Shown here: positions 1 to 64,000 of the stretch, one piece after another
Numbering within the stretch: the stretch's first letter is position 1
Layout of the letters: each line of letters begins with the position of its first letter
Assembly (NCBI GenBank): GCA_029953675.1
Contig: JAMWBK010000009.1
Location: forward strand, 558,001 to 622,000
From: Rhodosorus marinus CCMP1338
Taxonomy: Eukaryota; Plantae; Rhodophyta
Reading direction: 5' to 3'
DNA length: 64,000 bases
Notes under the pieces: model-generated
Databases searched by the model: none
What the model was told of the DNA's origin: nothing
The model's input: the letters and a program-made list of their open reading frames with translations, nothing else
Made by a program: the position numbers and the translations under genes

Positions 1-37
1 TTTGAGACTTAAGTTCCTAATGGAGGTGGGCCTACAC

Positions 38-547
38 CTACAGAACCCGGCGGGCAAGTGAGAGAAGCCCGAGCGATGCTGAATCAACTATTGTGGAACG
101 GGAATGCACTCGTGTCCACACAACCTCGGCGAAGCGGACTACCCGGTAGTCCCCATGGTAGAACGTAGCCACCCTAGCCACTAAGGCTTCACCAATAATG
201 CATTGATAGTCTTCTTCACTTTTTAGGGGCTCCTTTAGGGAGTCCTTTAGTAAAGCGTCCACGGGTACGTCAATCTGGGACTTAAACTCTGAAAACAAAC
301 GACCCAGAGATATTGATTCTCATCGATCAATGTTGATTTAGAGATCTTCTAACCCTCACGCGAACAAAAGGAAATGACCTAGAGCAGGATATACCTGTAA
401 CCTCCCTAAGGTGTCTCCAGTGCCAAAGGTCGCCGGGATGAACCGCGCACTGAGTCTATGCCAAAGGCAGTCCAAACCAGACGCAGGGATATTACCGGCG
501 ATCTTTGTCAGTGGAGACACTTTAGAGAGGTTACAGGTACATCGCAC
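38..547 (-). CDS. Possible spliced hypothetical protein fragment (unidentified)
   Basis: GT donor near 394 and TTTTCAG acceptor near 290 would join ...HPGDLWHWRHLREVT to EFKSQIDVP... (ORF 38-298). No recognisable motif. Confidence 0.2.
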
Positions 548-721
548 TCGAGGTCATTCCGCTTGTTCGGGTGTGAGATAGAACAGGTGAAAATCAACAG
601 TATGTCTTTCTCGATTGTCTTGTTTTTTCCGTCATAAACCAGGTGCTTTACTTAAGATTCTCACTTGGGACAAGCGCTTGGTGATCGATCTTATCTTCCT
701 GCATGTTCGTTCCTTAAAATT

Positions 722-1375
722 TTATTTGTGCTTCTTTGCGCCTCCGGGTTTCGGTTCATTGGCTCTTACATCTTCGTAGAGGTACTTCTCCAGCGCTGTT
801 GTATCGGTGACAGAGCACATGCACCCGTTTACATTGTCTGCAAAGAACTCAATTAGCATTCGAACCTTGTGATTCTTGTTTTTCTCCGTGTGATTTTCCA
901 CGCGTGAAAACACATTAGGGAGCGTGCACGCCAAGCTCGCGGATATGAAAGGCCATCGCCGGATCTTGTAGTTCGCCGCATATGCTTTTCCAGAGAATAG
1001 CGGATACTTCTTGTAGCCAGCAGCGGAGAGCCTGGTCTCTGCTTCGGATCTCTCTTCCTCAGGAAAATCATCCAGTATCACACCTGAAAAAAAACGGCCG
1101 TGCTCGGGGCCGCTGTTGATCTTTTTGAGGTCGTCAGGATTGTCATACAGCATCGCGAGCTTTCTGACATTTCCAGAAGGAGCAGCTTTGAACGCCCCTA
1201 CAATTCCCCCCAAAACCCCTCCATATCCGATTGTAAGTTTCATCATTGCTGTTTTCCCACCGAGCGGCATGTCCATCTCCTTGACCTCTGGCCTCTGGAA
1301 TCCACCAAGCAATTCATACACGGCCACTCCACCAATAGCGACCGCACTCACACCGATTCCAATCTGTGTCAACAT
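722..1375 (-). CDS. TEX264-like GyrI-like domain protein with N-terminal membrane anchor (paralogue A)
   Basis: 217-aa intronless ORF from ATG. N-terminal hydrophobic segment followed by GGF..P, LYDNP, RFFSGVIL, AGYKKY and MLIEFF, in the same motif order as TEX264 (YYDNP / RCAVGSIL / FGFKVF / RLEIY). Confidence 0.7.
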   Translation of the reverse strand: MLTQIGIGVSAVAIGGVAVYELLGGFQRPEVKEMDMPLGGKTAMMKLTIGYGGVLGGIVGAFKAAPSGNVRKLAMLYDNPDDLKKINSGPEHGRFFSGVILDDFPEEERSEAETRLSAAGYKKYPLFSGKAYAANYKIRRWPFISASLACTLPNVFSRVENHTEKNKNHKVRMLIEFFADNVNGCMCSVTDTTALEKYLYEDVRANEPKPGGAKKHK

Positions 1376-1577
1376 CTTAGCTTCACTCTTCAGTCAAGTC
1401 GAGCAAATTTTCCTTCGAAATTTGATTATGTCCCCTTTGTTTCCAACACTCCATACTCCTCACGGCCTCACCAAGCTTCACCCGCGCCGAGGACTTTTAC
1501 TTATACCTTTCGGCCTAGCGACAAACACCATTAGAATCTCCTGATTTCCTCTCTAAACCTCAGCTCCTACAAAGACG

Positions 1578-1601
1578 GCCCGGGGGGGGGGCCCCCCGGG
1601 C
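1578..1601. repeat. GC-rich 10-bp inverted repeat upstream of paralogue A
   Basis: GCCCGGGGGG-gggg-CCCCCCGGGC, perfect 10-bp arms. Confidence 0.7.
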
Positions 1602-4600
1602 AAACTTCCACGACTGCCCCTCGGGTCATGCCCCAGCTACTGCCAATCGGCCGATCACCTCGAAAGCATGACACAGACACACTCCTCAAACCACCACCCT
1701 AAAAATCCGCCAAACAACAAACATCAAGGGAAAAATACCCCTGCTTACAAGAGACTAACTTCACCAAACATACATCCTTCATCCATGCTCATATACATCC
1801 AACCCTCCCTCTCCATCCGCCTCCAAAGCCCTTATCGCTAAGCTACCTGTACCATAGCATGGCCCGTCCGAGTGCTTAGTGGAGATGCAACCTCATTGGC
1901 GTACAGAATGTCCCGGATCCAAATATTATTATATTCATAAAATAATAACCAATGAAAAAGTAGAATACTTGCATTGCCGGAAGGGGTAGGAAATCTGGTT
2001 TTGTTTTTCAGAAATTAATTGGGATTTATTGAGATAAAATCTGGAGGTTGAGGAATGTTTTTTGGATTCGATCTCGAGTTGACGGTTGGAGTGGATGGAG
2101 CTGGAAGTCGGTGGCTCTTGGAAGAAGGTTATTAAGGGGGCGAGGTGGGGGGTGTAGGAAGTTGTCTTAGCAGGAGAGATATGACAGAGGGAATTTTTGA
2201 ATTTTTTGAATATGGGAACTCGACTGAACGAATAGGTCTCACCTGGCTGAAGGAAATCTGAGGCGATGGGTTTGGTGTATGTTTTGCCACGGCGCGGGCG
2301 GGACTGGCTGCCCGTTACCCGGCTTCTCTGAAGCGAGGGGTACGGTGTTAATAGTTGATACTTTAGAGCTGTAGTGAATGGAACTCACCAATCTGGGCTG
2401 GGGTAAGCAAAGATCCAAGTGGGACGGGAGACAGGTAACGTCCTCGCGCTTCATCATTTCCTCCCCTTCGGATGAGCGTGATGGAAATTCTGTGTACAGC
2501 GATGATCGAAAGAATGGTGGTGGCACCTGTGAACACGATTTCGAGCTCCGTGGGGTGTACTTTACCAGCAACGCTTGCTTGGAAATATTTGGCGGGAGAG
2601 TAGCAATGAGAACTCTGTGCTCCGTTCAGTATGCAAGGCCTCGCTGATTTTGATTTAAGCACAGCGTGGTTCTGATGCAAACGCACCGCTGGCAGTAGGG
2701 GCGGTTGAGTGAATAGGGGAAAATTTGCGGACTTCGATTCCATCCGATCGAATGACTCCAGTTTTCCGATGGAGTTCGTTGAAGCGCGGTTAATTTGGTT
2801 TTGCCATTTGGCGAGGACGCTGATACCGTCCGATTCGCAGCCTTGGAAGGGTTCTCTTGATAAAACGGGTTGAATTGGTGGCTTTTTTGAACTGGCTTAT
2901 TTTTTTTTTCTGTTACGAGGCTTGTATGGCCCATGGGTAGTGTAACGAAAACGATCATTTCTTAGTATTCCGGGCGGGTTGGACTTGGACGACAGATTCC
3001 GCTTGACTAGTTGCAAGCCGCTGGGAAGCATTTGAAGACCAGATTGCTCCAGACAATCGTGATCCTCAGCCGAGTTCAGAGGACCACAGAAGTCCGCAGG
3101 TTACTCTACGGACTGTCGCCCACCGCGCCTACAAGACCGATTACAGCATTACTCGACGAATATGTTTGATAGGTGCGGGATTGTTCGCGGTTAGAGACGA
3201 CGGTTTCCGGTGTGCTCACGTGAGGGGCTCGCTGACACGAACTGGTCTGATTCTGAGTGTATTCATGCACTGACATGTGTAACCAGATGGTAACAGCTAC
3301 TGACTCTCTCTTCGATGGAACGTCCATATGACACGATCCGTCGGGGGGTTTGATTCTCCAGCTTTGAAGCTCGGGCAACAAAGAAAGAGCTCCATCCAGA
3401 CTTGCAAACCTCATGCTCGAAAAGAAAGGGCGAGACAAGCAAAATGTGATGACAACGGCGAATTTTTCTTGTAATAACCGATCCCGGCCTGTTCCTACGG
3501 CTTGAGGCTCCAACCTGACAACAGCAGCCTGTACAACAGTCCTCTGAACTATCAATTTCATTCACACAGCGAGGAGACCTGCCTCAATCCTTCAGCAACG
3601 AATGATCCTAAAAATTCCTTTTTCTAAGAGAAAAAAGTTATTAGCCATGAAATAATTCACTCATAATTTAAACAAGACTTGTAAATTAAGAAATAAACTC
3701 ATAATATAGATTCCAAATATCTCAGATTTAATCCCATCCCTCCGGTACTCAGCACTTAGAAATTTTTTTTGACCTCTGGTTGCACCTGTCCGCAAGCATT
3801 TCGCGTTGCTCCTTTTTCAACTAAATTACTTGTTCTCTGACACCATGAAACTCTTCACATTTCAAGCTGTCAGTAAACAATCGACGCTGTTCATTCTACC
3901 CCTGGTGAGTATTGGCGTACCAATTATTCAATCTACTAAACGGTATGGCACCCATTGTGGTGATAACAAAAAACGCCGAAATGGCGGGCCATCAAGCCTA
4001 AAGTGCTTGCTGAGACTAGGGTAGATAGTTGTTGTCTTCAACCCACACTAGGGAGCGTGGTACAGCTTGTCGAACCAAGCGCGGCCACAAGGACGCGTAC
4101 CTGGAGGCCATCGCGAACATGACCACAGTGCAATCGGATGTGTCACACCGCTTTGTCCTGCTAGTCGTTGAGGTTTTCGGATTCGTTGAGAGTTGAGGCC
4201 CTGGCTGGCTTCAAGACTGTTCCCACGATTGCGATGACAATCACTTGCGTTCTTCCTTTCTTCGCTGGCTTTAATGTACTGGCGTACAACCGTGCCTTAG
4301 TTTTAGACGCCTGTTCTCCCCGTTCGTCGTGGTTTTCCGCCTATCGGGGTTGTTGCCTCTGAATAAACAATTGAAGGTGCTGCATGGATTCTTCCACAGT
4401 GTTCTTTCTTATCATCACTGGCGTTGCAAAGGTCTACCAACTAGCATTCTATTCTTGTTTTTTTGGCTATATCTCGAATATAGAGGGCTTGTTCGAGGTA
4501 GCCAGCCCGATTCAGATCCTTCGACATCTCAGCGCCGAGAAATGCACTCGTCTAACCGAGCACCTCTCCTTACATAGTGATTCTAGCTTGCTTTCCTCCT

Positions 4601-6136
4601 ATGAGCGACATATCATCAACATAAACGACCAATATGAACTTCAAAGTTGAAAAATGCAAATGTTCACATCAAACGATCTCGAACCCATTTAAATTTCACG
4701 AACCCATCCCTCGAGGTCATCTCGTAGTGCCTCGGACCCAAACATCGTTGCCTTCCTTGACTCGTATTCTGAACCCAGTACTCTGGGGCTTGCTCCCCCG
4801 AGGAGGAAGAACTCCAAACTACACAAAAGAACCAGCCTCCTGAGTAAGGGCCCCTGAACTCCACCAAAGGCCTAAACCGAAGAAGAGATTGAGAGTACGA
4901 CCAACGAGCAAGTTGATGCCCATCGCACTCAGGCAATCAGATGACCCAACCACTGTCACTGAACCCAAAGACTTACAACAAGCTCAGCAAAAGCAGGGTC
5001 GCCGATGCAAAGGTGAATCCCCATTAATTCCACCGCTCGTAAAGGTTTTTACCAGAAATGTACCACTTATACTATGCACGATACGGTATCGTTTTTACCC
5101 CTAGGATGAGGAGATTCATCCCCTCACCTTAACCCCTGACCTCAGCACGAAGTACAAGCTCCGTCCAGCGTAGAAAAAAGAAAATGTACCGCTCCTGCAG
5201 ATTCTAAAATATTGAATAATCCAAAATTATTAACATATAGAGCGTATTTTTGGTATAAATATGAACCAATTCAAAGAAAAACTCTTAATTTACGTATTTC
5301 ATCCTTGTTCAGTGAACTCAAAACAGCTATGGGATATTTCATCATAAAACGATAATAATGTGCTTGGGGAACTGCTTGCACACTTTCATTCAGTTATTTC
5401 TTGTCTTGAAAACAAGAAATAACTGCGACTACCTTCTAGAATCACCCAATCATTCTGCACAATGCCTCCAGCATGACTCGATGAAAATCATAATAATTAA
5501 GGACTCTACTGCCCTTTTTTTCCGAAAGAGGATTTGAACATTACATATGATTGGATTAACTGCTATAAAATGCCATATAAAATTTACTGTACAGGATTTC
5601 TCTGAACATATTTTGTAAGACAAAGGCCGTCTATTGGGTTTTGGAAAGTAATTCTGACTCGTTTTGCCGGTGAAAGAGGTTTTGCTAAGGAGCTTAAAAT
5701 TTTCGGAATATGGGGTACTCAGATATTGGAAAAATAGAACCTTTTATGCAAGATTTCTCCCGTTCATAAAAGTTTCCATTTTATTGTATTTCTTGTACGG
5801 GAAAATTCTGTGAAAATTTTTCTTTGTTTTTGGTGATTTTTTGTTGGTTTTGGTAATATATGGAACGGGTTCAGGAGGGTGGGAGGAGTTGAGTTAAGCG
5901 GTGCTGGCCATTAGAGCCAGAGCGGGATATAGTGACGACTACTTTAGGGAGCAACCTGATGGGGGTATAGAAAATTTGGACAGAATTGTTTTGCTGGGGT
6001 AGGCTGAGGTGTATATGTACTGTGTTTGGATAGGGTGAGGGGGTGAGGTGTAGAAGAGGGAAGGCTGAAAGGGATTTTCGGGGAGGGGTGTATGTGGGAA
6101 GCTTGAGCGTTGACCTTTGTCAGAGGGAGTGTGGGA

Positions 6137-8285
6137 ATGATGGAGACTAGAATATGTATGATAGGAGCTCTGGTAGTTTTGGTTCTTTTGGGCGGTTCGA
6201 ATGGACTACCGTTGAAGCAAAATGTTGAGTTTATTGAGGCTGCGGTGAATGGCGTAAAGACCAGGAGGCTTCATTTCACGGAGGCCACTGAGGAGTCCAC
6301 TGATGCTACCGAATGGTTGTTTCAGAAGGAGCGAAGGGTTTCCTTCCAGGGGAGTACGAGAATTTTTAACGGTGAAGAAGCAAGGGATGGGGAGTTTCCT
6401 TACATTGCCGCGCTTGCCTTGTCTGCATTTGGCACCGTCGTTCCGCAGCCGTTCTGCACGGGAGTGTTGATTGACAATGACATTGTACTAACTGCCGCCC
6501 ACTGCGTGGCCGACCTCGAGGATTCCCCGCTGGAGTTCTCTGCGTGCATTGGAGACGACAACTTGAACGCTGGTAGAACCCGATGTTCACGGGTGACGGA
6601 CGCCATCATCTCGGACAACTACATCCCCAATTTGCTTGTGGACGGCTTTGACCTCGCCGTCCTCAAACTTGCGGAAACTATTGATGTGGATCCCATCGCG
6701 ATCAGCTTTGAAAGGCCTCCGAATGAGCAGCTGACGACAGCTGTTGGATATGGCCGATCGAGTCGGAGTGCACCAAGCACCGACGGAATTCTTCGATTTG
6801 CACAAACTCAGTACGTTGATAACGCGAACTGTAGAGTCCTTCGACAAAGTTTAGCGACCAGAGACGATAATCTTCTCTGCTCGGATGGAAACTTTGCCGG
6901 CGATGGCAGCACTGTCTGTAATGGGGACAGTGGTGGGCCCTTAATTGTTCGAGGAGCCAACCGCTCGGAAGACTACACCATCGGAGTTGCAAGCTTCATC
7001 ACTACAATTTCAGACGGTACGCAAGACCAGAAGCTTTCAAAAAGCGTCCTACGTCCAAGCGCGCTTCTAACTCCGTTCTCTTATCTTCTCCGCAGATTGT
7101 GATGATTCGTTCGAAAACGTTTACATGAGCATCTCTAGCACGGGACACGATGCTATGATCCGAGATGCAGTCAGTCAGTTCGGTGGGCGTATCATAGATG
7201 CAGCTGACAATGACACAACGCAAAGGGACGAGTGTCGTGCGAGTGAGCAAGAGTGCATGGAATTGGGAGATCTGATGTGCGTCGAGGGCACCCTGACGGA
7301 GGATTGCTGTGAGTCTGCTGGTACTGTTCTGGAATGCCTCGTACCGGTTGCCGAGGAGTGCGGTGATCTCCTCATAACCCAGAATGCGCAGGAAATACAG
7401 GATGCGTTGGCTGAGAGCAGCGTCTGTGGTGGATCGGGGGGGTCGGCGGGGTCAGGAGAAGTTCCTGAAGTCAAAGAATGCCCATCTAGTGAGTTGAGAA
7501 AGTGTGAGGATAGATTCGATGATTCTTGCTTCAATGGCCCAACGTTTCGGTGCTGTACAGACGCGAGCGAGGTTCTTGATTGTAAACGGCCGTTCATCGA
7601 GGAGTGCGAACTGGGACAAACTCTTCGTTCATTCGATGAATTTGAAGAGCTGTTCGAGGCAGTTTGCGCTGAGGTCCTGGCAGAAGGGCCTGATTCGTCA
7701 CAACCAGGGAGCGGAGACCCCACAGAGTCCGGTGCATGCTTCCCTGGAGACGCAAGCGTCGTTCTGGAGAGCGGGTTGGAGAAGCAGATATCCGATCTCG
7801 TAGAAGGAGACCGCGTCCTGGCTGCGAATGGAAAATACAGCGATGTAATTGGTTTCACGCACAAGATGGTGCAGGCTCAGTCCGAATTTGTTCACATAGT
7901 CGCTGGCAAGGAGTCGCTGAGACTGACTCCCGAACACTATATACCCGTCGGTGTGAACGGGCTTGTGCTCGTCGCTGCCAAGAGCCTCGAGGTCGGGGAC
8001 CTTGTCACGTTGGGCGATCAGACAACAATCAGAATATCTAGCATTAACCGCACTAAGGCTAACGGTCTGTATAATCCGGAGACCCTGGATGGAACTATTG
8101 TCGTTGATGGAATCCTAGCTTCAACATACACGCAGAACCTGAACCCCCGCATTGCGCGGTTGTTGCTGGCATTCCCAAGATTTGTGTATAGGGTTGGATA
8201 TAAGCATCCTCTCGGGTCTTTGTTCCATTCTACAATGCCCGAGTTCGTTTATCGGTATATGCCGAAAGGGAGTCCTGTCATGTAA
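6137..8285 (+). CDS. Secreted S1A (trypsin-fold) serine protease - 2x Cys-rich repeat - Hint/Hog autoprocessing domain, ~689 aa
   Basis: Exons 6137-7016 and 7096-8285. The 79-nt GT..AG intron 7017-7095 joins the two ORFs in frame and restores the protease C-terminus (GVASF...C...VY). Signal peptide, R/IFNG activation site, LTAAHC, DLAVLKL, GDSGGP. Hint domain: CFPGDA (Cys codon 7737), LTPEH, GLYNP...GTIVVDGILASTY. Confidence 0.9.
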
Positions 8286-9326
8286 TTAGTCCGACTGCGG
8301 CTTCGGGGGCTGGAAAATATGAAGTACTCGAAGCGATAAATGATAATTGCAAATTAAGCATTGTGAATGCCTCCTATGTTTGATATTTGTACTAACGCGG
8401 CCCGATGCACGCTAACATCCAGCAAATGCTCGAGATCAAAAGTCCAACGGTCTGTTGAGAAAAAAGAACCCACGATGCTTGCATTTGATCTACTTGCCTT
8501 CCGACTGCTTGGCACGTGCTTAGCACGAGGGCGATAGTTTGCCAACCCGAGGAAACCTTGCCCAAAGCAGCTTTTCTTTTCCAGAAAAACGATCAAAGCC
8601 CACAGCGACCATCTTCCCGCCAAGCCCTTGACTTGCTGTGTTTCCTTAATCCGCTGACAAACAAACAATAGCAACGCAGTCCAAAATGGTGGTGCTTCAA
8701 TGCAGCCCGACACTGTCAGTTGGCACCCCAACCAGCGCAGGATCTTACATAAAAACGATTAAAAAAGACCTCGCCTCTTCAACATACGACGTCGAGCTAA
8801 GAAATGTCACTTAACTCTCGAAAGAATCCCGTGGGTCGCGAACGTCGGCACGAGGGAAGGCAACCCTCAGGAGAAATCGAGCTTCCTGCCCCCCACCGAT
8901 ACCATGACAGTTTTCTAAAACGATCGCCCCATTGCCAAACAATGTCGTGCTCGGGTTTCCCCGGGCTTTGGCACGCCCAGCCAAAAGTATATTATATTAA
9001 AATAAAATTACTCATTAAAGAGCTCAATAAAAAACATTAACGTTCCTTATTCATATTTTTAACACAAAAACCAATTCCCAATAATTATATAACGTTAATT
9101 GTTCTAGAATTTCGAAACTTCGACCCCTATATATTACATTTTATTCATATTTTAAGGATATTTGAATAAAATAAACTCTATTCAAAGTATTTCACGTTCA
9201 GCCATTCCATTTTTTGAAATAATTATATCATCATAATATTTTCCGTTATTCAAGTTTTTTGTTCATCGGGTGATAGAGGAGATCGCGTTAGCTTAGTACA
9301 GACTTTCATGGAGAACGGGAAGCGGT

Positions 9327-9383
9327 GTTGGTGGTTGGGGAGGGTGCTGGGAGCTGCTCGGAACACCCTCCCCAACCACCAAC
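9327..9383. repeat. Perfect 20-bp inverted repeat (17-nt loop) inside a larger foldable segment
   Basis: GTTGGTGGTTGGGGAGGGTG (9327-9346) / CACCCTCCCCAACCACCAAC (9364-9383). Confidence 0.85.
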
Positions 9384-9889
9384 GCCTCCTCTGCGGTTGG
9401 AATGGTTCGCTCACATCCGAGCGGGTACACTAACTAGCAGGTTATACAGAAACTAATCCTCTCACCAAAGTTAAAAAAGAGGAATTTTTACGTTCAGGGA
9501 CCGCAAGCTCTCAGCATTCGCGATGGAGAGCACATCCATCCTAACCTGTCCCGGAGGAGGGAAAATGCCTAAGTGCCTTTCGAAAATCTTCATGATGTTT
9601 TCTCTATATAATTTTTAACACCCGCGAACTTGTCTTATATACTATTCTTCTAGATTTTCAACCGAAATTTCCTTCCCATTTGCAAAAATTGCGTATGATG
9701 TCATTGCGATGAAATCCTCTACAAAATTCCAAAAATAAAGATCATCCGGCTTCCGAGGGTGTTGCCGGGGGGGTGGGCGGGGGGTTTCTACGCCCCTTAA
9801 AAATAAACGGAAATGTGGACAGTGGGTAGGTTGCAACTCGTTCACTTCTTTTGATGGCCAACAAAACATTATCACCATACAATCTTTTC

Positions 9890-10099
9890 TGTCGAAAAAT
9901 AGATCTCTGAGCAGAGCTACAACTTGCTTTGCTCTACCCCTATCGAATTACCATTATACTGTTCTTCGACCCGGCCTGGAAAGCCGGCGTCGTTCTGCCT
10001 TTCCTTATCGTCTATCCCTTAAGCAGAATGTAATTAATCCGCCTACTATGCTATATAGAGGAGGGGGGTTGATCCCGCAAAACAACGAAACGGTCGACA
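9890..10099 (-). repeat. copia 3' LTR
   Basis: TGTCGA...TCGACA termini; direct repeat of 11222-11423; adjacent polypurine tract. Confidence 0.85.
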
Positions 10100-10950
10100 C
10101 TCCCCTTCCGGAGCTACCCCCACACTATCTATTCCTCGCTAAGCCCCAGTTGTGAACGCAATTCTTGAAATGCTTCCTTACCCAAGGGCTTTGTAAAAAT
10201 GTCCGCTAGCATTTCCTCAGTCGATATGTAGGCCGAGTCGCTTATGAGCGGTCGATGCCTGTATGGCACAACTCCTATGCGGACTCTCAGACACTACTAC
10301 CCTCAGATCCAGCTCGTACATCGAATCGTGCACGTACGCGTAGAAACCCGTGGTGCGTCTATTACTAAAAACTAACCTTTGGTAATCCTCATCTAATCTA
10401 TATCCATGTGGCAAAACCTTTCGCATTGAGATTAGATTCATTTCGGAGCGTTTTAAGTAGTAAACCTCCCCAAAAGTTATCTTCTTCCCATCCGGTGCTC
10501 CGTTGTCACCTCCCCCTTCTGCGTCGCGACTGCCGAGTGTCCGTTTGCAAAAGTGAAATGCACAGGCTCCGTCTCCTCTAGCGTCTCGAAGCAATTGACG
10601 TCGTTGACCATGTGCTCCGATCCCCCTGAGTCGATAAGCAGGTTAGTATCTACTGTCGTTTTCTCACTGCAGCGCTGTACTTCGGTCCTGATCCCGCTGC
10701 TCCGCTCCTTACAGTCTCTAATAAGGTGCCCCGGCTGCTTGCAGTTTAGGCAGGTCTTCTCCTTCCTGCACTCTCTGTAATCGTGTTCCGTCGTGTTACT
10801 GGTCCAACATTCCTGTTCCGGAGTCTGTTCTGCATTTCTCCTTCCGGCCGCCGCTGGAACTCCCACCGTTCCTTTGTGATACTTCTGCCAGACCGAGACC
10901 TCTTTGACAGGAGCCTGACATCTCGTCATAATTGATGATGTCCGTAGCCG

Positions 10951-11188
10951 GATCACTCCATTTCAAGTCCGTGGTCTTGCTCAGAGTCGTGTAAAGATAG
11001 ACTCCGAGCTCCTCCCCATCGTTGTGCCAGACCTTAGGATCCTTGCCTGCTCGCGATCTTCCAGTGGTACACCCTGTCCCTCCTTGATCGCGGCAAACTG
11101 CTCAGGTCTGGCATCGACGATAGGGAGGAGCTCAGAGTCCACCTTTACACGACTCTGAGCAAGACAACGGACTTGAAATGGAGGGATC
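10951..11188. repeat. ~85-bp inverted duplication of gag sequence within the copia element
   Basis: Arms 10951-11034 and 11104-11188, about 6 mismatches plus 1 gap by eye; 69-nt spacer. Confidence 0.9.
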
Positions 11189-11221
11189 ACCCCAAATTCG
11201 CCAACCAAAGCGATGAAACCA

Positions 11222-11423
11222 TGTCAACAAACGGATCCCTTTCTTTAGTCTACCCCTATCCAACTACCATGGTCAGCCTAATTATACCGTTCTTCGACCC
11301 GGCCTGGTACGCCGGCGTCATCCTGCCGTTCCTTATCGTCTATCCCTTAAGCAGAATGTAATTACTCTGCCTACTAATGAGGGGTTGGTTGGTTGATCCC
11401 GCAAACCAACCAAGCGGTTGACA
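11222..11423 (-). repeat. copia 5' LTR
   Basis: TGTCAAC...GTTGACA termini; followed on the minus strand by a TGG-initiated PBS. Confidence 0.85.
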
Positions 11424-12609
11424 TTTCAACTATGGGTGTGACGTCCTGTACACAGCGTGACAATGGGCGTATTCAGTTGGACAGGTTGTCTGGCGATATA
11501 TATATTTGAAAAACCAATTCTGTGAGATGGCGAAAGGGCTGAAAAGAGGAAAAAACTTTGAGGAAGCTTTGCGCGTCTTTTTCCTCACTAGAAAAACATC
11601 ATTTGCACGAGGAAAAAAAAAAAGAAAAAAAGAGGATACTGATTCGCCTTGATATCAGAACAATGTGTCCTGGTTAGTTATATATAATCCCTTGTCTTTG
11701 AGTGACGTTGAACGCTGCACGCTTTTTTCACAGCTCCTATCAAAAAGAAAGTGGCTGGACGTGCAAACGTTCATGACAACTTGATGGCACTTTCTAAAAA
11801 CGAACAGCAACGGATACAGTCAAAACCAATAATCTCATATATTATTAATAAAATACATTTATTGAGGACAAACTGGCGTCTTGCCCAGGGGGGTATCTTG
11901 TCTAACCTCATCTCCCCCACCCTATTCATTGTATTCATGAAAAATTTTAATGGTCAAAGCCCCCCTTGCAGATCCCGACTATCTCTCCTTAAAATTTCTT
12001 CAACTAAACAAAATCAGCCTATCTGTCCGGCAATATATTCCAAAATATTTCCAAAAAAGCATATTTATTTCCGAAAAAATGTTGGAGGATGGGATCCGAA
12101 ATCAAGTTTTGTTCTTAAAAAATCAAATATTTGTATTGCAGCGCGAACCACTTCAGCAGCGATAAATATTACTATCGTTCATTATAAAAATAGACAGCCT
12201 GTCACACATATTAATTTTGTTTATTCATTATACGATCTAATCCAGTCATTTGGTTGGATAGATAAAATAGAAGTTATTTTAGAAATATTTTGTGCTATGG
12301 TGTTGTTTCAATGGTAAAGTCTTGTTTTAATTTTCGTGAATCGATTATTTAGATGAGCGTTGGGATTTGTTTTTGTTTTCAGAGATTGTATTTTCTTGGA
12401 GAGCGGTGGGGAGCATTCTATCGGTACATAATGGATAGGTGGGAGGAGGGGGAGGGGTTTGGGGGGGAGTGCGTGGAGGTATATACGATTAGATGGTGAC
12501 TGACTAAGAGATACGGAGGGGGGCGGGTGGAGAGGGAAGTACCTTGTGATGAGAGGGTGGGGAATGAGGTAGGGAGGGAGATAGGGGAAGAATTAAGGGA
12601 GAGGAAACG

Positions 12610-14280
12610 ATGTCGATTCGGTTGGCTGTGGGAACCATCCCGGATTATGCCTGGGATTGGGTGAATTTCAAGGAGGACCATACTTCGTTTGACCTTGAAA
12701 ACCTCAAGTTGGCAATGGTGTTGAGAGGAAGGAGCAAGGTCGTACCTGCAGGCAACTTGAGTCTGAGCAGCATGGGTGATGGAAATCTCACTTCAGAGCT
12801 GTCAAGTGTCTATGAGCAGTGCAAAGATGAGATACACGGGGATGATCAGCTCGAGGATACATTCAATATGCTGAGCTTTCCGACGCACGTTACCAAGGAC
12901 GCGATTCTGGGGAAACAAACGGATGGGCTCATGTCGTGTTTAGCAAAAAGTTTGGGATTTGAAGTCAAAGAAGAGCGCTTTTTCGTCCAATTCTCTGGAC
13001 AAGGGAGCAATACAATAGTGAGTTGCAAAACGTCATGTGGACATGTCGTTCTGGGTGAAAATGTCATGGAGGCTCTCTGCGAAAATGAGCGTTTTGATGC
13101 CATTGCCTATCACGAGGATAATCCGTATCAAGTATTTAAACCTGCAACTACGCAGGAGTTCTTAACCTGCGAGAGCTGCGGCGTGGCCGGTCGCAGATGC
13201 CCCTGCAAGATACCCGACTTGAGCTTCAACTGCAAGTACGGTTCATCCATGCCTAAGAGTTGGTTCGAAACTCCACGAGACAAGTGGTTGGACTACCGCA
13301 TGGGGTCATTTGCAGTGCTTAATAATTTATCGACTCTGGCAGTGTTCAAGTCAACGCAGGATGCTTACCAAATGAATGTGGCACCGTGGACGCTGTTCTC
13401 GTACATGAAGTATGACATGCTTACGGACCAGAGAGCAGTCGACAATTTAGTAATGGATTATCTCACACAAGTTGTAGCAGCACACTCTCCCTTTAAGGAG
13501 CTGACAGTCTCAGATGGAAGATTTGCTGAGGAAGAATCCTTCCCAAATGACTCGCCTTTGATTGAGGAGGTTCAGGCTGGATCCTATGAGAACCCGTTTG
13601 CTTCCTCCGGCCCCTCAGGAGTTGACGGTATCAGAAAACCCGTGTTGCTGCCTTTCGGGAAGATTATCGTCGGACCTGGGGAGCTCATCCCGGATGAAAC
13701 CAGTGAGGTCTCTGACGACACTGGGTCAGAGCGTTTGGACCAAACAGTGCCCGCCAGACCACAGGTGAGACCGGGCTCTACGTTTTGTTTGAACTGCCCC
13801 CCTCCCCCGCCCTCGAAGGTGCTAACAGTGTTCCTGATTTTGATCCTACGTTTTTAGGCATACGAGAGATGCGGTACACAAGCACCTCCTCGACCTGAGT
13901 GCCACGTATGTGGTGCGACGTTCTCTAGAAAGTACGAAGTTAATCGGCACATAAAAATTGTTCATCAAGCCGTGAAGGAACATGTCTGCCAGATATGCAA
14001 CAGAGCGTTCGCGTTGCGGCAGCATTTGAATTCTCATATTGACGCAGTTCATGAGAAGAAGAGGGATTGCATTTGCAAGATGTGCGGCATGGGCTTCCCG
14101 ACGGAGGCAAAGGTCAACCGCCACGTTCGATGCGTTCACTTAAAAGAGAGAGCCTACAAGTGCAAGGTCTGCAATAAGGATTACTTCCAGCAGAGTGATT
14201 TGTTGAGGCATATGAAGAGAAAGCACAAGCCACTGCTCGACGATCCGACCTTTGAAGTGAACAACCATATACTAGTGTAG
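12610..14280 (+). CDS. C2H2 zinc-finger transcription factor (4 C-terminal fingers, large uncharacterised N-terminal domain), ~525 aa
   Basis: Exons 12610-13764 and 13858-14280 (93-nt GTGAGA..TAG intron, phase 0, in frame). Fingers CHVC..H..H, CQIC..HIDAVH, CKMC..HVRCVH, CKVC..HMKRKH. Confidence 0.85.
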
Positions 14281-14652
14281 CTGTTCAACCTGTGTCCTTG
14301 GCGTACTAGGTTGCTGAGCAAAATTTGGCCGAACGATGATTTTTATTTAGTACAGCTTGAATGTAAGCGTAGAATTTCGTTATTGTAAAGAGACTTGGCT
14401 TTTTGATATCCTCATTCACGAACTGTTACGCATTGAGAGCAAGATAGGTGTCTTTCAGTGCACTTGCAAAAAAAAGATCCACCCCGCACTTCCGAAGACA
14501 ATGAGGTCGTTAGCTACGTGCTAACCTCATCGGCGACCGAGATGCCGCAAGGAAAGTGGGATCCCGTCTGAAAACCGCCCCTAAATACGTGGTGTTGTCC
14601 CCAGTTTTTCTCAGCCAGTAAGTCGAAACTTTCTGTAGAAGCTGTGCAGGTC

Positions 14653-15297
14653 TCAGCCCGTACCCACTGGAGGTGGTTTCGCACTTTCAACTCCGTCCAG
14701 CATCCACTCTTTTGGTAGATCTGGATCAAGTGGAAGTGCAACCGTAACCATGCCGTCGTGGTAGTACTCAAGTCCTCCAACCACGTTTACACCGCAAATT
14801 CTCTGTCTGTTTCGAACTCTAGGGATGACCCTGTGGCTCATCAGATACCTGCTGATCAGATCGAATGGTTTCAAGGTTGGAACTGGGAAGTCTGCCATGA
14901 CGGCTCTCCCTCCTTTCAGGATCCCCTCTCGAAACCCATCCTCAGCTTGTTGAGTCACTTTCTGATGATCATCATCTCCTCCTTCTTCGGCAACATATCC
15001 AATGGCATATCGCAAGTACGCGTCTTCCCCGTACTTTGCTTTCAACGGACCCGGATCGTCGACGAAAATGCCCACGTATCGAGCATCCTCCCCAGGGTGC
15101 GTTTCCCGAACGTAGTCAAACTCCCTAACAACGTGCTTGAAAACATCGTCAAAATATCGGGCATGTGGCCTGTATCGCACCCGAACGGCGTCGAACGGAA
15201 GCTCTCCAACTCGATAGTTGGGATCGTGAAAGCCCCCAACATACCAATATGAACCGGCGGCGAACGCTATTCCCGATCCCAGAACGAGGCGTGCCAT
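14653..15297 (-). CDS. TEX264-like GyrI-like domain protein (paralogue B)
   Basis: ATG at 15297. N-terminal anchor then GGFHDP, IFVDDP, LRYAIGYV and GLEYYHDG; aligns by eye with the 722-1375 protein. Confidence 0.7.
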   Translation of the reverse strand: MARLVLGSGIAFAAGSYWYVGGFHDPNYRVGELPFDAVRVRYRPHARYFDDVFKHVVREFDYVRETHPGEDARYVGIFVDDPGPLKAKYGEDAYLRYAIGYVAEEGGDDDHQKVTQQAEDGFREGILKGGRAVMADFPVPTLKPFDLISRYLMSHRVIPRVRNRQRICGVNVVGGLEYYHDGMVTVALPLDPDLPKEWMLDGVESAKPPPVGTG

Positions 15298-15909
15298 TAT
15301 GGACAACAAAGCAATCCGATCGCACTACAGCCAAAAAAAAAAACAAAACCAACCACCGACAAAATCCGAATCAGCTCCCGATGCCCACCCCGCTCAATGA
15401 TTCTTCGAACTGGATGAAAGCCATACTAAATGGCACTGCGTTTGACCTCCCTTAACCGTCCTCCATCCCCAGCCACCATTCCCTGCCTCGCTCTCCAGGG
15501 TTGCGCAGGAGTGCAAATTTTGCGCACCAAAATGGGCTTGGAAAAACTCATAGCTCGCCGTTGCTAACTACTGTTGGGGAAGTAAACGCGGAGTCCTGAA
15601 AATGCGATGAGCAGGACTACATTCCGTCCTTAAGTCTGAAAAAGCTCTCAATCTCGGGCTTTGTTGGAAAAAAGAGCCGCGTGCTTGCCTACTCCATAAT
15701 TAGTGCGTCCTCTTTAGTTGTTTTCTTGGATCTATCATCTTGCTTGAGTACAAGGCTTGGAACCTCAAGACAAGAAAAAATTAAGTGTTCTACCTCCTCT
15801 GGCCTCTACACGAATCAATTGGGTGGCCCGCTAATAGATGTGATCGGTCTACAATTGAGACGGGTCACGGCATAGTTCACAACCTGTTCCGTTTCTACGA
15901 CGTGGAAGG

Positions 15910-16997
15910 CTATGACTTATCCTCTGACTCTTCTGAGACGGCCTTCGAAACGCCCACCTCTGCAGCTCTAAGAACGCGGTCGTTAATCATGTAGCCTTTC
16001 TTCGTGATGGAAACTATGATGCCCTCCTTAGTTCCGGGAATCTCGGACTCAAACAGAGCCTGGTGAACGTTCGGATCAAATTCATCTCCCTCTGCAGCAA
16101 ACTCCTTGATCTCGTTGCTTCGAAACACTCGCATCAGTTCTTTTCTCTACGCGTTTCGTAGGGGATCGAAGCAAGGTAATCGAGTTGAGAATCTTCCCAA
16201 GAGAGCAAAGGCCCGGAGATGCACCATACCGTCATTTCAACACCAATGTATAACTCCTTCAGGTATTTGTCTCCTCCTTCCAGCTTCTCAGCTGGGATTG
16301 CACCCAAAGCCCGGTTAAGATTATCCGCCACCTGCAAAATTGTACAGAATTCGTCAGCATTTGGCAAGACTGGTTGCGAAAGGCCTAAACAAAGGTGGCG
16401 TACCTCAAGGAGTGATTTCGCAAACTTCGTTATGCCGTACTGATGCGCGTTTGCGACATCACGCTTTGCAATCATTCTTGTATTTTCCATATCTGCCAAG
16501 TACCTGATTCTCAGATCGTTCAGCTTTCCAATCTCCTCCTCCTTCTGAGCCAATTGAGCTTCCAAATCCGCAACTGTGGAACTGTCTCCAGCGGCCGTGC
16601 CGTCGCTTGCTTGTGCTCCTATCGACAAGATCAGACACTCGTCGTAAACAAATGCTATCTGCGGAGCACCCTTATGATGCCTCCCATCAACTCCACTAGA
16701 TCGCAGAGAAAAAAACTGAAGATCCTTACCGTTTGCTTTCGATGCGCTCGAGTCCTCTAGATCTTCCAGATTTCCGAGATCCTCCTTCGTCTCAGATTCT
16801 TCTTCCGATTTTCCCGCAAACCTCGTAGGAGAAGATCCAAAACTTCTTCTACTCAATTGAACGCTCTCAAAGGAATTAATTCTCGTCCCGCTTCCCAGAC
16901 CGAGGCTTCTACACCCTCCCACGTGGTGCACGGACGTAAATCCTCGATCCAATGCTCGCCAACGTAATCCTCTCATCAAAACGCGTACGGTACTCAT
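15910..16997 (-). CDS. grpE: GrpE nucleotide exchange factor, probably mitochondrial (Mge1)
   Basis: LADMENTR...A..YGITKFAKSLLEVADNL, FDPNVHQA, KGYMINDRVLRAAEVGV. Introns 16619-16729, 16332-16403 and 16147-16229 keep frame. Arg/Ser-rich presequence. Confidence 0.93.
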
Positions 16998-18879
16998 CTT
17001 TCTTACTATCCGCCAAATAAACAATCCCCTAACTAGTCACCTTCAAACCTCAAGCAGCCCGCGAAACAACCTCCCAAGATCTCTCCAATCAATGATCCAC
17101 GTCCTCAAAACTCTTCTAGCTTGGAAAAATCCGTCCCTTATCTTCTTCTCCTTTTAATTCCCTTCCAAAATGTAAAAAAAAAATCAGAGAGTCAGTTCCT
17201 TCACATTAAGTACACAAAGTTTCCATTCGCCTTCCCCCCACCCTCAAACAAGCCCACCCGCCAAATCCCCTCTCCTTCTCCCTAAAGCCATATAAATATC
17301 TCTTCGATCCTCCACAGCAAATTTCGGCTGTCATAGATCAACTCAGGGTTAGCGTTAGCTTTCACGCAAGCAAAAACGCCCCCTTCCGAAAGGAAAACTA
17401 ACCTCTGAGAAACATCTAAAAAATAAGAATCTGTGGACATCCCCGGCTCAATGTCATCTAAATACCCAGTTTTCCTTTTTTTCAATTTTTTAGTTGCTTA
17501 GAAAGCACGACGCTCGATAACATTGGCCAAGACCTGCTGGAAGCAGATTCATATGTGGCCCCTCTGCATTTTTTTCGTGTCTTTCTTGTGTTTAATATTT
17601 CTTTAGTATTTAAAGTTATTATGGCGATTGTTGGATTTCAGGTAACCCGTAGTTAAAAAGTCGAAGGATATTTTGCTCGAGAGGCCCGTTTGATTTGGTG
17701 CTAAAAAAGATAGGGGGCTCATAGCTTTGTCACCACGAAATTATTCATAATATGAAAATAAATAGGGGGTCTATTTTGCTAAATGTGAACGGGGACTACT
17801 CGTGTGGTTGTGGATATGTGCGCCAATCGGTACGATTATCTTTGACATAAGTGTCCATTGGCTGACTAGCCTATTGGCGGGGAAAATAATTGGTGAAACT
17901 TTCTGTAAGTAGAAGATACTGTGGTGTTGATTAGTGAATTAATTTAATATCTATCAGAATATGGGATATTCAACAGAAATAATCCAATAAAGAATGGTTT
18001 TGCATGCCAAATTGGAGGGAAAGTACGATATAAGTACTTGATTGGTTCAAAGGTGTCCATTGAGAAGATTTGCAAGGAAAATGGATGACGTTTCACAATC
18101 GAAGCGCCGGAGATTCGTGTTGAGATCAAAGTCAATGATATTGGACGTATTGGGGATGACGATGAGCATTCTTGTGTAGACGGTTGGAATCCGTCTTCGC
18201 GTTGAAAGCGTTTTGTTTATAGAACTTCTTCATGCGGAGACTCTCTCAATCGAACGCTTCTAATTCGGCTCGCTCGCTCACTCCATTGGTGCTCTATTGT
18301 CTGATGTCGACGATGCTTGGAGAACGTTGTTTGGGAAGTTGTTTTTGTTCGCCGTCCTTACGCAGCACTGTTGAGGCCTCGGGCAGTTCCGAATTTGAGG
18401 CATCAGTGTTACAGGCTAGTGAGGGATTGTCCATCTCCCAAAATAGTTATGTTTTCATCATGTGAATGGTTATTTAGTTGTCCTGAGGTCGTAGAAGCCT
18501 CTTCTTGCTTGGAAAATGCACGAGCAAGGTTTTCCTGCCTGCCCACTGAACTCTGCAAAGTTCACTCCTCGTACTCAGCTCCAGTAGGAAACCATATTTA
18601 AAGGTATCAGATTTCAATATGTCCATTGTCGCGAGTGCAGATAATCTCATAGGCTCACTTTCATCCCCACCTCATTTCGCAAAGTTCGAACAAAGTTGCC
18701 GCGGCCGCGGCAAATAGCATCTGCACCTCCTGCTATTTCCGGGTCCAAATATTTCATGCCACCCATCAGCGCCTAGAAGAGCTTCTTGATCAGGGTCATT
18801 TGACTAAGGATAAATGAGAGCTGGTGCTTTCTGATGCTTCGTGCACTTTTGTCCATAAAGTCCTCCCGTTACTCACGCC

Positions 18880-19119
18880 TCAAAAATTCTTTCTCTGACC
18901 ATACTTCGCAATGTACTGCCTTTGTAACTCCTCGTGCTCTTTTTCTAACTCAGTTATCCTGTCGGAGAGCACTTTGTTCTCGCCTTCTAATCTCTTCTTC
19001 TTCTCCTTCGTCTGCTGACGAGACCGAGTCGCAGCGTCTCTATTTCTCTTCGCTCTGGCGCTCTTAATGTCCTCAGCATTCGACCTCGTCGGGTCCTCAG
19101 TAGCAATCTCTCCCCCCAT
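18880..19119 (-). CDS. Small bZIP transcription factor (79 aa)
   Basis: Basic region RAKRNRDAATRSR followed by a leucine heptad repeat (L-EGENKV-L-SDRITE-L-EKEHEE-L). Confidence 0.8.
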   Translation of the reverse strand: MGGEIATEDPTRSNAEDIKSARAKRNRDAATRSRQQTKEKKKRLEGENKVLSDRITELEKEHEELQRQYIAKYGQRKNF

Positions 19120-20180
19120 CAGCTGCCTCCCGCACTCACTCGCACTCAATCCCAGACACCACCCCAAACCAAACCCACCCCCACCCCAAACCTAAAAAAC
19201 ACAAAAAAAAAGTTCAACGGCACACCGCGCGGAGCCAAACCAAATAGTCCCACAAATCCATCATCACACCGTCTTCCCCAAGCCAACCCCTCCTTACAAA
19301 ATGCTCTTCTTCTCTATCCCTCCGCATAAGCACTATTCCCAACTCTCAACCCCAAAACCAAACCACCCAAAAGCCAATATGCCCCTCATCGGCTCCCCAC
19401 AAGAACGAGAACTCGTTTCCCTTCCCTTCCCTTCCCTTCCCTTCCTTCAGCAAAAATGTACACATAAAAAAAAAAATACAAAAGCCAAAAATCGTCCATT
19501 ATGCCCGCCTCCCACTTCCCCACAATATTACTAATTCCAACTTCTTGCTTACCCCTATCTTCCTCTTTTAAAAAACTATAATTCGTTAACCTAATTATCT
19601 TGCCCCCTAAAACTTTTCAATATCCTTGGATTATATTATGAAACAAGAAAGAGTCCACAGTAAAAGGGGGGTATACGGAATTTTTAGAATAGTTATCTAC
19701 CTAAGAGAGGGGGGGGTGGTCAGGATTGTTGTTCACGAAATTTTTCGTAGCAGTCTGTCTTTTTGTTTTGGAGGTTATTATTTCGGCAATTGCTTTTTTC
19801 TTGTCGAGACTGATATGTACGAACATTTTTAACATGATAATTAATTTTAATTGGCTGAATCTCGATGGTAAAAAAGAAGGCTATCGATTTACCTGTATTT
19901 AACTGGATAAAAGGACACCGCTCCGAAATTTAATTAAAGTAATAAATTATCAGAATAACATTTTATTGGCATTTAACTGCCTATATGATTGGTTTGTGGA
20001 TATTTTGTATAGTGGAGTTTTTTAGGGGATTTGACGGATTTATTCAGAAAATTATTTTCATAAGAAATGAGAAGTAGTCTCTATTCTTGAAAAAGCTTGG
20101 AAGTGAGCAGGTTTTAGGACGCGGGAACTGTTCAGGGTTGGTTTGCTGGCGCACTGGGTTGAAGGCGGGGGGGGGGGGGT

Positions 20181-20429
20181 TGTGAGAACCTCCCCTGAGA
20201 GCTGTGTAATCCAGGTGCCTGACACTAAAACATAGACGGATTGTCTATGTTTTAGTAACAGGCACCTACTTTTAGCGTAGGAAGTGAATGTTTTAGTGTC
20301 CGCTAGCTTCTACTTTAGTGTCAGGTATGTTTTAGTTTACAGTACCAAGACTATATAAGGCCTAGCTTTGCTAGATCTTGAGACATAGAATTGGGTAAAG
20401 GACGAGTTGGTTCGGGGGGAGTTCTAACA
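20181..20429 (+). repeat. gypsy 5' LTR (contains a 30-nt inverted insertion)
   Basis: TGTGAGAAC...GTTCTAACA; TATA-like CTATATAAG; repeated ATGTTTTAGT motif. Confidence 0.9.
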
Positions 20430-20547
20430 AAGTGGTCTCATCGCCTACGGAAGAAAGGAAAGGCTGATTTACGAAGAGAGAGAGAGAGAGGAACCAGCTT
20501 CAAAAAAGGAAAACAGAAGAAAAAAAAGCATATACCAGAGCGGGAAC

Positions 20548-23500
20548 ATGGCAACTCTCTCGATTCCCCAACAAGACCAATAAGACGGCCGGCGCGACTA
20601 CGTCAGGATCGAGACGTTTCTGGCGTCATTGCGCGGCTATCTCGAGTTCCACACAGTCGCCAATGCCGACCGGCAGTCGGTCCGGTACGCGGGCCTCTTC
20701 CTTAAGAACCAGGCTCAAACCTGGTACCAGGGTCTCGTCCGAGGACTGGACGGCATACCGGAGACCCTCGAATCCCTGGACGTGTTCGAGGCAGCGTTAC
20801 AGACCCAGTTCCAGCCGCACGACCATATCGAGCGGGTCCGAACGAAACTCCGAAGCGCCCGCGAACGGGGCCCCAGCGTTGCACGGTTTGTCGACTACCT
20901 CGACGAACTATTTATTTGGCTGCGCGCAAACATCAGCGACTCGGAGAAGCTGGACCGCTTCAAAGCGGGCTTGACGGGTCAAGAGCGAGACTTCCACTTT
21001 TACAGTCGACCCCGTACCTACGATGAAGCCAAGGAGCTCAGCCTGGCTGGTGCGCAGGACTCTCCAACGGGGACCACGAAGTCGCCACCGGATCGACCCC
21101 GAAGAAAATCCCAAACAGCCTCGCCGCGACGACCTCATACACTGCGCATGGTGCGCCGCGGGGAGGGGCACATGCAGAAGGACTGCCCAGAGCGGTGGCT
21201 TACCTCCTGGCAGAGGTGGAGCGCTTGTCACAGATCCAGGAAAACTAAAGGACTCCGGACGAGGGATGCCGTCCATGAGTCAACCGACCCGCATCCCACC
21301 TACCATCGAACTGCGACGACGGGTAATCTGCTAACAGCGGAAGGATCAATCGCGGGCAGACCAGTGGAGTGTTTAATAGACACTGGGGCTATCACAGCGA
21401 TCCGCGAAGATGTGGTGGACGAGATCATTTTACCACGACACCCGGATCCACGGACATATGGGCTGGCCGTTGACGACACAACCGTCACAAACCCGAGCTC
21501 GACGACAACGACGCTCACTCTAAACGGCACAACGTTTGAAACCACGCTACGGGTTTTCAAGAATCTAAGCCACGATGTGTACATTGGCCTTGACTTCTTA
21601 ACGCACCATGGGTTGGCGTTAGAATGCGGCACGGAACCAGAATACTTAATCAAGCGCGAAGATATCAGCCGGGGTCTACATCGACTAGAAAAGGAAGCCG
21701 AAATGAAGGCAGAAGATCCAGGCTTACAAGGAATCACAGTCATGGAAGCTGAGGAGGAGATAGGGGACAAGCACACCGACGACGGGAATACGGGGTTCGG
21801 TGCTGTCCTCAGAAAGGAGTTCCCGGATGTGTTCAAGGAGAAGTTGCTGGTGCCGCCAAAGGAACGGGAGAAATACGCGCTCCACATCACCTTAGAAGAC
21901 GGGGCACGAGCTCCAGCACAAAGACCATACCCGATGTCCTTCGTCGATCGTGAAGAGCTGCAGAAGGAGTTAAAGGACCTGGAAGAGCAGGGCTTCGTAT
22001 CTCGCAGTAGAAGTCCCTGCGCCGCGCCTGTGCTGTACGTCGATAGGAAAGACGGAGGGCGCGACGCCTGTGCGTAGGCTACCGCCGGCTGAACAAAATC
22101 ACCGTAAGGGAAAGGACGACTCCGCTAAGATTCGAGGAGCTCATGGACGCGTTGAGTAACGCCCGGGTGTGCACAACGTTAGATCTCCGGTCCGTCTACT
22201 GGCAACTTCCTATTGAGCCATCATCACGGGAAAGACTGCGTTCACGACGTGCTTTGGACAGTACCAGTGGAATGTCATGCCGTTTGGGTTGAAGAATGCG
22301 CCCTCGGTGTTCATTCGCTACCTGACGGATGTATTTTAGGTAGCTAACCTTATCAACGAATGCGTGGTGTTGTACGTCGACGATACCCTGATTTACTCGG
22401 CGACTTAGGAGGACCACGAAAAAGATGTCCGACGGGTATTACGACGACTAGAGCAGCATCAACTAGTCGTCAAACATTCGAAGTGCCAGTTCGGAGTACG
22501 TCAAGTTTGCTACTTAGGTCAAATCTTGGCGGGAGGCACTCGTCGTCCCGATCCAAAGGTGGAGGCCATTCAGGGTTGGAAGGCCCCAACCACTGCCAAG
22601 GAAGCACGGGCATTCATGGGCTTCGCAAATTTTCTACGGCCGTTTGTTCCCCGCTTTGCGCAAGTAGCTGCACCACTTCACGCACTAACCAAGAAGGATC
22701 AGCAGTGGAAATGGCACCAGGAGGAGCAACACACCTTCGACGAACTAAAACGTGCATATCACCCACCATAACTCTGTATGTGGGCGACCCGACGCTCCCT
22801 TTCATTGTTCAAGTGGATGCAATTGACGCGGGTATCGGCGGGTTCTCTTTCAAACGCGGCAAGACCAGGAGGTGCCAGTGGCGTATATGTCGCGAGTATT
22901 CAACACAACGGAAAAGCGATACAGCACCTACGAGAAAGAATTGCATGCCATCGTACTGGCACTACGACAATGGTCAATATACCTCGATGGGCAACATTTC
23001 ATCGTACGTACGGACCATAACCCGCTGCGTTTCCTCCAAACGCAAACGACATTGACTCGACGGCAAGCAAGATATGTTAAATTGCTATTGCTGTATTCCT
23101 TCGAGATTGAATACATACGAGGGAAAATTAACCTAGCGGACGCGCTGAGCCGGGACTACTCGGGGCAACGCGATCCATACGCGTTACCCCGAGTACGGAT
23201 TGGCATGTGGATTACCTGGCAGACCCAGAGTTCACCACGCAATTCCAGAGGCCTGGCCAGTTTGAAGGCTTTCAACGAAAAAAAAGAAAAAAAAAGGCCT
23301 ACTCTTACTACATGCGAGGCTCTGTGTACCCGACAACCCCGTCAACGAAGTCATCGATACGCACCATACATCAGTACCAGCAGAACGTTTTGGGGCACAA
23401 GCTACGTGTCGCCTGATACGCCGACGTTACTACTCGCCGAACATGCGGAAGGACGTACTACAACGCGTACAACAATGCGAGGTATGCGCACGTGAACAAC

Positions 23501-24600
23501 CACTGCGGCGAAACCAGGGCGAGCTGCAACCCCTGGCCATACCGCAAAACCGCGCCATACCACAAAACCGCGCCATACCGCAAAACCGCGCGATCGACTA
23601 GACCATGGATTTTATGACCGGATTTCCCAATGTCGCGGGACATGATGCTCATCTGGTTGTGGTTGACCGACTCACGAAGTTCGCCGTATTCATTCCAACG
23701 ACGCAGACCGTGACCGCAGAAGAGGTGACAACGCTTACTGTGAAATCTATTGTAGAATTGTTCGGACTACCCCCGAGCTTCGTAACAGATCGTGACAAGG
23801 TCTTCACAGCGACCTTCGGGCGACACCCTCTACGATTGATGGGGGTTCAACAGCTGCTCTCTACCGCGTACCACCCCGCAACGGATGGACAGACGGAACG
23901 GGTGAATCAGACCCTACAAATGATGCTCAGATGCTGTTGTAACAGTCAAACATGGATGCAGCGTCTACCCCTTCTTCAGCTGGCCTACAACAACCAGACT
24001 TCGGCCATTACGGTATTCACCGTATTTTCTGTTAACCGGAGGGCATCCGCGTTTGAACTCGCCAGTCAAACGTCTCAACCCCAACCCCGACGATTAGCAA
24101 TCTTCCCGACTGCTTTCGTGAAAGGACAACAGCAAATTCTTGCAGACGCCCGCAAGTCCATAGCCCTGGCGCAGGAGTTATATACTGACCACGCGAATTC
24201 ACAGCGTCACACGAAGGTGTTCAACGTTGGTGGCAAGGTCTATTTGTCCGCGCGCAACCTGCCTTTGGAACCCCCTTATTCGGTGTCAACCTAGCTGGTT
24301 AGGCCCCTTTCCAATTATCGAAAAACATTTGGACGTCGAGTACACGCTACAGTTACCTGATGAAATCCGGTTACACCCGACATTTCATGTTTCCTTACTG
24401 AAGAGCGCACCGCCTTGGACAACTGAAACCCGACATATTCCCGTCCGAACCAATCTACATCCGACGCAACCTGTGTTATCGGTATTGAGCGTGCGTACTG
24501 ACGATGCAGGCACCCGCCAGTTTCTATGCTACCGCGAAAATGAATCGTGGACTGATGCTATTTGGCTCCCTGAATACGACCATCGGATACGCTGTCTCCA
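20548..24600 (+). pseudogene. gag-pol pseudogene of the gypsy element
   Basis: Domain order gag-PR-RT-RH-INT-chromo spread over several frames, with internal stops. Confidence 0.9.
23536..23589 (+). repeat. 18-bp tandem repeat x3 in the integrase region
   Basis: GCCATACC(G/A)CAAAACCGC x3. Confidence 0.9.
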
Positions 24601-24712
24601 CAGCGCCTCCCGCACTACCTCAACTACCAAAAAATGCTCGATGCTCTTCCTTCAACTTCTTGAGTTTATGCCCAAACTCTGGCCAAGCTCTGCCCAAACT
24701 CTGCAGGAGGAA

Positions 24713-24930
24713 TGTGAGAACCTCCCCTGACAGCAGTGTAATCCGTCTATGTTTTAGTGTCATGCACCTATTTTTAGGGTAAGACGTCAATGTTTTAGAA
24801 TCCACTAGTTTCTACTTTACTGTCAGGTATGTTTTAGTTTACAGCAACCAAGACTATATAAGGCCTAGCTTTGCTAGATCTTGAGACCTAGAATTGAGTA
24901 AAGGACAAGTTGGTTCGAAGAGTTCCAACA
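24713..24930 (+). repeat. gypsy 3' LTR
   Basis: TGTGAGAAC...GTTCCAACA; direct repeat of 20181-20429 without the 30-nt insert. Confidence 0.9.
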
Positions 24931-25402
24931 GGGGGATGTGGACGGCGCCAGCCTGTCCCCTAAAAACTTTGAGGGAAACAGACCTCGAACGACACCCAGC
25001 GACGGACTATAATTACCTCGCTTGATGCCAATCTGGGCAAAAAACCCAGAGGTCACCGACGTGCAAGGGTGGGGACAGTGTGGACACTTTTCCGATAGCT
25101 TGAGTGCACTTGCTCCGTGTGCTCATGCATAGTCACCAATACCAATCGTATCTACGGAAATAGTTGGCTCAGGTATCATAGTCACGACTCTATCCGAGTA
25201 ATGCACGAGCTAAATACCTCTGCATTCCTATCAGGGTCCAGTCCGGGCCTCCTTTCTGACCATGGTGAAGCTGAAAGGTATATCTGGGCAGTGGGCACCG
25301 CAGGCTTACGGCTCTGCTGCGGGTTTTACTGTGAAACTAGCAACCCCGTATGGGTGTCCCAGCACTGCTGCTGTGGGTTAACGTTTAAAATTTTACCATA
25401 GT

Positions 25403-26404
25403 TCATAGTTTAGATAGAGGAATGATGCTGTTGGCTGTGCATGCGCTCATTCTCACGGGAATTACTTGAGCAGGTGATGGCGTTGTAACCTGATGCTTGT
25501 GGGCACCGTTTCGCTGAGTCTGACCGGCCTTCCGCCGCTTCCCAAGAGCCAGTTTAAGGAAACCTTTGACGACGTGTACGGAAACTGCAGAGGCGGGGCC
25601 ATGGAAACCCGGCCGGTTGCTCGGAATAATACCGAGAAGTTCGCCTTTCAAGTTGAGGAGGATTCCCCCCACGCTTCCGCTTTCATCGACAATACTCGTT
25701 TCCAGCATGTCTCTGTTGTGGCGCAATGATCGGAGGGTTGAACGACCACGGCCAACGGATTGCAAAATCCCGCTGCGGAAGGTTTTTTGCCTTTCGAGAT
25801 GGTTTCCAATACAGAAGACCGGCTGCCCCTCACGAATCTCGGAGCTTCGCGCTTTTGGTAAAGGGCGTGCTTTAGCAAAGGAGCTGCTCATTTCAATACA
25901 AAGGAGACTTCTGTGAGCGAACTAGACTTTCCGGCTTGCCCTGTCCAAACGTTGCAAGTCCTCACCTGTGCGAGAATAGCGATTCAGGATTGACAGGCCT
26001 TAACACCGCAAGATCGCAAGACTCATCGGCAGCAATGGGATAATACTCGATTCCATTTGCCCTTGGCGTACTGCTGTCATTCAGGAAGACTGAAAACTCG
26101 CTCGCGTTGACAAGCGTCCTGTAGTTAGCCAGAACAGTGCCCTCCGAGTCCCACAGAAAACCAGTTGCACACGGCCGAGGTTCACTATTCTTCTTTCGCC
26201 TCGCAATACCAACTATTGATCTCGACGCAGAGAGGAACACCCTAGCCGCGTCAATCTCCGCTGTGGAAATCGCCGCTAGCTGGAATTATCGAACAAGAAC
26301 CAACACAGAAAACAAAACCTCATCAGCTCAGAGTCATTCAACCAAATCTTCAGTCGAAAAACAAAAATCATAGTTGACACACTCACCGAGTCTTCCCTTG
26401 CCAT
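25403..26404 (-). CDS. HtrA/Deg-family protease-domain protein, catalytic residues apparently substituted
   Basis: ATGFLWDSEGTVLANYR, CDLAVL, GQPVFCIGN, SGILQS and ETSIVDESGSVGGILLNLKGELLGI. Introns 26280-26386 and 25911-25965 keep frame. 5' and 3' ends uncertain. Confidence 0.75.
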
Positions 26405-28475
26405 ATCACCTCTTGAGCTCTAAAAGCAAATACACCTCACACGCTACCCACAGCCGCCTGCAAAGGCAAAAAAAAACCAAAAAAATTCCTTAACCCCAGA
26501 CAGGGGCTCATGATATCCTAGTCCAACCTTTCTCTAACCACTCTAGCTACCTCCCACTATAACCAAACCCTCCCCCTCTCTCTCTTTACTTATGCGAACC
26601 AACCGCCATATCCCCCCCCCCCCAAAAAAAAACTCTCAAAACGCCACCATTTTCCATTTGCATCACCCAAAAAAATCTCTCAAAAAACCTCTAAAAATCA
26701 CGATATTCCTAGCACATATCCGCCTCCCTCAATATATCTCCAATTGCCTCCAACTGGCAAAATGATTGCCTTACTCATGCAGATGTCTCTTATCTAATCA
26801 TTCACTAAAAATATACAAATTTATTAAAGTTACTATACATATATAACTGAAATTGATGTGTTTAAGTGTCATGTTGAGATCGTGAAATGTCGTCTTCGGG
26901 ATGTGATCTTCATAAATTATTTGGAAATTCTAGTTTCGTTTTTGGACTGGTGTGCGAGGTGAGCGATTGACATGTCGTGTTTGGGCACGTTCGGAAGCTG
27001 CTACGGTTAACGTATAGGGGGTTAGCCGTGCAGGATTGCGTGTTAAGCATACCCCAAGCGTGTAAATTAATGTTCCGCGTTGAAATCTAAGAGGGTTCGA
27101 CACGTCCGGACCAACAGGATCGAGCTAAAGACCAGATTCTGGCTACGGTTACAGTGGAGTGTTTAAGAACTCAAATGTGCCTTAGAGATGCCTTGATCAT
27201 GTGCACGTGTGTCTCAACCTGAAATACAAGGAGATCGATTCGTCATCAGCTAGCAATAAATCGAGAATCGGGCTCTTCTCACTATGGATCTATTTGCCAC
27301 CTGACGTTTATGCATAGGTAGAGTTGGGCGGCCTCTACTTTGGCTGAAGACGGTCTTTTCCAAGTGCACCTAATCTTTCCTCGCATTCAAAAACTTAGCA
27401 GTAGATATTTTTGCATCAAAATATCTCGGGACAGGGCAATACCCATGAAAAAAACGCCTCTGATGGTGCAGGAGTTGAAACGCGGGTGACACAGATACTC
27501 TCAAAGTTGAGGTAAGTAACACCACTTTGAAGCATTGGGGTACAATCATGGAGAAACTCATGAGTTGAATAAGAACCGCTGCAGTTGCCTTAGACTACTC
27601 CCGTCCAAAGATCCAGCAGCATCGATCAAGCCGTGGCCATCTTGAAGAAGGAGAATCAATACGCTCGGCCTATTCAATTCACGAGAGAAGAAACGATAGG
27701 AGCCTGAACCCTTATGAAAGTTTGCCAACAAATAGATCCAAGCAACAAAATGCTTAAGAATTCAGTCTAGCGGACGGCTCCAGTTCGCGCTTTGGTCAGC
27801 CGAGAACAACGCGCACACAACGAGCGTGACAAGATGTATTGGATGGTTGCGGGCGCCACAATTGCCTACGCCGCAAGAGCAAACGTCCATGGACTGGATC
27901 CGTAACAACACACGGTTTGCTCGGTCAACCTTCCGAGTTCCACCAACCACACTTACCAGACCCATAAACCGCAGTTTCATCGTTTCTTTTCGCTGTCGCA
28001 GGGGGCTAGAAGGGACAACAACTCCAAGTAGGGTCCATGTTGGCTTGCCTCCGAAGGTGACTCGTTTCTGAACTGAATCAGTTCGTGCTCATGGTTGCCC
28101 TTGTCCCTGTCCCCGGACAGACTTGACAGTCCTTGTGCTCACCCCGCCTAGTTGTCCCATTCTTTTCGCGGCTGCACTGATATGTCGGGTAAAGGGTAGG
28201 TCGCCAGTGTTCTCAGTTGAGAGCGCATGGTGCTCAAGAGCACGCGTTGCTCCTTGACACTCTCAAGCTAGCGTTTAAAGAAGCAACCCCTCTCAGCAAG
28301 TGGTCTGCTGGTCAACGGGTTGTCGCGTAGAGCTTTCGCCAATTGCCCTCATTTTTTGGCGGGAAAGTGGTGGGACACTATTAAAGGTTCAGTTTGAAGT
28401 TGCGAATCGGGAAGTGGGAGTATTCGGGCTGCACGCGAATGAGAACTGTTTGGAGATATTAAGGATTGAGGACAG

Positions 28476-29239
28476 ATGGAAGCGGAGCTGAGACTGCCTG
28501 CGGCAGTAATCAGGCGTGTGATCAATGAACGGCTTGAGAAGCATGGCTTAAATCCGAAGGTCCAAAGTGCCGGGCAGAAGGCTGTTATGTTGGCGGCGAC
28601 CGTATTCCTGAATTACATATCCGGCATGTAAGAGGAGCTTGGACAGATTAACTATCTTTTGTTGCCTATATGGGATCGTCTCATGCATTTTTTGCGTTGT
28701 CGACGTGTTCGTTTGAACAAAGGGCCAACGAGGTTGCTAAAGACCATAAGAGGGTTGTGGTCAATACGACAGATGTGGTGACAGCATTGAAAGAAACCGA
28801 TTTCGATGATATCGCGGAGCTTCTCGAGGCTGACGGTGAGTCCGCTCTACGAGCTGGGTGTGAGTATTGTATCCGACTGACCCTTGCGTTTCGCTCTTTC
28901 CTAGTGATCCCTCAGTTGGCCGTAGCCGCAAAGCAAAAGAAAGGAAAAGGGGGTGCGACTGAGTCCTCGAGAGAAGATGAAGAGGAACAGGAAACGGAAG
29001 AAACGGAGGCGATGGATGTCGTTGGCGAAACAGAAATCTGCGAGCCAAGGTCGAGAGGAAATGCCGACGAACAGCAGGATCGAACTGCAATGGTACTTGA
29101 TGGGAAGGAGGCTTTTGAAGAATCATCCGCAATGCACTCCGTCGTCGCTCCAGATCCGCTTCCAACCAACCCCAAGACAAAGCCTACCTCAAATCATGCG
29201 CCAGGTGAATTCGACGAAATTGTACCAGTGTTTGATTAA
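28476..29239 (+). CDS. POLE3: Histone-fold protein DPB4/POLE3/CHRAC17 (NF-YB-like) with acidic tail
   Basis: LRLPAAVIRRVI...AATVFLNYI|ANEVAKDHKRVVVNTTDVVTALKETDF. Intron 28628-28722; second intron from 28836. Confidence 0.8.
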
Positions 29240-30629
29240 CCAGTTGATTGACGCCATGCTGTGAATAGCCATTAGAAACCAAGCCGTTCAGCTTAAAAAA
29301 AACCTGAATTCGTCTCAGAATTTGCTTTCGCGTTTGCTCACGAGGCAGAAACGAGTTGTACTCGGACTCCACTTACATCCGGACTGGCAAAGGGTTCGGA
29401 CACAATGTTTGGGAAGTCCCACCCAGTGCTTTCTCTTCGACTGCTCCCGCTAGCTTCTCAAGTAGCGTCAGTTGCGTTCGGATTGGATTGGAAGCAGGGG
29501 AAACCGGGGCGAGCGGGCAGCGTGCGAGGCAGACTGATGGGAGTACTATCGTTTCAGCAGAGACGAAAGCATTAAAAAGCAAAAGCTCCGGGGGTTCTGA
29601 GATCAAGACAAGTGCATTCATCAGAGACTAGCTACTCTGACAGCACCAAACTACCGAGGACGCATGTTACGCTCTTCAAACAACAATGCAGCGTTCGTTC
29701 GCCCTAGTACGAAGCTCAGAGCCTCGTACAGACAAGAAAGTGCAGCCGAGCGCTCACGGAAGCAGTCGCTGAGCCAAGTACCTCCCAAACCATCAAGAAA
29801 CCCGAACGGGCTCAATCACAAGCGGGACTAGACGAGGCGTGGCGGTAGATCCTGGGAGCCACCTCACTGACCTGACCAGAAGTCCGCAATCAGTAACTAC
29901 CAGCACCCCGTCCAAATTGCTTGAAAATCTATAGTTCAGATAAAGTGGTCATGTTTTCGACTGCTAAAACAACCCCTTAGTACACATGATATTCAATAAA
30001 CGAAACAAATTATGCGCTTCTTCAATTGAATAGTTCGGAAAACAATCTGTCCGATAAGCACCTATAAAGAGACAAGTGTTTTCAAATATTTTAAACCTAT
30101 TTAGATTACATTTCTTCGTTTATTCCACATTATATGTACACGTTTTTATCGGACATTTTATGACATCACAACTAAACGTTCCAGCCAATCAACGAGATTC
30201 AAATATTGACTGATATATTGTTTTTTTCTTCTTCAGATTAAATCTCGTTTGAGCGGGGAATTTGCCTTCTATTCCCTTTGGCTTAAATATTTTGCGATAT
30301 TCACAACAAACACGATATCTTCGCATCTTACATATCAGTCATTATCAATTTTTATTTTAAAAGCATTTTATATTTTATCAGTCGTTTTAGAAGGTACTGT
30401 GGAGTTTTTGTATTTTTCTAGATGGAATAGTTTTTCTCAGTTGGTTGCGTTTTTAGCACATACTGTTTGCGGTTTGGGGGGAGGAGAAGACGGCGAAGCA
30501 GTTCCAACCTTTTTAAGGATCGTGACAGGAGCGCTGAGCTACCAACGGGTTGACTAAAGAGGAATCTACATTTGAGAGCTCTTGTGCTTTTTTGGAATTT
30601 GTTTTTGGTTTTGTTTTTGCTTCGGTGAA

Positions 30630-31001
30630 ATGGCGGGGAGTGCCGTCGAGGTTTGGGTGAAGAGTGCTACTGGATTGATAGGGCCGGACCTCTTGGATGT
30701 ACCTGATCCATATTGTAGGGTTTACTTGGATGACAATCAGATAATGAAGACCAAGCATAAGAAGAACGACAAGTCACCTGTGTGGGATGAGAAGACTGGG
30801 GTAACCTTGACTGGTGCGCACCATAGAGTCAGGTTTGAGGTCATGGATAAGGACACGCTATCGAGAGATGATTTTGTCGGAGAGGCTGTGTTGGAGATGG
30901 CAGAACTTGTGAATTCGGGGACCGTGGAGAGATCCTTACCTCTGATTAGGAAGGAAAAACAGGTTGGCATAATATTCATCTCCGTCAAGTACCTAAAGTA
31001 A
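30630..31001 (+). CDS. Stand-alone C2-domain (Ca2+/lipid-binding) protein, 123 aa
   Basis: DLLDVPDPYC, KTK..KND.SPVWDE and FEVMDKDTLSRDDFVGE, with the Ca-ligand Asp residues present. Confidence 0.9.
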   Translation: MAGSAVEVWVKSATGLIGPDLLDVPDPYCRVYLDDNQIMKTKHKKNDKSPVWDEKTGVTLTGAHHRVRFEVMDKDTLSRDDFVGEAVLEMAELVNSGTVERSLPLIRKEKQVGIIFISVKYLK

Positions 31002-31335
31002 CGAGATTGGAGCACGGCAAGAATCCCGGACCTTTGTCAACCTGACGTGGGTCGTTGAAACACCACTAGTGGGTTTACGAAGACTTTTTCCCGTCAATGG
31101 GTAGAATTCAATTACCCTTCCATGTGAACCTCTCGAATCTTCTGGTATTAATCCGATCATTTCCAGAACCGGAGCTTCTGGAGGGTCCAGGATCAAAGCG
31201 ACATTAAAACAACTCGGCGGTATTTACATGAATAATCTTGCTCCACGATAGCCGGAACTCAAAAAGTTCTGCTTAAATTCAATCCAATACTAAAGGGATT
31301 GCCAACCAGCAAGGGAACATCCAAGGATCCGCAAA

Positions 31336-32597
31336 TCATTTTGCCTTTTCCTCTGTTGACTTCTTCCCCGGTGCCCTGAGGAGTTTGATGATGCCTTTCA
31401 CAATGAGCGCAAACCAGTAGACGTTCAGCGCGTAGAGTACAACGTAGAAAACTGAAGCAAACGACCCAAGGAAGAAAGCCTCTGCCTGCGAAGGAATGCC
31501 ATCCACGAGGCCCTTCTGAGCGTAAATATAGGACTGTAAGATAAATGATTCAGTGTTAGCGGTGCTAGTCTCAACAGATAGCCAAACCTCCCATTCTTGT
31601 CGAAGATTACCAGGAAAACGGGCATAAACACAATCCTTCCCAAGAAGAACACTATGGTCATCAAGATTCCGCATACTTTGTACACGGGCTCATGCTTGTG
31701 CTGGAGGCAGTTCAGGTAGAATACGATTTGGTTAGGACTTCTTGGTTGAACTCGAAATCGTACGTTTCATCATATGCCAATCTACCTTGAAATACAAGAA
31801 CCATCTCCAGTTCACGAGCGGAGTTGAAATTTCCGTGAGAAAGCTCCCTCCGGCCCAAATCATTGGCATGGCGTATCCCATATTCTGGAGCGCGGGAGAG
31901 CCCAATTGAAGCGGCATTTGTCAGCAAAGAAAAGCTCAAACGGGGCTTCGATAGTTCAATACTTCCTTACTAATGCAGTGCTTGTTACAATTGTACAGAC
32001 TAGATGGTGAAACAGCGTACTTGGCCCCGCCGTGATCGATCTGATGTGGAGCAGAACCAAGATAACATCATAGAGAAAGTAGCCCATCGCGAGAACAAGG
32101 CCACCGCGACTTTCATACAAAAGCACCGAGTATAATTCAGTACGTCCGTCCGGAAATTTTAGCAAGCGCGGTTCGATCTGGGCTTCAAAAAAAAAACCTT
32201 ACCACAACCAAAGGCGCTCGTACTCCCCTCCAGCATAAGCGGAAGTCTCAGGAAAAATCGCCAAGAACATTGCAGCAAACACAACTACAGCGTGAGCAGT
32301 GGATACACATCTGCGTGGCAAGAACCCCAAAAAGAACAGAAGGAAATAACTCAGTCAGAAGCAGGACCCAGCTAAACCAGCTCCCCAACCATGACACCCC
32401 GCGACGCACCTAGACAGCCACTCAACCCTCTGCGCAGAGTTCAGATGCTTCCCATACGTTGACGACGCAAGCAACGATCCGAAATGAAACGGAACCAACA
32501 AAGATGCCCATCCCACAGCAGCTATCCCGTACGCCTGGTAGCTCGGCCGCAGCTCCGAAAGATATCGCAGCGCATCCCCCACTCTGCCCAACGCCAT
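31336..32597 (-). CDS. TLC (TRAM/LAG1/CLN8) domain membrane protein, multi-exon
   Basis: EWLSRCVA..H, MGYFLYD, LFHH, TEISTPLVNWRW, FFLGRI and LNVYWFALIVK in consecutive exons. Confidence 0.88.
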
Positions 32598-35390
32598 CTT
32601 TCCCCCCCCCCCCAAAAAAAAACCCAAAAATTACAACTAGTCAAACTCAAAACCCAACACAAAATACACACCCCATCCCCCTCAACCCTCACCCCACCCT
32701 TCCACGACTAAATCCTTAACAGCATTACAATCCTCCTCCTCCCCCTTTCATACTTCATCCAGAGAAAAAACCTCACCGCCTACAACACATGCCACCCCCC
32801 CCCCCCCCCTCCCCGCCCGTTTGTAAAAAAAAAAAGCTGTTCAGGCCCACAAAACCCTACCAACTTACATCATCCCCTCGAAAAAGCCTTTGTTTGCCAC
32901 ACACCGCCTTAAAAACAACAGCAAAACCAGACTCACCAATTCAATCCAAATAATCAATCCATTTGGGGCTATTGATTGATTTGAATTTTCGTAGTAAAAA
33001 TTTACATCCTATCGATTGAGCTAATTTTTTTGAAGGGGGTGTGGGGGAATATCCTTTAAAGGTTTTTTGCAATATATATGTTTTATGACAGCCTGTCCGT
33101 AGGGATACGTATGCGTTTCTTTTTGTATAGTATTGGTTTGTTTCCTCATGGACCTCTGAAGCCCAAGCTTGCTCGTGATGCGGGGCGGGTGCCAAGAGCC
33201 CTTGTAGAACCCCGGCCGACAACTAACACTGGGAGGGCGCTGGACATTTGGGCGAGTGGAATACTCTACAATAGTCGCTCAGCAGAGATGTCTGATAGCG
33301 CCAAAACACAGGGTGTTGCGATGAAGTGGATAAACAAGATTATCCTCTGGTGGTGACTTTACGCCCTTCCTAGAGTACCTCATTCGGGGACCTTAGCCTC
33401 CCGTTAAACCGATTGATTGTGGCGGCCTGCAACAACACAGCAACAGCAGCAAATCAAGTTATCAGAGCCTATCTACCCTGAGGAGCGGAAAGGGAGACGC
33501 TGTGATGCCCGTCCAACAACAAAGCAGTGTTCGAACGCCAGAGAGTCAGAGACAACAGACCGCGTTCCTTCGTCAACTATGAGTAGAAAGTTTTCTCCTT
33601 CGGCGAAGAGCACGCCCAGCTGAACCCTATGGCCTGCAGCAATCATACATCCTCTGTGGGGAAGATCTACTTCTCATCGGCAAATCTGTCATCTCAGTAC
33701 GTATATTGAAATTTCTTGGACTTTCTTAGAGACTCGGGTGGGAAGGACAGAGGCTGGTGTGTTACGAGGTTTCTGTTTTGTTTTTTGTGTGGTGAGAGTT
33801 GTACGGATACGGTGGGAGTTCGAGATAGGGTGAAGGATAGAGGAAAACGCTTCGAGCTGATTTTCAAAAAGGGGGGGGGGGCGGCTGGGTTTTTGAGGAT
33901 CGAACCCCACCCAACAGTTGTCGGTGGTCTTTTGAGCTTGTATTGACAGGGAGCAGGAGGCATCCGGAGGGAGGAAGGGCGGCTGGAGTCTGAGTTTGCC
34001 CGTGGGAAGTTGGGGAGCCACTTCCCCAATGTCCCTGAAGGCGTTTAGAACGCTTCTGACTGCCCCGCGTGAATACCTGCCCTAGAAACCACGCGGGCGT
34101 GCACATCACAAGGTTGGAGTTGGATCCCAGCGCGCTTGCCTCATGAATTAAAATCGATCGACATCGGACAGACTCGGACTGATGGCAATCCCCCGATCGA
34201 CAAGCTTGCCCCCCGAACATCTCATCTATGATCCTCGAAAACGCCTTATCGATTAGCGCATCATAGGATGTTTTATATGTAGCTTCAGAATCTGACCGAC
34301 AGTAGCCTATGCACGAAACTGCTGATACAGAGCTGTACGCCAGAGCCCTCGTCAATAGAACGCCTTCCCGAAATGCCAGTTCAATGTAATATAGCTAATA
34401 ATGTCACAATGAACATAAAATCTGGTAAATTTGTACTTCACCTTTCAAATCCAGTGTTAGATCAAAGTTATTGCCCGATCTGTATCTGGTGGATCGCTGA
34501 ATCCAAATACTCCCCCGGCTCACCCCCCTTTGCTTTTCTAACGCTTCCCACAAGATTCAACAAAAAACAAAAAAGAGGATATTCTAAACAACAAAAGTTA
34601 ATTCCAGTCCAATTTGTCCCACAATTGTATACAAAGTCCATATACAATTTCCCCCCCGTTTGTCGCATACACAAAAGCTCAAAAGCACGAAACTCCCGAT
34701 GGCCATAAAGCTAGTAAAAAACGTTTTCAATAGCTCTGGATGAGTTATCATTCGCCAATTTTCCTGGCCAGCAAAAACCCCGGGAGATTAAGAACTAATC
34801 CCAATGTGTGAGCGCCCTCCAGATCTAATCCAAAAAATCTACCAAATCTACATCTCCTGACCTCACAAGACATAGCATAGAAAATAATCCAATATTAATT
34901 GATCTCCAACCCCCCAAAATACACTATAAATATAGACCACTATATTTAATTCTATTCCATACTAAATATTATATATTGTAAATAATATGCAATGTAAATA
35001 TAATAATTTTATCATTTCATCTATCTCGGTTTGCTCTAAATCTAGAAAGACTTTTTTAAATCCCGCAAAATTGCCTAAACCTATTGGTTTTTTGGTGGTC
35101 AAAAAAAGAAGAGAAAAGGCGTTTTTCTCTTTGCGGGTGGATCCATTTTTGTTTTGTTTTTTGGGCTTTTTTTGAAGAGTCAGGAATTACGAAAATCCTT
35201 TGAAAAAAGCGGGAAAGTTCTGCTTTTTTTAGTTCGATGTGGGACGCTGTTGTGGGGATGGATGGAGTTGAAAACCCTCAAAATGACTCTTTTTAAAGCA
35301 GTAGGTTTTGAGGAGAAAGAGATCGCGCGCGCGCATGCCCAACCAAAAATGAAAACGCGCAAAGGGGAGGGACTTTGCGCTGGGACGTTT

Positions 35391-35439
35391 TATCTATCTA
35401 TCTATCTATATAGATATATATATATATATATATATATAT
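35391..35439. repeat. (TATC)/(TA)n microsatellite upstream of ftsZ
   Basis: TATCTATCTATATCTATATAGATATATA... Confidence 0.9.
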
Positions 35440-35643
35440 TCGGTCTCTTTGTATGAGGGGCAGTTTGGGAAGGAGGGAGAAGCTTTGGGAAGGAAGGTGG
35501 GAAGGTTAAGGGGAGTTGGTGGGTGGGGTGGGGTTGGGGGGCAGGGGGGGGGGGAGGTAGATGAAAGGTTTGTATATATATACGTATCTATAACTCAGCA
35601 AAAGGTGTGTGTAATTTGTATTGTGTGAGGGCTTTGTTGAGGT

Positions 35644-37124
35644 ATGGAAATAGGGTTTCAGCAGTCGTTTGGGGGTCGACTGGGCCGGAGTATTGATTTT
35701 GGACGGGTTTCGAAGTGCAGTAGAAGGAAGAATGTAGTGGTGTCTTTGATTCCCACCGGTGGGACAACGCCGTGTGTGATCAGGGTGATTGGCGTGGGTG
35801 GCGGCGGTGGAAATGCCGTGAATAGAATGGTGGGGTGTGTGGATGACGTGGAGTTTTGGTCGGTGAATACTGATTCTCAAGCTCTGAAGTCATCGCTCGC
35901 CGATAATAAGTGTGATATTGGAGAGTTCCTGACCCGTGGGCTTGGTGCTGGAGGCGATCCATCGATGGGTAGAAATGCTGCCGAGGAGTCCAAGGACTCG
36001 ATCATGAACGCTGTGAGCAGCTCGGACTTGGTTTTCATTACCGCCGGAATGGGAGGAGGAACTGGATCAGGTGCCGCACCCGTCGTGGCCAGATTAGCCA
36101 GGGACGCCGTAAGTTTTTGCGACGCTGGCAGTTTAGAAGTCATCGCAGCAGAGGACTCACCCATCTCGTCTTATGATAGGGATGCCTAACAGTGGGCGTG
36201 GTGACCAAGCCGTTTAGCTTTGAGGGAAGACGCAGACTCAAGCAAGCGAACGAGGCTATCGATTCTCTAAGACAACACGTTGACACGTTGATCGTCGTAT
36301 CAAATGATAAGCTGCTGAAGATTGTCCCCGATGACACCCCCTTGACCGAGGCATTCCTGGTTGCTGACGATGTCCTCCGGCAAGGTCAGTGCTAAGAACG
36401 AATTCGAAGGTCGTCGCTAGACAAGCCCTCTGTTAACTCTTGCCTCGGCTTCTTCTAATTTTGCCCTCTAACGCAGGTGTGGTCGGAATCTCGGAGATCA
36501 TCGTAAAGCCTGGCCTCGTTAACGTGGATTTTGCCGATATTCGTTCGGTCCTTGAGAATTCTGGGTCAGCGCTAATGGGAATTGGTACCGGATCCGGCAA
36601 GAAGAGAGCGGAGGATGCGGCGGCTGCTGCAATCAATTCTCCATTGCTGGAATTCCCTGTCGAATCTGCGAAGGGAATCGTTTTCAATATTACCGGCGGG
36701 CCGAACATGTCCCTTCACGAGATCAATAGTGCTGCAGAGGTCATTTACGAAGCGGTTGATCAGGATGCCAACATCATTTTCGGCGCTCATGTTGATGACA
36801 GTCTGGGAGACGATATGAGCATTACTATTGTTGCCACGGGCTTTCCAACCTCTCCTAGCAGCCAGGTAGGCTACGGACTTTATTCCTCGTAAGTAGTCCG
36901 CATGGAGCGTTGAGGATTGCTGAGCGGAGAGGCCTGAAACATCGCCTCTGTCTTTGACTCCGCTGTAGGTGATCAACACTGAGACCGAAACCGGACGCTA
37001 CACGGTACCGACCCTGGAGAATTTTAAAGAAGCGATACCGGAAGTAGCTAGCGACGAATTTGCCGCTGAAAGTCCCCTACGAAAGCGAGATCGCCTTGCA
37101 AACTTCTTCAGGAATATAATTTAG
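35644..37124 (+). CDS. ftsZ: Plastid division protein FtsZ (nucleus-encoded, transit peptide)
   Basis: [22 protein letters not shown] and NVDFAD. Exons 35644-36108, 36180-36384, 36477-36865, 36969-37124, all in frame. Confidence 0.95.
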
Positions 37125-37977
37125 ATGGCAGCATTATCACTGGGGGCTAGAATTGGCGCTCGATTCCAGTATTTAGACCAGAGAGGAGTTTTTCTGCTCA
37201 GTGTCTCAGATGTAGGGTCCCCGGGAGCTTTTAATGGAACATTGTAGAACGCTGGAGAGGAACACACACAACTGGAAGTTTTGGCGAGGGATGAGAGATG
37301 ATTGTAACAGACCACACACCTAAAGGACAAGCAACGCGTAAAGCTGGGGGTTTGGGTTTTTGCCATTGCACAATCCAATTCCCGAATGTTTCTTACGAGA
37401 TCTCCCAGTGGACACATTCGGTTATTCACTGAGTTTTCAGACACGGGTCAGAACTTGGGACCAGAAAGCGCATGTTGGGAATCAACGGGGCAGGATCTAT
37501 CAATCAAGTACTCCGCGTTTGATGTCCTTGCCTTCTTCAGACGCTTCCGAGAACTCCGGAGAGGTGCGATAAGCGCTTTGTCGACTTATGGAAACAAGCC
37601 TTGCAGACTGCTCCCGAAACACGCGCAAGGCTGAAGCAACACATGGATGTTCTACTTTTCCCCGATGTTGAAGGAATTCCGGCCTGTTCTCCCCACAAAG
37701 AGAATGAGAGTATCAGAAACACTGCAGAACCACGCCAAACGAGGGTTCCACGTGCAAGTACCCGGATTCTTCTTTAGACTCGGTAGCCTCGAAGGGGCTC
37801 AGGAGCTGAGAAAGGTCCTTCCTCGACAGCAAGCACGGCAGTGAGCAGGTCTCTGATCGTCGATGGACAAAAGAGGTATATCATGACAGGATGATTTAAT
37901 GCGCAGAATATTTCGTTTACTGAGCGCCAACTCCGCAGTCGTCGCATCCACTCCTTTAGTTATCATTTGTCTGTACA

Positions 37978-40804
37978 CTAGTACCCAAACTTATCATTTA
38001 GTTTGCTCCGCCCATCTCCTCTCTGATCCTCGGGGGGTTTCCAGTCGTATATTCCTTTCTCTTGCGCCTCGTTTTCGGTATTTCTCCTGGGGAGAGACGG
38101 ACCAAGCCTTTTTGCTTTCTTGTGTTCACTTGGGTTCTTGAATTCATCCGGTTCGTCTGTTTTGGTGAGGCAGAGGGAGGTACGAGAGTGGCCATGTTCC
38201 AGTCAGAACGAAAGGTCAAAGGAAGCAACCTTCTGATTGCATCTCACCTGGCTCCAAGCGCTTGTCAGGCTGAGGCTTCTCGGGCTGAGGCTTCTCGGGC
38301 TGCGGCTTCTCGGGCTGCTCCTCCGTTTCATAGGTAGAGATTGGGGCAGGTGCTCGCATAACTCTTGGAGGAGAAAGCTTGAAAGCTTTCTCAACCGTGT
38401 TGAGCTGGTTGGAACTTGGCAGTATCTTCGGGGTACTTGCATTCCGATTCGGCGGCAAGGGTATAGCTTCCAAGCTCGGGCTCGGGCCCTGAGCGAGGGA
38501 CAGCAAATCCCCAACTTTGTGTAGCTTCTCCCGATTCTTGTCCATCCTGCGCTCCAGATCCCGAAGATTCTCTTCCAAGATGCTTCGATCGTTGCTGGAC
38601 ATGAACGAATCCAACGCATCTTCTTCCCCTCCGGCACTTTCTCTTTTCAGTCTGAGACTCGCCTGGGAATATTCCTGACACAGTTCAACGACGGTAAGCA
38701 AAATTTTCAAAACGAGATTGGAGACGAGCAATGTCAAGTACCTTTTCAAGCATCTTCTGCTCCTCCTGGTAGTGTTTTTGCTTCGTTTTTAGAGTATTCT
38801 CAGTTTCTGCTTGTTCGTCTTCTTTGTCTCCGCTAGTAGCTCGTGTTGAGAAAACCTCAGCTGTTCTGTCAAAAAAGTCGTCATTGTCCGCATCCAGCTC
38901 GACCTCTATAGCCTTCCCGCGACCCCGCTTGCGCGACTTTGACGAGACTGAACTTTCCCTCAAGTTCGAGTAGGAATCCTCAATCGACTCCTCCAGCTGC
39001 CGCATCCTCTCCTCCAACTGTGAAATCCTGTTCACTTGTCCATCTGTTAGCTCCGAGGACACTTCCTTGTTCCGAATATTCGAAAGCTCCTGCTGCATCG
39101 ACAAAATCTTCCCTTTCTTCGCCTCAATCCGATCCAATACTTGACGCTGCTTCTTCGACAGATTCTCTGGGACGAGCTCTTCCATGGCTCCTACAACGTC
39201 CGTAAACATGAAAAAGTCCAAACTCGTTAAAGGATCCTGCTCTCTATACTCTTGTCCAAAAGCTCTACAAGGATCAATCGCCATTCCTTTGGCCAACAAA
39301 GCGTGGCCTTCACTCGGGCCAAAAGAAAGAGAGCAACTGATACTCCACCGGTAGCAGTCGCCATATCATTTGGCCCACAAAGCATAGCCTTCAAGTGGGC
39401 CAACCGAAAACGGCAACTGCTACAATCACTGGTGTCAGTCGCCATTCCTTTGGCCAACAAGCGTGGCCTTCACTCGGGCCAAAAGGAAGAGAGCGACTGA
39501 TACACCACCGGTATCAGTCGCTACTCCTCTGACCAACAAAGCGTGGCCTTCGCTCGGGCCAAAAGAAAGAGAGCAACTGATACACCACCGGTATCAGTCA
39601 CTACTCCTCTGGCCAACAAAGCATGGCCTTCACTTGGGCCAAAAGAAGAAGGCAACTGATACCTCACCGGCACCAGTCGCTATTTTTACTTTGGCCCAGC
39701 AAGAGCACGGCATTCATTCGGGTCCGTAGGAGTCGGCAGCTGATCCAACAGCGGTTTTCATCGGTCACAGTGAAGTGTTTACTTCGATTACATACCTCCA
39801 GTTTCTTCCTCTTCCTCAACAGCATCCTCGCCCATCCCCCAGGTAACTTCCTGGAGCTTCTTACGTTGCTCAGAGACGGCCAGCTCTCGTTCGACTTGGG
39901 CCGGATCCTTCTCCACTTCCTGCGTCGGTTCCTTGATCTTAACCGTTCTGTCGTTCGCGTCGGATGGGCCAAGCAGCACATAGATCCTCGAACTCTCTCC
40001 AAATTTTACAACATCCCCAACGGACATGGCCGTGTACTTGCCACTCTGGACTCTCTTCTTGTTGAGAAAGGTTCCATGAGTTGAGTTGAGATCGATAAGG
40101 TAGGCAATGGGATCGTTCTTTCTGAACTGAATCGCCGCGTGAACTCTCGAGAGGGAAGGATGTGCCAGAACGAGATCAACTTGCTCAGGATCACGTCCTA
40201 GTAAAACGTATCCCCTGTCGCTTCTGGAGATGATCTCCTTCGATGCTATCACGCCCGACTTGATTACTTCAAAGGCATACTCTGCCGATGGAAGCCCAGA
40301 CCATTGCGGTTCCTCGTAAGATGGTCGGGAGGTGGGGGTTGGGATCTTCCTCTGGTTTGGATCAGCTCCTTCCCCGGTGGATGGGATTGCTTCTGGAACA
40401 ACTGGTTTGATCTCAGATTCGCCTAGACTCAGCAGTTCAGCACGAAGAGCGCCAGCATCCGGTTTTCGTTTCGGCCACGCTTGCATAGTTGGCCGAGGAG
40501 TTCCAGTGTGACTCTGCATAATCGATGGCGGCGGCAGCATGATCTGGACCCCGCCATTGTCCTCGTCAAGGTCTTCCATCGCCTCTATAGGCAGCGGTGG
40601 CGGGGGTATCACTGGACCCCCAGCCTTACCCTTACTGGACATTGGTTCAGCCTTCCTCACCGGAGGAGGAGGCATGATTTCGCCATCTCCACCACCCGCG
40701 CTCTTCCTCTCAACCACACGACGTGGTAACGGAGGAGGTGGCATCTCCTCAGTGCTCTCCTCTACTCCCATCTTCTCACCACCACCACCACCACCCTCGT
40801 CCAT
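37978..40804 (-). CDS. SLC4A1AP: Kanadaptin (SLC4A1AP) FHA-domain protein
   Basis: YEEPQWS, FHA motifs GR, HPSLSRVHA and DLNSTHGT; TWGMGEDA; coiled coil; canonical C-terminus WKPPEDQRGDGRSKLNDKFGY*. Introns 39191-39795, 38675-38741 and about 38158-38229. PEKPQ x3 repeat at ~38272-38316. Start codon uncertain. Confidence 0.9.
39278..39760 (-). repeat. Six tandem ~80-nt structured units inside the 605-nt kanadaptin intron
   Basis: Unit starts (+ strand) at 39278, 39358, 39439, 39518, 39598, 39677; each unit folds into two hairpins. Confidence 0.92.
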
Positions 40805-41705
40805 CCCCGCTCTAGCACCTTTCACACCCTCACTCACTCACCTCCCCTCCCTCCATCAAGTTCACAACCTCCATGAATAAAACTACTTCCTCGCAGACCA
40901 CTTAAGCTATCTTCCTCCCCATCAACCCGCCTTGACAGTCTCCACGCTCAATTCACCTCGTCCAAGCCGGCAAGAATCAGACACCATCTGTATCCTTCTA
41001 CTCAGAACAAATCCTTACAGTGTAATAGTCACGACCGCCTTCATCCACATCCTCCAACTACATCCTCCAATACTGACAGACTCGCGATTCAGCACTATTG
41101 AATGAATGTATTCATTCGGAGTGCGACGGGAGAAATGAAAGTTTCTACGAAAGGCGCTACTCGCGGGCCAACAACATCAGAACTCCATTCATGCACGACC
41201 ACAGAAAACTCAAACGTGTAGACAGGGGGGGGAGAGCCACTGTGGACGCTCACGGACAACTATACGAAGCCAACTGGGACCAAACGAAACCATGAAACTG
41301 GATCACTCAGTAGGCAATGGGTACCAGGCGAAGCTCGAATTCCAGGAGTAGGCCAACGCCCACACCCCACGCACTTGGCTTGCGACGTTCGTGAAGTGCC
41401 TTGATACGGTTCTTCCCTTGAGCAAACCTTTAGCTATCTGCTGAAAAAAACTCAAGGGTTGTTTACCCAAACCGCCGTGAGGAGAGCTTTGTACTGCGAT
41501 AGATCGCCTTCCTTTTTAAAGTGTGGTGTAGAGATGTGCACCCCCTTACCGCATGCTGTCCCTGTGACAGTCCGAAACGGTACAAAGCTACTTTGTGAGC
41601 TTTGGTTGACGGTCGCCGTCGCTGGAAGTCACATGGGGACGGACAAAGTCTCAAAATTGCCTCCCCCAAGTTCGACGGCCTATTCTGTTCTCACGGTGCT
41701 CTCGA

Positions 41706-42442
41706 CTAGATCCGCGGAACAGCTAATGTTTCAGTTATATCCGAATCGCGTAGACTGATTTTTCTTTGAGTCCACAAGGCGAGGCGCAAAGCTACTTTGT
41801 CAACGTGGATAGCAGAGTACTGGGTGATCCACTGCACGAACTTCCGAATCGATGCGATCTCTGACAAGAGCAACCGACGCTCGACTCCAACACATCTGCT
41901 CAACGGAAATGTGTAGCGCTTCTTGCATGTCGAACTGATATCAAAAGACCTGGACGGTTTCTTGCGGGGAGATCGTCCAAGAGCTGAGGGCGTTCGTCCA
42001 TGCCGAGCATGCGTGAGGACGGTTGCTTTGATATGTCCCCTTCAGTCCTGAACCTTATCCGACTGGGGACAGAGGTTGATTGGCTAACTTTGGTTTTCAA
42101 TGGGACTGGAGCGGCCTTTAGGCAGCTCCAATACATTTGAGGCGCGTACTCACGAGCTGAAGGATAATTCCAGAGTTTGAAGATAGCTGGCCATCTCAGG
42201 GGGTCGGAGAGCATGTACAAGGGTCTTAAGATGACTTCCCTGCGCCATTCCGACTCCGAGTACAGACTACTTACGACAACTGCAGAAATGCGCCTTAGCA
42301 GGTTGTTTCTCAGCGAGGTACAAGGACCACACCTTTTTGGCACTCCTGACGGTCTCAGGCCCTCGACTTCACGTTGCGGTGCAAAGAGGGGTGCTGGTTG
42401 GAGTGACTCAGTAGCGGATGGGGAGATGTCATCAAAGGCCAA
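41706..42442 (-). CDS. Possible hypothetical protein (ORFs 41900-42442 and 41706-41903)
   Basis: Long ORF with coding-like composition, no recognised motif; strand and structure unresolved. Confidence 0.25.
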
Positions 42443-42685
42443 CCCTGCCTCACGCGAGTACTACCGAGTGCAAAGCATTGTCGCAGTCTTTCACCTGGCC
42501 ATCGCTTCGATCGAACACCAAACTCGCTCAAGCAAAGGCTTTCTCAGGTTGAAAATGCTTTGCCTTCTGGGTTTCTTTTAAGGAAGCCACGATGTTTTAC
42601 AAGGACGCAACAGATTCGAGTTCGTAGACTAGAGGTTTAACCCTCTTTCCGCGCTCTCAAAACAAGCAGCTTCTTTTGGGTCAGG

Positions 42686-45600
42686 CTATCTGCGTCTCTT
42701 CCTGTTATCTCGCTCTCGATCCGACTGAGGTGTTTGATAATATACATTGCTCGCAAAGTGCTCCTTGAGGTACTCCGGACCCATCTCCTCATATTCACTT
42801 CGGGATACTGACGAATCGGACAACTCTTGGCCACCTATCTTCGCCAATAGAGCTGCCCCTCTCCACGCATCGAGAACGGGATCCTTCGCGAGTCGGATGT
42901 TCAGGTCGACTCCTGGACTGAAGCTTGCGGGTAGGACTCGTCGAACTTCAGCCTGTAGACGTGCATTCGCTCCAGGAGTGTTCATCAATCCACCGGTCAG
43001 GAAGATCTCCTTCACCAGAGATTCTCTCGCAGTCGCTCCTAAATGGCCAAGTCCAGTAGGTTACAGAGATGAGCACCAACACACAAAATCTACCTTACTG
43101 CTCCCTATTTTATTACCTTGCAGACTACTGACGGAGAGGTCGATCGATTCACCTAAGCCAGCTTGATCTAAGCCAACTATGCTCGGCTGCCAGATGATCT
43201 GATCGAGAAACAAGAATGCCTTTGATCAACGAAACGGGTCTTGGTACGTGTGGTGCCAGATATCGAGAATCCACCTCACCTCTGTAGATCGAATCCGGTC
43301 CAAGCAGATGTCCAGCTCGTTGCTTCTTTCTATCGGATAATACAGCTTCTCAGCTCCTCGAGATTCTGCCTCTTCCAGGGCAGCAATGTGCGGTGCCAGC
43401 TCGAAGATCTCTGCTTTAAGGTCTGCGAGGTACTTCTCTTCTTGCTCCTCCTCCTCCGTATCCCCCCCTGTTCGGATGTCGCGATTGAAGGTTCTTTGCG
43501 TGAACAGCTGGAGGGCGTTGAGATGCGTTTTGTTATATGAAAAAGCGAGCTACCTTGCATATCATGGTACACGTTCCAATCCTCATCCCTCATTCCAAAA
43601 TCGTCCGGCATCTTCTTCCCGTTTTCAGGCATGATTTGCTGTGCGATTAGTCTCATTCGGTTCCTTGCCGCTTGGCTTCGACGATCGGACCCGGCTTCAC
43701 GTGCGGCCTGAAGAACCACGCGAACAAAGAATTCCGAGTCTGGGTGAGGTGTAACTCTCACCAGAAGGATCCATCCTGAAACTGCTTACCTTTCTCTTTT
43801 TAATCCTCTGAAGCAGATCGTCTCGTTCCTTGATTCTTCTCCTCAGGTAACCATCTGGATCCTGTTCCTTCTGCCTCCTCAGTTCCGCTTCCGCTGCTTC
43901 AACTTTCTGCCTCTCTTCCTCCTTCTGTAGCTTCACCCGCTCCCTAGCTTCCGCCGCGCCTCGAATTGATTTTACCTATAAATGGATGTCATGTCCCCAG
44001 AACAACAGCTCAGTTTTGGAGCTGACCAAGCACCCAAGCCTTAACCAACGGAAAGAGAACGCGGCGCATACCTTTCTCTTCTCCTTCAACTGATCAGCGG
44101 TCAACAGAGGATCAGGGGTCTCCAGAAGCGCATCCTCAAACTTACGCTTTCTCCATTTTTCTTCTGCCTGCGCCATCAGTTCCTCCCCGAGCTCCTCCTT
44201 CAAGCTTACAATCTCGGCCTCCTTTTTCCCCACTGCATCCTCCAAATCTTTTGTCTGCTTAAAACCTACAAACGATCAACGCAAGTGAAATCTTTCTGAG
44301 CTAATCCAAATCTTTCCGAGAATCCGTTCCAAAGTAGACGGACCTCTCCTAGATAAACTCATATAGTAATCATCCTCATAGGCCGTCTTCATATCCGATA
44401 TCGTCTCAAGCTCATCCAGCTCCGATAGAAGGCTTTCAACTCGATGAACCTCCTCGCTAGTCAGCTTCCTCTCAACTTCTTTAGGTGCAACCTCAGTCGT
44501 CGCTTTCGCTTTTCTTCTAGCCGCCATCATATCGTGCAACCTCTGCCCGGCCTCAGCTCTCAGTTTTCTCTGTCTTTCCAGTTCCTATCCGACGAGGGAC
44601 AAAAAATGTTTGTCTTTAGACTAGCTCTGGCGTCCTCTCTCTTTGTCCTCAATAGCAAACACCAAGCCAGCTAACCTCAGGTGATGGACAAGTTTTTGTC
44701 CCTTCCTGTGAAGGTATTTCAATCGCTGTTTCGACTTGATCGAAGTAATCCGGATCCGTCTGAAGTCGGTTTACTTCTTCTTCATAGTTACTGGAGAAGT
44801 AACAAATCTCCTCCCTCAGCAGGTTGACTCGGTCGTACGATAGAGCTGGTGCAAAGATCGGGTAGAGGAGTCGTAGCCTCCTCGCCAGAGCTTCTGTGGC
44901 GTGGTCTCCACCTAATCATGAAAAACAACAAAACGAAAAACAGCGACTGCTTTAGAGTAGGGATCCAGCCAGTTTTTATCATCGCGGTGAGCACTGGAGG
45001 CGAGAGAAGCACTCACCCACGTTGATTCGTTTCGCACAAGCAGCGTGAAACCGTCCATTAACAAGTGGGAGAACATGCGTAGCTCTAAAGCTCGAGCTCA
45101 CAATCAGTGCGTTACGATCGTTGAACTGTGATAGTGAGCTGGTGCTGGTTGATGAATACATATTGTACATGTAGCTGAAGAGGCCATCCACTCCTAGGCA
45201 GACACTCGGAGCCTGATATCTAATGAGGGTTCGGGCGGGAGAACGTTTGGATTTGTTTCTTAGTCCTTCTCAGAGAGAAACGTATTCCTGGACCACCATG
45301 TGAAAAGTCGTACCCTTCAAAAAGAACCTCCATGATGAACGCCCTGGAATTATTCATCTGGCAAGGCGGCTCCGTCAAAACGAAGGGTCTATCGATCTTC
45401 TTCTCGTTCGCGAGTCCGAGGGCAACGATCGTCCCGTCCAGAAGTCGCTCCAGAAGCGTCGCATTGAAGGGAATATTCGCTTCGAATGGCGAACGCACGC
45501 CAGACCTTACTGACGTATGCAAGGCCTCGTAACCCACAAAATTCTTCCTCCTACCGTCCTCCCCAGGGTCCCGCGCTCTCGAAACCAGGGGGGGATACCG

Positions 45601-45795
45601 CAGGGCGGGCCCATCCGCTGACGAGAACCCAGCTCGTAGCTCAGAAGAGCCTATATCAATCACGACCGCGTCTCCATCCCTTGGATTGAAGCTCTTCGAC
45701 GGATCTGAATTCAGCAGCGGCTCGGGATCTCTGAGCACCACCCGCCTCTTCTTCTTCGCCTCATCAGCTCGAGCCCCGTTCGGCTCCGCGACCAT
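42686..45795 (-). CDS. ARP5: Actin-related protein 5 (INO80 subunit), multi-exon
   Basis: VVIDIGSSELRAGF, LTEP, a long charged coiled-coil insert, IFLTGG, DAWRGAA and SRSEYEEMGPEYLKEHFASN. Confidence 0.9.
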
Positions 45796-47174
45796 CGCCT
45801 CGGCAATGAAAAGTCAAACACGTAAGCTTTTATGTACACAAAGAAACGCGGCCCTGCGTGCCGATCGAATTTTCCTGTTTTTTTCAAGAGAAAGAAAGCC
45901 GCCAGTCGGCTCCCGAGCTCCCCTTCCAAATTCCTCTGCTTCGAACTGTGTATCAAAGCCAACATCAAAACGGCAAAAGCAACCGAAAATTCCGCAGGCA
46001 ACTTCTGAATCACATGACCCTCAAGCGATAGATCTTATCTTCAGAATAAAACGTCTCGATTCCGATAATCTTCCAGAGCGAAGATTCCTCAGTCTATCCT
46101 CCTCTCCGCCAACTGCTGAACACCTTCATCCCCACCAAGTTCCATTTGATAAGCAAATGTGACAGCTAATGAGCAAGACGATGATGGGCCGGTTTGAGAA
46201 TCCAGACCAAAAAATCCCGCTGTCTGATTCTATATCAGTCGAGGTCTGAAGTCTGCTGAACGGTGAGCACTCTGGAACAGTCTGCGAACAACAGGATCGA
46301 TCTTGCTGTGGATACCACGTTGGATTCTTCAGAATCGCTTTTAGAGCAACGATTCGTCAATTCTTCATCCTCCCTGTCTGTCCTTTCCGTGTTGGTGAAG
46401 GTCCTCTGTTTCTGTAGATGTCTATGTAAAGTACCGAAGAGCTTCGGCCATCAAGAAGCACTTTGAGCGATGAGCGTTTGGCTTGAACCACGGAAGACTT
46501 GCTGCCCGGGACAGTTTGCGAGACGATAACGTTGATCTTCTTGTAGGTACTGTACTAGGTTCGATCCCACTGGTCATAAATTCTTTCGTCGTACGTTAAA
46601 CTCTGCTTGAAATGGTTAAAGTGCGCTGGTTCATCAAGAAAGCAGAAGTCCAAGTTGGGGATAAGCTAGTTCATGCTGCTTTCCACCCCACGGGGCTCTG
46701 TGCACCACCGGAGACCGTGTAGATCGACTTCGGCAATGTCCAGAGAGGCCATGGTTTGTAGTCATGGTCTTCACGCCTTTCCACGGCGTCTGGGTATGCC
46801 CTCTTGAGCTAGCATCAGAGGGAGCTAGCCAAGGTGACCATCAATCCGGCTCGGTTGGCATCTTTCTTAGTGAGGTACTCCTGTATTTTTCGTTTTGTTT
46901 TGAAGATGGAAATTCGCGCTCCAGTGCGCTCCAGTGCAATCTGTAGAAGCTGGACGTCGCCAACTCGTCCACAATTGAGTTCAACTCTTTCATTTACTGT
47001 TGTGTCTTTTCTAATAAGATGTAGTAACTTTTACATGGGAACGACTGGGAATCTATCTCTTCGATGACGCCTTCGCACCTAGTGAAAACTGGAAGCCATA
47101 GATTCAAAAAAACAAGGCACCTCGAGTAGGCAAATCTGGAGTGACTATGCCAAGCTCCAGCAATGCCCGGCCTT

Positions 47175-47697
47175 CTAATCTCTTTGGTACTCCCTTTCAT
47201 CGGCCATCTGCTTCTGCACGGCATTAATCCGGCTAGTAATGTATGGACGCCAGACATCGTAGTCTCGAAGATCTTCGTGCAGTTCCGTTTTCTTTATACT
47301 GAGATCGAAGGCTCTCTTGATTCGCTTTTCTCTCATTATGAGCTCTTCCTTCGGCAACTTCTTCAAAACCTCCGCAACCACAGGCTCGTGTTCATTCAAA
47401 CAATCGTCCAGGAGAAGGCCTGCGCGACAGAATACAAAACAGATTTTTGATTAGCGAGAAGAAACATATCATCACGACAACAGTACAACGGGCGTAGCTA
47501 GAAAACAGATAAGCTCTTGGACATATAGTCCAAGCAAGAAGAGCTGAAAGTGCGGAAAAAGGTTGAAATGGCGACAGTGCCGTACCCATAGCTTTGAGTT
47601 GCTTCTCAGTAAAACGTCTATGCCATGCTCTAAACGGATTCCACAAATTCCGAACCCCAGGGAGCTGCACAAACTTATCAAACTTCCCTGTCTGCAT
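47175..47697 (-). CDS. QCR7: Cytochrome b-c1 complex subunit 7
   Basis: Exons 47586-47697 and 47175-47419. MGLLLDD...LKKLP.EE...REKRIKRAFDLS.KK.EL. Confidence 0.92.
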
Positions 47698-48119
47698 CTC
47701 CAAAGCAGTAAAACTCCCCCCCTCTAAAAAACACCCACCAAACAAAAAGCAAATACCGGGACAAACTCACAACAAAACAGCTTTCAGAGCCTTCGTCCGA
47801 AGCTCCTCACGGAACAGCCTCTAATATCAATCCCCAATTGAACGTAGATGAAACGATCAGCACCAAAAACCCGACCCTCTCTATATCCAAACCGCAAGGG
47901 ACTCCTCCACGCTCTCCATTCTCTCCAAAATCCCCGAAAAGGAAGTCATCACTTCTAACGATTCCCCAAGCGTTTACGTATGACCCGACAATAACTAAAT
48001 CAAGATCAATATGGTTCTATATTTTTCTATATTTTCCAAACGAAAATAAAGATAAAACTTCTAATAAACAGTATCTGGCGCGCCGGAACGATAAAATATT
48101 TCATATTTTCAAAGAAATA

Positions 48120-48387
48120 ATAAGACAGCTGTCTCTATCTGGATAATAATAGAACAAAACTAGAATCCCCTTAGGCGTTTCGTCCTTAACCGAGGAGCGC
48201 CTAAATCAAGACCACTATTTTCTGTACCTCGCTAAAAATGCTTTTAGAAATTCTAATATACAGCCTTTGTATTTCTGAGTTCAAACTATTTCAAGTTTTA
48301 TTGCATAATGAGACAGCTGTGTTGATCTGGTCTAATATTGAACAAAAATATCGTTTCTTTAGGCATTTTCGCCCTTAACTGAGGAGC
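48120..48387. repeat. Diverged ~80-bp direct repeat pair (48120-48198, 48308-48387) in the spacer upstream of QCR7
   Basis: AGACAGCTGT..ATCTGG..TAATA..GAACAAAA..TTAGGC..TTTCG.CCTTAAC.GAGGAGC is shared; roughly 70% identical by eye. Confidence 0.75.
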
Positions 48388-48793
48388 ATGTGTATTGACT
48401 ATTTGCAAGCACAAGGGGGAAGATCATCGTATTATATGTGTATGGTATTCTAAATTATTATGTTTAGGTGGTACGACTGTATTAAAGGATTGATTCATCG
48501 TCATTTTGATAGTGTTCGTGGTGTGAAGCTTGAGTCTCGATGGCCAGGTCACGGTGGGCGCGAAGGTGATGAATGTGATGGGTGTGAGGATTGGGGACTT
48601 CATGCTTCGTGGAGTTGATGAAAAGGGGTACGTATTTGCTTATGCGTGTTCCACAGTACTATGTGCACAGCTGATTCCAATGGAGATTGGCTTGGGTATC
48701 AGTATGGTTTTGACATTGGAGTGATCAGTCTTCGAGGCGGAGGGCTGTTTCAGATACCCTGTGCTGGAGTCGCCCTTGTGTGGTAGCACAGAG

Positions 48794-48853
48794 CAAATAC
48801 TACGATGAAGTCATAGTCAGAGACAAATACTGAGATGAAGCTATAGTCAGAGA
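48794..48853. repeat. 30-bp tandem duplication
   Basis: CAAATACT(AC/GA)GATGAAG(TC/CT)ATAGTCAGAGA x2. Confidence 0.85.
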
Positions 48854-49073
48854 CTGAGATTTGTCCCGTACTCGTCTGAGCAGGCGGAACGGGCTGCAGA
48901 AGGAAATGTTGGTCACAAGACTTTCCTATGCTTGTGAAAGTGGTCTCATTCGCTCTGCCCAAGCTGAAGGTTTTCGGCGCGGAACACGCCCAAGGGGGCA
49001 CAGTGGTTAAGGGCTGGAAGACGCTACCAGCGAACTCAAGCCCAGTTTCTGTTGTCCTCGTCCTTCTAGATAC

Positions 49074-49189
49074 AGCTCCTTAGCTCCTAAGCTCTCCTAA
49101 GCTCCTAAGCTCCTAAGCTCCTAAGCTCCTAAGCTCCTAAGCTCCTAAGCTCATAAGCTCATAAGCTCATAAGCTCGAAAGCTCTTAAG
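49074..49189. repeat. 8-bp minisatellite (GCTCCTAA)n, ~14 units
   Basis: Core GCTCCTAA, variants GCTCATAA x3 and degenerate end units. Confidence 0.95.
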
Positions 49190-52100
49190 ATCGCGCTCCG
49201 TCGGAACCTATTCCACGATCTCGCGTCTATGGTAACCTGGCAAGGTGCAAACGAAGAAAGTGGACGTGTACTACTATCCTAACGGAAGGCCTACTGGAAA
49301 GAGCTGTTAATAGCCGACGGTGAAGCTCAAAATCTCTGCCGGTGCACGAGACCTAGAGAGCTCAGCAGTTCCTTCCTGATGCCGTCCCATCTTTCCTAAG
49401 AACAAAAAAACCTCCCCATTGCCAATGCCGTGTACAGAAGTGAACCCTCGCACCGCTACCTTCCCATACGCCGATGCAGCCGCGTTCAGCTGTGCCACAT
49501 AAATATACAAGAGCCCCACCTTCCAAAAGACAGACTCACCCAAGCGGATAAGATGAGGAAGGGGGCTCACCTTCCCTTCGTCCCCACTATCCGAACTCAA
49601 CGCATTCAATCCAATATTTGGAATGGATTCATATTCCTCCTCCCATTTCGCATCGAAAGCCCCAATCCATCCGAAGAATAGTTTTTCTTTATATTTCCAT
49701 TGCAGCTCATTTTTAAATTCATATTTAACAAAAGTAATACTCCTAAATGTTTTAGAAAAACAGATCTTTGCAGGGATCCAATCGATGGAACCTATATTTA
49801 CTATCCAATGAATACTCAACAGATACTAACTGACCCAAAAGTATGTTTGTTTTATTATTTCGCTGTTGGGGAGAGCAGCTCTGCAGGAATCCAATGCGGA
49901 ATTTTGCACGAGGAAGTGTGGGAGGGGTTTGGACGCGCACAGCAGAGACCTGGCCTAGTCGTTTGCAGAACGTGTACCATCATCATCATGATCATCATCG
50001 TGGTATCGGCGAACAGGAGGTAAACTTTATGGCTCGGACGGTGGGTCATCGGGACGATAGGCCCTTCCTCATCTTATCTATTTCGGTGAATAAGGCTGCT
50101 TGTAGGATGGAGCAGCTGAATGCGGCTTCTTCATGCAACTGAACGCCGCTTGCAAGAGAGAAGCTACAGAAAAGCTACAGCGACTGTTTGAAAAACAAGA
50201 ACCCTTCATCTCTGGCAGCGATGCTGCTCTTCTAGTCGCATGCTTCCCTCAACCCAACCAGCTCTTGGCTCGAGCGCGAAGAATCTACTGATATGCCTAC
50301 AGAACACTCTCGTCCTAAAAACAAAAAAAAAAGCTTCCTATAATCACGAATGTAGAATGGGGCCTCAGGTCTCTTCCTACATCTTCCGCAAACGACCCAC
50401 CCACGAACGTATTGGCTTTATGGGAGGGATGATGATGGAACTCAGCAGTCGCATCCAGCCAGCCAATAATACCAAAAAGGCAAAAAACCATCGATTTTAC
50501 GCAGTCAGCGAGACCCCAAGACCCCACCGCGAAGGGAAGATTTATCCCAACACCGTCACCATAGCATTCGATACGGACTAATGGCCCGGATTCGAAAGGT
50601 CATCGTCTTTTCTTGCTGCGTGAAGATCTTTTTGGAGGTCAATTTCCCTGAATAGCCCAATGTATTGTATTACCGATTAAAGTTTTTTCAACCTTCAATC
50701 CCCTCCGCTAAAAGCGAATGACAAACAAAAATCCAAGAAAGGCAGGAGGAGTCTAAAAAAAACAAAAAACGATACAGATTAGGTTCAAAAACATCGAGAA
50801 GCTAAGGAATGGTAACGAACCCTGTTTCGGAATCGACAAGCACTTTTTGTTGCAGAGAAACGACTGGCACATTATCTTATTAAAAAAACAACTCCTTCTA
50901 GGATCCAATTAGAAGAGCTCATCAAGATTGTCGACCAAACTTTATTATTATTCTAATGGTTAGATATGCCGAGCCACATCGACAGACGGGGGGGCCCAGC
51001 GTCTTTGAAAACTTCATTCGAGAGTGTGGGTACCTAGGGGCGGAAGATACAAGATTCCTTAAATAAGCTTTATGAAAAATGTTTTTAGAACTAGAAGGAT
51101 TTGGGTTTGGGCGGTAAGAGGCATTCTTTCGATGGAAGATAAAAAATAAAAATCTACGCGTTTCCCCCCCCCCGCTTCCCTTCAAGAAACAACTGACCGG
51201 TAGAACAATAATCGTGGTCGTGAGAACCATGAAGCAATAGTATACTTGCACGTGTCTTAACTATTCACACTTTCTGTATTTGTGATATTTTTGGAGCTTT
51301 CAAATATCATTCTACTCCAGGGTGTGTGTATCTTTGTAAATAGAAAATATATTGAATTCCGGATTCTTTTTGAGGAAATCTGTAAAAAAAAGAAGTGACG
51401 CTACAATGAAGCGGACTCCGCCAAACCTCCATACAAATGTTAGGAAAATTTTTGTCCTTAGTTTGATTCTTTTTTTAATGGGCGAAAAGCTTCGAATCCT
51501 TTATGTGTTACACAGTGACTAAGGAGGGACATTCCCAAAGAAAAAACAAGACTAAACTATTAAAAAACAAGCGTAACACCGACGGTTCCTATCGGTTTCT
51601 CCTTGTCCCCCCCCCTTCTAAAACAAATAGAGCAATAATATCGGACAAAATATTTAGAATGGGTATCGATGCGACAAAATTCTGGAATGGGAGTGGGAAC
51701 AAATACCCAAATTATAGTATGTGCTTTCACATATTGAGGCATCTCTAGGAAAGCAGAGAATCTCATACGGGGGGGATGGAGGTATGGAAAACATGGAAGT
51801 TCGCTCTGTGTGGTTGTGAGCCGTCAAGCAACCTTTTGAACACAGCACTAACCATTTACAAGAAAAAAGATAACCAAGCGGTGCGCCCCCCCAGGACACA
51901 CACACACAAAAAAGACAGTTTAGTACATAAAATTTAAAGCAAATAAAAGAATACCACAGTCAATGAATCCCTCCCTATTCTCCCCCCCCCCCGAACGGAG
52001 AATTTATCTATATCTTTCCAATTCATATTTTCATAGAGATTTTCTTAATAAATTCAACAGGAGAAGCTCGCCGCTGTTGATTTTTTTAAAAACTTTCTGA

Positions 52101-53589
52101 AATCTCTCGTTGCTGAAAGAATGCAATCAAGGTTTGCGGTGGTATGAAAACACTTAGAGGGGAGGGCGAGAGGGGGGTTTGAATAAAGAAACGTTCGGAA
52201 AGTTGATCGCACGAGATAATATGCTCTTAATTATTACTTGTTAAAAATTATTATTCGCTGGTAGAAGCAATTCAGTACCCCCCTCTATTATCTTTCGAAA
52301 TATTGTCTAGCTGATCAGAGAAGCTACGCAAAAGGGGGTGGAGGTGGAGTATCAGATTTTCGTCTCTTGCACTAAGGGAGCCCTGCCTTTCAAAACAAAA
52401 CACGGGAGAGAACGTTACACGGGTGTGACAGAAGATCCAAAAATTAGCCAGTCCTCGAAAATCGTACGAATAGAATTGAAAACCTTGACTTTCCAGATGA
52501 CAGGAGAAGAAACAAGAAAATACAATACCCGGGGGGCGGTGGGCGCTGAGTTTTTGGGGTTGTGCAGGTTCTGTCATTCTGGCGCGAGTTGTAATTTTTT
52601 CTCAAGACAACTCTGAGAAAGTAACAAGGAACCAGCCCCCCTCCTAAAGCAAAAAAAATAAAAATTTGCGGACATATGAGATTTTCTTCGCCCCCCTTCC
52701 GGAAGCTACTAGGAAAATTAAGAACTTAATGAACTCTGTGATCGGAAGAGCGGTCGGTAGTGGAAGGTGGTAAAGGAAAGGTGGGGGGGTGGTCGGCATG
52801 GGAAAAAGAAACCGCTTTAACTGTGGTCTTATTTCTCAGATATTTTTTTCCTTAGTAAACCCAGTCCTTCTCCCACAGAGACCAATGATTGGGTAATATC
52901 TGAGCTTGGCATATAATAATTGGACGAGCTAAAAGAGTCCTCGAGAACTTCATTGGTAGTTCCGGTTCGGGCCTGATGGTACTCAGTCCACCACCCCCCC
53001 GATTGGTTTTCAGCGACCTGCTCTTTATTTGGTTTTCGCAATCTTCCTACCCAGACACAACCGAGAAAGGGGGGGGGGGAGGATTTTTGAAATATGAAAA
53101 CTTTCATATCGCAAAATTATTTCGAGCAACTATTTTCTTTTCCCCGATTTTGGTTTTTTTTGGTCTCCTTTGGAGGAAGGATGACGCAAGGGGGGAAGGA
53201 CTAGGTAGGGGTGGGGGGAGATGGAGAAAGATAGGGCCATTATTACTTTTTTCTTTCTCGATTTTGGTGTTTTTTTTTGCTCTCCTAGGAAGAAGGATGT
53301 CGAAGGGGTGGGTCGAGGTACGGGGTAGGGCTGAGGGAGGGATAATAGAAAATCAATGATTCCGGGTTGTTGACGAGATGGAGGTTTTCGGGGGGCGTTT
53401 TGTTGAGGTGAAGATATTTAAGGTAGGAAGGATGGTGGGGGAGCGAGATGGGGCAAGAGGAGGGTGGAGGTGAAGCTGGAGACTTGAGGAGCAAGTTGAA
53501 AGTGGAGTGTGTAAACACTGAAGAGAGTGGTGGGAAGTACAGAGAATTCGGGAGGGGATCATATATATAGTAATATATAATTATTCAAC

Positions 53590-53802
53590 ATGGAAGGAAT
53601 GCAAAGAGTTATTTGCCCGGTGCCTAGACAGCACTTGAAGTATCAATTTTTTGAGGAGAAGGAGATTGTGGATACGTGTATTGCGGAAGACCTCTCGGAA
53701 ATCAACCGTTTGCGCAATACGACCTCTGTGGAAAGAATTTTGGCTTCGAGGAGCCCGCAATTGTCCGAGTCGGGAGAGGCCTCGACTGTGTTTAAAGCTT
53801 AA
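53590..53802 (+). CDS. Orphan 70-aa ORF behind a promoter-like G-rich tract
   Basis: ATG start directly after a G-rich tract and TATATATA, like the verified + strand genes; no known motif. Confidence 0.3.
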   Translation: MEGMQRVICPVPRQHLKYQFFEEKEIVDTCIAEDLSEINRLRNTTSVERILASRSPQLSESGEASTVFKA

Positions 53803-54130
53803 GTATATTGCCTAGGTATATTGTTCCTACGTTTGTAATTTGGTGAAGTTTTGGTATTCCGCGCAAGTGCGGAATGGACGATAATCCGTTCCAAATCAGT
53901 TCTACTTCGACTGTGAACATCACACTATGTTTTTCTAATGTCATAATGCAAAGACTTATTTGATAATTGTCAATAATAAATGTGTCATGGGACACTTAAC
54001 GTACTCGCTATAAAACGTGCCGCAAAGAATGGGGGAATGTAGGAAGTCTGGCGAAATTATTCGCTACTGCCAGCCGTTTGCGTTGCGAAGCGACACTAAT
54101 GTCTGTAGCCTTCAAGGTGCGTACAATGTA

Positions 54131-54680
54131 TTTACATTCTCCAATCAACTTCTTCGCGGGACACGCTTGCTGCATAGTAACCACTCGAGTCTAGTCGAGA
54201 ACAAAGCGAGGACAAATGAGGCTCTACTTCACCCTGTGCGAAAGCACCAAGCACTTCCAGCAACTGAGCAAGATGAGCGTCAAAGTTTTTCTTGAACTTC
54301 GCCACTGTCTCGTGAAATCTGTTGTCCCACGCGATGCCCTGTAAATCGGCTATCGGATCCATCGTCACCGTTTCTCTTGCATCAGGATCACCCTTCCAAG
54401 CGTAATTTACATTCTCCAATCAACTTCTTCGCGGGACACGCTTGCTGCATAGTAACCACTCGAGTCTAGTCGAGAACAAAGCGAGGACAAATGAGGCTCT
54501 ACTTCACCCTGTGCGAAAGCACCAAGCACTTCCAGCAACTGAGCAAGATGAGCGTCAAAGTTTTTCTTGAACTTCGCCACTGTCTCGTGAAATCTGTTGT
54601 CCCACGCGATGCCCTGTAAATCGGCTATCGGATCCATCGTCACCGTTTCTCTTGCATCAGGATCACCCTTCCAAGCGTAA
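54131..54680. repeat. Exact 275-bp tandem duplication of the GCP2 3' coding end
   Basis: 54131-54405 equals 54406-54680; no difference seen by eye. Confidence 0.95.
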
Positions 54681-57187
54681 GCTTCCTCCATAGCCGAGTT
54701 TGTGAATCGATCGGAGTAGTTTGCAAACAGCATACACACGCTCAACAGGTTTGTGATGATCTGTACGAGAATATTTGATGAAGCCATTAGCATGTGTGGG
54801 TCCTCCACACCTTCCCTCCGCCAAGCTTACCTGAAGAATTTTCGCGTTGGTTAGGATGCAGTCCTTGACGCAGGTGCCGAGGAAATCGTCGTGTAGAAAC
54901 ATCATGTTGTCAATGGACATATCCTCCCGAGACATTCTGCTCCTCAGGCTCTGACTCGCAGGTTCAATCACTTCAACTTGCATGTAGTAAAGGTAGCTCT
55001 GTACAAAGTTAAGCATCCTGCCGAAGAGAACGAAGCTGTTGGCAAAGATCGATTTTGAGTCGATACCTTTGAGCGTCTGAATTACACAAGTCCAGCAAGG
55101 GAACGGTGACGTGAGTCTATTGTTTCTTAGTTCGGCTCGTGTCTCCGAAGGCTAGCCCAGCGATTCCTCTTCCCTACCTGTTGCGTCGTCCAGCTCGAGC
55201 ACAGAGTGCTTTCCACATATTTGCAGTGGAACAGATGCCTGAAAAGCAGCTGATATTTGGTGATCGCTTTTCGCGAAATAATTAGGTTGAGAGGCCAAGA
55301 GACTTGGTAGTCAACTGAGAAAGCCTCAAAGGCGTAAAACTCCTTGTTTTTGTTCCTTCCCGTTTCATGGGGTTGTCCTGCGATCATTCAGGGTAGAGCA
55401 GGTTGCGCTAGTGAGCTGAGTGCGCACCGAGTAGGGCCTGAGACTGAGCATCAACTTACCGGTCATATTTACAATTCTAAGAAGTTGATCGACCACAGTG
55501 GTGCTGTGGAGCGAGCAAGTCAGATCATCCTTGTATGAGCTATCTTTCGATGAAGAAGTACGAATAGCCAGTTCAAGGAGCGAAGAGAGCTTCACAGTTA
55601 ACGTCTTGCTTGCTGGTTTGCTAAGCTCTTCACGTGAAATCTCAAGGAAATGCGAAAGAAAATCTCCTTGATCCAGCAGGAAGTATCTCTTAATAGATTG
55701 CAGCCTCCCAAACAGGTCGAGGTCCCGCACAATGTAGTTCACCAACGACGTCGACGCGAATTCGAAGGCGGACGTCACATACTTTGCTAGCTTGTATTCG
55801 CTCTCTGGCGATCCGAACTGGAAGCTCTCCGTGAAGACTTCAGCTTGCATGTTCTTTACCTCCAAATGGACTTTGCACTCACGCAGCACGTTGACGTACT
55901 TCCCAGCCAGTAAAATCTTCAGGGGGGCCAAAGCGGACAGCGAGAGGGAGACAATCGGTTCAGGGACCTTTCCAAATTCTTGGAGAGCAGGTCAGTCTCA
56001 AGGTTACTCACCTTATCCACGTGACCTTGCAGAAACGATGGTACAACTTCTGGCTTGATTCGATACCTCTGCTCCCAGTAAGAAGAGTTCAAATCCCGGT
56101 TGAGCGCTTCTTTCTTCAGGTCGCTTTTCTCGTCGAGGAAGAACTCATGCCCAGGATCATCAATTTGACCTTTCATCATCCACGTATTGATAAAGTCGAA
56201 GATGCAGATCGCAGATCTGTGCCACAGAGTATAACAAACAGTGGGGCGCAATGGTTGCTCTTTTTAGCAGTTTTTCTTGCTTTTGACTGAACAATGGGAG
56301 TCGTACCTTGATAGAAGGTAGCTAAGGATCTGCCGCCTCTCCTCTCCAGCTTTCCACTCTCTTTCCAGGACCAGGAAAGCTCGGAGGCCCTTCTTCCCTA
56401 CGAGAATTCTGGAGATCAACGCCAAGCTCTTCAGGGATTTCATCATCGGCCTGAGAACATAGAACATCCGCTGAAGCGAGAGCCTTCCCTCGTGCAAAGT
56501 CTCTTCCAGCTGCAGTATCAGGGTCTCGTACTCTCGAATGAGCTCCCTCACAGCCGAACTGAGAGATTGGAGGACGAAGCCAGCCTCCAAAGACTCACAG
56601 TCCTGTACGAAGGACAAAATCTCTACGTAATCGCTCGAAAAGGTGAGAATCTGGTTGGAAAGCTCACAGATTGGCTCTGCGGCCTCACATTTTCGAGCCA
56701 ACTCGAAGACAAACGACCCTTTGCTGCGATCCCTTTTCTCATCTTTTCCTCCATCACGTCGAACAGTAACAAAGTCACCAGGTGAGCCCAGCAATGCATC
56801 CAGCAGATCTTCAGCAACGACAACCTCCTGCGCTTCAAAGCTCATTCCCGCCAAGCTCTTCACCTTCCTCCCACCCTCCTCCCTCGCGCATTCTGACAAG
56901 TACTCCGAAATATTCACCCGGGAAGCTGTCTGGTCCAAATCTCCACCTCCATCCTCCCCAGCACCACCATCATCCCCAATCTCATCAAGATCAAACTTCC
57001 TCTCACCACGACCAGGTGTCAGAACGGCGTTTAACTTCCTCCTCAAGTCAGGATCAAGAGTATACCCATCACCACGAACCATCCTGTTCCCAACAAAAAC
57101 AAAACAAGCTATCCCCAGGTCTCTTGTTTTACCTACCTCCCTCCCAAACTCGTCTCTGCTCAAGATCCCTAGATCAGTTCCCTGCAA
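54407..57187 (-). CDS. TUBGCP2: Gamma-tubulin complex component 2 (Spc97/GCP2), multi-exon; 5' end uncertain (ATG 57082 or an upstream exon)
   Basis: LLDQGDFLSHF, DYQVSWPLNLIISRKAITKYQLLFRHLFHCKYVE, HDDFLGTCVKDCILTN and LCSRLDSSGYY. Confidence 0.9.
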
Positions 57188-57860
57188 ATATCACATTCCC
57201 CGTGAGGAAGAAGACAAAATGGTTTCCCTGACGAAGAAGAAGAAGAGGAACAAATCTTCTGTAAAAAAAAACACAGAATTTTGTCCCTTTTGAGGGGTTT
57301 CTGTGGAGGAAGAAGAAACCTTCCCGCCCAAAAACGGTGCCAAAACAAGATGATGAGATGATGGTCTCAACGAGGGTTTAGGGTGGTGGGGAAGGCCTGG
57401 AAGAGGACCTCCCACGACATTGGGGATGTCGTCGTGGTAGTGGCTATGAAAATTTCGTGTACTCCACTACCTCATCGTGCCAAGCGAGATTATTAAAACT
57501 TTAAAACGATGAGAACGTTTTAACCCAGTCCTATGTCGATTTTGGGTTTGTGCTTTGGAGGGTTGGAGTGGCTCCTTGTTGCTGTTTTGCATGGCTTTTA
57601 GAGTCTCGCTTTGGTTACTGAGGCGTCGTAGACTCTGCTGCCTTGACGAAAGCCGAATGGTACTCTGTGCCTCATCATGAAAACCTCAATCAGTCACTGT
57701 GAGGTGGGACTTGCAGAGGCCCCTGCGGCTGTCTTTGCAAGGCTTTTGGAGGTTCCTCTAGGTAACCAGAGAGGATTAAGGTTTGGTAAGCTCATTGAAT
57801 GTCAGCAAACCCAGATTGACTGCTGAATCATTGTGTAGATATCTGAACTTGGACAGAAGC

Positions 57861-58303
57861 TTATGCATCGGTTGAATAGATGGGAGCTGGGGTAGATAGG
57901 AGTTGGAGGGTGGGCTGATGGGCCTTTTTCGCTCGTGCAACAGGCTCTGCTACATGCCCAACCCCTGCACAGTCCAGTTCGTGGGGATTAGTGACTAAAC
58001 TGTTTGTAGAAGTTCGTTGCGTGAGCTGAACCACTAACCCACATTTCGTATCGAGGCGTCTATGTACCGAGTCAGTGGATAAGAACAAGCGGTAACGTAC
58101 GCTCACTCCAAAATTTCGTGGAAAAGCAGAGGACCGGACTTCCCAGTGGAAAACTGGGCCATAACAAGCTCTTCTTTTCGAAATCTTAAAACGCGCATGT
58201 CAAGTAGAGCAAGACCAGCTGATGTTGGGCGTGCTGTATGAGCAGTGATGGTGACAGACAAATCTAGGTGTCCAAGATCAACGTGAAAAAAGAACGTCCG
58301 CAT
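57861..58303 (-). CDS. Possible two-exon hypothetical protein
   Basis: A GTGAGC..CATAG intron would join ORF 58103-58303 to ORF 57861-58106 in frame; no motif. Confidence 0.2.
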
Positions 58304-58570
58304 TTTTCCGCTGAGCCCGGAGGAAACCTCAGCGTTCGCTCGCTATGCCCAGAAGAGGTAGCAAAGTCCTGGAAATACGTCTCGTATGCTCCTATCTAAA
58401 GGTCAAATTCCACGAGAACAATGACCACTAAACTGTTTATTCACTTCTGACAGGTTAGTATATGCAGACACTGGCACTGAATTGTCCTCCATGAGAGGAT
58501 CGCCGACCTCGAGCCCCCATCACTCCCCATCAGCTGAGCTCAATTGTCTCGAATGAAGTTTTGGGGGAGC

Positions 58571-59203
58571 TTACACGTTGCCAAGGTTCCTCTCGGGTGT
58601 TCCTGAGGCAAGCTCGACCTTGATGATCCTACAAGGATAAGAGAGTACGGCGTATCGAAATTATTGAGTAATCAAAAAGCTATTAACTCAACGCGAGAAT
58701 GCTGGTACACTAGATAGTCTTCACTTACGTGCCACCGCCCTTCTGGATACGTTGCTGCTCCGCATACCAGGAAGAGAACGGGATGAGCTTGGTCTGGTAG
58801 ATCATTTGGAGCTCACGGAAAGTCTCAGCTCGCGACTAACAGAAGCACATAAAAGGCAGAACGACAGAGACAAAACTTTCGTTCAGCAACAGTCCAACCT
58901 TTCCCAAGACAACCAAACCCTCCACAAACCGGACAGAATTGCCTGAACCAGTCCCACAAGCTCAAGTCCTTTCCCACGTGCGCTAATTAAGGCCAGCTTA
59001 TAACTCACCAAGCTAGGAAGGCAGTACGTGACTCTGAAGCTCCTGGTGTCGCCGGAGACCGCCGAGCTCTTAATTTTTCTATTTCCAAGAGATCCGGTGG
59101 TATTGTCACCGTTCATGTCATAGCTCATCTTCACTGCACACCTCGCCGCTGGTTTCACGGCTCCGGAAACTCCCGCGCCCATAAATCCACTCACAAACGC
59201 CAT
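58571..59203 (-). CDS. apcC: Phycobilisome small core linker LC (ApcC), nucleus-encoded, 119-aa precursor
   Basis: Exons 59009-59203, 58729-58835 and 58571-58628 give MAF..transit + FRVTYCLPSLSRAETFRELQMIYQTKLIPFSSWYAEQQRIQKGGGTIIKVELASG, matching cyanobacterial ApcC (RELQNTYFTKLVPY..W..EQQRIQKMGGKIVKVEL). Confidence 0.95.
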
Positions 59204-61721
59204 CCTTTCTTAATTTCAAAAAAAACTATAAAAACAAAACCAAACTACCACACCACCAGCCCTTTTCCCCCGCCCCCGCCGCCCCCCCGCCCTAAAAAAA
59301 ATGTAATTTCCGTCTCCTTAAAGCCTAACAACCTGCTCCTCCCTAACACTCCCTAGAGCAGCCAGTAGTCACCTCCTCCAGACCTGCCCAACCCAACCGC
59401 ATCAACTAACCCCTTTCTCACCAGTCACACTCTTAATCGTCCGCCTTTGCTCCCAATCCCTGAGCCCAGCCAACCAAGACAAATCCAAACTAACCCCCTC
59501 CGCGACCCCTCCCTCTTCAACGACCTCCAACATATCGAAAATCAAATATATTAAATAAAAAACAATCCAATCCAGGAAACTACTGATCGATTATTTACCT
59601 CCCCTATGGTATATTTTTAATTTGGTTACTGGCTAGAATCTCGTTTTTTGGAAACAAAAAATTTCTACCCCCCACCACTTTTGGAGATCTCTGAGGAACG
59701 CAACAAGAGGATTGAAAAAAACAACAACGGAGCCTCACAAGAACCGTCACCGATGTGAGGGGGGGAGAGAGGGGGGTTGGGGTGGTTTGGGAGGCCACCG
59801 TTCGTGAGGACCAGCTCAGGAAAAATGGAAGAAAAAAAGGGGTGGTTTTTTTTTTGGTTTGATCGAACTGCTAGAGCATCGAGGTTTCTCGGGTTTCTCG
59901 CAGTGTTTTTACGATTAAGAACTGATCCGTATAGGCCCTGACGTATTGGTCTAGAGTGCGGTACGTACGAAGTAATTTATTTATCAATTTGATAATTCGA
60001 GAAATTGAAGTTTTTTGAAGGTGGGCAAACTAGGACCCAATTTTCGTTTGATATCGACGTATCTTATCGTTTATGTTGTAGAGGTCCTGGAGATACTTTT
60101 CAAGCATAGTTTTGGAACAATAATATGTATATTTCTACCCTTAATAAATTATTCTTCGATTTATCAGTGTTTTAGAATATTCTCTGGACGAAAAAATGCT
60201 AGTTTGGACTAGAATATATTGCTTTTAGTTAATCTCTCGATATATTGCTATAATTTTTGATTTATTTCTACCTAAAATATTTATATATCGTAATCTTTAG
60301 ATAGTAATTAAAGGGTTCGAATAAGAGTGATAGAAATACACTATTAAAAAAAGAACTATTGAGGATGTTCATGGATTACCCCTGAACTCAAAATTAGTAC
60401 TTAGTTTAATATTGTGTATTTATTAGATTTGTTATTCCGAACGAACAATGCAGCAGTTGAATTGTGGATTAAAACAATTCCGATTGGAAGGGGAGCGGGC
60501 GGGGGGTATGGTGACGCAGATGATCTTTCGGGTCAGGCTCTTACTGAAAATTAATCAATGAAAACAGGAAGCAAATTTTTGAAACAGAGTATTTTAATCC
60601 ACTACCGGGGGGTTAACGGGAAAATGGGGAGGGCTAGGCTTGGAAATGGAACAGATCCTATTCTCGCAGATCACGGAAGGAAAATATTTCAGGTCATCAA
60701 TCACTTTTAACCAATCACCATCTCCAGATGTCCACCGCGGATTTCACATAATATCGAAAAACCTGGAGGGTATACTTGCACGGGCTCCGATGGGATTTGA
60801 AAAAGCGCGTGTTTTTGGTTTCTGGATCAAAACCATCAATATATACCCCCCCTCAGAAGATTGCAGAACAGTAGCTGGCATTGAAATGCCGTCAATTTAA
60901 TCCTTTTTGATTGATCTGAGCCCTAGAACAGAAGGTAATGATCCCCCCTAAGAAATCGAAGAAATGAGAATTTGATTTTGCAATGTTCTCATCAGATCAG
61001 CTGGGGCTAGTATCATGTACTAAAGTGTACTAATATGTCAGTAAGCCGGACCTCGCGGATGTGCGGCTCCGTTGGCTTTGTGCGCTCTTTCGGAACAATC
61101 CAGGTCCTCTTGTATGCCCTCCTCAGGGGCTGTCCTTGACCCTCTGGCGTTGTAAATCTTAATCTCTTCAGAAACCCCCTGAAGACGGTATTCGACCTAG
61201 AGCGGGATACAACAACTCTAAAAGGTCTCCAATGACACAGATCGCGGGGATGAAACCCACTGACTCTATCTCAAAGGTAGTCCAAATCAGACGCAGGGAT
61301 GAAACCCTCCATCTCAACCCAAACCCAAAGAAACTCTGTTCTTTTATTCTATTCCCTGTTTTTCTTCTCTCCCTTTTCTACCGCTTCCCAGTAAGAACTC
61401 TAAGCTCTTCAGTTCACCAATATGCCTGGTACTGCTCTGCGTGGGGAAGATCTGCTGGGCTAGCGTCGGCAGATCTAGTGATTCGTACTATAGTGATTGA
61501 TTCCATCTGGATTGATACTATCGATTTACTATCGGTACTATTGTCGTAGCATGTTCTCGTGATCTTCGCAGGCGTTCCAACGCTGTTTTATTGTTGGACG
61601 CGCGTCATCAGCGTCTTATTTCTCGCTTCTCAGGGTAAGGGGCTCTGAATTTGTGTCCCATAGGCACATTCGCTTACGCTCTTTTCGCATATGTCCAATT
61701 TCCTAGACAAGTTTTCGCCTG

Positions 61722-63173
61722 CTACCTGCCAACTAGCGTATCAACTGTGCTTCTCAGTTCCCCTGCCGCTCTCATCCCGCTGAGATACGCAGCCGTCATC
61801 GTTGAGTACAATGATGGATGGGTCGCCTCGCCTGCAAAGAACACTCTGCACCTGCTATCCACATCCCGCAAAGGATCCTGAATCGTCAGAAAAGTCTGCT
61901 CGTCGGAATTCACTCCTGGAAAGGAGTACGATCCGCCGAACAACGGATTGGTACCCCACTTCGACCTCCACAGCTTTTTTGGCGATGGTTTCACTCCACC
62001 CGTTACTCCGCTTGTTCTTAGGACTTCCAGAAGGTCTTCAACCACTACATCGTCTTGAAGCGATTCCATTTCCAGTGCCCGGCTACCTTTTACCCAAAAT
62101 TCGACAGTGTCGTGGTACGTTCCACCGCTGTAGAGGAAACTGTTCTGCATCCAGGTCGGTGCGGAACTATCGCAAGCAATTACTCGTGAATTGTAGCCGA
62201 AGTCATAATCCACCTGAAGTATCACCTTGTCCACCACTCCAAACCCGGCTGACTGGATGGCTTTGGCTTTGGCTTCAGACACGGCTGGGTCGAAGAACGA
62301 GTGGACGGTTTGCTTCAGGAAGCCAAGAGGCAGTGTGACAATCACATAATCACTAGAGTAGGAACCATTGCCTCTCGTGACGATGTTAACACCGGAAGTG
62401 CCCCATTGGATCTTAACTACTTCTTTCTGGTACAGAATGGGGCATGTGGGAGCGACGAGCTTCTCCATCCCCCCTGGTGCTGGAGTATTCTCTCCATCTA
62501 ACTCGTCGTACCCATCAAAATGACGTGCACTAACCTGCAATCAAACGTGTCAGATTTCTTCGCAGCCAGCGAAACTCCAACGTCGGCGCTTCACGGCCAT
62601 GTCGCTCACCTCGTTGAGATCATCGCAACCGGATATGCCACATTCAAGTTCCTTCCTTGCCTGGAAGATAAGCTCATCGAATGGACCAATTGAAGAGGCA
62701 TTCTCCTGCCATCTCTGATCCAGGTATTCGCCAACAGAGCTCGGAAGGCTCGACTTCGCTCCGTCATCCTTCAGCTCGTTCAGAAAGCTCCTAAAGAGTT
62801 TCATCACGCGCCGAACGTCGTCTGCTGGCAGAAGTGTCCCATCAGATCGAACGTATTTCAAAAGGCCCCAGTAGTCGTTGTCTTCATTCCTATCCACATC
62901 TTCTGGGTCTCTCTCATCCGGTCGGGGAAGAATCCCCAGCTTCTCCGCGCGCTTAAAGAGAGGATTTCCTGCCTTTCCATGCAGCCATGTTGCTCCCAGC
63001 TCAACTGCTCTACCCGACGCATCACGTTCAGTCCAAATTCGACCTCCAAAGCGCTCGCTGGCCTCTATGATCGTGACGTCGTAGCCATCTGCTTGCAGTT
63101 CGTTCGCTGCGGTCACCCCAGCCAAGCCCGCTCCAACTACGAATACCTTCACGTCACTTCGATCTTCGCCCAT
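61722..63173 (-). CDS. Flavin-containing amine oxidase (polyamine oxidase / PAOX-SMOX-like)
   Basis: VVGAGLAG, EASERFGGRIWT, VELGATWLHG, GSYSF, FAGEAT and TMTAAYLSGMRAA. Intron 62535-62609. An upstream intron (~63270-63347) may extend the 5' end. Confidence 0.9.
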
Positions 63174-64000
63174 CGTGTGGACTGGCAGAGTGCAGCGCTC
63201 TGCTCCGTGATAGTTGACTCTCACTGAGCCACGCCGAGCGAGCCACAGCTGGTTTCCAACACAACGTCTGGAAAGAAAAGGTAAAAGGATGCCGTTCAGG
63301 CTCTGAAGTAAGCCACCCAACTTGGACGGCCACGTTCCGGGTACTTACCCAACTTTGCAAAGTCCATGCTGGAACACAAACCCGCACCGCATGGAGTCAC
63401 TCTGACCCCGATCAGAACTTTGATAAGCTCTCGGATACGTTACCGTTGCTCTTCTCGTTGTGTGCCCACTTTTGTATGCGCTCTGTCTTAACTCCCGACA
63501 TCAATCTGAAGTTACCATCTTGTCGATCCATTGCTGGATCTGATGGCCATACACGCGTTCGAAAGTATCCGAGAACATAAGTAAATTGATCAATAGTCTG
63601 CACAGTCATGGGAGGTCAGTGGAGAGTGCTTCACGGCGAATGCCTGGAAGTTTGTAAAACCTGAGAACGATGATCTACCGGAACCCCGAAGTTAGCAGGT
63701 ACTCTATCCTGATCCGGTAAACTTCTGGCGCTTGCGGACTAGGGATGAAGTAGAAGTTTCATGTCATGAAAGGATCGATCGGTACCTAACAGGCTTTTTC
63801 TCTTGGTTGAGGTTTCAAAAGTCCCCGAAGTAGCTGGTTCTTGTTGCTCTCCTACATGCCTGCAGGGGACAGCCTGCAACCCTCTCCTGACACTGATGAG
63901 TAGAAGGCAGAGGCAGCTTTGTTGGGAAACTGCACTAGGACGTTGGCAGGGTGTTCAGAGCATGTACCCTTTATGGGTGATAAGCATATGACCATAATCT

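What the first reader, a model, noticed from the sequence alone, without database searches (positions are those of the whole stretch)
6137..8285. Secreted serine-protease zymogen fused to a hedgehog-type Hint/Hog autoprocessing domain
Seen: removing one 79-nt intron joins signal peptide + propeptide + R/IFNG + intact His-Asp-Ser triad (TAAHC, DLAVL, GDSGGP) + Cys-rich repeats + a Hint domain. The Hint domain starts at G-A/C-F-P (Cys ~508), has the block-B TxxH (LTPEH), ends GTIVVDGILASTY, and is followed by a sterol-recognition-like helix (ARLLLAFPRFVY). Known: Hog domains cleave at the Cys via an N-S acyl shift and transfer the N-terminal part to a nucleophile (cholesterol in hedgehog); Hog proteins are reported in red algae and protists. 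Inference: a doubly processed precursor in which an extracellular protease is self-cleaved and possibly covalently attached to a sterol, lipid or wall polymer. The residue matching the hedgehog cholesterol-activating Asp (FMDR) reads FTHK, so the adduct may differ. The S1 pocket reads T-V-C (not D-S-C), implying non-tryptic specificity. I do not recall an S1A protease-Hog architecture being characterised.
Basis: partly seen in the sequence, partly recalled or inferred. Interest (0 to 1): 0.8.

Follow-up and report, generated by a model that had tools for sequence, protein, structure and literature searches.

The report
Red-algal serine protease fused to Hog domain
This is a real, expressed gene of the red alga Rhodosorus marinus that joins a secreted trypsin-family protease to a hedgehog-type self-cleaving domain; the combination recurs across red algae, is unstudied, and probably cuts the protease free and may tether it to a membrane sterol.

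Summary
Window 6137-8285 (+), with a 79-nt intron at 7017-7095, encodes one 689-aa protein. It is 100% identical to the annotated hypothetical protein NDN08_006619 of Rhodosorus marinus. A transcript from another R. marinus strain is colinear and lacks exactly those 79 nt.

Parts, in order:
- signal peptide and propeptide
- S1A protease with an R|IFNG activation site, an intact His/Asp/Ser triad and a non-tryptic pocket (Thr189, Ile216, Asn226)
- two 8-Cys helical repeats and a linker
- Hog domain: Cys508-Phe, T-x-x-H, and an SRR-like helix

The architecture is not unique. At least 24 further 50%-identity clusters carry Trypsin+Hog. They include three more R. marinus paralogs in the genome annotation, two Porphyridium species and florideophyte-type contigs. 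I found no paper describing it.

Two hedgehog catalytic residues differ. The general-base Asp is His (122 of 124 related Hogs). Cys143 is Thr (103 of 124). The engineered Asp-to-His hedgehog variant keeps cholesterolysis, so FTHK does not argue against a sterol adduct. The missing Cys143 is the real mechanistic question.

Most likely the Hog domain cleaves at Ala507|Cys508 in the ER. Sterol esterification of the protease fragment is plausible but unproven. Verdict: a new variant of a known kind (Hog proteins), of moderate interest.

The parts
6137..7016 (+). Exon 1: start codon (ATG ATG; NCBI model starts at the second ATG, 6140) through residue 293 and the first base of codon 294
   Evidence: the MMETSP orthologue also starts MM
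7017..7095 (+). 79-nt spliceosomal intron (GTACGC ... TTCTAAC ... pyrimidine tract ... CAG)
   Evidence: The transcript of a related strain lacks exactly these 79 nt. Removing them restores the frame.
7096..8285 (+). Exon 2: end of the protease domain, Cys repeats, Hog domain, stop codon TAA at 8283-8285
6137..6205 (+). Predicted signal peptide (residues 1-23, MMETRICMIGALVVLVLLGGSNG)
   Evidence: Hydrophobic N-terminus read from the sequence. Equivalent hydrophobic N-termini occur in most family members. No signal-peptide predictor was available.
6206..6361 (+). Propeptide (residues 24-75) ending in the activation site Arg75|Ile76 (STR|IFNG)
   Evidence: R/K-I/V is conserved across the family. 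It aligns to the mature N-terminus of elastase and trypsin chains.
6362..7190 (+). S1A (chymotrypsin-fold) protease domain, residues 76-325, interrupted by the intron. His122 (6500-6502), Asp172 (6650-6652), Ser265 (6929-6931), Thr at chymotrypsin position 189 (6911-6913).
   Evidence: Pfam Trypsin E=4.6e-30. Best PDB sequence match is elastase 1BRU. The AF2 model matches 1BRU with target-normalised TM-score (TMt) 0.84. Residue table.
7233..7427 (+). 8-Cys helical repeat 1 (Cys340-Cys404)
   Evidence: Internal repeat E=9e-9. The repeat family is found next to Hog domains in other proteins. It is helical in the AF2 models.
7479..7667 (+). 8-Cys helical repeat 2 (Cys422-Cys484)
7668..7736 (+). 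Acidic Gly/Ser/Pro linker ending in Ala507, the predicted C-terminal residue of the released protease fragment
   Evidence: pLDDT below 50 for residues 492-504. The residue before Cys is small or variable across the clade.
7737..8135 (+). Hint module, residues 508-640. Cys508 (7737-7739), His549 at the hedgehog Asp46/Asp303 position (7860-7862), Thr571 and His574 of T-x-x-H (7926-7937), Thr637 at the hedgehog Cys143 position (8124-8126).
   Evidence: Pfam Hint E=4.5e-27. Residue-by-residue alignment to Drosophila HhC 1AT0/6TYY/6TD6. pLDDT about 90 or higher. Clade-wide conservation.
8136..8282 (+). SRR/ARR-like C-terminal tail (residues 641-689) with helix NPRIARLLLAFPRFVYRVG (8142-8198)
   Evidence: It aligns to Drosophila Hh residues about 402-421, the start of the SRR, and to Pfam Hint model positions up to 180/213. 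AF2 predicts a helix at 643-658 with pLDDT about 90. The A-H-x-L-L-x-P-x-R-x-L-Y consensus is conserved in the family.

Best explanation
This is one expressed gene of Rhodosorus marinus. It encodes a secreted, doubly processed precursor.

1. The signal peptide takes the protein into the ER (inferred from sequence).
2. The C-terminal Hog domain makes an N-to-S acyl shift at Ala507-Cys508, assisted by Thr571 and His574.
3. A nucleophile then resolves the thioester. The most likely nucleophile is the 3-beta-hydroxyl of a membrane sterol, held by the SRR-like helix and activated by His549.
4. This releases a fragment of about 52 kDa (about 46 kDa after propeptide removal). The fragment is acidic and consists of the protease, two 8-Cys helical repeats and a linker. 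Its C-terminus would be lipid-esterified, so it stays on the cell surface or on vesicles. The 20-kDa Hog fragment is discarded.
5. Separately, the protease zymogen is activated by cleavage after Arg75. Its own pocket (Thr189, Ile216, Asn226; elastase-like, occluded) is not tryptic, so a different, Arg-specific protease probably does this.

What is shown: the gene model, the splicing, the domain order, intact catalytic residues, conservation of the family, and purifying selection.

What is inferred: ER entry, autocleavage, the identity of the nucleophile, membrane tethering, substrate preference and the activator.

My probabilities: single fused gene 0.97; Hog domain self-cleaves 0.8; the adduct is a sterol 0.45. 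The confidence given for this entry (0.5) is for the whole chain, including a lipid-type adduct.
For: - Gene and fusion: ORFs plus intron give one in-frame 689-aa protein. It is identical to the annotated NDN08_006619. The orthologous MMETSP transcript is colinear and lacks the 79 nt.
- Domains: Pfam Trypsin and Hint both score far above their cut-offs. The AF2 model is confident over the protease and the Hog domain, and the protease part matches elastase with target-normalised TM-score (TMt) 0.84.
- Protease competence: Arg|Ile activation site, His57, Asp102, Asp194, Ser195, Ser214 and the Cys191-Cys220 pair are all present.
- Hog competence: Cys-Phe is present in 123 of 124 related Hog domains (the remaining one is a gap). 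The T-x-x-H His is invariant in all 124, and His at the general-base position is found in 122 of 124.
- His as general base: the engineered D303H hedgehog variant retains cholesterolysis and accepts more sterols (PMC9163320, PMC8529194).
- SRR-like helix: it aligns to the Drosophila SRR start. Buerglin 2008 reports SRR motif K in red-algal Hogs (PMC2362128).
- Selection: dN/dS between the two strains is 0.19-0.40 in every segment, including the Hint module and the tail.
- Recurrence: the same domain order occurs in 24 further clusters, in Rhodosorus, Porphyridium and florideophyte-type contigs.
- Available nucleophiles: 3-beta-hydroxy sterols are reported for Rhodosorus sp. CS-210, mainly 24-methylcholesta-5,22E-dien-3-beta-ol (PMC12256458).
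Against:
- Hedgehog Cys143 is required for autoprocessing in cells and forms a branched thioester; C143A and C143D block processing (PMC12054796). It is Thr here and in 103 of 124 relatives. The hedgehog mechanism therefore cannot be transferred unchanged.
- The SRR-like tail is short (49 aa). Only its first helix aligns to hedgehog.
- Signal-peptide cleavage and ER entry were judged by eye, not by a predictor.
- The S1 specificity call rests on three pocket residues only.
- The selection estimate comes from a single pairwise comparison.
Confidence: 0.5

Rival explanations
1. Cleavage only. The Hog domain forms the thioester at Ala507-Cys508, and water (or a small thiol) resolves it. The domain would then be a self-removing C-terminal pro-domain, for example a folding or ER-exit checkpoint. 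It would release a soluble protease with no adduct.
For: - Thr replaces hedgehog Cys143, which PMC12054796 links to the transfer pathway.
- The SRR-like tail is short.
- Hedgehog precursors also undergo nucleophile-driven N-terminal cleavage with DTT (PMC12054796).
Against: - The SRR-like helix is conserved across the family and confidently predicted.
- The tail is under purifying selection, dN/dS 0.40.
- His at the general-base position is nearly invariant, which is hard to explain if only hydrolysis is needed.
Confidence: 0.25
2. Non-sterol adduct. The thioester (or a Thr637 oxy-ester intermediate) is resolved by another hydroxyl or amine. Candidates are a glycolipid, a cell-wall or mucilage polysaccharide, or another protein. 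The protease would then be covalently fixed to the extracellular matrix.
For: - The adduct-recognition region differs from animal SRRs beyond the first helix.
- Buerglin 2008 coined 'ARR' because the adduct is unknown outside hedgehog (PMC2362128).
- The same Hog clade carries matrix-type cargos such as Spondin_N and pectinacetylesterase.
Against: - The helix that does align is the sterol/membrane-recruiting SRR helix 1 (PMC9163320).
- The D303H hedgehog variant still uses sterols (PMC9163320).
- No precedent was found in the literature searched.
Confidence: 0.15
3. The Hog domain is catalytically dead and stays attached, serving as a structural or membrane-associating C-terminal domain of the protease.
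For: - Two hedgehog catalytic residues (Asp46, Cys143) are not conserved.
- Some family members have also lost protease catalytic residues, so catalytic decay does occur in this family.
Against: - Cys-Phe is present in 123 of 124 relatives (one gap), and the T-x-x-H His is invariant in all 124. The 'non-hedgehog' residues His and Thr are themselves strongly conserved. This is the pattern of an active site, not of decay.
- dN/dS of the Hint module is 0.31.
Confidence: 0.07
4. Gene-model artefact: the protease and the Hog domain are two neighbouring genes, or the intron is not removed.
For: Without splicing, ORF 1 ends at 7102 and ORF 2 has an ATG at 7125.
Against: - A transcript of a related strain spans both parts and lacks exactly the intron.
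- The unspliced protease would lack its C-terminal strand, helix and Cys220.
- The same fusion is intronless in other red algae.
Confidence: 0.02

Closest known systems
Hedgehog C-terminal autoprocessing domain (HhC: Hint plus SRR; Drosophila 1AT0, 6TYY, 6TD6)
   Same: - Pfam Hint PF01079 match.
- Cys-Phe at the cleavage site after a small residue.
- T-x-x-H motif.
- Conserved ...G-T-I-V-V-x-x-x-x-A-S-x-Y end of the Hint module.
- First SRR helix (A-x-x-L-L-x-x-P-R).
- C-terminal position in a signal-peptide-bearing precursor.

   Different: - The cargo is an enzyme zymogen, not the Hedge signalling domain.
- The general base Asp46/Asp303 is His.
- Cys143 of SCYA is Thr.
- The tail after the first SRR helix does not align.
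- No Patched/Smoothened context is implied.
Non-hedgehog Hog proteins (nematode Warthog/Groundhog/Quahog, Monosiga Hoglet, red-algal and moss Hog ESTs of Buerglin 2008; Kelch+Hog of Cyanidiophyceae)
   Same: - Modular design: secreted N-terminal cargo plus a C-terminal Hog domain.
- Red-algal Hogs have motif J with Cys replaced by Ser, Thr or Asp, and they have motif K (PMC2362128).
- Function is unknown, with lipid modification suspected (PMC13353863).
   Different: - None of the described cargos is a protease or any other enzyme. For red-algal ESTs the upstream regions were unknown or matched nothing (PMC2362128).
- Here the cargo is an S1A zymogen plus an unclassified 8-Cys repeat.
Membrane-anchored S1A proteases of animals (GPI-anchored prostasin; type II transmembrane serine proteases). 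Functional analogy only, from general knowledge.
   Same: An S1A zymogen with an Arg|Ile activation site that would work at the cell surface through a membrane anchor. The Porphyridium purpureum family member is even auto-annotated 'Transmembrane protease serine 9'.
   Different: The anchor here would be a sterol ester added by a self-cleaving domain. It would not be a GPI anchor or a transmembrane helix. No homology beyond the protease domain.
Inteins and bacterial intein-like (BIL) domains
   Same: Hint fold and a first-step N-S acyl shift. A Thr at the hedgehog Cys143 position recalls the Ser/Thr/Cys +1 nucleophile that forms the branched intermediate in inteins (PMC12054796).
   Different: There is no C-extein. 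Only weak matches were found: Hom_end_hint E=0.17, and BIL 2LWY E=0.02. The protein ends 49 residues after the Hint module.

Membership tests
S1A chymotrypsin-fold serine peptidase (Pfam PF00089) | Profile match above the curated cut-off | tested here: met
   105.5 bits against a cut-off of 20.6, residues 76-296
S1A chymotrypsin-fold serine peptidase (Pfam PF00089) | Catalytic triad His57/Asp102/Ser195 in TAAHC / D-x-A / GDSGGP, plus Asp194 and Ser214 | tested here: met
   His122, Asp172, Ser265, Asp264 and Ser214-equivalent are all present
S1A chymotrypsin-fold serine peptidase (Pfam PF00089) | Zymogen activation site (basic residue | Ile/Val-x-x-G) after a propeptide | tested here: met
   STR|IFNG at 75/76. 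R/K-I/V is conserved in 21 of 24 family members that cover the site.
S1A chymotrypsin-fold serine peptidase (Pfam PF00089) | Double beta-barrel fold | tested here: met
   The AF2 model matches porcine elastase 1BRU: target-normalised TM-score (TMt) 0.84, rmsd 2.9, E=9e-17
S1A chymotrypsin-fold serine peptidase (Pfam PF00089) | Proteolytic activity and specificity | not testable with these tools
   Only inferred: Thr189, Ile216 and Asn226 suggest an occluded, non-tryptic pocket
Hog domain (Hint PF01079 plus SRR/ARR) of hedgehog-type autoprocessing proteins | Hint profile match above the curated cut-off, closer to hedgehog Hint than to intein, Vint or BIL profiles | tested here: met
   PF01079 scores 95.5 bits against a cut-off of 29.7. 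Vint, Hint_2 and Hom_end_hint fall below their cut-offs. The best PDB matches are Drosophila and human hedgehog.
Hog domain (Hint PF01079 plus SRR/ARR) of hedgehog-type autoprocessing proteins | Nucleophilic Cys as first residue of the domain (G/A/S|C-F) | tested here: met
   Ala507|Cys508-Phe509. Cys-Phe is present in 123 of 124 relatives; the remaining one is a gap.
Hog domain (Hint PF01079 plus SRR/ARR) of hedgehog-type autoprocessing proteins | Block B T-x-x-H | tested here: met
   LTPEH. Thr/Ser is present in 123 of 124 relatives and His in 124 of 124.
Hog domain (Hint PF01079 plus SRR/ARR) of hedgehog-type autoprocessing proteins | General-base Asp (Asp46/Asp303) | tested here: not met
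   His549 (FTHK), as in 122 of 124 relatives. It is the same residue as in the active engineered D303H variant 6TYY (PMC9163320).
Hog domain (Hint PF01079 plus SRR/ARR) of hedgehog-type autoprocessing proteins | Motif J Cys (Cys143 of S-C-Y-A) | tested here: not met
   Thr637 (ASTYT). Among relatives: Thr 103, Cys 11, Ser 3 of 124. This matches Buerglin's description of red-algal Hogs (PMC2362128).
Hog domain (Hint PF01079 plus SRR/ARR) of hedgehog-type autoprocessing proteins | Sterol/adduct recognition region after the Hint module | tested here: inconclusive
   A 49-aa tail. Its first helix aligns to Drosophila Hh 402-421 and to the Pfam model up to position 180/213. It is confidently helical. 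The rest does not align.
Hog domain (Hint PF01079 plus SRR/ARR) of hedgehog-type autoprocessing proteins | Autocleavage with transfer of the N-fragment to a nucleophile | not testable with these tools
   Needs biochemistry
Bona fide Hedgehog protein | N-terminal Hedge signalling domain | tested here: not met
   No such Pfam match. The N-terminal part is Trypsin plus Cys repeats.
Intein | Embedded in a host protein, with a C-extein and a C-terminal Asn plus a +1 nucleophile | tested here: not met
   The protein ends 49 residues after the Hint module. Intein profiles are insignificant.

The most novel reading that the evidence does not exclude
Red algae use Hog domains as a general, self-contained lipid-anchoring system for extracellular enzymes and matrix proteins. 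The cargos seen here are S1 proteases, Spondin_N, pectinacetylesterase and oxygenases. The chemistry would be a natural variant of the hedgehog reaction: a His general base and a Thr (oxy-ester) in place of the Cys143 branched thioester. The adduct would be the alga's own 24-methyl sterols. The window gene would then be the first sterol-anchored protease, and cholesterolysis-type protein lipidation would be an ancient eukaryotic secretory modification rather than a hedgehog peculiarity.
Probability: 0.3. Interest if true: 0.75.

Novelty: new variant of a known kind. Interest (0 to 1): 0.5.

Why it matters
Covalent sterol attachment to a protein has been demonstrated only for animal hedgehog ligands (general knowledge). 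What Hog domains do outside animals has been open since they were catalogued in 2008 (PMC2362128; still called 'unknown function' in 2026, PMC13353863).

This gene offers a tractable case:
- The cargo has an assayable activity (a protease).
- The Hog domain naturally carries the 'general-base swap' His and lacks Cys143.
- There are many natural relatives to compare, including some with Cys at position 143 and some that are pseudoproteases.

Showing sterol-dependent cleavage here would extend protein cholesterolysis beyond Metazoa. It would also test whether the Cys143 branched intermediate is essential to the chemistry, and it would define a new way to anchor proteases at a cell surface. If only hydrolysis occurs, it would instead define Hog as a self-removing pro-domain.

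Tried and rejected
1. Second copy in the window: tblastn of the three parts against the window found none. The paralog NDN08_006607 is 12 locus tags away on the same contig but lies outside the window.
2. Word-index homology search with the full protein or the full-length family alignment: beyond the window protein and its strain orthologue, it returned only generic trypsins, apart from one extra paralog, NDN08_006361. The exhaustive HMMER search was what revealed the family.
3. Word-index search with Hog-only profiles: it gave hundreds of short, mostly unnamed Hog proteins. Only Palmaria palmata was named. This confirms a large red-algal Hog expansion but adds little on Trypsin+Hog.
4. Fold of the 8-Cys repeat: AF2 gives a three-helix bundle (pLDDT 74), but Foldseek against the PDB gave nothing better than E=1.2 (MIT and RGM N-terminal bundles). 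There is no support for an nsLTP-, elicitin- or saposin-like lipid-binding fold, which I had considered.
5. Literature: no paper combines the Hog domain with a serine protease in the sense meant here. Zhao et al. 2019 (PMC7106946) is not held, so its content is cited through two reviews.
6. Single or multiple origin of the fusion: not resolved. Florideophyte-type protease domains are more distant from the query than some trypsin-only proteins. I built no tree, because the sampled set is biased by similarity to the query.
7. Active-site geometry in the model (Cys508, His549, Thr637 distances): model coordinates cannot be reached from the script tool.
Full report
**What is in the sequence**

Window 6137-8285 on the + strand holds two long ORFs in different frames: 6110-7102 and 7125-8285. 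Removing 7017-7095 joins them into one 2070-nt CDS of 689 aa. The removed 79 nt have GT...AG ends, a TTCTAAC branch-like site and a pyrimidine tract.

Pfam finds Trypsin (PF00089, residues 76-296, E=4.6e-30) and the hedgehog-type Hint module (PF01079, residues 502-658, E=4.5e-27). Both are far above their curated cut-offs. Intein, Vint and BIL-type Hint profiles stay below theirs.

**Origin and expression**

The spliced product is 100% identical to NCBI hypothetical protein NDN08_006619 of the red alga Rhodosorus marinus. That model starts at the second Met and sits on a 1.83-Mb contig. An MMETSP transcriptome protein of another R. marinus strain (P0002, 687 aa) is 83% identical over the full length. 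Its 2829-nt transcript contig aligns colinearly with the genome and lacks exactly the 79 nt. The intron and the protease-Hog fusion are therefore confirmed at mRNA level, although in a sister strain.

Nei-Gojobori dN/dS between the two strains, by segment:

| Segment | dN/dS |
|---|---|
| Signal peptide + propeptide | 0.26 |
| Protease | 0.19 |
| Cys repeats + linker | 0.36 |
| Hint module | 0.31 |
| C-terminal tail | 0.40 |

Every part is under purifying selection. This rests on one pairwise comparison.

**Anatomy** (689-aa numbering; window coordinates)

- Residues 1-23: hydrophobic signal-peptide-like N-terminus.
- Residues 24-75: propeptide ending STR|IFNG.
- Residues 76-325: S1A protease domain.
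  - His122, Asp172 and Ser265 form the triad. Asp194, Ser214 and the Cys191-Cys220 pair are present.
  - The S1 pocket has Thr189, Ile216 and Asn226.
  - The best PDB matches by sequence and by predicted fold are elastases (1BRU; Foldseek target-normalised TM-score 0.84).
  - An occluded, non-tryptic pocket is the reasonable inference. Activation after Arg75 then probably needs another protease.
- Residues 340-404 and 422-484: two copies of an 8-Cys repeat, 36% identical, E=9e-9, predicted helical.
- Residues about 485-507: a low-confidence acidic Gly/Ser/Pro linker ending in Ala507.
- Residues 508-640: Hint module. It aligns residue by residue with Drosophila HhC.
  - Cys508-Phe509 matches Cys1-Phe2.
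  - LTPEH matches the T-x-x-H motif (Thr69, His72).
  - GTIVVDGILASTY matches GTIVVNSVAASCY.
- Residues 641-689: the tail. It starts with a confidently predicted helix, NPRIARLLLAFPRFVYRVG. This helix aligns with the start of the Drosophila sterol-recognition region (6TD6 residues about 402-421).

**Two departures from hedgehog**

1. The general base Asp46/Asp303 is His549 (FTHK).
   - The top PDB hit is 6TYY, the engineered D303H variant.
   - That variant keeps structure and cholesterolysis and accepts additional sterols (PMC9163320, PMC8529194). D46H also autoprocesses in cells (PMC12054796).
- His at this site is therefore compatible with sterol transfer.
2. Hedgehog Cys143 (SCYA) is Thr637 (ASTYT).
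   - Cys143 was recently shown to be required for autoprocessing and to carry a branched thioester intermediate. C143A and C143D are inactive (PMC12054796).
   - Thr could in principle form an oxy-ester, as Ser/Thr +1 residues do in inteins. That is conjecture.

Both residues are features of the clade, not quirks of this gene. Counts among the 124 closest Hog domains:

| Position | Residue count |
|---|---|
| Cys-Phe at the start | 123 (one gap) |
| T-x-x-H His | 124 |
| General-base position | His 122 |
| Position 143 | Thr 103, Cys 11, Ser 3 |

This agrees with Buerglin's 2008 note that red-algal and moss Hogs have motif J with Cys replaced by Ser, Thr or Asp, and that they retain SRR motif K (PMC2362128).

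**The architecture is a family**

An exhaustive HMMER search of 1.84 billion representatives with the full protein was followed by my own domain parsing. Besides the window protein and its strain orthologue P0002, 24 further 50%-identity clusters among the top 150 carry Trypsin followed by Hog. They are aligned.

Named members and inferred sources:
- R. marinus paralogs NDN08_006607 (same contig, 12 locus tags away, outside the window), NDN08_004234 and NDN08_006361, plus MMETSP R. marinus transcripts.
- Porphyridium aerugineum.
- Porphyridium purpureum KAA8498291, auto-named 'Transmembrane protease serine 9'.
- A subfamily on metagenomic and Logan contigs that is florideophyte-derived. On contig L002 the neighbouring 40S ribosomal protein S4 falls in a 90%-identity cluster with Gracilariopsis chorda and Gracilaria domingensis S4.
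- Contig L004, which carries three Trypsin/Hint loci within 20 kb.

Variation within the family:
- The Porphyridium members and most florideophyte-type members keep Asp189 (tryptic); P0049 has Ser and P0135 has Asn there.
- The Rhodosorus-type members have Thr, Gly, Ala or Val at position 189.
- Three members (P0012, P0135, P0146) have lost His57 and Ser195 but keep the Hog domain.

The same Hog clade is attached to other cargos: Spondin_N in 5 proteins, and a dioxygenase, a copper monooxygenase, a pectinacetylesterase and pentapeptide repeats in one each. Most N-termini have no Pfam match. The clade is very large among short red-algal proteins, including Palmaria palmata.

The 8-Cys repeat recurs immediately upstream of Hog domains in proteins with and without a protease. 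It has no Pfam match and no significant PDB fold match.

**Most likely mechanism**

1. The precursor enters the ER through its signal peptide.
2. The Hog domain performs an N-S acyl shift at Ala507-Cys508.
3. A nucleophile resolves the thioester. This releases an acidic fragment of about 52 kDa (about 46 kDa after propeptide removal) and a 20-kDa Hog fragment.

I favour a membrane 3-beta-hydroxysterol as the nucleophile, for three reasons:
- The one part of the tail that aligns to hedgehog is SRR helix 1, the membrane/sterol-recruiting helix (PMC9163320).
- His at the base position is proven competent for sterol activation.
- Suitable sterols exist in the genus, mainly 24-methylcholesta-5,22E-dien-3-beta-ol (PMC12256458).

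The product would be a sterol-tethered surface protease. It would be functionally analogous to GPI-anchored or transmembrane S1A proteases of animals (general knowledge).

Probabilities: single fused gene 0.97; self-cleavage 0.8; sterol adduct 0.45. Rivals: hydrolysis only 0.25; non-sterol adduct 0.15; inactive Hog 0.07; gene-model artefact 0.02.

**Comparison with what is known, and novelty**

Hog proteins with diverse N-terminal cargos are a known kind. Examples are hedgehog, the nematode Warthog/Groundhog/Quahog proteins, Hoglet, the red-algal and moss ESTs, and Kelch+Hog in Cyanidiophyceae (PMC2362128, PMC13353863). Their function outside animals is still described as unknown.

I found no paper describing a protease, or any enzyme, as Hog cargo. 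Databases hold these proteins only as 'Peptidase S1 domain-containing protein' or 'hypothetical protein'.

The gene passes membership tests for S1A peptidases and for the Hint/Hog family at the profile, nucleophile and T-x-x-H levels. It fails two hedgehog-specific catalytic-residue tests (Asp46, Cys143). It is not a hedgehog (no Hedge domain) and not an intein. I rate it a new variant of a known kind, with interest 0.5. It is not unique and not mechanistically demonstrated, but it is a clean, testable entry point into what non-animal Hog domains do.

**Surroundings**

The neighbours are ordinary nuclear genes: GrpE-like, FHA-domain, gamma-tubulin complex component and amine oxidase. There are also LTR-retrotransposon remnants at 20.6-24.3 kb. 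Nothing links them functionally to this gene.

Noticed in passing
window 7233-7427 and 7479-7667: An unclassified 8-Cys helical repeat of about 63 aa (C-x6-7-C-x7-12-C-x8-10-CC-x8-C-x7-C-x~20-C). The same module lies directly upstream of Hog domains in other red-algal proteins, with or without a protease (1-3 copies). It has no Pfam match and no significant PDB fold match. It may be a Hog-associated domain worth defining.
   Followed up: partly
window 20629-24294: ORFs with retrotransposon gag, gag-aspartyl protease and integrase-core matches. These are LTR-retrotransposon remnants about 12 kb downstream of the gene.
   Followed up: no
L004:4432-5689, 8782-10278, 16146-17475: A florideophyte-type contig carries three Trypsin/Hint loci within 20 kb. 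Two of them are called as separate Trypsin and Hint ORFs, which could mean introns, frameshifts or pseudogenes. An Inositol_P gene lies next to the family both here and on L002.
   Followed up: no
Family alignment A2 (P0012, P0135, P0146): Three Trypsin-Hog family members have lost His57 and Ser195 (pseudoproteases) yet keep the Hog Cys-Phe and T-x-x-H. P0012 also has Lys instead of His at the general-base position and Cys at position 143.
   Followed up: partly
Family alignment A2, chymotrypsin position 189: Rhodosorus-type members have Thr, Gly, Ala or Val at position 189 and bulky residues at 216/226. The Porphyridium members and most florideophyte-type members keep Asp189, Gly216 and Gly226. 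This is a specificity switch within the family.
   Followed up: partly
Outside the window: R. marinus NDN08_006607, same 1.83-Mb contig: A Trypsin-Hog paralog with one 8-Cys repeat lies only 12 locus tags from the window gene. This suggests local duplication. Two further paralogs are on other contigs.
   Followed up: no
window 7175-7864 (- strand): A 229-aa antisense ORF overlaps the Cys-repeat and Hog coding region. No evidence suggests it is a gene, and it is most likely a by-product of the composition of the sense CDS.
   Followed up: no
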